Source: Picochlorum sp. SENEW3
Lineage: Eukaryota
DNA: 64,000 bases
Reading direction: 5' to 3'
Assembly (NCBI GenBank): GCA_034226945.1
Contig: CP120459.1
Coordinates: 868,001-932,000, forward strand
In this document: piece after piece, positions 1 through 64,000 of the stretch
Numbering within the stretch: the stretch's first letter is position 1
Layout of the letters: the number at the start of each line of letters is the position of its first letter
Made by a program: the position numbers and the translations under genes
Notes under the pieces: generated by a model
The model's input: only the letters and a program-made list of their open reading frames with translations
Databases searched by the model: none
What the model was told of the DNA's origin: nothing

Positions 1-2917
1 TGTGCAACAATGCCTTCCCAATCACCTGCAGCAGCTTTAAAGATCCCCCTCTTTGCATCATTTATCTCTGGCAACTCCGAACACGAAGCAGCAGCAGACA
101 CAATGTCAGCAAATCCCAAATTAGACACTCCATCTAGAATTGATATTGGGATTTTCGTGGCACCATAACTGGACAGCAGAGATTTCAAAGATTTTTCAGC
201 CCTCTCAAAAGATCCAGGAAGGATGCTCTTTGAGTACAGGTGCGCCCAGCCCAACAACATCATGGGAACAGGATCCCAAGCTCGATACGACGACTCAATA
301 GCGCCAGAAGGGTTCCTGTATGCATACAGGAGCCTATCTCCAAGTGCACCAAGAATGGACACAGATGGACCCATCATCGCACTTGCCGCGTGGACGACAC
401 TTCCATCAATACCGGCATAAAGGAACTGATCCATTGATGTTGATACTACCAGAGATGGACCGATCCAGAGACTGGACACTGGAATACCAGCATCCGCAGG
501 AAGGAGGCATGATGAAATCAACTCTAGCTTATCAGACAGGAACAAAACCCTGTCAGACATGGTGACTGCCAGCACACATGGTATCGCCTCGTCTGCACCT
601 TGCATATCAGAATGGTATGTTCCTGCTGGATCCATCAAATTCTGCCATGCTACTTGTATGACAGCAGATGCTGCTGGAAGTTGGTATGCAGCTTTAGATC
701 TCAGCGATCGTGTATTGTGACTATACATTGAACTGGCTTGAGACACCTCCACCAAGCACAATTTATTTCTCATGGTCAAAGCTAAAATCGTCTTTGGAAT
801 CTCTCGCCGCTTCACTTCGTACGCTTCCCATTCCTGCATGGCCGCTTCCTCCTCTTCATCCGTTTCATCATCATCCGCACTATGCATTTCTGGTTTGGGC
901 TTGGGAGGGCCTGGAATCCGAGAGACAGGGCCTCGGAAAACAGCTGCAATTATACCATCTTCTATTCCATGTATGGTACTAATCATGCCTTTTGTGCCGT
1001 GGTTGGCAAGTTTGACTGTGTCGAAAATCATCAAAGACTTCCCAGAGTTTGTCAGGACAACAGCGAGCTCATCTCTAGACCCTGCAAACACTCCATCTCT
1101 TCCTGGGAACCACCAAGATCCTGGAGATACAGCCGCCTGACTATCCAATACAGCTGAAAACTGGAAAGATCCCGCGTGCTCACCTGTCGTAATTCTGGAG
1201 AAGAGCATCCAGACACCCCTCTTGCTACTATGCGCTGTCCTCACCAACATTCTTCCAACTTTTCCCGATTGCAACTTTGGCCTCATATATGTAGAAAGGA
1301 CGCCATGTGCAAGATCGAACATTAAAACTGAATCTGGCGTTGTCACAAACGTTGAACGCGGAAAATGCAATTCAGAGACGGTTCCATCATGAGATGCATC
1401 AGACCCTTGCAGCCAAAAGTATGGTGAGGAGTGCAACGGATGACACGGTGGCGTTCCCATCTCGTCATCACTAATAACTGATATTAAAGGTATCTTGAAC
1501 GTGGATACTGCCACTGAATTATCAGTTGCAGCACTCCAAAACGCCATCATCCCAGACTTGGGATGGATAACACTGCCAGCAACAACAGCAGTATCACTCA
1601 TACCCAGCATACTTTGCGAGCTTCCTCTGCCATTACCATCCAAAGCAGCCCAGAGAGAACTTGGTATAGCGTGACACGATGCAAATGATATCCCAGTATC
1701 TTCACTAATTGTATATTTCCACGCAAAGAATCCCACATTTCCTCTTGCTTGACACACCGCTGCAACAGCAAGGGACCCTTGCTGTACAAATCCAAACCCT
1801 CCAACTACCCCACCTGTCCCTGTCTTCAGAACATGAATCATTCTTATTGTATTCCCGATACTCTCTAGTATACTAACCCCACTACGCTCCGCCTCAACAA
1901 CAATGATAGAGCCACCCTTTTTCTTGTCAACATGAGGAAATGCATGCAATTTCACTCGTTCTTGCGTCGCCGAGAATGGAACTCCATCAATACCCACAAC
2001 AGGAATAAGATGTCCATTGCTAACTCGACACGCCAACACGTCCCCATCAACGGTCAACACATACACCTTGTCTGCCTCTACCGCATCCGCTGCCAACCCA
2101 ACAAACACCTGCTTATTCTCAGTCTTTAATTTATACCCCGCTCGATACATATCCTTCTTTCCGTCTTCAGAACCTCTATTTAAATTCATATGTATAGTCC
2201 TAACAGTCTTTTTCCCCATGGGAGAATAAAAAACTACAGGGCTGTCTCTACTCACTGAAACCGCCAGCATCCCAGAGACCAACGGCCTTCCAGCATACTT
2301 TGGCTCAGCCACTAAAAGCATCTCCTTCTTCCACGTTCTCGTTGACCAAGCAAATATGTTTCTCTCCTGCATCACATCCATACCCAACGTTGAACAATCA
2401 GACTCTAGACACAACTATTCTCCTATTCCCACATACCCTTGTCAACAGAATAAGGTACTCTCCATTCGCAGTGTACCTCAATTTCACTGGAGATCCATCA
2501 CAATCCACCATATTTCGTCGACATCCAGAAAGAGCATCGTATTCGACAACTGCTGCGTTCGTTGCCACAGCAAGAACTTGCAGCGTTGGGTGCCAGCATA
2601 AAACAGAGCCAGCCTCGACATCACCCCCCTATATCAACATATGTACACATGTTATGTAAATCAAGTGCGTCGTAGGACAATGAAAACAACCAGGGCGATG
2701 CCTGATGTTGATCTGTCTTGAAAATACGGACCTGTACTGACGCATCGATCGATTCTCTGGGTACAAAATTAACAAGATGAGGTAATGGATCAATATCTTG
2801 TTCCAAACCTTGCATTTGTTTCGCATGACTTTGGTTTCCTGTTGGATGTTGCTGAGGAATTGTCGTGTTTGGGCGTGTTGCCCCTGTTGAATAGGCAAAT
2901 GGCCTCAATCTCGACAT
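1..2917 (-). CDS. TWD40-1: TPLATE/TSET complex subunit TWD40-1 (TTRAY1) homologue, 3' end beyond window
   Basis: Hand-spliced exons 2917-2732, 2628-2437, 2366-<1 (GT-AG introns 2731-2629 and 2436-2367). Not in the ORF track because it runs off the window. Motifs CWHPTLQVLAVATNAAVVEYDALSGC, PVVFYSP..YKLKTENK, SLWIGPSLVVST and GALGDRLL resemble Arabidopsis TWD40-1 as I recall it (FHPSQAVIAVAVG..EFDALTGC; SLLWVGPALLFST; GALNDRLL). Confidence 0.85.
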
Positions 2918-3125
2918 CTTAATCGACCATATAATTTGTTTTTTTAACAGAGGGGTTGGCGGTGTAGTGGTTCTACATGACAGGATACCGGCACCATCTT
3001 TTTTTTCTTCTTTGCCATGCAGCATGTGTGTCTTTTTTTTCTTCATTGTGCTTGGGAATGCAGGCCTGTCTAGGCATACTGGCCCTTCATAACGCCAATG
3101 GCAAAACCACGAATGTGTTACATGA

Positions 3126-5696
3126 TTAGAATCTCTCTCCATATGCAAAGAACAAGTTCCACTTGCTCTTGTTATTGTCCTTGACAGCCTCTGCTCGAAG
3201 AGCACCGAGTTTCACTCCAGCTCCCAAGGATGAGCCACGTCCTACTCGTCTGTAATACTCTGTTGGGTTGCCAGATACTTCTTTAGAAGACCAAAGGTCG
3301 TGTCCCATTTCATAGAATCCATAGAATTGTTTTCCAAAGATTGGGACACGGAGTTCAATTGCGGCTTCAAGCATTCGTCGGCAGGCTGCCAATTCACCAA
3401 TGTTGTAGCCACGGACAGAGTATGGACCTCCGAGGAGGAAACTGTCGTACACCGGGAGATCTCCAATCGTATTTGCTATGTTTGTCTGTATGACAGCAGT
3501 GATTGGGGGGGATGTGCTTCCCTTCTTTGGTTTTCGGAGCTGGAGGAACCGAGTGGCTGCAACATACATTCTGTTGAAGAATGGAGCCTTGGTGCCGATG
3601 CCAAGGCCTTGATCAACCTGCACATACATATTCAAGTATATTATATACGACCTATAGTATACAGTATACGCGACGAGGATCCTCTGTGTGTATGTCGTCA
3701 AAAAGGTGTGCATCAGTAAAGTTTTTGGGTATACATGTACATGTCATCAATGATGTTCTGTATGAGTTTATGTGTTCTCCTCATCTGCAACACCCACAAC
3801 AAAATAAACACAACGTACCGTGAAAATATCCCTGCTTCCAATCTGCTGGCCATTCACCATGTATGTGGTGTCTCTTGTCAGAGCTCCCTGTGCGTACACC
3901 ATCCTGTCTTTTCCTGTCCCACTCAATGTGGTTGGTGGTCCATCGGCAATGTACTGGCCGAACGCATTTGAGCGCATTCCTCGTGGGCAGAGAGCGCCAT
4001 TCTCATCCAAGCACGACACTTCTTGTGCTACAAGCCCCAAAGACCCTGAGGAGTTTCTTGAATACTGCTCAGAAATGGCAATCTTACCTCCAGCTCTGTC
4101 TACCCACACCACTGGGACTTCATCTCCTGATGGTCCTGGAGTGAATACGCCACAGAGTTTTCTCGAGTTGAACACGGTACCGCTCAACTTTGTCTTCTTA
4201 GGATCATCGAGTCCGTATATGTAGGGCTGTGAGTATATCAAACGGTACGACAAATCTTCTGATGGAGCCAAAAAGTTCTTTGTGTTGATGGATGCTGCCA
4301 AGGTTGCAGCCCTGCCTCCCAAATTCCTGTGTTCGTACGTAATAGTTCCACCTGGTACTAAAGAAACGATGGACGGTCTGTTCTTTTCATTTGGGGCAAC
4401 CTGCCATTCCAGTTCCAGATCAGCAGTCTGAACTGGTTTCTCCCGAACCATGACATCAACCTCAACACGAGAGGGGTCCTTTTCGTTCTGCCTTGGAAAA
4501 ACCTGAACGTTATCAAAAAGATCCAATGCAAACACATTTTGCAACGTTTTACGACCGTCATTCATACTGTACAGAGTTCCAACTTCAACTGGGCAGTACT
4601 TCAAGATGAAGGATGCTGGAATGGAACCCTTCTTCTGGGATGGGTTGCCATCTTCATCGACATACACAACGCCCACCTTGGATGTTCTCCCCTCGACAAT
4701 GTGTGCGACGACATTTCCGGTTGGCATCCCAGTAAAATGAGAAATGTAGGACAAACCAAAGCCTCTTGCCTGATACCATCCCTCAATCACATTTTTGATT
4801 GCTGCCATTGTCTCCATTGTGAATGCTTGTCCCGTGTACGCCTCCAACTTGGCATTTGTCTCCTCCACAACAATTTTTGGCAAAACTTTGGCACCTTCTA
4901 CAGCAAATGTTTTGATCTCTGGATACCTCTTCTCCACAAAGTCAAAAACAACACTAAACTTGCCCTTCTTGTCTGGCAACACCTTTGCATTGACAGATTC
5001 AAACAGACCAGTGTTGTATAATTGCTTAATATCCTGACTGAGCTCAGTTCGAGAGCAAGTGAATCCAGCCTGGCAGTTCAACGATGCAAACAAGTCCTCC
5101 TCTGTAGGGATGCCTTCCCCGACAGGAAGACCTTGAGCTTTGATTTCACTGCAGAAGAAACCATCCCCAGAAGCCCCACCAACATCCTCGTCATCATTAT
5201 CTTCCTCGTCTCCGTCTTCGTCCTCCTCCTCGTCATCTTCTTCATCCTCATCTTCATCCTCCTCTTCCTCATCTTCATCCTCCTCTTCGTCTTCCTCATC
5301 CTCAGCAATAACGTACACTTCCTGGGCACCAGATCCATCGCCCCCTCCATCGCCCCCTTCACCTCCATTATTATTATCTCCTCCACCAATTCCTCCCATA
5401 CACAGCAAAGGAATCGCCATGGAGAAGGGTGCTGCCACACCAAGCCCGAACTTGAGCGGCTCCTCACGCACACTCCCTGCAAAAGCCAATCTATCGATCC
5501 ATCCATCACTTGGATGTATAGAAGAATCCATCGAATCATCTTTGCCGCATTCACAACGAATAGCAGCCACTCGTGCTGTCCTCCTCGACACTCTGCATGG
5601 TGAGGAGGCGGACAACACCGCTCTCACCATATGCCCATTCCCACCACGCATGGAACTACTAGACGATTTACAAACTACATTTCCCGCCACAACCAT
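3126..5696 (-). CDS. TOC75: Chloroplast outer-envelope protein import channel Toc75 (Omp85 family)
   Basis: Exons 5696-3819 and 3617-3126 (intron 3818-3618). Transit peptide, poly-Gly stretch, POTRA region, beta-barrel motifs FLLGGPYSVRGY and SSLGAGVKLG..RAE..YGERF. Confidence 0.93.
3705..3794 (-). ncRNA. Intronic box C/D snoRNA (18S rRNA guide) in TOC75 intron
   Basis: Minus strand: terminal stem ggtg.tgca/tgcacacc, C-like ATGAGGA (3784-3778), D' CAGA, C' TGATGA, D CTGA (3716-3713). The 13-nt element ACCCAAAAACTTT before D is complementary to 18S AAAGUUUUUGGGU as recalled. Confidence 0.8.
5184..5303. repeat. Low-complexity GAR/GAY tract encoding poly-Asp/Glu in Toc75
   Basis: Imperfect (tcc/tca/tct)n run giving EDEEDEEEDEDEEEEDEDEDEEDDEEEDEDGDEEDNDDED. 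Confidence 0.85.
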
Positions 5697-6202
5697 GGTA
5701 AATATTCCGTCTCAGTCAGAATCGCTGTCAATCTCCTCCAGATAATGTTCCTACTCGGAATATTCACGTCTTCTCTGGATCGATGCGGCACTATATAACC
5801 CAGATATACTACAATATCTATAGTAGTAATAATTAATGCCTCGTGGAGGTAGAATACTCGTCACATTGATCAAATGGTCGGCTTTTTGCTGGAGAGCAGA
5901 TCTCGAGATCTGCACTATGGCACTATTGCCATTCATAGGACTCTTCCTCGCGTATTCGCCACAGAATCAATACAATAAATAAAATTCAGTACAATAGATG
6001 CATAGAAGAACGTGTTTTAATTGCTGTAATACCATTCTTTTGATCAGAACGGGCAAAGGAAATGCATAGCATGTGACATTGCATGTTTCCATACAGATTG
6101 GTTCATCATTCACAGCATTTCAACGTATCTTTACTCGACTGTTTATAAAATAATATTTCATAGGAAGCAGTTGTAGCGAGGTCTGTAGCAGTAGAAACAA
6201 GA

Positions 6203-7034
6203 ATGGCCTTGAAGGACTCTGTGAAGAAGCGTACCCATAAGGAACGCTCCCAGCCGTGCGTCCTCGACTCCCATCATGATACATTAAATATTCATTCCAT
6301 TTTGACCATGTTTGTAACCACTGTATTGCAGGTCTAGCCGTCGCAAGTATGGGTTGCTTGAGAAGAAAAAGGACTATCTGCTTCGTGCCAAAGACTTCCA
6401 TAAGAAGGAGGCAGCCATCAAGATTCTGAGGAGAAAGGCGGAAGAGAAGAATCCAGATGAGTTTTATTTTGCCATGGAAAAGTCGAGGACAAAGGATGGA
6501 GTCCATGTAGCACCAACAGCGCAGGCGAACACGTATACAGCTGATGAGATTCGTTTGATGAAAACACAGGATGTCGGGTATCTCACCCTCAAGTCCCAGG
6601 CAGAAAAAGGAAAGATTGAAAAGCTCAAGGAAAATCTTCATCTTTTGGGAAAATCTGCCTCGAATACACACACAGTATTTGTTGATTCAGAGCAGGACGT
6701 TGCATCATTTGATCCCAGCCAGCACTTTGATACCCCGGCTGAACTGCTTGAGAGGAGATTTAATCGACCAAGGACCTCCCAGCTTGCCGAGCCAATCGTC
6801 GTGAGCTCAACAAAAGGAGAATCTCTGGAAAAAGCGACATCGAGAGCGACGAAATCATCGAAAAGAGCATACGAAGAACTGCAACATAGGTATGCCCGTG
6901 AACGGGCATTGGCAAGAACTCGAGATCACCTAGAAGGGCAGAGAAAAGGCATGGCACCAGGTAGAAAGGTCAAGGTCTCGAAACGCGGTCAGAGTGTGAA
7001 GCAATTCCGATGGAAGGCTGAGCGGAAGCGTTAA
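6203..7034 (+). CDS. UTP11: U3 snoRNA-associated protein 11 (SSU processome)
   Basis: Exons 6203-6255 and 6332-7034. Motifs KRTHKERSQP..RRKYGLLEKKKDY..RAKDFH, KNPDEFYFAM, C-terminal FRWKAERKR. Confidence 0.95.
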
Positions 7035-7250
7035 AATATGCATGTGTATATATTCTATATATGCTCGGCGGTGGTGTCATGTAAACCTCCTCCAAAACAA
7101 GAAGATCACAAGCATATACTCCTTCCCAATGGAGATGGGCTGTGACCGGATGATACACAAGGTTGGCAAACGATCTTTACAAGATGCGAGAGAACGCGCA
7201 TACTGTGCATATTTACTTTATCAATAATTGTTTGATATACATATAATACC

Positions 7251-8396
7251 ATGTTGAGGAAGGGAGGGCAGAATCTGCTCACCCGAATGAGGGTTGTGGA
7301 ATCCGCCTGTGCGAGCGGACCATCATCAACACTCGGAGGAGGCATTCAGAATGCGGTATCTTCCATGGATGGGTGCGTTTTTGGATACAATTTGAGTATT
7401 GACATGCTCATATGGGGAGTACATGCGTGGGTGTGGGTGTATGACAAGGGATTCTGCGGGGAGTTTCCGGTTTTGCTTACTCATGGAATAGGCGCTGGAT
7501 GTCGATGAATATGTACTTATGCTTTTGTTTTGTTTCATTATTATTACAGATCCGAGGGGAGCAGGGGTGTATCCACTCTGGCTGTGAAGCAGCGAATGCG
7601 TTCGGTAGGAAATATTCAGAAGATTACCAGTGCTATGAAGATGGTTGCTGCATCCAAGATGAGAAATGCACAGGCTGCGACGGAGCAGTGTAGGGGTATG
7701 CAGGAGCCTTTTTTGAAGATGCTCGGCGATTTGCCAAATGCGTCTGGAGAGAAGAATGTGACTGTGCCAGTCACGACAGACAAGGGTTTGTGTGGGGCGA
7801 TCAACACAATGATTTGCAAGTATACGCGGGCATCCATGCAGGTTGCGAACCCAGAGGAAGAGCAGATGATTGTTATCTTGGGTGAGAAGGGAAAGTCGCA
7901 GTTGCAGAGGGATCGGAGGAAGAAGATTGTTGCCACTGTTGCTGATACGCAAAAGACTGCACTGACCTTTCCACAGGCATGCAGTATTGCAGAGGAGATT
8001 CTGAAGACTGAATATGACGTGGCGAGAATTGTGTTCAATCGATTTGTATCTGCTATTTCGCAAAAGCCGACGATAGCGACTGTGTTGTCGCCAGACTCGT
8101 TGGAGAAGGAAGCAGAGGCTGGGGGGTCATTAGACAAGTATGAGATTGAAGGGCCTGGTCGGGCAGAGCTTTTACAAAACTTGGCAGAGTTTCATCTTGC
8201 GACAAGTCTGTATACTGCCATGCTGGAGAATAATTGCAGTGAACAGAGCAGTCGTATGAGCGCTATGGAGAATTCTACGAAGAATGCGGGAGAGATGCTT
8301 GGCAAACTCACGTTGACATACAACAGAACAAGACAGGCTTCCATTACCACAGAGCTCATCGAGATTATTTCTGGTGCCACAGCTCTGGAAGGATAA
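7251..8396 (+). CDS. ATP3: Mitochondrial F1 ATP synthase gamma subunit
   Basis: Exons 7251-7372 and 7550-8396. Presequence, then KITSAMKMVAASK, DKGLCGAIN and RQASITTELIEIISGA. Confidence 0.96.
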
Positions 8397-8455
8397 ATTC
8401 CCAATATGTAGATTTTGCTGAATTAGATGTAACACGATTTCTTCTTTTATTTCTC

Positions 8456-10249
8456 TCAAATTACACTCACTTGCAGTACAATGGGCAAGAGGGCAAACAT
8501 TGCCCAGGGTATGTATTGAAGTACGCCATGTGCTGCAGATGGAGGTGGGACTCCTGGGGATGGTGGCGTGCTTGTTATTGTGCCCTCGGGTGCTGGTGCT
8601 GGTGCTGGTTCTACTGGGGATGGAGTTGGCGGTGGCGCTCCGGATTGACCCAGCCAATTTTGTATATCGACGACCTGGACTGGCGTTGCACTGTTCAATT
8701 CGGTACCGTCCCCAAGAGGACACGTATTCTCACAGTCAAACTCATCTCTACCCCAACACCACCCTGTCCCGTCAGACTTTATTCCACATCGTGGTCCGCC
8801 ATCACTGCTGGAGATGGAAGCCCATGTTCCTGTTGAGTTGACTGCAACAGGATAATTTGTCTGAGGGCTCCCCTCTGCATATGCCTCACCTGTTGTGTAT
8901 CCCCAACAGTAAAGCTTGCCTGTTTCTGATTCAATAGCACAAGGAATCCTTCCGGCACTGATGGAGCTCCATTTGTTCGCCCCGGCAATGGGAACTGGTG
9001 TCTCATACCTCACCTCGATATCATACATGTAGTAATCATCCGCCGAAAACTCTTCCACCTCTGAATCAGCCGGAGCTGTGGGTTCGCAGAACCCATTGGC
9101 AGTGGGTTGACACAGTAGAGTTCCATTATCTCCCAAGAGACCTCCGTATGCAAAGTCAACATCTAGCACTTCTGAGAGTCCCCACCCAAACCCTCCACCA
9201 AGGCTGTCAATGCCAAGAGTGAAATCTTCTCCGGCAGATATCGTCTTCCATTTCCCTTCCAGTTTGCTTGGAATTAATGTCACTTCCTCGGATTGTGGTG
9301 ACACCTGTTTGTACTGATTATGACCCCAGCACCAACCTTCATCATTTGTCTTTGTTGCACACGTGTGTCCAGTGCCTGCAGACAGCTCTCTCCAGTTTCC
9401 CAGGTCTGAAAACACAGGCATCGGGGTGGAAGAGGACTCATTATTCCCTGTACCCAACTGTCCATAGTCATTCTGACCCCAACAGAATGCGTTGCCATCA
9501 GAGATGGCGCATGAATGATACGTGCCTACCGATAGCCTATCAAACTCCTTTGCACCCACAATGGGAGTCAACTTTTTCAAAACAGACTCCTCTCCTATAG
9601 GGGATCCGTCACCCAACTGGCCATCATATCCACTTCCATAACAGTATACATTTTTGTCGTCAGTCTTCAAAGCACACAAAAACCTGAGGCCCACCCCCAC
9701 TTGCGACCATGGACCCTTGTCAATCAATTTTGGCCTCAACAGAGGTTCTTCTGTCAAGATGTCATTGCCCCAACAGTACAGCTCTGATTTACTAGAAATC
9801 CCACAGAATGTATTAAATCCTGCTTTCATCCTATTCTGAGCTTCTGGGGACTCACCTGCGTGATGAGGAAGATGTGTCAGTCACACACATATCTCTATGC
9901 AGCAACAACAACAACAAGGTAGGGTGGGTGGGTACGTCTCTGTCGCCATGTCACACATACTCCAGAAGCATAATTTGGACGATCAAAGTAGAGCACTTTG
10001 TCCACACAGAATGTCTTGTCTGACCAGCATCGCAGCGATCGCGTGGACCTTGCGGTAAAACACCCCCTTCCGCGTTCTGTACCGTTAGCACATTGCCCCA
10101 TCCCCATGCTGCCACTCCTACCCATGCGTTGTCTTTACATATATATACGTACCTGAAAGAAGGCGGCGCCTTCTATATCGCCGGCATTCTGTTGGTTTTA
10201 GTTGGCATAAAAATAGCAACCACGCAGTGACTAAGAAGAGTACTCTCAT
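8456..10249 (-). CDS. Secreted/cell-surface RCC1-like beta-propeller protein with Pro-rich stalk and putative GPI/TM tail
   Basis: Exons 10249-10153 (signal peptide MRVLFLVTAWLLFLCQL..RRRRLL) and 9855-8456. RCC1/BLIP-II repeats (HSCAI..AFCWGQNDYGQLGTG), PAPAPAP stalk, hydrophobic C-terminus. Confidence 0.85.
9946..10112 (-). ncRNA. Candidate intronic box H/ACA RNA
   Basis: In the 297-nt intron: stem cagcat/atgctg, H-box AGACAA (10021-10016), hairpin tggac-aaagt/acttt-gtcca, ACA at 9951-9949, outer flanking stem ggtagg.gtgg/ccac.cctacc. Confidence 0.45.
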
Positions 10250-10374
10250 GATTCTTTCTCATGCGTATCCAATATACTATGATTCAAGCACTCAAATAAT
10301 TACGAAAGAATATGATCAGAACCAAAAAGTATTATTCTTTGGATGAACTGTCCCGAACACGGCCGAATTTTGAC

Positions 10375-10710
10375 ATCCAGTCACATAAGGAGCACCACCG
10401 CAACGTGACGCACCCCAGGATCTAGCATTTCGGTCGGGGCTTTAATTTGGCCGTATGGACTGTCCGATCAGGTACCGGCTCCTGAGGATCTGCTAGCTAG
10501 TGACTGGATTCACCTCTTCGACCTACAGACTTGTTCCTCCGTGCCATGAAAATCATCTCTTTAGCAACCCTGTACATCTGAGATATAGGCATGCAGGAGC
10601 GGGGGCAGACGCATTGTACGTCTGCGAAGATATTGCAGGATATCTCCTGCTATGCTCCTGCAGGAACAGCACGAAGCACTTCCGAGAGATGATGAGACCA
10701 CTCTACGGCC
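10375..10710. other. Intergenic element with multiple perfect inverted repeats (candidate structured RNA)
   Basis: Pairings: atccagtcac/gtgactggat (10375/10500), atcatctct/agagatgat (10552/10685), tgcaggagc/gctcctgca (10592/10654), gcagacg/cgtctgc, ggccgta/tacggcc (10449/10704). Confidence 0.4.
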
Positions 10711-10764
10711 CAAAGGTTGCGTTCCAAAGATATATTACGTTATATTATTGATAAAATTCACACA

Positions 10765-12167
10765 ATGCGGGTATATCGAGGACGTATGCCGCTGGCAGTG
10801 CCGAAGGCAGCTGGAGCACCACAGGCTTGTCGTTGTAAACATGTTTTCAGGGTATCGCACATTGGGATTCAGCCTGGAGATTTACGAAGATCTTTAATCA
10901 TTGTCAATGCTGCGGTAAGTATCGGCGTTTGCTCTTGCTTTGTAGGTGGGTCGCCGCGGCGACACATGTCTGACGACCTGGAATTCACACATCTATGCAG
11001 GATCCTCACGTACTGAGCAAAATGGAGGAGACAGAGAGGAAATATAACGAATTTCAAGAGAAAATGGCCGATCCGAATGTGTCATCGAACCAAACCGAGT
11101 ATCAAAAGCTCGTGAGGGCCGTCTCAGACATTCAGGATGCGGTAGAAGCGTATCAGTGCTATAAGGAATTGGATAGACAGTTGATTGATGCAAAGCAGAT
11201 GATGAAGGAGTGTGAGGGGGATGCTGAGATGCTTGAATTGGCGAGAGAGGAGGCATCAATGCTCTCTGAAGAGATTGATTCTCTGGGTGATACCTTGAAG
11301 CTGCTCTTGTTGCCAAAAGACCCTCTCGATGATAAAAACATCATGCTGGAAGTTCGTGCTGGTACAGGTGGAGAGGAGGCTGCTTTGTGGGCTGCAGATT
11401 TGATCCGTATGTATCAAAAGTATGCAGATTCTCAGGGGTGGAGAGTCTCAAAGATGAGTGAGTCTGTTGCTGAGGCTGGAGGCTATAAGGAATGTGTTCT
11501 TCAGATAACCGGTGATAAGTGCGTACATGTTTGTATATGTTAATATAGTATGTCGGTTTGATTTCATGGTGACCGAGGTGTTTCGTGCAGGGTGTTCAGT
11601 AAGCTGAAGTATGAAAGTGGTGTCCACCGAGTCCAGAGAGTGCCTGCAACAGAGACATCAGGCCGAGTGCATACATCGACGGCGACTGTGGCAGTCATGC
11701 CTGAAGCAGATGAGGTAGATGTCAAAATAGACCCAAAAGATATTGATTTGACAACCACTAGAGCTGGGGGAGCAGGAGGACAGAATGTGAACAAAGTAGA
11801 GACAGCTGTGGATCTGGTGCACAAGCCAACTGGCATCAGAATTTTCATGCAAGAGGAAAGATCGCAATTACGAAATAGAGAACGCGCAATGACTCTTCTC
11901 AGAACTAGATTGTTTGAGTTGGAGATTGAGAAGCAGCGCTCTGAATTGGCAGCAGCCAGGAAGAGTCAAGTGGGTACAGGATCCAGGTCAGAGAAAATTA
12001 AGACATATAATTACAAGGATACCAGGATGAGTGATCACAGGTGCAAGATGAATTTCGATCTGAATAAAGTGCTGGAGGGGAATATTGAAGATTCAATCCA
12101 AGCAATGTACTTGATGGATCAGCAGGAGCAGTTGGAGCAGTTGCAGAGTGAGACAGCAACCACGTAA
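10765..12167 (+). CDS. prfA: Organellar (likely plastid) peptide chain release factor 1
   Basis: Exons 10765-10914, 11001-11518, 11591-12167. Motifs [27 protein letters not shown] and GAGGQNVNK. Confidence 0.95.
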
Positions 12168-12201
12168 TAGTCATCAATGTTACATATTGAATTCTCAACT
12201 G

Positions 12202-13671
12202 TCATCTTTCTTCTATTTGAGGCAAGTTCATAATTTCCGCTACAGCTTCTGCTGCGCTCAAGTGTCCGTTTAAAACTTGTGCAACTGCCGTCAATACTGG
12301 CAGCTGCACTCTGTATTTCCGTGCCAGTGATACCACGACACCAGCCGTCGGCACACCTTCCGCAACTTGTGACGACGATGCTAATATATCCACTAATGCT
12401 TCTCCTTTCCCCAGACGAACCCCAACCGATCTATTTCTACTCAGAGAACCATAACAAGTCAGCATAATATCTCCCAGTCCTGACAACCCACTCACAGTTG
12501 CAGGTTTTGCTCCCATCTTTTCAGCAAGCCATCGAATTTCCGAGCAACCTTGTGAAATCAACGCCGCCATTGCATTATTGCCTAGCTCCAAACCTTCCAC
12601 GATACCTGCCGCAATAGCAAGGACATTCTTCAGTGCCCCACAAATCTCCACACCAATGACATCAGTGGTAATATTCACCCTCATTGTCGGAGATGCAAAC
12701 AAGTTCTGAACCTTTCGACACAATACTTTATCTCTACTCGCTGCGACCAGGCCCGTTGGGCGCTTATCCATAACTTCCTTGGCAAAAGATGGGCCAGATA
12801 AAAAGACCATGGGCTGCTTTCTTCCAAGCGCTGATGGTATCAAGTCAGACATTATTTTTCCAGTAGTCACCTCAATCCCTTTGCTAACAGAAATAATTGG
12901 AAGATCTGGATCAATATAATCTTTTATACTCTTCAAAAAGTCCCTAGAATGCTGCACTGGAACCGCATGAATAGCATATTGGGCCCCTTTCAACGCAGCT
13001 TCTGCAGACGTTGTCGCAGTCACCTGGTCAGGAAGCCTAAAGTCTGGCAAATATCTAGAATTATAATGTGAATCATTGATATCCTTGCACAAGTATGGAT
13101 CGCGGAGCAAGAGAACAATCTTCATCTGTGAGTGTTGGCGTGCCAAAGCCACCCCAATTGCAGTCCCGAAGCTCCCACCACCAAACACAACCACCTTATC
13201 CAACCCTACGTCCCCTGCCGACCTCGCAGCTTCTCTTTCACGCAAATTCTTCGACCACCGCATCAAACGAGCCCAAGAATTCTTGATCCTTCTCTCCTCC
13301 TCTGGAGGATACATGACCAACTCACCCCCTGCAGCAACAGCAGGCATAGCCCTCGCCCGTGAAGCCTCCTTCAGCTTTTTAATCCTTTCGCGCTTAGTCA
13401 AATTTTGTTTCGGGTTCTGCGCACTTCCATCCGATGGCACCACCGTGCAATACTCGTCGCCACCCTCCAAAGACACCTCCTCATCCCCAGGTGGGGATGC
13501 ACTGGCCCTCCCCAGCATACTCACACCATCGTCGCACGCTCTCCATTCCCCATACATTTTACCATCCATATATCTAGGAATAGTACGCTGCTGCCATCCA
13601 GCGCAATGCGACCTCCTCCGACCAGGAGTCCCCAGCGGCAGCACGACTGCGGATGCATAACACAACACCAT
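12202..13671 (-). CDS. gpsA: NAD(P)-dependent glycerol-3-phosphate dehydrogenase, plastid-targeted
   Basis: Motifs VFGGGSFGTA, SVSKGIE, LSGPSFAKEV, GALKNVLAIAAG, GDIMLTC..SRNR; N-terminal extension. Confidence 0.95.
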   Translation of the reverse strand: MVLCYASAVVLPLGTPGRRRSHCAGWQQRTIPRYMDGKMYGEWRACDDGVSMLGRASASPPGDEEVSLEGGDEYCTVVPSDGSAQNPKQNLTKRERIKKLKEASRARAMPAVAAGGELVMYPPEEERRIKNSWARLMRWSKNLREREAARSAGDVGLDKVVVFGGGSFGTAIGVALARQHSQMKIVLLLRDPYLCKDINDSHYNSRYLPDFRLPDQVTATTSAEAALKGAQYAIHAVPVQHSRDFLKSIKDYIDPDLPIISVSKGIEVTTGKIMSDLIPSALGRKQPMVFLSGPSFAKEVMDKRPTGLVAASRDKVLCRKVQNLFASPTMRVNITTDVIGVEICGALKNVLAIAAGIVEGLELGNNAMAALISQGCSEIRWLAEKMGAKPATVSGLSGLGDIMLTCYGSLSRNRSVGVRLGKGEALVDILASSSQVAEGVPTAGVVVSLARKYRVQLPVLTAVAQVLNGHLSAAEAVAEIMNLPQIEER

Positions 13672-14128
13672 CCCCTCTAGCCAGCTGCTAGCGAAAAATT
13701 ACCCCTTTGTGATATTAAAGTGGACTTTTATTGCAAAATGCGCCTCGTTCTTGCTACTATGTGTCTCCGTCGTGAGCTCTTTCGACAACCAAACGTCCAA
13801 ATCCTTCAATATCTAGTCATGCGCGCAAAACAACTGCTATGCCTGATCCTCCCCACAAAATATAACGAATTCATCATCATGAGGTTGCATTTGGACGCAT
13901 CGAATGACCATGGGAGCCAAGGTTTACGACAATCCTAGCCAGTTCAAAGTCACCTATCAAACGATTCGTTGATAGGGCACAGTAATCTATCAATTTCAAC
14001 TGACGAACTGTCTCGTTATCCACCATTCAAGGCATAAATAAACTCCCCATCACCCCTATTGTGCATTATTTAAAAATATATATCACTGCTGTAGCGAAAT
14101 TCGTTGTCCCTGTGTCTGAAAGGGTCGT

Positions 14129-14767
14129 ATGTCAACGACAAGGCATTCGTTTAGACACCAAGGGCAGACTGTGTACGAGTGGGATCAAACTCTGAGGTGT
14201 GTTACATATATGGTGTTTTTGGATTCTGGTGTGGCTGCGGATATGACGATGGAGAGTCTGTGGACGATTGTTGAAAACGGTGGGTGGTTGGGCGGGAAAT
14301 CAGCGTCAGTCGCTCTATACATGACGTTGCTCGGTTGCCTTCTCCATCTAATACATGTATAATTCAAATACAGTGACGTGAACCTGTATATCTCTGGTAT
14401 ACCAGAGGGGGTGACCGGAAAGCAGTTGGATATCGTCATAAAACCGACGAGGGTATCCGTGGGTATCCGTGAGACGCCTCCATATTTAGATAAAGAGTTG
14501 ACTGAGATTGTGAAAGCAGAGGAATCTCTGTGGACGTTTGATCCTGACACGAGAGAGCTGCATATTCAACTGTGCAAGGCTGAAGAGGCTCGGGTGTGGG
14601 ACTGTGTTTTTGTTGGGCATCAGCAAGAGCAGAGCGGGGATCCCGAGGGTGATAAAAAGCGTTTGATGCTTGAGCGCTTTCAGAGGGATCATCCTGGGTT
14701 TGATTTTTCTGGTGCAGAGTTTACAGGGAACGTGCCTGATCCGAGGACGTTTCATCCTGGTAGATAA
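14129..14767 (+). CDS. NudC/CS-domain co-chaperone (NUDCD2-like)
   Basis: Exons 14129-14196 and 14374-14767. Motifs YEWDQTLSDVNLYI, KAEESLWT, KKRLMLERFQRDHPGFDFSGAEFTG. Confidence 0.9.
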
Positions 14768-16736
14768 TGATACTGCAGAGGTGTGGGCCGTGCGGGCTGA
14801 CGCCCTGCATGGTGGGCAGAACTCATAAAAGTATTGGGTGTCGCCGAATGTCTAGAATTCAAGGGGATGGGCAGGCGGCGGTTGTTAGAAGAGGACGGTT
14901 TGTGTGTTCTCGTGTTTCACAGAGAGAGGATCATCAGAGCACCGTTGATGAGTATTCTGCGGGAGTAGATGTTGAACGTGGTGTATTGGACGTGAGTTGC
15001 GTTGGTTTTGGAAGTCGTGGTGTGGATGCATTGAGACGTGTGCACGAGTCTGGGTGCATGCCTAGGAGGACAACATCGCTATGGTGCCTTGACACAGATA
15101 TGAATATGATTGAGGCTGCAAAGGAGTATGCGGATGTTATTCATATGGATTCAAATAAAGGAGGGTTGGTTCCGGATGATGTGATGCGAATTGTTGGAAG
15201 GACTGCGTCGGATGCGGGAGGACAGGGGAATATTGGAAGTGGGGATGGATGCTTGGCATTTGTGATTTCTCCATCCACAGGAATCCCTGGAGGGCGTGAT
15301 TCCTTATTGCATATTACGCAATCATTTCGTGCGGCAGGGCATTTTACTGTCGCTGCAGTTGTGTCTCCATTTGACTTTGAGGGTTCGTTGAAGAAGAAAC
15401 AGTCGGACGAGTTGGTTGCTGAACTCTCTGCACTAGCACATGTTGTTGTGGTATTGGATCAGGATGTATTGCTTCGACAATCATACGGGGATGAGCAGCA
15501 ATTAACAGTTGCTGAATCAACAGAAATAGCAAATACAGCCCTTGAGCACACTGTGAGATGTGTGGTACAAGCAGTTCTTGCATCAGAAATGTTGAAGAGC
15601 ACGCAAGGGGGCCTTATGTGGCATGGAGAAGAGTTGAGACACTTCAAACGGCTCATTTCCCCACCATTACAGAACCTTCTCACTGGAAAAGGAGTTGGTG
15701 TGTTAGGCAGAGGCCTGGCATCGCTACCCCCAAAGGCTGCTTCTTCAATGGGCCATACATCTGCATTGATGCACCTTGCATCAGATGCTGTTGCAGGGGC
15801 AGCGGAGAGTCCATTCATGGAAGGCGTCGTGGAAAAAGCACGAGGCGTTTTATGTTGTCTTAGAATTCCAGATAGTGCATCTCTCGCAGATGTGTTGGGC
15901 ACTACTGATGATGTTGAGATGGACAAGGCATACAGGATGGCTGCACAAGCATCTGCTGGGGCTCTGAGAACAATAACTGGACGAGGATGCGATGATTTCT
16001 TGGTATTTATAGAAAAATATAGACCTGAAAACCCCAGCTCGATTCAAGTTGAAGCTACAATGCTGGTTCTTTGGTCGAATGATGCTGCTGGTGCACCGAA
16101 ACCTTCATGGAAATCATCATGGAATATACCAGTGCATCAAAGCACCAAAAAGCAGGATGCTGGGGACAAGGGGCAGAAATCGTGGGGTATGCTTTCTGCT
16201 ATTGCTGGAGGTGACGGTAAAAAGTCCAATGTAGCTGCAAAAGAAAAGAAAACGCCATCGCCTCCAGTTGTAAAGCGACCAGTTGTTGTCAAGCCTTCCC
16301 GTGAAGAGAAAGCAGCATCTCGACGCGGAGCCCAACAGAATGTAACAGTTGGAGACTATTTGGCAGAATCCTTGACCGCACAATCCTTAGATCTTCCACC
16401 AGCTGTATGTTGTGTTGTATACAATGTCGAATCATGTTGAGAGTACTACTGACCATCCATTGTCCACATGTTTTGCAGGCTGCCCGCTGGAGGCAAGAGC
16501 ATCGATCAGGCAGCATGAAACAACGCCGCCTTGTTGTCTGGGAAGTCGATGAGGAGGAGGAGTGGGAGTCCGAGACACCCAGAAACCCACTGAAAGCGAT
16601 TCTAGGAGACAAATCTCAACCAAAGCAGAACAAAAAGGTGAATGTCCGTGATAGAGTTGCAGGAATCCTTGCCCAGGATAGAGATGAAGCATGGGAAGCT
16701 CATGTTCGAGACACCATGTCAAATAACAACAATTAA
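14767..16736 (+). CDS. ARC3-like degenerate FtsZ-domain plastid division protein
   Basis: Exons 14767-16404 and 16479-16736. Transit-peptide-like N-terminus; VSCVGFGSRG, TVAAVVSPFDFEG, VVVLDQDVLL, TVAESTEIAN are FtsZ-like. No GGGTG tubulin motif. Confidence 0.7.
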
Positions 16737-16749
16737 ACTGTATCTTGAC

Positions 16750-17685
16750 TTATCTTTTTATTACATCTCCATGTACATCTACTCGCACCCCAGATGAGGC
16801 CTTTTCCATTCCAAGTACCAACACAGACTGCACAGTTTCAACTGCCCGAGGCAAAATATCCTTCTCCACCTGCACCTTTTCTTCCTGCCTAAAACCATTC
16901 AGCACATGGCTCACTACATCCCGACCTGGCTCGGGTCGACCTATACCAATCTTTACCCTAGCAAATCCATTAGAACCTACACAATCTATGATTGATCTCA
17001 TCCCATTCTGCCCACCATGTCCACCCTTTGCTCGCAGCCTCACACTCCCAAGATTCGTATCCAAATCATCATACAGTACAATTAAATTACTCAGGGGAAT
17101 CTTGTAGTAATCCAGCAGCTTTGAAACCCCTTCCCCAGAATTGTTCATAAATGTCATTGGTTTGGCTAGCAGCACTTTCCGATCGCATATATACCCACGA
17201 CCCACATGACAATTCTTCTGCAACCTTTCTAACGAAATCCCATGCGCCTTGGCAATCTCATCCACTGCCATGAACCCCACATTATGACGGTGATGTGCAT
17301 ACTTGGGTCCAGGATTTCCAAGACCCACAATCAACCATATACTCCCACCATCCTCCACGGATGAGGAATGTATGTTTCCATTCATCCAAGCACTACCTAC
17401 AGCATGCTGCTGCGACCGCTGTGTTGAATGAAACAACCCCATCCTGTGTTGCTGCCTCCTACAACCTGTGTGTGTGTAACTCCTTCTACCCACGCACGAA
17501 CACACTCTCCAGCCTTGATGATACTCTGCGGAACGTCTTCTTGATCCTTGATCTGTTCCTAACACGCTCACAAGACGATCAATTCCAGCAACAGTCTTGT
17601 TGGTACTCTCCCTCCCTTTTCTGCTGTACCCACTGCTCAAAGCGTGAATACGAGACAATGTACCATGCAAATACTTCATATCCAA
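16750..17685 (-). CDS. pth: Peptidyl-tRNA hydrolase, organellar (Pth/CRS2 family)
   Basis: Motifs LIVGLGNPG..RHNVGF, LAKPMTFMNNSG, YDDLD, GGHGGQNG; long targeting extension. Confidence 0.93.
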   Translation of the reverse strand: MDMKYLHGTLSRIHALSSGYSRKGRESTNKTVAGIDRLVSVLGTDQGSRRRSAEYHQGWRVCSCVGRRSYTHTGCRRQQHRMGLFHSTQRSQQHAVGSAWMNGNIHSSSVEDGGSIWLIVGLGNPGPKYAHHRHNVGFMAVDEIAKAHGISLERLQKNCHVGRGYICDRKVLLAKPMTFMNNSGEGVSKLLDYYKIPLSNLIVLYDDLDTNLGSVRLRAKGGHGGQNGMRSIIDCVGSNGFARVKIGIGRPEPGRDVVSHVLNGFRQEEKVQVEKDILPRAVETVQSVLVLGMEKASSGVRVDVHGDVIKR

Positions 17686-17902
17686 CCAATATCAGACCAT
17701 TTCCCCCCTTTCCTTGATCATCTACGAAACAAAAAGAATACATCGTGCCAGAGAAGACATTGATCTATAGCAAAAACCAACCCACGACAATGCACCCCAT
17801 CACACAAAACCTTTGATGGGCCCCTCAATCTCCACCCCACTCTCATCTGGATCAGGTATGAGTTGGCCACTTCCGACACATCTAGCACACAGCAAAACCA
17901 TA

Positions 17903-18677
17903 ATGAATACATCCATCTTTATTGGAACAATAGGATCATCACCATCAGGTGCCATGAGAGTAGCAAGAGCCTCTCAGAACGTCAGGGTATGTCATTGTGG
18001 TTCAGGGTGGTAGTACTTTGGTCTCTAGTTCTCGCTGATTCGACGGATACGGTGCCTGCGAGCCTTCTGTTGAACCTTTTCTTATATTATTCATGTATTT
18101 TGAATACAACAATGCCCAACAAGGTCATGGTGGGGTTTTGCCATTCGAAAACCGTGCCGCGTGTCGTTCCGAAAACCCACCCACCCCATCTTTCACCCTT
18201 GTCTTGTGATTCATAGTACCGTCATGTCATTTGCAGGGTAGCACCACTGCCACCACCATGAAGTCATCAAAGCCATATCAGCAGAGAATTCTTGTCCAGC
18301 CATACGTGCAGAGCAGGGTGCATGCCATGGGTGATGAAGACACCCAGTCACAACAGGGAGGGCTGTTCAATGAACAATTCATGGGTGTATTACAGCAGAG
18401 TCTTGCCAGACAAGGTGGTGATGCGTTGACAACAGGACCAGAGTTGGACGAGGAGGAAATGCGAGCGAGTGCGACGGAGGAGGTTTTGGAGGCGGCATTG
18501 AACCAGAGCAAGCTGTCTCTCCGTATGATGCAGCAGTGGAAGAATCAACTCGAGGCTCAGATTGCAGTACAAGAGAAGCAAGTGAGCCGCATGGAGTTTG
18601 CCTTGAACAAATCTCGTAATGACGCTGCGTATATGCGTTCGTTGAAGCAAATGCTTCATGATTATTCGTCCGAGTAA
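17903..18677 (+). CDS. Hypothetical plastid-targeted coiled-coil protein
   Basis: Exons 17903-17986 and 18237-18677 (GTATGT..TTGCAG intron). Ser/Thr/Arg-rich N-terminus, Gln/Glu-rich heptads. Confidence 0.6.
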
Positions 18678-19047
18678 TGAGTAGCAAATGCATGTTGGTC
18701 TTTTCTAGACAAATGCCCATTGAGCAGAAGAAATCACAAGAACATGGATGACAATTATGATGATGACGCACTTGTAGTATTTTTGTAATGAATGGTATCT
18801 TGTTGTTGTTGACCTATCGTTTCATATCAGCACAGCATGTGCTTGATAGCCTCATGTACCCACAGTGTAGCACAGAAGAAGAGGGAGTCCAATCTGCTCA
18901 TTCATCACTGTTTGCTCGTGACAGTGGGATTTCCGATTCAATTCGTATAAAGAATCATACCATGCCAACCAGAATAAAAAAATAATCACTATGAGAATAC
19001 GTGGGCGACGATCGCGAGTGTTTGAGCAAGAATAATGTCAATCAACC

Positions 19048-20451
19048 ATGCTGTTGAAAATTCTCAGTTACAACGTGAATTCTTTAAAAGCATACATGCG
19101 ACGTCAAGAGCATACAAAACTGAATGATTTTTTAGATGATTTGGATGCTGATATAGTCTGTTTGCAGGAAACAAAGTTGTCTAAAGCAGACGGAGAGTAT
19201 GTTTCTTGCAGTTTACTTGCACGGGACTCTGGAAAAGATGAGGGGGCAAACCGATACGAAGGGTTTCTAAGCTTTTGTGAGAAGAAACCAGGGTATAGTG
19301 GGGTGGCGACATTTGTCAACTCTCGTCGTCTTGTGCCGCATACGGTCGACATTGGGTTGTTTGTACCAGGCTCTAGAGAACATGCACGCCTGTTGCAGCA
19401 TCTTTCATCCGAGCGACTGGACGAGTTAAATTCAGAGGGGAGGGTTGTGGTAACCCATTTTGACGATTTTGTATTATTCAACATCTATGGACCCGCAGTA
19501 TCATCTGATGCACCAGAACGAATGGCGTTTAAGATGGATTTTTACACAGCATTACATGTCAGATGTCAATGTATTGCTCAGAGGATTATCATCGTGGGCG
19601 ACTTTAATATTGCGCCTCATCCGATCGATTCATCCTTTTATAATCCATGCAACAGTACATCACGTCCAGATCGACTGTGGATGAAAGAGCTGTTGTCGCC
19701 ATCCGGGTCGAGCTTTGTGGACTGCTTTCGACTGTTTTGGCCAGACCGCAGGGATGCCTATACTGCATGGAACCAAAAGGTGAATGCACGCGACAATAAT
19801 TATGGCTCGCGAATAGACCTATGTCTAGCAAAGGGGTTTGATGGGGGTGATGTGCGTATAGAAGCATCCGATATATGCCCTGATGTTCTCGGCAGTGACC
19901 ACTGCCCAGTGTATGTGACACTGTCAACAACATTGCCTGGTGGTTTTGGGACCCCATCGCGTGCGATCCCTAAAGAAGCGATTCGATTCGTAGTAGGTAC
20001 TCAGAGAACTATTTCATCATATTTTACAGCAGGACTGCCACATACACGTGACGCCCCAACCCATCAGCAACAACAGCCTTGTCCAAAAAGAGCAAAGAAG
20101 CAAGCCAACCTGACCTCTCTATGCCGTGGCCGAGACACGTCATCATTAGCATCCTCATCATCACCATCAAAGATGTGTAGCTGGTTAGAAGAGGAATACA
20201 AAGCGTCTGAAGAATACGCTCGGCAATGTCAAGCAGATGCAGCGCGTGCATGGAAAAGCATTCAGAACGCCATGCCTACAGTTCCCACATGCCGACACGG
20301 ACTTGAAGCAGCATTAAAAAAAGTCCGAAAAAACTCAAAACATAAGGGAAGAATGTTTTATTGCTGCCCGAAAAGCGCAGGTTCTGGCCCACAGGGCCAA
20401 TGCAATTTCTTCCAATGGGTCTCAAATACACTGAAGAATTCCAATGAATGA
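19048..20451 (+). CDS. APE2: AP endonuclease 2 (ExoIII family) with PIP box and GRF zinc finger
   Basis: Motifs SYNVN, CLQETK, GYSGVATF, GDFN, RIDLCL, SDHCPV; PIP-like QRTISSYF; C-terminal CRHG..GRMFYCC..QCNFFQW. Confidence 0.93.
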   Translation: MLLKILSYNVNSLKAYMRRQEHTKLNDFLDDLDADIVCLQETKLSKADGEYVSCSLLARDSGKDEGANRYEGFLSFCEKKPGYSGVATFVNSRRLVPHTVDIGLFVPGSREHARLLQHLSSERLDELNSEGRVVVTHFDDFVLFNIYGPAVSSDAPERMAFKMDFYTALHVRCQCIAQRIIIVGDFNIAPHPIDSSFYNPCNSTSRPDRLWMKELLSPSGSSFVDCFRLFWPDRRDAYTAWNQKVNARDNNYGSRIDLCLAKGFDGGDVRIEASDICPDVLGSDHCPVYVTLSTTLPGGFGTPSRAIPKEAIRFVVGTQRTISSYFTAGLPHTRDAPTHQQQQPCPKRAKKQANLTSLCRGRDTSSLASSSSPSKMCSWLEEEYKASEEYARQCQADAARAWKSIQNAMPTVPTCRHGLEAALKKVRKNSKHKGRMFYCCPKSAGSGPQGQCNFFQWVSNTLKNSNE

Positions 20452-20456
20452 ATCCA

Positions 20457-20852
20457 TCATCGTGCCTGTTCTTTTTCTTTTAATCTCAGTTCTAACAAAT
20501 CAAATGCAGTCAATTCTCGAGGCATCCCCTTCATGTCGGCCACCATGTCCTCATACGCCTTTTTTGATTCCAGATACACTGTCCACACACACTCTTGGCA
20601 CCCCTTGCCACAACAGTCATGAGGCCCAGGCTCTTGTGGCTCATACAACTTCTCCCCTGTATCCAACACAATATACTCCAATCCATTCTCTATGAAGGGT
20701 CCAGTCGATTTTGACATCCTAGACATGGGATTATACGGCAGAGTCTTGGATATTGTTGTAGTAGAAAATGACCCTCGTTGTCTCTGTGAGCAGAGCACAG
20801 ACCATAGGGTCGAGTGCTTTTTCAACACCCAACCAATCCCACGACTCACCAT
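20457..20852 (-). CDS. Oxidoreductase-like domain protein (OXLD1-like), probably mitochondrial
   Basis: Motif PQEPGPHDCCGKGCQECVWTVY. Start taken at MVSRGIG (presequence-like). Confidence 0.8.
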   Translation of the reverse strand: MVSRGIGWVLKKHSTLWSVLCSQRQRGSFSTTTISKTLPYNPMSRMSKSTGPFIENGLEYIVLDTGEKLYEPQEPGPHDCCGKGCQECVWTVYLESKKAYEDMVADMKGMPRELTAFDLLELRLKEKEQAR

Positions 20853-21216
20853 GGCTACATCAGCAATCTTGGATACGTAAAATGTCAAATTCCTATCGAG
20901 ATGGTGTATATATTGCCATAGTATGGGATTATTACTATTTCGCAAAAATGCGCATGTTCACATGGATACTCGTGTGGACTCGGTTACATAATATCCATGA
21001 ATATCATGCTATATACTTATTTATTTATTGCTGTATGCTTGCGAGGGAACGGAATGAGTAGACATCTGCGTGATGATAGGGTTTGCATGGCGAAGCGTGT
21101 GTTTTTAATGTTTTGAAAAGGAACAAGTCAACGGCAGTCATTGCTGTTTACCAAAGAAACTATACCATCAATAGAGAAGAAAGATATATCTCCGTCTATG
21201 ACTGCATACGTACTGG

Positions 21217-22270
21217 ATGAGGATGGATATTCGTGCCAAAGTCTCCAGCTTGGCATGCCAGTTGGGTGCCTTGGGGTATCCCAACACAGTGGATGAATGC
21301 CGGTTCAAGGATGGGGATTGTGACGTGTTTTTGGATGTCATCAAGTTTTTGTTTGAATATTATTGGGATAGTATCGGCAATGATGTGATACGGTTGAACA
21401 GAAAGTGTATTCCAGCGTCGTGGGTGGTACATGGTTGCTCTACTCATGAAGAAGAAGAAGAAGTAGTAGAAGTAGGTCAACAACGGAGGATTGTTGTTGG
21501 CCTGTTGTTTGGTGATGAGCAAAAGCGCAGAGAATCGTTCCGTAAGATGAGTCGAATCTGTAGAGATGTTTTTGATATGAAAATTCCTCTTGGAGAGGAT
21601 CAGTTTGTGAGAAAGGTGCGTATTCTATTGGAAGTGTTTTCTTTTCTCTTTGTCGTATGTAGACACACGTCTATGCATGTAGGGGTTTGTGCTGAAAAAG
21701 CTGGACATAGTGCTTGAGATTCTTAAACATCTTCGAGATATACATGCAACACGTGTAAAAAAGTCCAAGGACATGAGGAATAGTGCGACTGCAGCATCGG
21801 CCAAGAAGAAGAAGAATGACGGAAGTGATGCTGGTGGCAAGAGGGCCTCTGAAACTCGTGAGAAGAATCACCTTGATGATGATGGCCTGCACGCGCCGCG
21901 AAAAACACCCAATGACATTATTTCATCGGATCCCGCGATTTTTTCTTTTTTGAATCGTTTTATGGATCCCTTCTGGGTAGAGGACCCAGTGGGCATGTGT
22001 ACTCAGAATGCCATGCAAGAGGACACACCTGTTGAGTTTGGAGAGTTTTTGGTCGGCCATCCTCATGCAGCTATGGATGACTGCACATGGCTGTCAGATC
22101 CATCAATGCATGGACATGAAGCGACAATAAATCCTCTATTCTCTTCGTCACCTGTTTCAGAAGAAATGACGACGTTGAACGATGGCATTTCGTGTTTGCA
22201 TCAACTCGAGGGCCGGATTAGAGGTGCACTGGCAGTCTTGCAGCAAGTTTCCATGCATTGTGAACATTAA
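21217..22270 (+). CDS. CEP44-domain (centrosomal protein 44-like) protein
   Basis: Exons 21217-21615 and 21683-22270. LGYPNTVD..KDGD..FLDVIKF..RICRDVFDMKIPL..DQFVRKGFVLKKLDIVLEIL resembles the CEP44 N-terminal domain as recalled. Confidence 0.7.
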
Positions 22271-22370
22271 TTGTGTTGATTCACACAAAAGTACGAATAT
22301 TCAGATACTATCAAGTTACATATAATGGCGATACTAACAACTGTCGGTATATACGCATACGTACACTAGA

Positions 22371-23682
22371 TCAGACATTGTCGGTGGCAACTCGAACCAC
22401 TCTTTGCCGAGAAGAATCCTCCTCCTGCTCCTCTCGACCACCGCCTTCCTGTTGCTGTTGACCGTCCCCATCTTCCCGACTTTCCTCGCCATTCATATCC
22501 GTATCTTGAGTAGATCGATAATGTCCTAGTGCCTGAACCGCATGTTCAATCTCGTACAATTGCTCATCAATGAATATCCCACACAGCCCAACATTATCAA
22601 AGGGATCTTCTAGGGTGATGGACACATTCAGTAGCCCAGTCAGCGCGATTTGAAACGCTGATGATACAAAAAATGCCACTGCGAAATCCGCATTTTCTGA
22701 AATAAATGCCCAGTATGGACCGAAGAACACTGGTATGATGATGCATATGTAACATCTGACCATGGCTCGTATTCCCTGCGGTGACCCAAATTCTTTCGCA
22801 TTGCACAACTTGTCAATCACCACATGAAGATTAAATATATGTCTACGCATTTCTACAGTTTGTTCATTGCATTGTAACGACAGCATATCAAGTTCCTCCA
22901 AGCCCTTACGAATCTGACGTTGAGACTGCGACCCATCCAGTGCTATTTGATACTGCACAGTACAGTCCACTTATGAACCGCAAAGGGACGGAAACCGTCA
23001 TTCGTACCCAAAAAGTATCGTACCATTGCTGACTTATATCCCAAATATGGATATCTTGTAGAGTAAAACCGAGAAGGTAGAAAGTAATTGTGCATGCCAA
23101 GAGTGATACGCATGCATGCCCGAGACATGGACCCCAAGAGAACTGCCCTGGTATCCCCATGCTGATCATCTTGCCCCTCATGGTCATGGTCATCCTCCAA
23201 ATCTGCCACTGAGAAACTTCGAATCAAGTACAGCATACCACACTTGACCTCTGATAGCCAATCCAAGCATTGATTCCTTCTATTGTGAAGCATCCAAATG
23301 AATCCAATCATTGGCAGGACGACAACAAATTCGATAATCGTCAGATCCACCGGGGCGCTTAAACCCTTGGATCGATAATAGTTATAAAACACAACTGCAT
23401 CGGACAAACCCATGAGGTTGGTGCCATGATGATGTGTAAAGTACTAGTGTGCATACACCAGAGTTGTATAAACCGTAGTCCCATCGTACCTGACACAATA
23501 TTGATGATACAGCTCCACAAAGTCAGCCACGATTGCATACTAAGAAACCAAAATATAGAGGATCCCATATCCCGAAGATCCAACAACGCTGTTGACAATC
23601 CACGCTGAGCTCCAGCGAAACTCCTATCAAACAGGGGCACGCCCCGAGCATGGGTGCTGAACGGCGCACTCTTCTGTCTCAT
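22371..23682 (-). CDS. Bestrophin-like (UPF0187-type) membrane channel protein
   Basis: Exons 23682-23490, 23394-23024, 22952-22371 join three ORF fragments. About four TM segments, SPQGIRAM..PVFFGPYWA and LEDPFD motif. Confidence 0.7.
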
Positions 23683-23897
23683 CTTGATTAATATATTGTG
23701 AAAAATCGATTATTAGGAGCAATTGGGCTGGAGTTTGTGTGGAGCATCATACGGTTCTTTTTTAAATCAGATTTTTTTGAATTGTCCTCTCTGAATGCAC
23801 CACGTACGTATCTGAGAGATCTTGGCGTTGATGGATAAAACAGCAGCTACTATTCAACGTACCGTTATATCAATACGTGAATAGTATATTTAATGGC

Positions 23898-25151
23898 ATG
23901 AGAGCTCTAAGAAATCATCAATGCCAGCTCTACGAGACCACTGGTGGTGGTGGAAGGAGAAGAGCCAGAAGAAAAGGCACAAGGCTCTTCTTCCACGACA
24001 GCTACAACATGCCGCCCTTGTCTTCAAAACTGAATGCATCGATTAATGAATATGAGACTCTACCTGATACATATCGTCGTCTAGTTGCCAAGCACACTGG
24101 AGAATCGTTCCGTGACGTTGCCACGGTTGTCAAAGAGAACATGTTTAACCCGGCACATCTCGAGGATGATGAGCGCATTGTTCGCGTTCTATATGCTGGA
24201 GTCAATGGCGGTTGTGAAACGTTTAGGTGTCGTGGTGAGTATGCATTCTCTCGTAATAAAGATGTGCAAGGAACGTTTCCACTTGGTGCAGAGGGCTGTG
24301 GAGTTGTCGTAGCAGGCCCAGCAAGCGCAGAGGCGAGTACTGGCTCTTCATATGATGAAGCATCCACATTACCAGTTGGGAGTCATGTGATGTTTGTCGG
24401 TGGCGCGTTCAGCGAATACGTCAAAGTGAAAACATCTCAATGTCATCTCATTAAGATGAGTTCAAAAGAGATGACTGCGCTAAGGATATCAGGTCATGTA
24501 GCGTACGCTGCACTTACGCACGTGGGTCACATGAAGAAAGACAATGTAGTACTGGTGACAGCAGCAGCTGGGGCGACTGGTAGTTTTGCTGTTCAATTTG
24601 CAAAGGACTGTGGGTGCCATGTGGTTGCAACGTGTAGGAATTCAGACAAGGCTGACATCCTCCAATCGAGATATGGTGTTGATCGCGTGATAAATTATTC
24701 GTTAGAGAATATAGAAGATGTTTTACGGAGCAAGTATGGCGGATTGATAGATATTGCATACGAAGGTGTGGGGGGTACAATGCAGGCTTTGGCATGGGAG
24801 AATCTAGCTCCAGGGGGTAGACTCTTGTCTGTTGGATACATCAGTCAATACCCGCACGCCCACTCTGGTCCTGTACAAAGCTTCAGTGATTCTCTTCCAA
24901 GACCAGACGAGCTCTTTTGGAAGGGGCAAACAGTGGTGGATGATTCCAAAACTGCATTTGGAAATGTGTGGCCGACTGATGCATCAGTACGACAACAGGC
25001 ACTTGAGCAAGTCTGCAATCTCTATGCAGAAGGGCGAGTGACGCCATTGATTGACGATGTGCGCCAATTTCATGGGATTGAATCAATACCAGATGCAATA
25101 GATTACATGCTGCTGGGAAATGCTATTGGGAAAGTCGTGGTGAGTTTATAG
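23898..25151 (+). CDS. MDR-family NADPH quinone/alkenal oxidoreductase (PTGR3/ZADH2-like)
   Basis: Motifs YAGVNGG, PLGAEGCG, VLVTAAAGATG, DIAYEGVGG, GKVVV. First ATG at 23898. Confidence 0.88.
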   Translation: MRALRNHQCQLYETTGGGGRRRARRKGTRLFFHDSYNMPPLSSKLNASINEYETLPDTYRRLVAKHTGESFRDVATVVKENMFNPAHLEDDERIVRVLYAGVNGGCETFRCRGEYAFSRNKDVQGTFPLGAEGCGVVVAGPASAEASTGSSYDEASTLPVGSHVMFVGGAFSEYVKVKTSQCHLIKMSSKEMTALRISGHVAYAALTHVGHMKKDNVVLVTAAAGATGSFAVQFAKDCGCHVVATCRNSDKADILQSRYGVDRVINYSLENIEDVLRSKYGGLIDIAYEGVGGTMQALAWENLAPGGRLLSVGYISQYPHAHSGPVQSFSDSLPRPDELFWKGQTVVDDSKTAFGNVWPTDASVRQQALEQVCNLYAEGRVTPLIDDVRQFHGIESIPDAIDYMLLGNAIGKVVVSL

Positions 25152-26298
25152 GCACCCATGCCCCATACATCATGGCCCGACTGTGACATCCTGATTCAAC
25201 AAACTCCTGTAATGGTGTCAATATAATAGGATGATTTCCGTACTCTCCATCCGTAGGCAAGTAAGGATGCGAATGCCCAAACGTAAACAGAATGTCATAT
25301 GGTGCTTCCATAGTCTCATCAAGCATGTCATCCAGCAGAAAATCATACCATGCTACAAACCTTCCCGGCCTTCCTGGAGACCCCGCCATCATGTGGAACC
25401 TAGGTGTCAATATTTTGAATACATCTTGCGGCATATGCTCTGGGAAATCCAGTGCATGCCTTGCCAAACGATCACACGTTGCTATTTCATTCCTTTTTGC
25501 TGTTTTGTCCACGCAAGTATCATCATCGCGGGTCATATTGTTGGGTGCCTCGTGGCAAAATGGGGGATACAATCCCTCACGATACAATTTCTGTACAATA
25601 TCTCCATACCGTCCAGGTCTTCTTCCACTCCTCTTGGCCAATGCAATGCAAGACTGGCTCACCAATTCTTCCATGGCCGTACCATGGATACCTTTGCTTG
25701 AAATCGTGATATACACCCTCACAGTCCTCCCAGACCGCCGTGATATTCCTCTAGATACGTCAATAATATTCACCTCACACGTGCACCATTGGTCTGGAAT
25801 TGCATGACGACTCACTGACAAGAGCAGTACAGGTGACCGAATGTCCATCCATACGACCTGACAATACCTCGCATTATCATCAGCGACGACATCTTTGTAC
25901 CCATCGTACGGCATTATTGCCATCGGTGTCGTATTTTCTTGGAATAGGTCGTCCTGTCGCATCCCCTGCCTCCTATAGTAGTATGAGGAACCCTCGTTTC
26001 CCTGTTCCTCGACGTCTTCTTCCAACTCAACAACACCAGGATGAAACAAATCCCCTCCCTCCTCCACATCAGGAATACGACTATCTTGCTCTGTTTTGAC
26101 ATGAAGACTTGCTTCTGGATACCACGATGACGCTAGAGCCTGCCACACGCCGTCGCCGCAGAGCAGGCGCCTATACTGAGCTTTGCTCGTCCTCCCAAGC
26201 GACACCACATCCCGCACCGAACAATATCTCAAAACATGATTGAACAATACGTCATCAGGCAAATTCTCTACAATGCTCCTGTGGGGAAACCCTGCCAT
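25123..26298 (-). CDS. F-box protein
   Basis: N-terminal LPDDVLFNHVLRYCSVRDVVSLGRTSK..W; the remainder is unrecognised. Confidence 0.75.
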   Translation of the reverse strand: MAGFPHRSIVENLPDDVLFNHVLRYCSVRDVVSLGRTSKAQYRRLLCGDGVWQALASSWYPEASLHVKTEQDSRIPDVEEGGDLFHPGVVELEEDVEEQGNEGSSYYYRRQGMRQDDLFQENTTPMAIMPYDGYKDVVADDNARYCQVVWMDIRSPVLLLSVSRHAIPDQWCTCEVNIIDVSRGISRRSGRTVRVYITISSKGIHGTAMEELVSQSCIALAKRSGRRPGRYGDIVQKLYREGLYPPFCHEAPNNMTRDDDTCVDKTAKRNEIATCDRLARHALDFPEHMPQDVFKILTPRFHMMAGSPGRPGRFVAWYDFLLDDMLDETMEAPYDILFTFGHSHPYLPTDGEYGNHPIILTPLQEFVESGCHSRAMMYGAWVPINSPRLSQ

Positions 26299-27230
26299 GT
26301 TTCAGTTACGGAAATTTCCCTTGGGTTTCAACAAGACGAAGTGAGACGTGTTTTGCAACGTGACATATTGTTGACCCCGTGAGCCAGCGAAATATTCCTT
26401 TTATTTGATTGAGGAAAAAAAAGAGGAAAATGAACAATTCTTAATCCTGCTACAAGGTAGCTGCCAGCTACAGTAGTCTACTAAGGGTTGGTCGGCGTTG
26501 ACATTCTCGACCAATGCACGCCTGGCGGAATCCAGATACTCTTGATCGCACTCATCCGAATCTAGGAACCAAATCTCTTGATTTTGCACAGAATCCTTGA
26601 GAATCTGTCAGAAGCTTCCTATGCGTCTCTTCAACACAAACTTCATAGTCCACGTTCTACCACAGTACCATTCGTGTCGTATTGATATAACCGTCTTTCC
26701 GTGGATTTCTTATAGACAAAGAAGATTACTTTGGACTCGAGGGTAATCATGGTTGCCACGCTCGGTCAATTGACCCTCACAATGAGGGCGCCTTGTACCA
26801 TGAGAGGGACGTTTTCCCGGTCTCCTGGGAGAATCATTGGAAGATCCGGTCGTTGAGATTCTTTGAGAGATCTCACCCTTCTGATCATAAAGCCTCCGGT
26901 CCATCGTAGCCATAGACCGGTCATAAGGTATTATAGTGATGACTAGACGAAAATCACCAATGGCGGACTGCACTACCACAACATCTATATGCCGGTCGCT
27001 TTTTCACAGCATAACTCCAATACCTACTGTATTTTATCATTACCATGCGAATTTTCCGCTTGGAGTGATAATCGTCGTCTTCAGGGAGTCAACCTTATCC
27101 CACGTGAGAAACTGGTATCGCGTAAGGTGTCGTATGACAGAGTCTGCAGGACGGAGAGATTGTCACACGAGCTCAGCGCACTTCAACTCTACACCTGGTG
27201 TATTGTAAACTCCTTACAGACGGATAGGAC

Positions 27231-28328
27231 ATGGTGCCAGCGACGGGAACCGAGGACGGCGTGCCTGACAAATTCAATTCGAGTGACACGCCTATTTCCT
27301 CGGATACCAGCGACACAGAGTCCACAGAAGACGGAGAACATGAGAATAATCAAGAATACAACAGTTCTCCCAAGGAGGATCACGAGAGTGGTGCGGGGTC
27401 GTCCCTGAAGTTTGTCTCCGGGGAAACGGCGAATAATCAGTCCGGCTCGCGCAAGGAATCTGTGCACAAGAGTGATGATGGTACTACTGGAAAATCTGAT
27501 ATAGTGAAGGGGCGGAGTCGATCCGCGTCGAGGAAGCGCACAAAGAGTGGAAGGTACACAAGTGATATCACCCTGGAGGAGATGCAGGGGTACTTTCACT
27601 TGCCAGCGTATGAAGCCGCACGTCGAATGGGAATTGGTTTGACGATTCTCAAGAGATTGTGTCGCAAGTTTGGGGTACAGCGGTGGCCGTATCAGAGGAA
27701 GCGATTTTCGGATATGAAGGAGGAAGAGTTGTTGGAGCATGCACAGGCACATCTCAGACAGCAGACAGCAGTGGCTCCAACAGGGCAACAGGAGCAGCAG
27801 CGGCCTGAACTCCATGCTCTTGTGGAGCAATTACTTGTGATGCTGGGAAATCAGGGGGCAACGCCATACCAGCCAGGATATCCCATGCCTTCATATCAAG
27901 GGGAAGGGCAGTTTCCAGGGTCACTGCCTCCTCACATTGCTGGACTCAGCGGTCCATCTATCGCATCCATGGCACAGGCCTACTTTCCTCCACAAGGATC
28001 TCATTCGGATGTAGTATTTCCTGCAGCGCAACCAGTGGATCACGCGCAGATGCATTCAGGGAGCATGCAAACGCAACAGTCGGAGCGTACAGGAACTGGA
28101 AATTATTTGGACGCTGTGCAAGCATATTGGAAGAGGCAGCAGGACATACAACAGGATCCAGGGAGTGCGTTCAGGCCCTTTTCGGATACACGCAATACAG
28201 ACCGTCCCATTGATACATCCAATGCATGGTTGTTGTCCTCATCAGGCCGCTTTGGTGGCACATCAGAAGAAGAATTCAGGAACAGAAATTTTGCAGCTCA
28301 TTATCGGAAAGAAGATGAACGACAGTAA
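27231..28328 (+). CDS. RWP-RK domain transcription factor (RKD-type)
   Basis: ITLEEMQGYFHLPAYEAARRMGIGLTILKRLCRKFGVQRWPYQRK, flanked by disordered S/Q/P-rich regions. Confidence 0.92.
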   Translation: MVPATGTEDGVPDKFNSSDTPISSDTSDTESTEDGEHENNQEYNSSPKEDHESGAGSSLKFVSGETANNQSGSRKESVHKSDDGTTGKSDIVKGRSRSASRKRTKSGRYTSDITLEEMQGYFHLPAYEAARRMGIGLTILKRLCRKFGVQRWPYQRKRFSDMKEEELLEHAQAHLRQQTAVAPTGQQEQQRPELHALVEQLLVMLGNQGATPYQPGYPMPSYQGEGQFPGSLPPHIAGLSGPSIASMAQAYFPPQGSHSDVVFPAAQPVDHAQMHSGSMQTQQSERTGTGNYLDAVQAYWKRQQDIQQDPGSAFRPFSDTRNTDRPIDTSNAWLLSSSGRFGGTSEEEFRNRNFAAHYRKEDERQ

Positions 28329-28607
28329 TGGATGCAAAGTCTTGACAATGCTCTACACTGCTGGGTCGCTCCTTGTTCGTAGGATGTCGACATGATACAC
28401 TCGGATTTTCATTCTCAACCCATGTTTCGTAGTTGTTTTCAGGCACCATTTACAGGTACAATGATGTGTACATAAGGGTATTTTAAATGTATTTTTGGGG
28501 GGGGGGGAGAAACATTCAATCTGTTAATTTTACAGAATACTATGAGCAGCATACTTGTAATTGCGGAATCGCAACTCTATAGATCTTCACAGCACAGTAT
28601 GCCATGT

Positions 28608-28987
28608 CTACTTGCGAGACCTCTTCCTGTCTCGCTTCTTTAATGCATCCATTTTTGCCTGCACACCACAATCTCCACCAATAACCTCGCCTCTCTTACC
28701 TGACATCATCCACAGCAGCATATATATACACGTACCCTGAGAATAGTCGCAAATGAGTCTTTAAACTTGTCCAAATCCCTCGTGGGAACTATCGTGCTAA
28801 TCTTCTTCTTCTTTCCATCAGTCGCTCGAACCAAGCATTTATACTCGAGATTAGATGTATCATTTTTACCTTTCAATGCCTTTTCATTCGTTCTCTTCAT
28901 AGTAAGAAAGACAGAGCCTCCTCCATCCCTGGAGGCATCATACATGCGATTAAGCTCTGTGAGGAATTTGCCACTTTCTAACCTCAT
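28608..28987 (-). CDS. SRP14: Signal recognition particle 14 kDa subunit
   Basis: Exons 28987-28736 and 28658-28608. FLTELNRMY..SVFLTMKR..CLVRATDGKKKKIST..AKMDALKKRDRK. Confidence 0.93.
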
Positions 28988-29444
28988 TCTGCTATATCAT
29001 CTACTACAGTTTATGTAATTAATGCAGTTGAAGTGGATATTTTTCTGTGGATTGGATGGACCAAGGTAGATTCAATGACCAAACGAAAGTCTCTGTAAAT
29101 AAGATATTGTGCATTTTTTCATGTTCATATTAATGCCAAAGAACGGATCTTATGCGTCAAATTTTAGGTATCGGAAGCGATCATGGAAGATACGTACTCC
29201 ATATAGTCTCTGTATCTTATGATTGAAAGCAGTCGTGCGTAGAATACCTCGCCCTTTTGTTCCTGTTGTTGTTGGACACTCGGCACTGCACTGAGTATTT
29301 CTACACGCTCAGAACGGAGGAAAGTCACTGTTTTTTCTATTTATACATATCTGTTACGCAAGAAAGGCGAGCAGGTATTCATTCGGTTTGGGTCGACCAG
29401 CGAGCAAGTCACTCACCTGAGAAGAGCAAGGCTTGGTTGTCATC

Positions 29445-31915
29445 ATGGGGAATTCGTGGTCTCGGTCGTCTTCTGCGGGGCAGCGAGCATCCCAGGGTAA
29501 TAGACAAACGTCGTCGGTTCGACGTGTGCAAGCAGTGACAGAGTTCAAGTATGGAGGGGCGTTTGGGAGAGGAAAAGGTGGATTGAGGCCACGGCCTGTA
29601 GGGAGTTGTCCTGTCAAGGAGGAGGATGTCACGTTCATCATGGTGCGTGCTGTGCTAGAGTGGTTTGTACGTACGATGAGGTATATATGGTGTATTGTGG
29701 TTGTAAATATTGCAGGAGTGTTTGGCGAATATGCTCTTGTTCACACATTTGAATACAGAGACTCAGCGGTCTGTAGTGTCTGGCATGTATGAACGATCTA
29801 TTCCTGCGGGGGAGATATTGATTCAGGAAGGTGATACTGGTATGGGTGCGGATGAATTATTTGTCGTTAAATCCGGAGAATTTGAGGTTCTTCAGAGGAG
29901 GACAGGAGTGAACATTCGTGTCAATATGAAGCATCGTGGGGATACATTTGGGGAATTGTCGCTCATGTACAACAGTCCTAGGTCTGCAACTGTGGCCGCG
30001 ACACAGGATTCTGTTGTGTGGGTGCTTGAAAGGGATACATTCAGGACTCATATTCAGATGGATGAGGACCATGAAGGCGCAGAGGACAAATCTGGCATGA
30101 CAACAGAGTTGTTTATGAATCAGGTTCCTATTCTGTCTCATTTGAGTAGGGAAGAAAAGCTAGAATTTTTGAGCAAGGTGAAAAAATTGGAGTTTACAAA
30201 GGGGGATATAGTTGTTCGAGAAGGTGATGTTGGTGACTGCTTTTACATTATTCAATCTGGTGAGGCAACTGTGTATCAACATTATGGATGTCATGGTGAT
30301 GTTGTTGCGCCATCAGAGAGTCAAAGTGAAGGGGACATTCATATTTCACCGCCACTCGAAGAGAGTGAGGAGCAAACGACGAAGAAGCAGCGCAAAATTA
30401 ATAAACTGTTCCAGGCAGATTTCTTTGGGGAGGGTGCCCTGCTTGATTCACAACCACGGAAAGCTACTGTTGTAGCTGATACAGAACTTGTGTGTTTAAC
30501 ATTGGACAAGGAAAGCTTTGATATTTTGCTCGCTCCTAATTATGAATTGTTGTTAAAGGAAAAAAGTCCTCATGTCGTTGGGACGAGATTGATGAAAATG
30601 GCATCAGTGGGTGGACCATCACGGCCACCTGCCATGGTCCATATCAAGCGCAGGAGGTATTCCAACTCCCAAGCTCAATGGGTATGGGAGATGGTTCGAG
30701 CTGTTGGACACTTGGATGAAGTTTGGGATTTGAACGCTTCCTCAGATCCATATAGTGAATCGAATTCGCCGACAAAGCATCGGGACGATGGGGACATTGT
30801 TCTGAAGCTGGTTGAAGGTGTTGTTCTTGGGAGTGGGGCATTCAGTCGCGTCTCTGTTGTTACAGAGGAAGGTTCCTCTCGAGCATACGCTTTGAAAAGA
30901 ATTCGTAAGACAGCAGTGATGAGGTGTCCAGAACATGTGTACAGTGAACAGTCAATCACGAGAAATCTGACGCACCCATTTTGTATCCGCCAATATGGAT
31001 CCTTCCAAGACAAGTACCACTTGTACTTTCTCTTTGATTTGATGACAGGAGGTGATTTGATGGATATTTTGGTTAGCGATGCATCTGCAGTGTCTGTTCG
31101 TGTGCATGGTGGAGGATTAAAACCAAGCTGCCTTGCCCCAAAAGTCAAAATGCTGAAAGGCTTGGAGGAGGGCGTTGCAAAGTTCTATGTCGCCTCTGTT
31201 GTACTTGCTTTAGAATATCTGCATCAAAATAATGTCGTATACAGGGATTTGAAGCCTGAAAATATATTTATTGATCAGCAGGGATATCCTAAACTCGGAG
31301 ACTTTGGCTTTGCAAAGTTGCTCAAGCCAAAGAAGAGGACATTTACATTCTGTGGCACACCTGGATACGTTGCTCCAGAAAATGTCCTAGCTCACGGCTA
31401 CGGGACAACTGTAGACTGGTGGGGGCTCGGCGTGGTAACCTATGTTTTACTGACGGGTAAACAGCCGTTTACATCTCCAAAGACCGACGATCAAATGGAG
31501 ATTATGCGACGGATTGTGGATAATTCGTTCAACATTTCATTTCCTCCATACTTGAGCAACCATGCCAAGTCATTGATCCAAGGCCTCTTGGAAAGGAAAC
31601 CATCAAAGAGGCTCGGGTGCTCTGGTAATAAAGTGAATGACATTAAAAACCATCCATGGTTTGATTCGTTCGACTGGGAAAGCCTTGCTGCCAGGAAAAT
31701 GATACCACCTCGTCAGCCAAAGGATGATGCTGCCAAGAGGATTCGGGAGTTGGCAGTACGTTGCGTTTATGAAACCGTTGCATTTGATGTATGACTCTAA
31801 TTTCATGCATACTATGTGATCTGTGCAGAATGGTGAAAGGAAAGGAGGCAACAGAGTCGCAAAGGAATCGAAAGAAGAGCTCATGGAGGCTACTAAAATC
31901 TTTGAAGACTTTTGA
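29445..31915 (+). CDS. Cyclic-nucleotide-dependent AGC kinase (PKG-like: two CNB domains plus kinase)
   Basis: Exons 29445-29642, 29716-31755, 31829-31915. MGNSWS N-terminus; FGELSLMYNSPRSATV and FGEGALL..PRKATV; YRDLKPEN, DFG, TFCGTPGY; C-terminal IFEDF. Confidence 0.92.
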
Positions 31916-31992
31916 AGACTGGATCCCAGGTACTATGTCATGACACAGTACACACACTTCTGACAGACTAATTTTCACTTTGAACTGTAAAA

Positions 31993-34900
31993 ATGAGTAC
32001 CATAAAGCAGAATTATCGTCTAGAGTCAAGATTGGAAGTATTTTACACTGGTGGGGCAGTGCGAACGTCTCGCGACGACAGCAAAGCGGCATGCGCTTGT
32101 CATGACGAGGTCAAGGTACGAAAACAATGCATTTATATATCGATACATCTTTGTAAATACGAGTCAGAAACCTGGATAAAGGTGGAAAATTTTGTTTACT
32201 TTCATGCATGTGCATCTCAAGTCGTTGCTTTCTTTCCAGGTTATTGATACAAACACAGGCAATGTACTACAGACATTTCAGGGGGTATGTTTTCTTATAT
32301 ATTCATCGAATCGTGCCGACTTAATGCCCTGATCTCTCTGCTTGGTGTGTACAGGATACAGAACCGGTTACTTCCTTGGCATGGGGCCCAAATGACGAGT
32401 ATATGATCATTGCATCGCGGTCTTTGCAACTGCGGGCTTTTTCGGTGGAGACTGGAAGACCTATTCGAAGTTTCAAGGTAGGTTCCATGGCAACAAGAAT
32501 GTATGCCAAGAATGTTTGCTAAACTGAATGCTCTGCTTTGCAGGACCATAAAGCACCTGTTGCTGACATTGCTATCGATGGGTCACAGACACTGATGGCC
32601 ACCGCGTCTGCTGATAAGAGTGTGAAAGTATGGGACATTTCGGGTGGTTATTGTACTCACTCATTTACTGGACATAGGTATGTTTGTTTTCTCAACACTG
32701 ATATATACAGGAGCGCAGGGGCAGTGCATGAATTGAGATCAGCAATCGTGTCTGATTTCCATCCTACTACTCAATTGCTGAAGTATACATCATGCTACAG
32801 TAAAATATCTCATCTGTACCACTGTTGATACTACCATTTTGAGTTTTTTTTGTCAATGTGTGTCAAATATGAGGTGATATTCTTATGAGACTATGTGTCA
32901 TTTGTAGGGGTATTGTGCTGTGTTGTATCTTTCATCCGTCTCAATTGCTGTTGATATCTGCTGGAGATGATTCTCAAATCAAAATTTGGGATCTCATCTC
33001 CAAAACATGCGTGGCAACCCTGCAGGCCCACTTTTCTGCAGTGACATGTTTATCCATCAGTGAAGATGGGTGGACATTGCTGAGTGGTGGGCGCGACGGT
33101 GTAGTAGTTGTTTGGAATCTGCGAGATTATTCAAAAGTTGCCACGGTACCTGTATATGAAGCGATCGAGTCATTAGTGTCCCTGCCTAAATCCATGTGCA
33201 AGAGTATCAAACTTGCATCTAAGAATGCAGTAGTTTTTGCCACAGGCGGTGAAAAAGGAGTCGTCAGATGCTGGAGATCTGATACAGCGACATGTATATC
33301 ACGTGAATTGGACAATATGCCAGCTCCTGCTGTTGCAGGGAGCATAGTAGAATTGTGTGTGTCACGCTCAAACGACACACAGTATGCCCTCACTGCAGCC
33401 ACTGAGGATTGCAGACTGTTGCATTTGGACATTCGTGATATGAGCATAGGTCTATATAGACAGTTTATCGGGAATAATGATGAAGTGACTGATGTGCGAT
33501 TCATTGCTCCTGCCCAGGATGGGCAGTCATCCAGGCTGGCAGTTGCTACAAATAGTGAGCATATTCATGTATTCGATAGTAACACACTCAGCTGCATTGA
33601 TACATTGAGTGGGCATAAAGAAGCTGTGTTGTCATTAGGATACATGAAGACGACGTCAGGAGCTGACTTGCTCGTCTCTGGGAGCAAAGATACTAGTGTG
33701 AGGGTGTGGGATGTTTCTGGTGGGCAAAAAGCAGCCTGTATCGCTGTGGGAACAGGTCATGTGAGTGCTGTCACGGCTGTAGCATTCTCAAACAAACCAG
33801 AATCCAAATTTGTAATTTCAGGAGGAGCAGACAAGCTTCTCAGGGCATGGAATGTCCCAGAGCCCTCCAATGATGCGTCACCCCAAAGCCTTGCTGCCAT
33901 TGCTGCGATACCCGCCCATGATAAGGACATCAATGCAGTCTGCATCGCACCAAATGATCTTTTGGTTGCGTCGGCATCTCAGGATAGGTCGATCAAAGTT
34001 TGGAAAATGCCAGATTTGACTCCAGTGACAGTCTTGAGAGGTCACAAAAGGGGTGTATGGTCTATTGCCTTTTCCCCAATAGATCAAGCTATTGTATCAG
34101 CATCTGGCGATAAAACAATAAAATTGTGGAATTTGAAAGATGGCACGTGCATGCGGACATTCGAAGGACACATTGCATCTGTCCTGAGGGTTCAAGTTTT
34201 GTCAGCAGGGACACAACTCATGAGCTCTGGAGCTGATGGATTGATCAAATTGTGGAATATACGGACAGCAGAAGCGGTTGCGACATTCGACGCACATGAG
34301 GATAAAGTCTGGTCGCTTGCCCTTGAGGATGATTCAGGTGACATTGCTGCTTCGGGTGGATCAGATGGTAGTATAGCAATTTGGAAAGACTGTACGGAAG
34401 CTGACAATGAGAACGCAGCCAAGGAGGCCGAAAATCTAGCGATCCAGGAGCAGGAACTTCAAAATGCTGTATATGATGGTAAATGGGAAGCAGCAGCAGC
34501 ATTAGCAATAGACATGGGGCGTCCTGGACAGCTCTTGGGCGTTGTCAAGAAGGCATTAGAGTACACCGATACGAAGCAGCCAAACCATATTCTTCGAAGC
34601 GTATCCAAATCGCTTGACAGTGATCAAATCAAGAAGACGTTGGAGTATTGCCGTGAATGGAATGCTCATAGCAAGAATTGCAATGCTGCTCAAGCCATGG
34701 TCCATGCCATCCTTCACGAACATCCTCAAGCAGATCTGCTGTCAATGAAAGGCCTCGATGGTATATTAGATGGTATAGAAGCATATACCAAACGCCATAC
34801 GTCCAGAATCAATCGCCTCATTCGGTCCTCATATATTGTTGACTTCATCCTGGGGGTCATGGGTGCCTTGGCACCAGCATCAGAAGCTCCAGCAACACCC

Positions 34901-35008
34901 TTCACGTTTGATGACGTTGACGACGACGATCGTATCAAAAGAAAAGACACAGAGGAAAAACCGAAGAAAGAAAAGAAAACCAGGAAACGAAGGAAAACAG
35001 TTATGTAA
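31993..35008 (+). CDS. UTP13: U3 snoRNA-associated protein 13 / TBL3 (WD40)
   Basis: Exons 31993-32115, 32240-32284, 32355-32477, 32544-32677, 32908-35008. Motifs FYTGG, IGNNDEVTDVRF, LRGHKRGVW, Utp13 tail AYTKRHTSRI. Confidence 0.93.
32724..32882 (+). ncRNA. Candidate intronic H/ACA-like RNA in UTP13 intron 4
   Basis: In the 230-nt intron: hairpin gcatg-aattgag-atcag/ctgat-ctcaatt-catgc, H-box ACAGTA, hairpin atctcat-ttgatac/gtgtcaa-atgaggt, terminal ATA variant box. Confidence 0.4.
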
Positions 35009-35024
35009 TTTACACATGGAGATT

Positions 35025-35544
35025 TTAAGAATCCAACACATCGTTAGCTTCTGACGCCGGCAACTGCAACGTCTCTCTTGGAACAATACTAGAGTCACTA
35101 TCCTTTGCTGGTGCAATCAATTTCGGTGCAATACCTTGCGCCACAAGTTCCAAAGGATGGCTTTCCTCAATCAGGTGATTCTTATACTTCCTGCAGACAC
35201 AGTCAATACAACTCTTTCGCGTCTCTAACACCATCCATATTCCATATCAAATCATACCTATACGTTTCAGATGCCATTGGCAGCCCCTTGGGTAGATTCT
35301 TTGGCGCAGGATCATTCCAATGTCGAAACGTATTGGGCTTATTCCAGTCCCCCCTTGCCCGGTGCAACATGGCCGTGTGTTTCTTCATTTCTTCCAGCAT
35401 TTTCACCTGCTCTGGGTCATTTTTATCAATTAATTTCTCAAAATCTGCGATTGTACCATCTAAATCCGTCTCTTGGCCAGAGACGTCGTTTGAGCCATGA
35501 GGGGAAGAAGTCAACGAATGCTCTTCCCTTCCCTCGTTATTCAT
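35025..35544 (-). CDS. Hypothetical protein (~150 aa)
   Basis: Exons 35544-35258 and 35190-35025; a 67-nt GTATGA..CTGCAG intron joins two ORFs in frame. Confidence 0.6.
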
Positions 35545-35769
35545 TTTTTCCACCACTCAGACCTTTATATACATCAAAATATACATACATATGGAAATAT
35601 CAATGAAAAAAACGACCGCACGCAGATATTCGTATCCAAAGCCTGTTGACCAGATTCAACATCCCTCTGAATGCCGGATGGTGGCACTTTGACATCTTTC
35701 TGTCTAAAGAATCACACAATTACATACGAAGAAAATAATCACAGGTATCTCTAGTGTACAAAGCCCTCT

Positions 35770-36676
35770 TCAGAGTGAGTATACCACGTTCAGATCCTTT
35801 GTTTCGATTCGTTCTTTGCTTCCTTTTGACGATGTGTTCATTTCAATAGTGTCTTGGTGCTTCTTCGCAAAGTGCCCCATCTGGTATGCCTGATGTAATT
35901 GCTCCAGCCTCCTCTTCTTCTCAAGAGTGATTTCAAGCTTTGTTCTGAGCACGGCATTTTCCACTTGCAGCGTTTCGAATTCATTCAAGTTCTTAGAGGC
36001 ATCCGTCATGGAAGACATGTTGTGTTCAATCATCTCCAGCGCCTGTTTCACCTTATCCGACACGGGAGCACTTTGAGCAGAAGACGCCCCACGCGTCGCA
36101 GCTGAAAGCTTTTCTTCGACCATGAGCAAAGCTTTGCGTGCGCTCGATGGCGCTTGTACTTTTCTTCCTGATGTCTTCAATGCCTGGCTCTTCTTCTTCT
36201 TCGTTTCAACTGTTTTGGCTGGCGCTGCCACAGTGCGTAGGAGATGGTTCGACGATGGATCTGACAACTGATTTCTCAATGTGGCAATATCGTTGCGCAA
36301 GGCTGCGACGACAGATGCCTTTGGAGGGATTCTTCCTGGTGAAGTTATAAACTTGAGTTCTTCTTCCTTTTGCAAAAGCTTGTGGGCTACTGCTTTTACT
36401 CGTTCATCAATGCCATTGTCCGCAGTATAATTACTTTCAGCACGACATTGGACGTGTCTCAATGTGGTATTGCCTACATAAAAGCACACAGTCGTGTATG
36501 AGGCTCTGACATGCCAGTATCGTTACAAACTGGCATCAAATCGCACCTCGTGAGTGTATCGCATCTATCGATGAACAATGAATTCCTATTTTATGTAAAT
36601 GGGTGTATGGATGCCTGTAACAAGGCAATGCGCGTCTCTGCGCAGGTGCACATGTCGTTGCAAGAGCACGTGCCAT
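35770..36676 (-). CDS. Hypothetical plastid-targeted coiled-coil protein
   Basis: Exons 36676-36547 and 36473-35770. MARALATTCAPAQRRAL..VQCRA is transit-peptide-like; C-terminal heptads LQVENAVLRTKLE. Confidence 0.65.
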
Positions 36677-36818
36677 GTCTCTCCCCAATCTTCCCAAAAG
36701 ATTCCTACGAGGAATGCTCTCTGTTATATGTTTATTTTACAATACTATGAAGCCTCAGGTAGATCAAATATGTGGTAGAATTGCCGACAATGTCATCATC
36801 ATCATCCAATAGATGATT

Positions 36819-39295
36819 CTAGTGCTTTTTGCCAGTGAATTTGTCAGCCCATGCAACCGGGTCTTTGACTTTTATCTCTTTCTTGGCCTTTGAGGCTATA
36901 TCTGGACACCCACAGTGAATGAATGCAGCGACAATCTTTGCAGCATGGGAGTCTTTGAGCTTCTTGCATGTTCCTTGCACATGATTCTTCCACAAGAGTT
37001 CTGTAAAGCGTTTTGCAGAGTCGCCATTCTTTTCATTGGACGCGAGGATTATTCTACGAAGGGCTCGGCTTCCATAATAATCGGTTAAGAGCGTGTCGGC
37101 AGACTCCAAGACAGCTTTATGAATTGCATCAATGTCCTCAACGCCAGAAAGCTCTTCAAGAAAGTTATTTTCACCCCCGACACACAACTCTACCACAATG
37201 TCGGATGTGTACTGCTTGCATATATACTGTGAAGATGATGGACTAACCGTCTTAAAAATTGCTTTCCAAAAGCCCGCTTTTAGAATTTCATTTCGTCGTA
37301 CCGAGTCATCCTTCTTGCTGACACCCAATTGGGTTTCTATAGTTGTCGCCTCACCCCCATCGTCTTCCGGTTCGATTCGTTTAGAGATTGTTTTGACAGG
37401 TGGTTTCATTATTCGAATAATCTCTGGGGAGAAATATCTTGGGCAATATGGATGGAGAAGCTGCAAGAGAACTTTGTGTGCATGCTTGTCCTGAACCACT
37501 TGTGATATTTCAGACTGCGATATACAAACATGCATAGTTAAAACACATGCAGTAGATATATTGTGGGCTCGTCATGGAAAGAAAATTCCCTATTCTTTGA
37601 CTAGGATCCCTCAGACACACACCTTGCCAAAAGGCAAGGCCTGCTCAAAATCGACACTCATCAGCGCAATTGCTCTGTCCGCCCGTCGACATATTGTCTT
37701 CATAGGAATGCCTCGAAAGAAAAGATACATACGAGTATGGACACATACCTCTAACTCGGATATTATAATCTTTCTAAGGAGCGCAGTATCATCTGTCACT
37801 GAGAGAGCTGTTGCAATTGCCAGCCATCCCCATTCATCCAAGACTGCGGCCAGTACATGTCCCTTGAACGATCGTATCGCTTTCTTTCTATCTTTTGCGC
37901 TTCCGTAGGCGAGGACCATGCATGCTGCTTCTGCTCCCTCATGTGTATGAATCATGTGCAGTAATGCATCCCCACTAAGTGTTTCTACCGAATCTTCAAC
38001 CAGCGATGATGGAGCAGCCTTCATATACTCGGATATCAAGGTATGGGCTAATTGATTATCTACCAACCCTTTCTCAATCACCGGAGTAAGAGTGCTCGCA
38101 ACATGACGAATAATGGCCAATTGTTTCTGACCCTCAACTGCTGACAGCAACTGTGACAGAGATTCAGGTGCACCTTTGGTATTGTTGAGCGTGCCAGAGT
38201 CAAACAAAGCATACTCTTTCCCATAAAATTCTGCCGCCATCATCCTACGCTGCTCCACGTGTGCCACAGAGTACAAATCATCTAGAACATGGGTTCCTGC
38301 AGGATGCCGTAAAAGCTCTGGAGCCTTACCTTTGAACGCCTTGAAGTACACTGCATCACATACAATATATATAGTAATCATACTATTGCATTGATGATGA
38401 AATGTCTCATGTCTTGGAATCTGTGGAATCTAGCAAATAAGGTTCCCAGAATGAAATCATGACATTCATCTATGCTGGATCATGACCAAGATGGAGTGTG
38501 TAGGAATATGCACAACCCCTGGTTTCACATCCAGCACATGACACAAAAATACAATCATATGGCCTCATTAACAATAGTGTGTCTTCAACAGAACCAGCGA
38601 CAAATGCCTCTGGAACGATGATCAGGAAGATAACGCAGTTTTGTAACATCAGCGGCCAGCACGTTGAATATATCGACAACCATACCTGGCAACTGCGATT
38701 TAGGAGCCGTAACAATGAGCTTACTCATAATGAACCTCGCATACGGATTTTTGGAAAGCTCCACCATCCTGGGCAACAATTGCTTTTGAATAATAATCCT
38801 ATCATCTTCTGTCCCGTGCTTCACGCACGATTGAATAATTCTGGATGCTGTATGCGATGCAGCAAGATCTGCTACTCTGTCTTCACACAGGGCTAGTATT
38901 TTCGATACCAGATCTGCTTTCGCATCCTTTGGTGTACCACTCTGTCTCAGCTTTTCCCACAGTGCCGTAGCTTCCTGAATCACATGGAAATTCTTCTGCC
39001 TCTTCGCCTTCCTCTCCAAGGTATGCTTTTTCTTTTCTTTTCTTCTACTACCACTGCAAACAACAAGCGATTCGTCTCAGTGCATGTCTTGCATGCAATA
39101 CAAAACTCAAAAGCCTACGCACCCTTCGGAAGGATCCACGCCATCGACCTCAGCATGAGAGATTTTTTCATCTTTAGTTTTCGATCCTGTAGCTGATGTA
39201 TGGCCATTCTTCCCAGCAGGAGAAGTCCCTGTCTGCTTCCTCTTCTTCTTCTTCAACGCTTGACTCGCATCTCCTCCAGCAGAGCCCATCGTCAT
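36819..39295 (-). CDS. PUM24: Nucleolar Pumilio-repeat protein APUM24/Puf6/PUM3
   Basis: Exons 39295-39123, 39053-38686, 38350-37749, 37514-36819. Motifs LWEKLR, HTASRIIQSCVKHG, HMIHTHEG..GSAKDRKKAIRSFK, CPL region SKKDDSVRRNE. Confidence 0.92.
37606..37709 (-). ncRNA. Box C/D snoRNA, U43/SNORD43/snR70 orthologue
   Basis: Stem attcct/gggat, C-like ATGAAGA, guide CGACGGGCGG plus D' CAGA (complementary to 18S CCGCCCGUCG), C' TGATGA, D CTGA. GACGGGCGGACAGA matches SNORD43 as recalled. Confidence 0.9.
38400..38537 (-). ncRNA. Box H/ACA snoRNA in PUM24 intron 2
   Basis: Hairpin tgctggat/atccagca, H-box AGATGA (38471-38466), second hairpin tcatg/catga, ACA (38405-38403) plus 3 nt; ~138 nt total. 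Confidence 0.75.
38561..38657 (-). ncRNA. Box C/D snoRNA, snR68/snoR68Y-like
   Basis: ggcc/ggcc terminal stem, C-like CTGATGT, 12-nt guide CTGCGTTATCTT before D' CTGA (complementary to LSU AAGAUAACGCAG), D-like ATGA. Confidence 0.78.
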
Positions 39296-39646
39296 TTCAC
39301 CAACTGATACGGTATATGCTTGGAATTAAATTAAAACAAGCTGCTCCTCTGGCAATAGCTGCGCATCTAGTGGACAGTAGATCACAATCGGCTAAAGTCC
39401 GTATTTAGAGTATTAAGATCTTTGTGCCAGTGTTTTTTTTTGTGGATTTGGGTCATCTTATGCGTCGATGCCAGTGATATACTATCCGTAATACATTAAA
39501 CTTACTGTATAGAGCGGATTTGCACCTATCTGAGCATCCGTATCAGTCTCTCAGGGTGTCTCTACCTCTTGATGACACATTTGGACGTCTTTTCTTTCTA
39601 AACTTGCACCTCTACATTGATCCATTTCAAGGAATAGTATAGCATC

Positions 39647-40988
39647 ATGTCTCGGGCATCGGTGGAGATGTTTAAGAAGCGTCAAGCGTACGTATTTTTT
39701 TAATGGTGGTCTCGTCATGCTTTTCATCTTTTTTTTCTTCTCTTCGGCTGTGGTGCTGACTGATCCTTTTTAATTTTATCACAGGGCTTCTGCGTTGATT
39801 CAAAAGTTAGAACAGAAGAATAGGCCTTCAGAGGCGGTGAGTTTTCATCAGACGGGTATGCCTCCGCATATACTGAGGCTGTTTGAGGCTCGGCCTGCAC
39901 CACCGTTCATGGAGAAGCCACGGCGGAAAAAGCCGCTACTGCCATATACTGGTGTATCGAACTACGTGGAGTATTTTTCTGAGCCGGGTACTGGTGAGCA
40001 TCGTCCTGAAGGAGACGGTGATGCTCCCAAAGAGGACAGGTTGTTCATCAACCCAGAATTTGCCCTTCAATGTAGGATTGATGGGCTGACGAGAGTGGAG
40101 CGGATGGTGGCGAGGACTCGAGAGAAACAGCGTCAAAATGATGAGATTAATGAAGAGGCGGCCAAGAAGTGGGATCCGAATTCGGATCCGAATGTTGAGG
40201 GAGATCCTCTGAAGACTCTTTTTGTTGCGCATCTGTCTCAAGATGTATCAGAGAGAAAATTGAGGAGAGAGTTTGAAGAATTTGGTCCCATCAAGCGTAT
40301 TCGTGTTGTTCATGATAAATATTCGGGAAAGCCAAAAGGATATGCGTTTATTGAGTTTGAGGAGAAGGAGGATATGAAGGAGGCATACAAAGTGGCTGAT
40401 GGTACACGGATTGAGGGCAAACGGTGCCTGGTTGATGTTGAGAGGGGTCGTACTGTTCCAAACTGGAGGCCAAAAAGACTTGGTGGTGGAAAGGGAGGAA
40501 TGCATAAAATTGCAACGCTTCCGAGAGATCCGAATAGACAACTGGTTGCAAAGGCAGTGAATGCAGCTTTGGGAGTGGATGTGAAGCCTCCTGTGCCAGA
40601 GTTGGCAAAGACCAAGCAAGCTTCATATGATAGTAGAGGTTCTCGAATGAAACGGGATCGGCATGATGATGGTAGAGGATCATCATACGATCGCTATGAA
40701 CCGAGGAGAGGCAGAGGAGGAGAGAGGCCACGCTATCGTGAGGACAGGTATGGCGGCAGATATGGTGGAAGTAGTAGGGGTGGAGATCGATACGATGGCC
40801 GTCCCCATGACCGATATAGCGACCAATATGATAGAGAATACCGCCATGACTATGATGAGAGGGACACAAGGGCTCCAAAACGAGAGCGGATTCAATATGA
40901 TGACCATTATGCTGCAGTGCCACCACCCCAATCATTGGGTGGACCTCCTCCAGCTGCACAGGATGAGCCAGAGGAGGGAGAATTATGA
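39647..40988 (+). CDS. SNRNP70: U1 snRNP 70 kDa protein
   Basis: Exons 39647-39687 and 39785-40988. PPHILRLFEARP, WDP..DP, RRM GKPKGYAFIEF, VDVERGRTVPNWRPKRLGGG, RD/RE-rich tail. Confidence 0.96.
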
Positions 40989-41007
40989 TTTCTGCTTTCA
41001 TATAATA

Positions 41008-42261
41008 TCAACTTGAACTAGATAATGCATTAATCCACATTTCAAGAGTATCCGGATCTCTTCGTTCCGACCCAAACTTGATTGATTCCCCTGCAGAGCC
41101 TGATGCAGGCAGCATGGCAATATGCGGGAATGTCTTGAGCCCAAACCTGCTCTCTGCAAAGTCCCTTTCAATATCCGCCTGGAACTTTGCCACTCGAATA
41201 CCCTTCCTATCTGCTACCCGCGCAGCCAAGTCTTCATAATCCTCTTCCATCGCTTTGCAGAACCTGCACCATGGAGCGTACAAGACCACGAGCGTATCAA
41301 CGTCTCTTGGGCCATCCAACACACGCTGCAGCGCATCTTTACTCAGCGTCTCCACGGCATTACTCTTGAACAAATCTTCCACTTTTTCTTCCTCTGACGC
41401 CTGATCCACTGCGCCTTGTACAATATTACCACTATGCAGTCCACATTCTTTGGATGAAGAATCCTCCCACCACCAGCGACCTTCTCTCTCAGCCTGATTA
41501 GGAAGCACAGGCCTGGTACATGGTTCACATCCAATGGACACATATCCGCACGTATGAAGCTCATTCGTTGGCACACCCATGACTCTTAAAAAGTTCCACA
41601 CCTCTGCAGAGGACATGTTGGACAGCGGGTTGTACTTGATAAGGCTACCAGCTCCACCCTCAAGGCCTTCAAACACTGGATCAACCTCCACAAGAGGAAC
41701 ACCCTGTCTAGTTCCGGGACTCTGATCCTTTCTCTGTCCAGTAATCCATGCTTTAAGACCCTTCAACTGCTTCCTCAAAGGCCTCACTTTTCGCACTCGG
41801 CAGCATTCTTGATGCCCATCCTGATAGAATGAAAACATCCCTTTGCTTCGAACTAGATCAACAACTTCCTCAGCCTCAGGAAACGTGTATTCAATACGAA
41901 TACCATAATGCTTCTCCACTGCATCAAACAATCGGTATGTCTCCGGATTCAATCTACCAGTATCCAAAGAAAACACTCTATACTGCTTTCCAGTCAAATG
42001 CGCATATTCTATCAATGCCACATCCTCTGCCCCAGAAAATGCAATTGCTACATCTCCCTCAAACGTACTCAACGCATGATCCATGATTTCGAGAGGTGAC
42101 TTACTATCCAAGCTCTCAGCAACCTTTTCCCATGATGCTGATTGATTTTGTGCACTGGAGGCTGCCGTCAGGGTCCTCCTGAAGGAAGCTCTCCTCAACT
42201 TCCGAGACTGGGGCAGCCCACGCCTTTCCTGTGGACCTCTCCAACGGCCATTCTGCATCAC
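41008..42261 (-). CDS. APR: Adenosine 5'-phosphosulfate reductase with C-terminal thioredoxin-like domain
   Basis: Motifs [47 protein letters not shown]. Confidence 0.96.
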
Positions 42262-42661
42262 ATGAGACCATTTACATTAAATAATATACGAATCGTATGG
42301 TTATCAATCAATGTATCAATCGTACAGTCGTTTTCAATGCCATGCGACATGTTGACATTCTTGCCCCAACAGACGCCGTGGATGCCGTCCCAATCATGAT
42401 CGCCATCAGATATACTTTTTGCTTCAGTATCACATCAAAGAAACAACGCAGTAGCCTTTACATCTACTCGTTTGTGAGTGCCTCCTGATGTACCGTTCTT
42501 CTTCCATAAATAGACTATTAAATAACAAAACCCAATTCGATCCGTAAAGGAAAACTCTAGAAAACTGGGGAGAGTCCTGAACAGTCTTCCTCTCCCAGAG
42601 ACACATATGTAATTCCACTGTACATGGTACCTCTTGAAACATCTCTGAGCGATTCCTAGCG

Positions 42662-44005
42662 ATGTTTTCTGCTCGGTTCTTGTACAAAAACGCTGCGACA
42701 ACGTGTCGACATGTCAATTGCAAAGCAGTTCGCCACTATTCCGATTTGCGCACTCGCCTTCCCATTTCATGCGCTCTAGTTCATAAAAATATGGAATCAT
42801 CATCAACAGATTCGCCATTTTGGAAGATTGATGTCCTGGGACTCTGTCGGAAGGGAGTTCTTGGAGCCATGGTCATTGGAATGTCACTGTTTGGAACAGT
42901 CGTGTATCCAGACACAACCGCATATGCGCAGCCACAGGTGGCCGAGGTATGGAGCACCACGGCAAGTAGTAAAAAGCAGGAGTTGTATCGTGATGCGCTG
43001 CCGAGTGCCAAAGAATTGTCTGCAGATGAGTTGGCAACAATTCAGCTCTTCCAACAAACCACGCCAGCAGTTGTGAACATTACGAATATCGTCAATGCTC
43101 GCAAACCGTATTCAGCGAATGTTTTCGAGATACCTCTTGGACAAGGATCAGGGTTTTTATGGGATACAAAAGGTCACATTGTCACGAATTTCCATGTGAT
43201 TAAAGGGTCTTCCTCACTCCGGGTAACCCTGATTGATCAGCAGGTGTTCCCTGCAAAAGTAATTGGGGCTGATCCGTCAAGGGATGTCGCCGTCTTACAG
43301 TTGGACGCTCCGAAGGAAGTGTTAGAACGTCTCACACCCGCAGAGATTAACGATTCTTCTTCACTTTTTGTCGGTCAAAGGGTGTACGCTATTGGCAATC
43401 CATTTGGACTGGACCATTCACTGAGCAGCGGAATTATCAGTGGCTTGAATCGAGAGCTGGGTGGGATCAAGAATGCAATTCAGAGTGATTGTTCAATCAA
43501 TCCTGGCAACAGTGGAGGACCACTATTAAACTCTCGTGGTGAAGTTATTGCCATGAATACAGCAATTGTGGATCCTGGGGGAAAAGGAGGATTCAATGGG
43601 ATTGGCTTTGCCGTCCCCATGTCGGATGTTAAAGGCCTTGTCGATCAAATACTCAAGTTTGGTCGGGTCATCCGGCCCGCTCTTGGGGTGACTGTAGCCC
43701 CTCCCCAAGCACTTCGCCAGCTTGGGCTGGATGGGGTGTTGATCCTTGATGTCCCCAAGAATTCCCCAGCATACAAGGCCGGGATGGTTGGTATTTCACG
43801 AGACTCATATGGAAGACTGATTCTTGGAGATATCATCACAGGCATCAATGGAAAACCAGTACGGGATCAAGGTGACTTGTTTGATGTCTTGGACAGCCTC
43901 TCTGTTGGTTCCACGGTGACTATAGATAGTTTGAGAGGAGGAGAGCAGAAGAGATCATTCACCGTAACATTAGAAGAACGAAGTAATACATTGACATTTG
44001 AATGA
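42662..44005 (+). CDS. DEG1: Thylakoid-lumen Deg/HtrA serine protease
   Basis: Bipartite transit peptide ending AYA; GQGSGFLWD, VTNFHVI, INPGNSGGPL, C-terminal PDZ domain. Confidence 0.88.
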   Translation: MFSARFLYKNAATTCRHVNCKAVRHYSDLRTRLPISCALVHKNMESSSTDSPFWKIDVLGLCRKGVLGAMVIGMSLFGTVVYPDTTAYAQPQVAEVWSTTASSKKQELYRDALPSAKELSADELATIQLFQQTTPAVVNITNIVNARKPYSANVFEIPLGQGSGFLWDTKGHIVTNFHVIKGSSSLRVTLIDQQVFPAKVIGADPSRDVAVLQLDAPKEVLERLTPAEINDSSSLFVGQRVYAIGNPFGLDHSLSSGIISGLNRELGGIKNAIQSDCSINPGNSGGPLLNSRGEVIAMNTAIVDPGGKGGFNGIGFAVPMSDVKGLVDQILKFGRVIRPALGVTVAPPQALRQLGLDGVLILDVPKNSPAYKAGMVGISRDSYGRLILGDIITGINGKPVRDQGDLFDVLDSLSVGSTVTIDSLRGGEQKRSFTVTLEERSNTLTFE

Positions 44006-44018
44006 CATATTATTATTA

Positions 44019-44762
44019 TTATTGTGAGTGTGATACTATTCTACTGACCAATTCTTGCATGGGCATGAGTTCCTTCTCATCCACAAGACTGAATTCCTTC
44101 ACGAACAAAATGAAATGTCTAAAACACGTATTCACATGCGTCTCCATCCCCAAACCTAATATTTGCTTGAAATGAGAATGGTACATGTGAGCATACACCC
44201 TAAAAATCCGCTTCAGTATATTCTTGACAACAGGCAGGAAATCCTTGGGAAAAGACCCTCCCAGTCCCCGAGGAAACAACGATGGATCATCCAACTGCTC
44301 TTCGATCCAATCAAACAATGCATTCACATATTTTGACGCCGAGAGTTTAATGGGTGTCTTCACCTTGATCCCATCTGCCCAGAGATATTCAAACTGGGGC
44401 CCAGCACTCATAATTGGACAGTGCTCTTCATCACACAGGGTCCCATCAATCACATTATATAGCACACTAATCGCATTATAGAAAAAAACGGTATTCACAG
44501 CAATCCATTCGTTTGGATCCTCTCCCTGAGGCAATTTCACGGCCTGCTCTACAGTCCCACTCCCAAGAGTCTGTTCAATATGCTTTCGGAGAGTAGGACC
44601 CTTTGTTCCCACCGCCACATTCTTCACAGACCTCACAGTTCCAGCACGCCTGTAAATAATAAGTGATACACATGCGTTACATCTGAAACGACCACAGAGG
44701 TCAGGCTGGATGATCTCATAGCGACGTCGAGCATACCTGGAAAAGTTGAAGAAACTCGCCAT
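44019..44762 (-). CDS. MOB1: MOB kinase activator 1
   Basis: Exons 44762-44737 and 44649-44019. TLGSG..AVKLPQGEDPNEWIAVN, CPIMSAGP, FRVYAHMYHSHF. Confidence 0.95.
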   Translation of the reverse strand: MASFFNFSRYARRRYEIIQPDLCGRFRCNACVSLIIYRRAGTVRSVKNVAVGTKGPTLRKHIEQTLGSGTVEQAVKLPQGEDPNEWIAVNTVFFYNAISVLYNVIDGTLCDEEHCPIMSAGPQFEYLWADGIKVKTPIKLSASKYVNALFDWIEEQLDDPSLFPRGLGGSFPKDFLPVVKNILKRIFRVYAHMYHSHFKQILGLGMETHVNTCFRHFILFVKEFSLVDEKELMPMQELVSRIVSHSQ

Positions 44763-45004
44763 GACTCTATCGTGTATACATGTTATCTCAAGGTGAAAAG
44801 ATTTAAAGGGATTTTGATCAGCACACGAGACTATTCATGCATACAAAAGACGATTTCCCGAATTACCTTGACCAATATCATTGTTGGAGGTCAACATGGA
44901 CAAATATCTTCATACCTGGCCATGTTACCTTCCTTGTATCGATAATTATAATTATAAAATGCCATCATGGCGTTGTTTTACGAATTCATGAGTCTCTCAT
45001 CATC

Positions 45005-46771
45005 ATGTCGATGCTTGTGAAGAGGACGTGTGTCCCTCTGACAAAGCAACACCGTCGTGGTGCCGTACTTTTGCTATACTCGACTGTGCTTCTGGGTTGT
45101 TTTTATGCAGCAAGCAGGTATTACACGATGGATGCGTTGTTTTGGGAGAGCCGCGGCTCTCCCATGGAGGACATTGTGGGGTCAAACCCATTGGTCAGTT
45201 TTGACGACCTGGTATCCAAGCATGCAGTATCAGATTCAGTTTCACCATCAGCATCATCGCCATCGTTTCTTCGAGGGGTGCATGTCTTTTCTGATGATTG
45301 TCCATTGACGTTTTGGGAGACATTCGATGAGGAGAAGCTGAAACAACAATTGACAAATGCTGTGCATGATGGTTTCAACGCCATCATTCTTGTCATTCCG
45401 TGGGCTGGGTTCCAAGTGGATGTACACGGAAAATTGTATGACCCGTGGATGTATGATCGACTCAGAACGGCTCTTGATTTGATCCGGGATAGCGGCCTGT
45501 ACAGTATTTCTAGGATAGGCTATGCGCATAACTTTAGGCCTGACAACACGCCTCCAAGTGGAGAGAGGTGCGTGTTCACCCTGCTGCAGAGGGATGAGGC
45601 AATGCCTGGCTGGTCCGAGTATGTTCGGTCGTTACAACATATATTCTCGCTCTATAATACACATTTGTTTAATTTTATTAGCTGGGAGGACTTTTTCTGC
45701 GGATCCTATACGATGAGGCTTCCAAAAGAACGCCGGGCAGAGTATGGGAAGCAGAGTGGATTTGGGGGACCAATCCCAGCCAACGATGGCAGTGATCCCG
45801 TCGATCGCGTGCACGCGTGGTACGATCATATCAGCTCTATATGGACCACGTTGATACAATATGGTCAGAAATCGATGCCTCGCTTGACCATGGAGATACG
45901 AGTGGACAGCGACCCTGTGTTTGCTGGAAAGGATAACATGACATGGCATGGGTACCATGATGCTGGGCATGTATCTGGAGATGCACGGGCGGGCACATAT
46001 TTTTCACCATATTTTGGACAAGATAATAAAGGTTTAGCCATTACAGCAGAAAATGCGATTCAGAAATTGACATTCATGCTCACAGAAGTGGCTGAGAATA
46101 GGTTTGGACTGGAAAAGACATTTCTGGAGCAGTTCAACTTTGTAGACAATACACCATCGTTCATGACGTCATCAAATTACATGACTGAACCGCAAGTCAC
46201 GCAATTTTTAGATAAAGCTGCGCCCCTAATTCGAAAAAGCACCGGCGGATATGCGCTGTGGGCATACAGAAATTACAGAGAAACTCACTTGTACAATGGC
46301 AATTTCCTTCGAGGCATGCTTGGGTGGAATGTCACCCATGATGGTGGTTCTGTGCATCGCCATGGGCCATTCATACGGCTCCAAGGACCCCTCACGTTGA
46401 CATCCTATCAGACACGACTAGCCGATGGTGGCTGCGATGGTATGGGGAACCTGAGGCATGTGTGTTTCCAATCATACATGGATCCATGCCATGATGATGA
46501 TGTAAACACCCATGCAATGGATGTGTGTCTGAATGAACAGTGCGTTCATCATTCTCCACCTCTAAAGTTTGCCTCAGAATCGTGCTATTCCTTTCCATCC
46601 AATGGTTCTTTGGTGTTTCAGATATCATTCAAGGTGATGTCGCATTGTCCCGTTGATATGAGACACGTGCAGTTTTGGTGCCATGAACAGGATTTAAAAG
46701 TCCATCATGCTGATGGATCTCCTGGGGCGCTTCTCGCTTCTATTCGTAAATTGAATACTGAATTGCTGTAA
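45005..46771 (+). CDS. Type-II membrane protein with glycoside-hydrolase-like (clan GH-A TIM-barrel) domain, family unassigned
   Basis: Intronless. N-terminal TM (AVLLLYSTVLLGCFYAA); DGFNAIILVIPWAGFQ, SGLYSISRIGY, FISWEDF, FLEQFNF, GYALWAYRNY. Confidence 0.65.
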   Translation: MSMLVKRTCVPLTKQHRRGAVLLLYSTVLLGCFYAASRYYTMDALFWESRGSPMEDIVGSNPLVSFDDLVSKHAVSDSVSPSASSPSFLRGVHVFSDDCPLTFWETFDEEKLKQQLTNAVHDGFNAIILVIPWAGFQVDVHGKLYDPWMYDRLRTALDLIRDSGLYSISRIGYAHNFRPDNTPPSGERCVFTLLQRDEAMPGWSEYVRSLQHIFSLYNTHLFNFISWEDFFCGSYTMRLPKERRAEYGKQSGFGGPIPANDGSDPVDRVHAWYDHISSIWTTLIQYGQKSMPRLTMEIRVDSDPVFAGKDNMTWHGYHDAGHVSGDARAGTYFSPYFGQDNKGLAITAENAIQKLTFMLTEVAENRFGLEKTFLEQFNFVDNTPSFMTSSNYMTEPQVTQFLDKAAPLIRKSTGGYALWAYRNYRETHLYNGNFLRGMLGWNVTHDGGSVHRHGPFIRLQGPLTLTSYQTRLADGGCDGMGNLRHVCFQSYMDPCHDDDVNTHAMDVCLNEQCVHHSPPLKFASESCYSFPSNGSLVFQISFKVMSHCPVDMRHVQFWCHEQDLKVHHADGSPGALLASIRKLNTELL

Positions 46772-47105
46772 AACTATGACATTGTCTACGTGATGTGTCA
46801 GATCATCTGACGTAGATTGCTCCTGGAAAATCTAGTAATATTATGCATGGCATTGTTTGTGTGCCGCCACCATTGTGACAAAGCTTTTATAGGCTTACAA
46901 TGAGATATGACATGGAAGACATCACATGACTTGTATGGTTGTGTGCACACACACAGACACACGTGTGAGATGTACGTTACATGAATGTACCATGTTGGTC
47001 AGCTGCAGGGACAGTTGCATGGTCCTGATAGTGATGAGATATTGTTCATGGGACTGCGGTCATTGTCCAAGTGGGTTTTATCTTTATGTATTTGTAGTAT
47101 TGTGG

Positions 47106-48175
47106 ATGATATATCAGAGCTTTCAGCATGCATTGCAGCGGCATCCTCAAGAAGTTGCTCTTGCCGTTGCCGCTATGGTAGGTCGATTTTCAAGATTTTG
47201 TCTCGGATGGAGAAACACGTGGTGCAAAATCAAATCTTTTTACATCATCGTATGAAAATAGTGACAGTAGTGATGTGATATGCGCAGGTTGTACTGTGTA
47301 CCATGGCCTCGACGGTCGTTCCACACAGGCAGAGTGCTGCATCTGGCATGATACGCCAGCGGGACGCACTCGGTCAAGACTATGGAGATACATGGCCATT
47401 ATATATACGGCAACATGAGGGTCAGGTTCATTCTCAGTGGAATCAAGATGGCGTGCTGCAGTATATTTTTGAATCCATTGGGGTGACAAACAAGTACTTT
47501 GTTGAATTTGGATTTGATCAGAACGAGTATCTGTTTGGGGCGAATACACATTTGTTGTACGAGGCTGGATGGAGGGGACTGTTGATGGACGGGGGTCATG
47601 AGAATGCGACCATTAATTTACATAGAGAAATGATATCTATTGATACTATTGTGGACCTTTTCAAGGCATACAAGGTTCCGCAGGAACCTGATTACGTTTC
47701 GGTGGACTTGGATTCGTGTGATATATGGGTGATGATGGAAATCGCCAAAGCATACCGGCCAAGAGTTATGACAATTGAGTATAATTCAAATTTTCCTGCT
47801 GGAGCAACTGTTGCATGGCCTCCTACATGTGGGGAGCAATGGCAGGGTGACACAATATTTGGAAGTAGTGTTGGAGCGATCTACTTGGCTGCGCAAGATG
47901 TAGGATATACAGTAGTGCATGGAATTCCAGTGGCTGACTTATTCTTAGTGAGGAGCGATCTACTGTCTGATAACATTAGGGTGCATTCCCTAAGGACTAT
48001 CGAGCAATGGGTGTCTGGGAGACCATTGCATCCACCTCCAAACGATACGTCTCGGTTTGAAATTTTCATCGATTATGCAGCATATCGAAGCAATGGAAAA
48101 GATGTAGAAAAAAGTAGGCAGGCGGCACTGTCATATCTAGAGCAAAAGACAAACTTTTTGACACCAGATGCATGA
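47106..48175 (+). CDS. Type-II membrane FkbM/Methyltransf_21-like SAM methyltransferase
   Basis: Exons 47106-47177 and 47288-48175 build the TM VALAVAAMVVLCTMA. Motifs HSQWNQDG, YFVEFG, GWRGLLMDG, DYVSVDLDSCD, RPRVMTIEYN. Confidence 0.8.
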
Positions 48176-48224
48176 TGCAAGAGGTATTTGTTGTTCTCTT
48201 ACAGAATCATGTACATGTATATGT

Positions 48225-49943
48225 TTAATCAATAAATTGTACCATACTTTCAAGTCCTCCAAAGTATAGAGGATTATCACCCTTGTCGCCATTTTCTGGC
48301 AATGAGGATGTGTCATCTGATTCCTTTCTCTGCCTTTGCATAGCCAAGAATTCCATTGCTGCACTGTCGCAATCGTATCCTAACGATCGCTCCACCATCA
48401 CAACGAACATTGCATTGGCCCATTCAAACTCTGGACGTGTGCATGCGGTTGTTCTGTTTGCATGCACACTCTCATGCATGAGTCCGTTGCCACATTGCGT
48501 TTGTAAAAGCATCTTTGCTATTCGAGCCCTCTGTTCGATTGATTTATCCGTCAGAGCTTCTGTTACCATTGCAAGCGGCCATACATAGCCAGGCATCGTA
48601 TGTTCAGAGCCAATGCCTTGGATATCCTTCCCTCTAAAGTACTGTGGGTTGATGTCAGGATCTAAAAGGCGCCTTCTGGTTGCTGCATACACCTCCATGT
48701 CAAGCTTCGGCCAGCCCAGTAAAGGAAGAGACAACAACGACGGTAAGTTCGCATCATCAAAATCTGCGAGAACGCCACCGATACCATCGACTTCATATGC
48801 GTATACGCGGACTCCATCCCCAACTGTCACTATACCATACCTCTCAATGCCACTCTCAATATCTGACAGCAATCTGGCGGATTTGCTATGCAGCGCGTCA
48901 TCCATCCATACTACTTTGTTCATCTCTATCAGTTTATAAAGTGCTGAAGCGGCATATACATTTGATGGAATCGAGTATCCGTAGAAGTTGGGGTCATCAG
49001 AAGGTCTAAACCCACTCCAGGTCATTCCTGTGTACCCAGTCTTTTTCCCCAAACCTTGTCGCTGCAGCTCAGAGTATCTATACCTCGATTTCGAATCATG
49101 ATGCTGTTCAATAATCCATGTATCGATTACAACCTTCACAGCATCAAATACGATTGGATCGTGAAGTAAATGCTCCGGTGCGTGGATATCCTTGTGGGAG
49201 AAGTAGTTCCACAGAAACTGAATAAAATACACACTCGAATCCAATTCATAATTCCGAGTCGCGACCCACCCTCCCCTCCCTAAAAGTCTGGAAAACTTAT
49301 CTAGCGTATCAATATCTCTCCATGCAGGTGAGAAGGCATTCGCATACGGATCTTGCACGATGAAGAACGCTTGTGTCCTCAGCAATCCTTCTATGATTCC
49401 TCTGAGAAACGGATGATGGCCAATCTTTGACAGGTATATGCCAACCTGCACGGAGCTATCTCGAATCCACATGTCTGGTATATCTCCTGTTGCTACAAAT
49501 GTCCATCGACCCAACGAATGGCTCTTTGCATACCCTCGTGAGAGAGTGTGATATAGTGTTCTTCCACAGAGAGCCATCATGTCACCAACAGTCTCCTCTC
49601 CCAAAGCAGCCCTCAACTGCATAGCATACATGCTGAATGTAACAACCACAAATTTGAGAATTAATATAAGAAGCACAAACACAAGTACCTTTTGTTGATC
49701 CTGTGAGAACGTGGCGTCATGTACATTGTCATGTGCCCAAAAATCCTTTGGCAATAGTGAATTTCCTTTCTTGCTGTGTTCCTCTTTCAGGCGCACATAC
49801 TCGAGATCGTTCATCAAGTCATGATCTTGCAATGCTATATTCGACACTTGATATATTGATACTGTCATCAGCATGATGAAGATGGTGACCAATACCAACA
49901 GGGAGTTTGGCCTCCTGCTGCTTGGCACTGAGCCCTGGAACAT
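48225..49943 (-). CDS. GH125 alpha-mannosidase-like protein with N-terminal TM anchor
   Basis: Exons 49943-49689 and 49616-48225. Motifs TGDIPDMWIRDS, DPYANAF, YELDS, SGFRPSDD, YAYEVDG, DDANLPSLLSLP, MHES..FEWAN. Confidence 0.9.
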   Translation of the reverse strand: MFQGSVPSSRRPNSLLVLVTIFIMLMTVSIYQVSNIALQDHDLMNDLEYVRLKEEHSKKGNSLLPKDFWAHDNVHDATFSQDQQKVLVFVLLILILKFVVVTFSMYAMQLRAALGEETVGDMMALCGRTLYHTLSRGYAKSHSLGRWTFVATGDIPDMWIRDSSVQVGIYLSKIGHHPFLRGIIEGLLRTQAFFIVQDPYANAFSPAWRDIDTLDKFSRLLGRGGWVATRNYELDSSVYFIQFLWNYFSHKDIHAPEHLLHDPIVFDAVKVVIDTWIIEQHHDSKSRYRYSELQRQGLGKKTGYTGMTWSGFRPSDDPNFYGYSIPSNVYAASALYKLIEMNKVVWMDDALHSKSARLLSDIESGIERYGIVTVGDGVRVYAYEVDGIGGVLADFDDANLPSLLSLPLLGWPKLDMEVYAATRRRLLDPDINPQYFRGKDIQGIGSEHTMPGYVWPLAMVTEALTDKSIEQRARIAKMLLQTQCGNGLMHESVHANRTTACTRPEFEWANAMFVVMVERSLGYDCDSAAMEFLAMQRQRKESDDTSSLPENGDKGDNPLYFGGLESMVQFID

Positions 49944-50170
49944 GGCGACACCTAATCTCTCTATTGCGATGATGAAGACTGTATCTTTACTTCATATATA
50001 TATATCAACGTAGAAGTAAAAGAGAAAAGATGAGTTCTTTCTGCGCCAGCTTTAGCGCGAGCTTGTCAACGCAGAGGTTCAGCACAAGTACAGTTGGGAT
50101 ACCAAATCAAGAGCAACATCAAGGATAAAGATACATATGCAACCTCAAATTTACAAAAATAATTTCAGTT

Positions 50171-51802
50171 TTATGCAACGCACAGCAAAGCCGCATGCTG
50201 CCCACCAAACTCCAACTGTAATGTCTTTGAAGGCTGGAAGCGCTTTGTCTGTGCCACCTTCCGTGGGATGACCTCATCGTCATCATCGTCACCCTTGGCG
50301 AGCTGATTGCTTGTTCCAAATCCCCATAGATATACTGATCCTTTTTGGTCAAAGCAGCCAGACACAGCAAGCCCACCAGCGCCCCCTACAACCTTGACAC
50401 CATCCAGTCCATCAACAGGATGAATGGCAGGACAAGGGGCATCAGAGGACACATCCGCTCCTTGCTGCCCTAATCTACCATATGTAGGTCTACCGCACGA
50501 CAAAAGAGAATCTTTGTCAGTAAGAAAGAGTGTGTGATGCTGTCCAGGATAGACTCGCGAGATGGAGTGCTTGCTGCCAGACTCAACCAAGGTGAATGAA
50601 TATACAATGTCCTTACCAGACACTCCCAGCTGCCCATAATTATTCAATCCGCACACATATATAGAGCCATCGGAAAGCGTAACAAACGTTGAATACGTTC
50701 CACAGGCGACGTCAGTCACAGTACTTGAATGCGACCCACGTGGCCTGCGTATCGCACATGCAGTTGGCGTCAGAAATGTAGTCAACCTAACGCGATCGCT
50801 CATGCGTGGTCCTACGCGCCCCAGCTGTCCCTGCTGCCCCGATCCCCAACTCATCAACTTTCCATTCTCAGTCACAGCACAAACATGGTCGGCACCAGAA
50901 GCTATACGGACAAGAGGAGGGTGTGCCTCCCCTGGTGCATACACCTCTGTCGGAATCAATTGCAATTTCTTCTCCACAGAGAATCCCATGACACCACTAG
51001 CATCTCTGAATGTTCCCCACGACCACACAGACCCATCATCCATCAGGGCGCACGTGTGACTGTCCCCAGCAGACAGCTGCACCACGCGTATGCTTGAAGG
51101 CAGCAACACCTTGCCAGGAACATATGGATCCCCACGCTCAGAATGCTCTTTTCCTTCTGGTGACTCATCCCATATTTTATCATTTGTTGGACGACCTAAA
51201 GCGCCCTCATCATTCACACCCCAGGAATACACAACACCATCTGCTGTCAGTGCCACTGTATGCATGCCACCACACACCACCTGAACAACACCCGTCCCTT
51301 CCAAATCCAAGGGGAAAGGCCTCAATTTCTCCGTCACATCCTCTCCAAGCCCTAACTGACCGCAATCGCCGTCTCCGAACACGAATATAGTCCCCTTTTC
51401 CTGCAATCCATCATACCATGGTTGTTGTCAAATGGTCCACAGACACATCCCTTAATCTACAGATGTGTCGGCTTTTTTATAGAACACACGTACCTTGGGA
51501 TGAGACACATGAGTCACTATATGCCGCTTTACAGGGAGCACACGGGCCTTTTTCGTCTGTCGTTCAGTAGCCTTGGCTGCCTTCTTTCTCTTTTGAGGCT
51601 TGGCTGCCTTCTTCGTAGTATTCTGAACTTTGGCTGATTTGGACGGACGATTGACTCGTTTCGTAACCCCTTTCGTTCGTTTCCCTACTTTTTTTTCCTC
51701 AGCCACACTGTCCTTTGGAGCACGGGCAGTCTTCTTCGTCATCCTGGCGCTGGGCCTGCCACGATGTCCACTATTTGACCCGACTCGTCTTGCTACTGGC
51801 AT
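50171..51802 (-). CDS. RCC1: Regulator of chromosome condensation RCC1 (Ran GEF)-like
   Basis: Exons 51802-51494 (basic NLS-like tail) and 51400-50171. Motifs GGMHTVAL..SWGVNDEGALGR, WGTFRD, GLNNYGQLG, GGQH. Confidence 0.88.
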
Positions 51803-52033
51803 GATTCACACACTACTGGTGAAAAGATGTATAAAAATAACAATGAATGCATGGGATGCGGATACACATGCCAGGATCGCTCCATGCATGCCTTAAAAAG
51901 GACAAAGAGAGAAGAAGGCCATCATTATGGCATGTAGGTGTTACACACATCATGGCCATGGCTCCATAATATCGTCGTGTACATGTATGCAATAGTATTC
52001 ATTGAAATAAAACGTGTATGTCTCTGGAGTTCA

Positions 52034-53069
52034 TCAAGAACTCAATGCACTGTATCCTTCCAATTCAAGTTGATCGACAAGATCCATGCCACCAGTCGTA
52101 ATGATTTCACCCTGCTGCATGATGTGAACCTTATCTGGAGTAATATAGTCCAAGAGCCTCTTGTAATGGGTCACCATGAGGATGGACATGTTTGGCTGGC
52201 TCTTTTTGAGACCATTCACAGCCTGTGACACATCCTTCAAGGCATCAATGTCAAGGCCACTGTCAATCTCATCCAAAATAGCACACTGCGCTTCCAAGCA
52301 TGCCAGCTGAAGGATTTCATTCCTCTTCTTCTCTCCACCAGAGAATCCCTCATTCACATTTCTATTCAAAAACACTGGGTCCATGTTCAATGCCTTGAGT
52401 TTTGGGGTGACCATGGAAAAGAACTCCAATGGGTCCAACTCTGGCTCGCCTTTGGATTTACGCATGGCGTTGGTTGCCATGCGGAGGAAATCACTGTTAC
52501 TCACCCCAGGAATTTCAACTGGGCTTTGGAAACTGCACATACAATGCCATCAGAATGGTACGTATGGACATCAGGACTGATTTAAAAAGCAACTTACCTC
52601 AAGAAGAGCCCCATATGAGCCCGTTCCTCGGCCTCAAACTCGAACAAGTTCTTTCCTTTGTAGATTGCCGTCCCACCCGTGACCTCATAGTCTGGGTGGC
52701 CAACGAGCACCTGCGGAGTCGGTCGCATACCAGTTTGAATCAGCAATAAAACACGCCCATTATGCAACATAAACTACATACCTTTGACAATGTACTCTTT
52801 CCAGAGCCATTCTTCCCCATAATTGCGTGAACTTCTCCCTCGCAGAGTGTCAAATTCACTCCCCGGAGAATTTCCTTTCCAGAGGCAGCAATCTCCGCTC
52901 GAAGGTCCTTCACTTCTAATAGTATATCACCAATAGCCTGGCATTCCACATTGGACCTGTTGCGGTGACCAATGCGGATAGAATTGGGTCTGCTGGTGTT
53001 GGATAATTGACTGGGTGCGTGTTTTGGCTGCCCAAAAGCCAAAGGCATTCGCATTGTCTGTGCCATCAT
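52034..53069 (-). CDS. sufC: Plastid Fe-S assembly ATPase SufC
   Basis: Exons 53069-52782, 52710-52598, 52532-52034. Motifs [47 protein letters not shown]. Confidence 0.96.
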
Positions 53070-53136
53070 TATCAATATCTCGTAACAATTATTAATATTA
53101 TTATTGTACAACAGGTGCTGTAATGGCGTTCATCGG

Positions 53137-56165
<3,029 letters not shown>

Positions 56166-56480
56166 TTCGCCACTATTTATGTATCGGGCTTAAACTCGAC
56201 AGAACGCGTTGAGGCGTTACGATACTGCAAAAGCCAGCTATGTATATCCCAGATTTTCCAAAGTTCCTTCGCTGAACTGAAGGCAAATTTCTCCAAGTTT
56301 GAGAAAAATTGACGCGTACAGCGACAGGCATGCCAGGTTGTAGACACTTAGAATACCCCTAGGGGAGCATGGCCCAGGGTTGGGCAAGATCAATTGACTG
56401 TGGCATGGCTTCCGACACCAAGGCACCTTGCCAGCAATTGACATGCCAAGGGTGTTTGAGGCTATTTGAAAAGAACGTGA

Positions 56481-57486
56481 TTACACAAAGAACATAAGAG
56501 ATATCATTAAGATTGATGAGCCTTTCAAGGAAGAAATAGCCCCTGAGGATGCTTCGGTTGGTGGTGGAGAAGGTTGCATATCTGGACGCTCAGGCTCAGG
56601 CTCTGGTTCAGGTTCAGGCTCTGGTTCAGGCTCTGGTGATGGTTCTGGTTCTGGTGATGGTTCTGGAACACCAGTACTTGCCGGTGGCTCCGCTGTTGCA
56701 GTAACCTGGCGATCAATAATCGGTGTGCAATCATTCTTTGGCTCATCAAACTTGACTGTGGCAGTGGACACACCAGGAGTCTTCACCCTGTGTATCAAAA
56801 CCTCTGGTTCTTCAAGGCTAGAGAATTCTGCGACTGGACCAATGGCGTATATTACTACCTGAGATCCATCGGCAGGCCACGCATTATTTTCCTTCCCATC
56901 TGTGGGCCCAAGTGGCCGAGTCATGTGGATTGCCATGGTATCACCATTCCTGTTTGCCTGAATCACTTTGGCCGATGTGGTCTTTGGAGCAGTGCTATTC
57001 CCCGCAAAATCAGGGCACACACCATCTCCTGTTGCGAAATCGCACGGATTCTTGCTCGCAAGCTGGTAGTTCAATGCAAAAGGCTGTTCACCTACAAACC
57101 CACCAATGAGCGCAGTGCTACCTGTCATCCTCGCCGACGGCACCCCAGGTTGCGAAAATCCAAAGGCAAAGTATTGGTTCCCGATCTCCCTGGTGGTACC
57201 CTCTAATGCAATATCGAGAACAGTATCGTCCAAGTTCCAATGAACGTTCAGCACTCCAGGAACGAGCTCTTGGCAGTTAGGGAGACCATAAAGCGCGTCA
57301 TCCTGGCCAGCGACGGAATCTGCACAAAGATGCCATCTTTAAGTTATAATTCACATCTTCGTGTATAATGATCAATGCATTGGCCATCCGAGGCACAAAG
57401 GCCTGCCAAAGTGCGACCAGAGCGTCAAACAAACCTTTTGTGACCACGAAAAGGCACAATAACAAAACCAATTCGACAGTCCTCAT
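56481..57486 (-). CDS. Single-DOMON secreted protein with (PE)n stalk and GPI-like tail
   Basis: Exons 57486-57435 and 57319-56481. Signal peptide; LYGLPNCQELVPGVLNVHW..FAFGFS..MTGS..GVCPD..IYAIGP..H; hydrophobic C-terminus. Confidence 0.85.
56589..56667. repeat. Pro-Glu coding repeat
   Basis: Hexamer repeats encoding PEPSPEPEPSPEPEPEPEPEPEPEPE. Confidence 0.85.
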
Positions 57487-57854
57487 TGTCACAGTTTTCA
57501 GTATTCACTAGAATGAATAATTTCCACTAGTAGCTTGGGAATGGTAGTAGTAGTCTTTGTGTTATTTCCGAGAATCATTCCCAGAGGGCGCCCTGCCGTG
57601 CATGCGAAATTCGAACAGGATCGCACCAGACTCGTGGCACATCAACGCCGGACAGTGCACTGTACAGTGACATGTTACGGAGCCACTGTAGTTTGAAACT
57701 ACCTGTTTGGGTCCAACGTCGGGTGCTTCAATGGCGATACGATTCAGGAGAATTTATATAACAGGGAATCTTACAGGGAGTTTTATTTCCAAGGCACAAA
57801 AGGGAAAATCTAGACCATCTTCTATCCATGCTGTTGAGAACACAACCACACTCC

Positions 57855-60800
57855 TTATGGATTTTCCTCAACATCAATTTCTGCCACAACATCGTCGTCG
57901 ACATTATGCGCCTCTCCTTCGTCATGATCAGCCTTGATACATACTACTTGATCAGCATCTATAGCGCCAATCATGTCAGCTGGCTGGTGAAGAGGACTTG
58001 ATGGATCCTTGCTTTGTAAAATCGTACCAAGCTGTTCAGAGAGCTGATTTGGATCAAACAATGTGTACATGGAGCTCTGCAAACACAATATAGAAATCTA
58101 AGCGCAAGCATGGACTCCATCATCTCTCAGCATAGCTACACGTACCTCATCTGAAGGAACCAGGGAGATCCATGTCGTTCGGAAATCATTGTCAGCTGCA
58201 AGCCTTTCGGATATTTGATTGCATACAAGAAGGGATGACGCAGCCCATTTTAAGAACTTTTCACCATAATTGTAAACAGAAGCAAATGCGTTGGGATTCT
58301 CTTTGAGGACTCCCAAGAGTATGACTGTCATCAAATATGTCTTGACTGCATTACGGCATAGCAGGCAGGAATCCATGAGCCCAGGGACCTCAGTACGGGA
58401 CTGTGAGGCTACTTGTTCAGGTAAAGACACATCTTCGATCACAAAGCCCGAGACGAAACTCCTGCAATTGTTATGATGATCAGTCTTAGGTATGGATCAG
58501 TAGATAAGGCATGCTTCAAACAAAACGTACAAAATTCTGGAGACAGCATTGGAATCTTCCATCGTCAAAACATCTACAATGGAAGATGCCTCTGATGCTA
58601 GCTCCCTTACACTAGAGGAATCCTGGATGTGAAGCAAAATAGCAGCTACCAGAATATTCGAACGAGATAGATTCTCCCAAGCAAACCATTTCATGAAGAG
58701 TATGCTTTCCATCGTCTCAATCTTTCCTGGGAGTAGATAGAATCGAATCGCCTCTAAATATGCTGAATTTTCACTTGAAAAGATTCCAGATGGTAGCTCA
58801 TTAATGTGTCGCTGTTCAGAGGACAATCGCAAAACAAATGGATTTGACAACTGCAAATCTTTGTCCTGGGTAGAAAGGCTAGGGAGTCTATGCATTCGTA
58901 GCAAGGGAAGAACCAATCCCAAGTATGGATCTGCGAAATCCTGAGCTTGCCGTTGAGACCTTGTGAGTTGACGCCATAAGTGAAAGATACTTCCAGAAAA
59001 GGACACTAGGTCGACAATGCTCTCCAAGAGAACGCCCTCCACATTCTTGATTGATCGCATTTCGTACAGGACTCCAATCATATCTTTCCATTTCACCGTA
59101 GCCGATGGATAGTTGGCAAGGCTGGAGCGCACGTGGCTTATGACTGACTCGATGATTCGTGCAACAGTGGATTTGGAATTTTCCATGCCATCTGACAATG
59201 AACGAATACTTGCCGCCAGTATTTGGCTCATCAGAACCCGTGATGATTTATAAGGCGATTCAAGTGCAGAGAGAGCACAAGACAATTGACCATTTGGCGG
59301 AGGAGTAAAAAATTCCAGCGCTGTCTCTGCTACTGACGGCAGAGAACAAGCCTTCTTTAATGGCTCTATCATTTCCAATACTGGATCCACCTTTTCATTT
59401 GATCCGTCAAATGGGCTGAAAATATATACCTGGCAGATATATTTGATACATAGCGAGACAGTCTGTCGAACAGTTGATTCAGATGCCTTGTCTTCCCTTC
59501 GATCATGCTGATAAAAGATTTCATTACGAAGGTGCATATTAGGACCCGCTGAACCATCAACCCTTTTGGACTTCAGTGCACGCGGCCCATCAAGAGCCAT
59601 GGACATTTCTTTTGACAGCATCAGCATGAAATTGGCAAGAGCTGGATGAAAAGCATGCATCCTATTGAGCTCCATGAAATTATTCAGTACCATCTGCTCT
59701 CTTTTCTCTGCTGGGATGAGATGGAAAAGATCTAAAAATCCAATATTCTCTTTCTTATTATCATCTACTCTGTCATACATAAGCATGTATGCAGAATGAT
59801 TACGCTGATACCGTCGATCTGATCCCTCTGGAGTGAACAAACCACCAAAGCAGTCCCGATCAATATTAGATATGTCCCAGGGCGTGACAGTATCATCATC
59901 GAAGCAGAACCATTCACCAGTGCTTCTATCTTTTGCATATGAATAATAGTGCCCAGCAAAGGCCGTCCCGCTGTGGATGATGATCCCTGACAATTCGTAC
60001 ATGTACTCCTCGCTGTCATTTGCATGGGAGGTGTCTACATAAGGCTGCATGTCCAAGTGCAGCGGGAACTCGAATCTGTCTTTGATTTTCCATCTAGAAA
60101 GAGTCTCAAAATCCCACTCAAACCTCTTGAAATGCAATACGAGCGTCTCTGGCAAACGCTTCAAAAGAGTTCTTTTCTTGGCATCCACTTTGCGCCCCAA
60201 CTGTTCACAAAACCATTGATTCTGAGCATCAAGAGTCTCTACTGCGACGTAAGATTCTAAGCTCTGAATAAGATTTTCCTTCCCCCTGACATCAAGAGAA
60301 ATTTGGTAGAACTCTTCTTCTCTCTCAGACCGCAAACCATCGTGCCCTGGAACCTCAATAATTTGGTTGAATGACCCGCCAAGGACTGAATAAATTACTC
60401 TGTCCTGTCCCGTAGCTTTCAAATGCTCGTCAATTGTATCCTGAAGCCTTGTAAAAAATTCATAGGCATCCTGATGTTCTTGCACATTGACTGGATTTCC
60501 ATCATAGTCTTTGAATACTTTCCAAAAGATTGATGGGTCGACTGCTGGACATAGGCCACCTGACATTTGCAAAAATATATGTCCCAGGGCATCTAATACT
60601 GGGCATGAGGAATCCTTTCTATCATTCAGACATAGCAGAAGATTTTTTCGCACATTTGGCTGCATATATAATTGTTGGAATGTAGCATTCATATAGCATG
60701 TTGCTCCACCATTCAAAAGCCCACAATAAGAATCCACATCTCTCACTTTTCTCTGCACTGTGTTGTTGTATAACCTGGGGAAACCTCTCTTTGACTTATC

Positions 60801-63800
60801 AAAGACATTCATCAGCTCTTCATGGAGGGTTTGCCAGCAGTTGTGGCATAGCAAAGCGCAGGAGAGAAGAATTCTGTACAGGCTTTCTTGCTCCCTCAGA
60901 GAGTATAATCCATTCTTCACTACTGTGATGTAGTGCCCCTTATCACCAACAGCGCAGCAATCATCTGCACTGTGAAGTTTAATTTCAGGGAAAAGGTACT
61001 CTGATATGATTTTTGAGACAAGAGGCTCCATTGTCGTTGGCATCCCAATATCAGCATTTTGGAGGGCAAAGTGCAGCGATCTTGAGTAGTTTTCAATAGG
61101 TTCGTGCTCAGCCAAACTCTTTTCGATGCACTCACAAAGATTCATTGCTAGAGGTACCATTTCATTGTTTAGCTCGCCGTTTGAATGCCCTACCAACTGC
61201 ACACAGAATGCAGTTTCTTCACTGGAGGGATTCTTTGCCAATATGATATCCCTTGCAATCTCTTTAAAGAATCTCTTTCCCAAGCCATGATTCACACTAA
61301 ATGAAAGCGCTTCCTGTACTGCTAAGCTTCTCACAAGATCCGACTCCACTGCAAGCAAGCGTTTGAATATCTGAATCAGTTGCCCAACAAGGGATACCTC
61401 CAATTCACCTTTTCCATTGCACAATCTGAGAATCACCTCAAGACTGGCACAACAGATGAAGTACAAATCTTCTGCAGAATATTTTTTTGAGTTATTCGTG
61501 CAATCAGTGATGATTAAAAGAGCACTCTGTAATGAGCGGTCTGTGAGATCATCACTGCTTTCACTGCATCCCAGAGAGATGTGCTGCACCAGGTGAATAA
61601 ATATATCAGCTACCTTTCCCTTATTCGAATCGAGTCCCTTCTGATAGACCTCTTGCAATACCTGAAGGAAGTTCAGGGGATGCTGTATGATTTCTGAGCT
61701 TTTTATCCCATCCCCTATCATAGGATTCATCTGCGAATACAGGATGAGGCAAGAATACAGCATGGCTGCGGAATTTGGCTCTCCTTGAGATTGATTTAGA
61801 CCTATGAAGGATTTGAACTCTATCATATCAGTGCTTTTCATTCCTGACAGTGTAAATTTGCCTACGGCATCAAAAACAGGCAATTTGAGTAGGAGATCCA
61901 TTGATAGAATAGAAATATCTCTCAGTATCTTGCGGGCTGAGTGTCCATCTTTCGCGCTAAAATCCAGGTCCCTGGAATTCCCCATATTTGCAAAGCTGAT
62001 CAGTATTTTGAATAGCTTCAAATCATTTGATAGAATTTGCGCCACTCGAGGTCGGCTTTTAGAACACTGATTTACCATTGCCCCATGTGGCATGGCAGGT
62101 GTGAAAACTGCCATCACAGGGGACTCTCCTGAAATGCACGAAGATACGCTTGCTGCATTATCTGATATCTCACGACCCTGCACGTTTTAGAAGAATAATC
62201 ATTCAGTTACGCTAAAATGTAGAGATCGATTAAATCGAAATCGCACCCCTTGAAACAGCCTAAAGTTTTCCTGAGGTATAAAATAACCAACAAAGTGTGA
62301 TGCTTTCCTGGACACCATTCCGCGAAAGTCTCCAACCAACGCGTTCCTTGGGCATGATATTATTTCAACAAGCTTTTGATTTGCTGAGACTCTTGGGCTG
62401 AGGGGAAGTTGTTGGAAATTAGCACAGATGCAAACATCATCACCCTTGTAGGAAGAATCCAAAGGTCTGTCTTCCAGCTGATTGGGAGCAAAAGCTCGAA
62501 TCAAGTCTTTGAAATACTTCATGAGCTGCTTTATTATTTTTAATCTATCGACACCACTGTATGTCTTCATGGAAACGGATTTCCATGGAATTGCCTCATC
62601 AAGAGTTGCATCAAACATCATCTGATAGGACTCATGGAATAAATCCTTGCATTTTTTCACACTTTCCATGACTTGATGAACACTACTATCGTCTCCAACA
62701 ACGCTGATCTTTTCGGATAATACTGAGCTAAGACTTTTGGATGCCTCTCTTGCGACTGCCTCATTCGAGCATGACACAACAATATCTGACAGGAATGAAA
62801 TGACAACATCCCACAGTCCCATTGAGCTATTCTCTTTGCTCATTTCCAGCAGAAAAGTATATGAGGACTCTCCCGCGTATAACACAGTATTATAATCGAA
62901 CGCTGACGCAAGAAAACCAGTAATACACCGCCATGCAGTGAAGGTCAAATGTTTGGCTTGAACCTTGTCGAGGGCAATTAAAAGGAACTCGTGAAGAGTC
63001 TCACATTGGACTCCCTTCTCCCCCTGCACGAAAGATACAAGAAGATTCCAAGCAAACTCATTCAGATTATGAGAGTACTTTTGAGCATTTGTCCAACCGA
63101 GGATCGTCCTCATGAGCTCGATGCTGACATAGTAGTCCGAGTCATTCAGAACGAGTTTCAGAACCTTGTTGAAAATAGTCAGTGCTTCCCTGTTCGCTTC
63201 AGAAATGGGCCTCTTTTCCACCAGAGAATGTTCTAAAATCCTATCATACAGCTTCACAAGACCTTTCGAGAAGGCTGCATTTGGGTTGAGCTCCTTATAA
63301 ACCTGAGACACAACTGCTCTGGAAATATGGCGACCTTGAAAAACATGGAGCATCACCTGCAGGGGCCTCTTCATATCTTCTATCGAGTCTACGGTGAGTT
63401 TAGACATACAGATACGAATTGCTTCCGCAATAACTTTCTCAACCCCATCCACCTCCTCATATGCTTCACACACATCTAGAAACAAACTTACACTTCCTAC
63501 ACTCTCTGGAACCGTGTCATCAAGAGCAAAGTTCAAACTGATACCCATCAGGCGATAGATCAAAATTCCATATGCATCATATTTCGAAGCAGTAGTCAAT
63601 AGATCGCCAACATATTTGACTGTTGAAGACGACAAATGTGTATCTGCAAGCTTCTGGCACAACAATGCATCTGCATTGTCTTTTGGCATACTACTTGCCA
63701 AACTGCCTAATAATTGAGCAACATTGCACTTTATTTCTTCAAATGTTCCTTCATCGTCCAAAATAGACCACAAATATTGCATGTGGTCTTCGCTCACAGC

Positions 63801-64000
63801 GCCATATATTGCCAAACGCCGAAGCAAATCCTGCATATCTTCAATATATTGAGAGTGGTGAAGATTTGCTTTCAGCATCGAGGACAAAATGTCTGTTGAT
63901 ACAATCCAGGATATATGCTCTGGTAAGCTATGGTGCCTATCATTCATCGAGGAAGACCTGTGAGATGGGATGGCCTGACTCACAATACCATCTAATGCCT
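57855..64000 (-). CDS. Large ubiquitin-specific protease, USP9X/USP24/USP34 (fat-facets) type, 5' end beyond window
   Basis: Exons >64000-62247, 62177-58531, 58461-58146, 58076-57855. Motifs GLLNGGATCYMN, EHQDAYEFF, LHFKRF, HSGTAFAGHYYSY, WFCFDD; LKANLHHSQYIE in the helical N-terminal region. Confidence 0.9.

Follow-up and report, generated by a model that had tools for sequence, protein, structure and literature searches.

A TAATG stop/start overlap between a NudC-domain gene and an FtsZ-fold gene at a probable bicistronic nuclear locus in Picochlorum

Bicistronic nuclear loci have been described in green algae (Gallaher et al., 2021, PMC7896298; Duenas et al., 2025, PMC11892635/PMC11291117). 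Such loci, especially those of Auxenochlorella protothecoides, consist of a small first reading frame (ORF1) and a longer second one (ORF2), each having start and stop codons of its own, set apart by a very short or absent spacer and preceded by a short 5′ UTR. The start context of ORF1 is weak, ATG is under-represented upstream of ORF2, colinearity is kept across the Trebouxiophyceae and automated annotation tends to mishandle the loci. According to the Auxenochlorella report (PMC11291117), the median lengths are 291 nt for ORF1, 40 nt for the inter-ORF segment and 54 nt for the 5′ UTR, the ratio of observed to expected ATGs upstream of ORF2 is 0.43, stop and start codons overlap at some of the loci and leaky scanning has been demonstrated in vivo. 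The structural features listed above are also found at the locus described here, which lies in a window of 64,000 nt from Picochlorum sp. SENEW3 (contig CP120459.1, positions 868,001–932,000; coordinates below are those of the window). It differs from the Auxenochlorella loci in that its ORF1, of 462 nt, is longer than the median there and encodes a widely conserved domain-bearing protein, and in that its probable bicistronic nature is deduced from sequence and short-read contigs. An earlier note had proposed that one transcript of this locus encodes both a co-chaperone and a plastid-division factor, possibly with translational coupling at a stop/start overlap.

The whole gene pair is encoded on the forward strand. 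A minimal 5′ UTR spans positions 14095–14128, its left end being the start of a spliced contig of run X2 (record 10); a scan found no ATG in this segment or further back to 13990. ORF1 comprises exon 1 (14129–14196), whose ATG has C at -3 and T at +4, a GT..AG intron of 177 nt (14197–14373), which is present in the computed model and is skipped by joints in contigs of runs X2 and X7, and exon 2 (14374–14767), which is supported by the Pfam CS match and by homologues. The position of this intron is conserved in loci L001–L006. Exon 2 ends in the stop codon TAA at 14765–14767, the last A of which is also the first base of the ORF2 ATG (14767–14769), so that the TAATG overlap (14765–14769) pointed out in the earlier note is indeed present. 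In runs X1 and X2 a T-to-G change at position 14765 turns the junction into GAATGA, an ATGA overlap, and the junction of L001 is likewise ATGA. ORF2 consists of exon 1 with 546 codons (14767–16404; ORF scan), a GT..AG intron of 74 nt (16405–16478; joints in X2 and X7 and a splice-model check) and, in the computed gene model, exon 2 (16479–16736) with a conserved C-terminal motif region and the stop codon; the spliced product has 631 amino acids. The alternative in-frame methionines noted previously at 14809 and 14848 do exist, but L001 lacks any alternative methionine at the ORF2 start and the overlapping ATG is therefore the conserved start of ORF2. The ORF2 stop lies 13 nt from the stop of a convergent peptidyl-tRNA hydrolase (PTH) gene, identified by a Pfam match. 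A search of Rfam over 13500–17300 gave no match at E up to 0.1.

The 153-residue ORF1 protein contains a CS domain (PF04969; E = 1.5e-7, above the curated cut-off), as do the co-chaperones of the NudC domain-containing protein 2 type. It also shares with these proteins a C-terminal HPGFDFSGAEF...PDPRTF block that extends from algae to apicomplexans, the HPGFDFSGAEF part being common to the 74 NudC homologues found at E up to 1e-5.

The arrangement of the two genes is conserved. The earlier note had suggested synteny in related algae as a check, and a NudC homologue is located directly upstream of ORF2 on the same strand in 19 of 19 metagenome loci with enough upstream sequence (12 of the 31 loci in total are cut off upstream); homology matches to NudC and to ORF2 come from contigs of identical length in seven cases, and each of the two ORFs is conserved as a protein. 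In the window and in nine loci representing eight distinct lineages, ORF2 starts at the first ATG that follows the NudC stop, with distances from stop to ATG of -1 nt in the window and of -4, 5, 13, 31, 31, 31, 31, 96 and 119 nt in the nine loci. These junction counts exclude ten intron-rich loci with an undefined first ORF2 exon (L015–L018, L021, L023 and L028–L031), in which the first recognisable ORF2 exon follows the NudC stop by 830–900 nt, a distance that speaks against the bicistronic reading.

A second conspicuous property of ORF1 is its scarcity of ATG. The NudC reading frame in the window contains a single internal ATG in 461 nt, compared with about ten expected (observed/expected of about 0.1); this codon (14666–14668) is the only one between the two starts, is in frame, encodes the methionine of RLMLERF and lies in a weak context. 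Dinucleotide shuffling gave a mean of 9.96 ATGs, with none of 5000 shuffles at or below one, and when codons were resampled with the protein preserved, the mean was 4.0 and 1.1% of the samples had one ATG or none. None of 783 coding windows of 461 nt drawn from 20 long ORFs was as poor in ATG as NudC, the minimum being four. The NudC frames of relatives contain 0, 0, 0, 1 and 3 internal ATGs, where 5.6 to 9.5 would be expected, and ORF2 is rich in ATG. Methionines that are conserved in the NudC family (in RLMLERF and RTFMGG) have given way, in part or entirely, to other residues in the lineages with tight spacing, as would be expected if AUGs ahead of ORF2 were selected against. The depletion may to some extent be a trait of the family, since the NudC homologues of the intron-rich loci also look poor in ATG; approximate counts on tblastn segments of distant NudC genes are low throughout and too coarse to tell lineages apart. 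By the general -3/+4 rule, used here instead of a genome-specific matrix, the NudC start context is weak and that of ORF2 is better: a pyrimidine occupies -3 of the ORF1 start in five of six loci and G is found at +4 in none of the six, while at the ORF2 start position -3 is A or G in the window, in L002 and in L003, and also in L001 as judged by eye from the junction. As a baseline, a purine is found at -3 of the first ATG in 15 of 20 long ORFs. The stop/start arrangement is thus more than chance, on the grounds of its conservation and the depletion of ATG and not of the single overlap.

Contigs of runs X2 and X7, which come from two studies, skip both GT..AG introns; their classification as RNA is a guess supported solely by these joints, and X2 derives from a strain other than that of the window, a relative of 95–99% identity. 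Record 10 of X2 is spliced at the NudC intron and remains colinear to 14847, 80 nt past the NudC stop, from where overlaps of 30 nt link it onward to 15105, and the junction is free of joints. Overlapping transcripts become merged in short-read contigs, which cannot show single molecules. Record 14 of X2 illustrates this, as it extends from ORF2 across to the convergent PTH gene, so that continuity of a contig is no proof of one molecule. The contig depths in X2 (113 for NudC and 170–293 for ORF2) were left unused, since depths cannot rank parts of a gene. Upstream of the pair, X2, X7 and X9 leave positions 13881–14007 uncovered between their contigs for GPDH and for NudC, and X1, which is probably DNA, continues across them; the gap is at most a weak hint at transcript ends.

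On this evidence the locus probably belongs to the green-algal class of bicistronic nuclear loci, with leaky scanning as the likely route to translation of ORF2. One capped mRNA starting at or before approximately 14095 would carry two independent reading frames, ORF1 giving a 153-residue cytosolic NudC/CS-domain co-chaperone and ORF2 a 631-residue FtsZ-fold, ARC3-like protein with an organelle-type presequence of its own. Most scanning ribosomes would begin translation at the weak AUG of ORF1; some would pass over it, encounter hardly any other AUG and start at the overlapping AUG of ORF2. The TAATG overlap would then be an extreme case of short inter-ORF spacing, with no coupling function. 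The proposal of one transcript encoding two proteins thus gains indirect support from the tight conserved spacing, the ATG depletion, the weak ORF1 context and the spliced contig that is colinear across the junction, which falls short of proof; the single transcript, leaky scanning and plastid targeting are what we infer from these features and from the ORF2 presequence.

A NudC/CS plus FtsZ-like pair was not found by name in the curated lists for Auxenochlorella, Chlamydomonas and Chromochloris (supplements of PMC7896298 and PMC11892635). The sole size-matched candidate pair, UTEX250_A05.10385/10380, proved to be a FAD-binding protein locus. A literature search found no polycistronic, bicistronic or Iso-Seq work on Picochlorum. 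Elsewhere in the window, the ORF pairs at 62199/62114 (USP9X-like) and 37611/37535 (PUF/CPL) are exons of single genes and not bicistrons.

The alternative that survives best, although we regard it as unlikely, is that two monocistronic transcripts overlap, with the ORF2 promoter and transcription start inside NudC and the NudC mRNAs ending inside ORF2. A promoter inside NudC is conceivable given the very compact genome, in which the tandem RCC1-like and GH125 genes are 227 nt apart. High gene density with convergent ends 13 nt apart, the merging of ORF2 with PTH in an X2 contig and the absence of the pair from the curated Auxenochlorella list are compatible with separate transcripts. Against them stands the fact that eight lineages have retained a spacing between -4 and 119 nt and a spacer free of ATG; furthermore, ATG depletion throughout ORF1 together with a weak ORF1 start would be unexpected if ORF1 were never scanned towards ORF2. 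The NudC stop also lacks a nearby TGTAA, which is found 18 nt after the stop in the true tandem pair RCC1-like/GH125. The earlier note had used this absence as an argument, and the next TGTAA on the forward strand after the NudC stop is indeed at 16269, but the absence is weakly informative, since TGTAA is a minority signal that is missing after ORF2 as well (none for 741 nt after the stop). In the window as a whole TGTAA is not enriched (102 found, 113 expected), and it lies within 60 nt of only 10 of 38 ORF ends compared with 4.9% of random positions; 39 ends were listed, one having no downstream TGTAA, and they include NudC itself and some exon ends. TGTAA is a real poly(A) marker used by a minority of genes in the window.

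Termination-reinitiation of the calicivirus and influenza B type takes place at UAAUG or AUGA overlaps, and such overlaps are seen here in the window (TAATG) and in L001, X1 and X2 (ATGA). In other respects the locus departs from the viral type. The overlap is confined to these close relatives and gives way to gaps of 5 to 119 nt in the other lineages, the ORF1 start is weak and no conserved TGGGA, the motif of the calicivirus TURBS literature, lies upstream: in the window, the 120 nt upstream of the stop lack it, and only two of ten junctions carry it. According to the Auxenochlorella report, reinitiation is favoured by short spacers and its efficiency falls with the length of the upstream ORF (PMC11291117), which in this case has 153 codons. 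Moreover, reinitiation would call for the reverse of a weak ORF1 start and ATG depletion. A bicistronic mRNA with ORF2 translated mainly by termination-reinitiation at the overlap thus appears very improbable, and the coupling at UAAUG suggested earlier is not favoured, since the overlap itself is not conserved and the remaining features are those that experiments in Auxenochlorella have tied to leaky scanning (PMC11291117).

A single NudC–FtsZ-like fusion protein produced by splicing, read-through or frameshifting, as implied by four public models that join both parts (P0030, P0031, P0038 and P0054), is scarcely credible, as the RNA-type contigs are colinear through the stop with no joint across it, the relative frame of the two ORFs varies among lineages (0, 1 and 2 all occur), locus L025 makes clear that a genuine stop, the ORF2 ATG and the presequence are removed by splicing in the Chlorella-type model, a presequence behind a 153-residue domain could presumably not act as an N-terminal targeting signal, and bicistronic loci are, in the words of PMC12633428, 'frequently misannotated by automated approaches'. 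L025 has the stop, a 119-nt spacer and an ORF2 ATG that opens an Ala-rich presequence, and this junction structure explains the fused NCBI/JGI models, which are probably mis-annotations.

Returning to the bicistronic reading with leaky scanning, the nature of its second product deserves comment. ARC3 is described as an FtsZ domain followed by a C-terminal MORN domain (PMC8964177, PMC13650779). ORF2 shares the FtsZ-derived core: residues 71–440 (14977–16086), which carry a degenerate GTP-binding signature, are matched to FtsZ by profile comparison with the PDB (E = 1.6e-13) and, as an AlphaFold model, by Foldseek (E = 1e-20, TM 0.75–0.79 by target length), which confirms ORF2 as a divergent FtsZ-fold protein. 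Its N-terminal presequence (residues 1–70; 14767–14976) is basic and nearly devoid of acidic residues in composition across eight lineages and is predicted to be disordered (pLDDT below 50). These properties give it the look of a transit peptide, suggest plastid targeting and would be consistent with a plastid location as for ARC3. Among labelled ESM-Atlas clusters, the ARC3 family lies closest (score 0.90, 186 of 256 features shared). Pfam gave no match for ORF2 alone and no MORN in the window protein, and no MORN domain was detected in any of 17 family members scanned at E up to 0.1; in place of MORN, and in contrast to ARC3, ORF2 has a disordered linker and its own conserved C-terminal motif region. 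The label 'ARC3-like' in the earlier note therefore applies only loosely: the FtsZ fold and the nearest labelled cluster speak for it, the basic presequence goes with it, and the defining MORN repeats are absent. A stromal location and inhibition of FtsZ2 assembly, as in ARC3, may also hold for ORF2, the sole pointer being the basic, acid-poor presequence. The named relatives of ORF2 are exclusively trebouxiophytes.

One further reading, a long shot in our estimation, is that an ancient and obligate bicistron throughout the Trebouxiophyceae fixes the ratio of co-chaperone to the precursor of a plastid FtsZ regulator, possibly as NudC handles that precursor, and that collapse of the spacer to UAAUG/AUGA in the window lineage has added real termination-reinitiation to leaky scanning. 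If true, this would be a case in a cellular eukaryote of translational coupling resembling that of viruses or bacteria, after an ORF of 153 codons.

Bicistronic transcription is already known in green algae, and the NudC/FtsZ-like pair adds a probable new and deeply conserved example, in which ORF1 encodes a domain protein of wide conservation rather than a very small peptide. With its naturally graded spacers, from -4 to 119 nt, the pair offers a useful system for comparing leaky scanning with reinitiation. At least four public gene models, from Nannochloris, Micractinium, Chlorella and Picochlorum, probably fuse two proteins wrongly and thereby lose the ORF2 start and presequence. The analysis also defines a trebouxiophyte family of FtsZ-fold proteins that lack MORN repeats and may act in place of ARC3, and makes ORF2 a candidate plastid-division regulator.

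The locus that pairs the NudC/CS-domain ORF (ORF1) with the FtsZ-like ORF behind it (ORF2) is probably a conserved bicistron translated by leaky scanning. ORF1 occupies two forward-strand exons (14129–14196 and 14374–14767) separated by a GT..AG intron (14197–14373) and encodes 153 amino acids. ORF2 (14767–16736, forward strand), with a GT..AG intron at 16405–16478, encodes 631. According to the earlier note, the ORF1 stop codon (TAA, 14765–14767) shares its last A with the ORF2 ATG (14767–14769), in-frame alternative methionines lie at 14809 and 14848, and no forward-strand TGTAA follows the NudC stop until 16269; these sequence-level statements are correct, and only the gene models needed refinement. 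Position 14765 is T in the window and G in two sequencing runs (X1 and X2) and the metagenome locus L001; the G moves the NudC stop one codon downstream (TAA to TGA) and turns the TAATG overlap into ATGA. Since L001 has no alternative Met ahead of the conserved domain, the overlapping ATG is the conserved ORF2 start.

ORF1 is a NudCD2-type CS-domain protein (PF04969, E = 1.5e-7) and has a C-terminal HPGFDFSGAEF...PDPRTF block in common with 74 homologues (E up to 1e-5). ORF2 searched alone has no Pfam match; a profile of 17 family members matches FtsZ chains in the PDB across the GTPase domain (E = 1.6e-13), and the AlphaFold model (mean pLDDT 68.7; residues 71–440 confident) matches FtsZ structures in Foldseek (E = 1e-20; TM 0.75–0.79 on target length). 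Read against the profile alignment, the glycine-rich GTP-binding signature becomes SPSTGIPGG in the window ORF2. Residues 1–70 are predicted to be disordered, and in eight lineages the first 50 are basic and almost lack acidic residues, so that in composition and disorder the N-terminus looks like an organelle presequence. Behind the FtsZ core, residues 441–631 (16087–16736) comprise a low-confidence linker of about 90 residues and, at the C-terminus, a strongly conserved region (LAESLTAQSLDLPPAAARWRQ ... RDRVAGVLAQDRDEAWEA), which has no Pfam match. The name 'ARC3-like' is partly supported by the FtsZ fold and by the nearest labelled ESM-Atlas cluster, the streptophyte ARC3 family (score 0.90, 186/256 features in common). 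However, ARC3 is portrayed as having an FtsZ domain plus a MORN domain at its C-terminus (PMC8964177, PMC13650779), and this defining feature was found in none of the 17 ORF2-family members. ORF2 may act in an ARC3-like manner. Its named relatives are trebouxiophytes without exception.

The gene order is conserved. A scan of metagenome contigs gave 31 loci with ORF2 relatives, and a NudC homologue lies immediately upstream on the same strand in all 19 that have sufficient upstream sequence (L001–L007, L013, L015–L018, L021, L023, L025 and L028–L031); the upstream neighbour is out of view in the other 12, which start either inside ORF2 or under about 1.1 kb ahead of its residue 123 or a later one. 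In seven cases the NudC and ORF2 protein-database matches lie on contigs of equal size. The junction is readable in the window and nine loci, representing eight distinct lineages (L004–L006 are near-identical), and in every one the ORF2 start is the first ATG in any frame past the NudC stop. The gap between stop and ATG is −1 nt in the window, −4 nt in L001 and 5 nt in L003 (all relative frame 2), 13 nt in L002 and 31 nt in L004–L006 and L007 (frame 1), 96 nt in L013 (frame 0) and 119 nt in L025 (frame 2). In ten intron-rich loci no ORF2 exon is recognisable until 830–900 nt past the NudC stop; in the intron-rich L015–L018, L021 and L023 the first ATG, 14 nt past that stop, opens only a two-codon ORF (ML*).

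Leaky scanning is suggested by the scarcity of ATGs upstream of ORF2. The 461 nt of spliced sequence between the two start codons contain one internal ATG, against a mean of 9.96 (s.d. 2.2) in dinucleotide shuffles, 0/5000 of which had one or fewer; protein-preserving codon resampling of ORF1 averaged 4.0 and fell to one or fewer in 1.1% of cases, and 783 windows of 461 nt from 20 long ORFs of the whole stretch never held fewer than four. Relatives contain none (L004–L006), one (L003) or three (L002) against 5.6–9.5 expected, and conserved NudC-family methionines (RLMLERF, RTFMGG) are substituted in several tightly spaced lineages. Over its first 1500 nt, ORF2 reaches or exceeds the expected number of ATGs, and 13990–14128 has none. 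Around the ORF1 start codon of the window, position −3 is C and +4 is T; among six loci, −3 is a pyrimidine in five and +4 is never G. For the ORF2 start codon, −3 is occupied by A or G in the window, L002, L003 and, by eye, L001; the local baseline is a −3 purine at 15 of 20 long-ORF first ATGs. Rough counts are low in distant NudC genes as well, and the depletion may be partly a NudC-family trait, or the distant loci may be bicistronic too.

Bicistronic mRNAs in green algae, which the earlier note gave as known, are on record: for Chlamydomonas and Chromochloris, transcripts that are exclusively polycistronic have been described (Gallaher et al., 2021; PMC7896298), and 41–44 bicistronic loci have been curated in the trebouxiophyte Auxenochlorella (Duenas et al.; PMC11291117). 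The latter report gives medians of 291 nt for ORF1, 40 nt for the inter-ORF spacer and 54 nt for the 5′ UTR, an observed/expected ATG ratio of 0.43 upstream of ORF2 and overlapping stop/start codons in some loci; it demonstrates leaky scanning in vivo and argues against reinitiation (PMC11291117). Judged by its sequence, the window locus would belong to this class, every sequence-level feature of which it matches. A search by name in both papers' supplements did not recover the NudC/FtsZ-like pair, and the Auxenochlorella table (file 2 part 1) contains no size-matched pair, its only close candidate being a FAD-binding protein locus. Two other candidate bicistrons in the window were rejected as resembling exons of single genes: two long reverse-strand ORFs 84 nt apart at 58497–63947 (582 residues with a USP9X-type ARM repeat and 1205 with a UCH domain; a deubiquitinase), and 36819–38381 (PUF/NOP9-like plus a CPL domain).

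Separate, overlapping transcripts for NudC and ORF2 are the strongest alternative, though a rather unlikely one. Two studies supplied X2 and X7, whose contigs lack both GT..AG introns; no run is catalogued as RNA, and these two were taken as RNA on that ground. X1, probably DNA, reads through intron 2. In X2, a 95–99% relative of a different strain, record 10 (576 nt) lacks the NudC intron and is then colinear to 14847, 80 nt past the stop. From there the chain goes on to 15105 through 30-nt overlaps of two 132-nt variant contigs and one of 186 nt, and a 2419-nt contig covers the remainder. No joint crosses the ORF1/ORF2 junction. These contigs fit a bicistronic mRNA and speak against a spliced fusion, but their continuity is no proof of single molecules, because the last one (record 14, 15107–17300+) also enters the convergent peptidyl-tRNA hydrolase gene (16750–17679, reverse strand). 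The stops of that gene and ORF2 are 13 nt apart, and since one RNA-type contig spans both, their 3′ UTRs overlap; the same tightness is seen in other convergent pairs (25151/25123, overlapping, and 44005/44019). The absence of TGTAA after NudC, which the earlier note had used as an argument, is suggestive but weak. The window shows no excess of TGTAA (102 copies, against 113 expected from shuffles), but the motif occurs within 60 nt after 10/38 ORF ends, compared with 4.9% of random positions, and is thus a real signal used by a minority of genes (the list held 39 ends, including NudC itself and some exon ends, one without any downstream TGTAA); nor does it occur in the 741 nt after the ORF2 stop. 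In the RCC1-like/GH125 (α-mannosidase) pair (48225–51265, reverse strand), which shows how closely ordinary tandem genes sit in this genome, stop and ATG are 227 nt apart and TGTAA lies 18 nt past the RCC1-like stop.

The earlier note had envisaged one transcript encoding two possibly coupled proteins. Spacing, ATG depletion and contigs favour the bicistronic mRNA; gaps ranging from −4 to 119 nt count against coupling, so that TAATG stands at the short extreme of a range of spacers rather than being a coupling device, and reinitiation at the overlap is improbable. A single protein is the least credible reading, since the variation in relative frame speaks against fusion by read-through or frameshift and the contigs run colinear through the junction. 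The CS domain is nevertheless joined to the FtsZ-like part in NCBI models from Nannochloris (P0030), Micractinium (P0031) and Chlorella sorokiniana (P0038) and in a JGI Picochlorum model (P0054; where it aligns, 92% identical to the window protein). We read these fusions as artefacts: L025, a close relative of P0038, keeps a real stop behind ...DLDRQ, a 119-nt spacer and the ATG of an Ala-rich presequence, all of which the fused Chlorella-type model splices out. In practical terms, the chief outcome is that several public models of the NudC/FtsZ-like pair are probably wrong.
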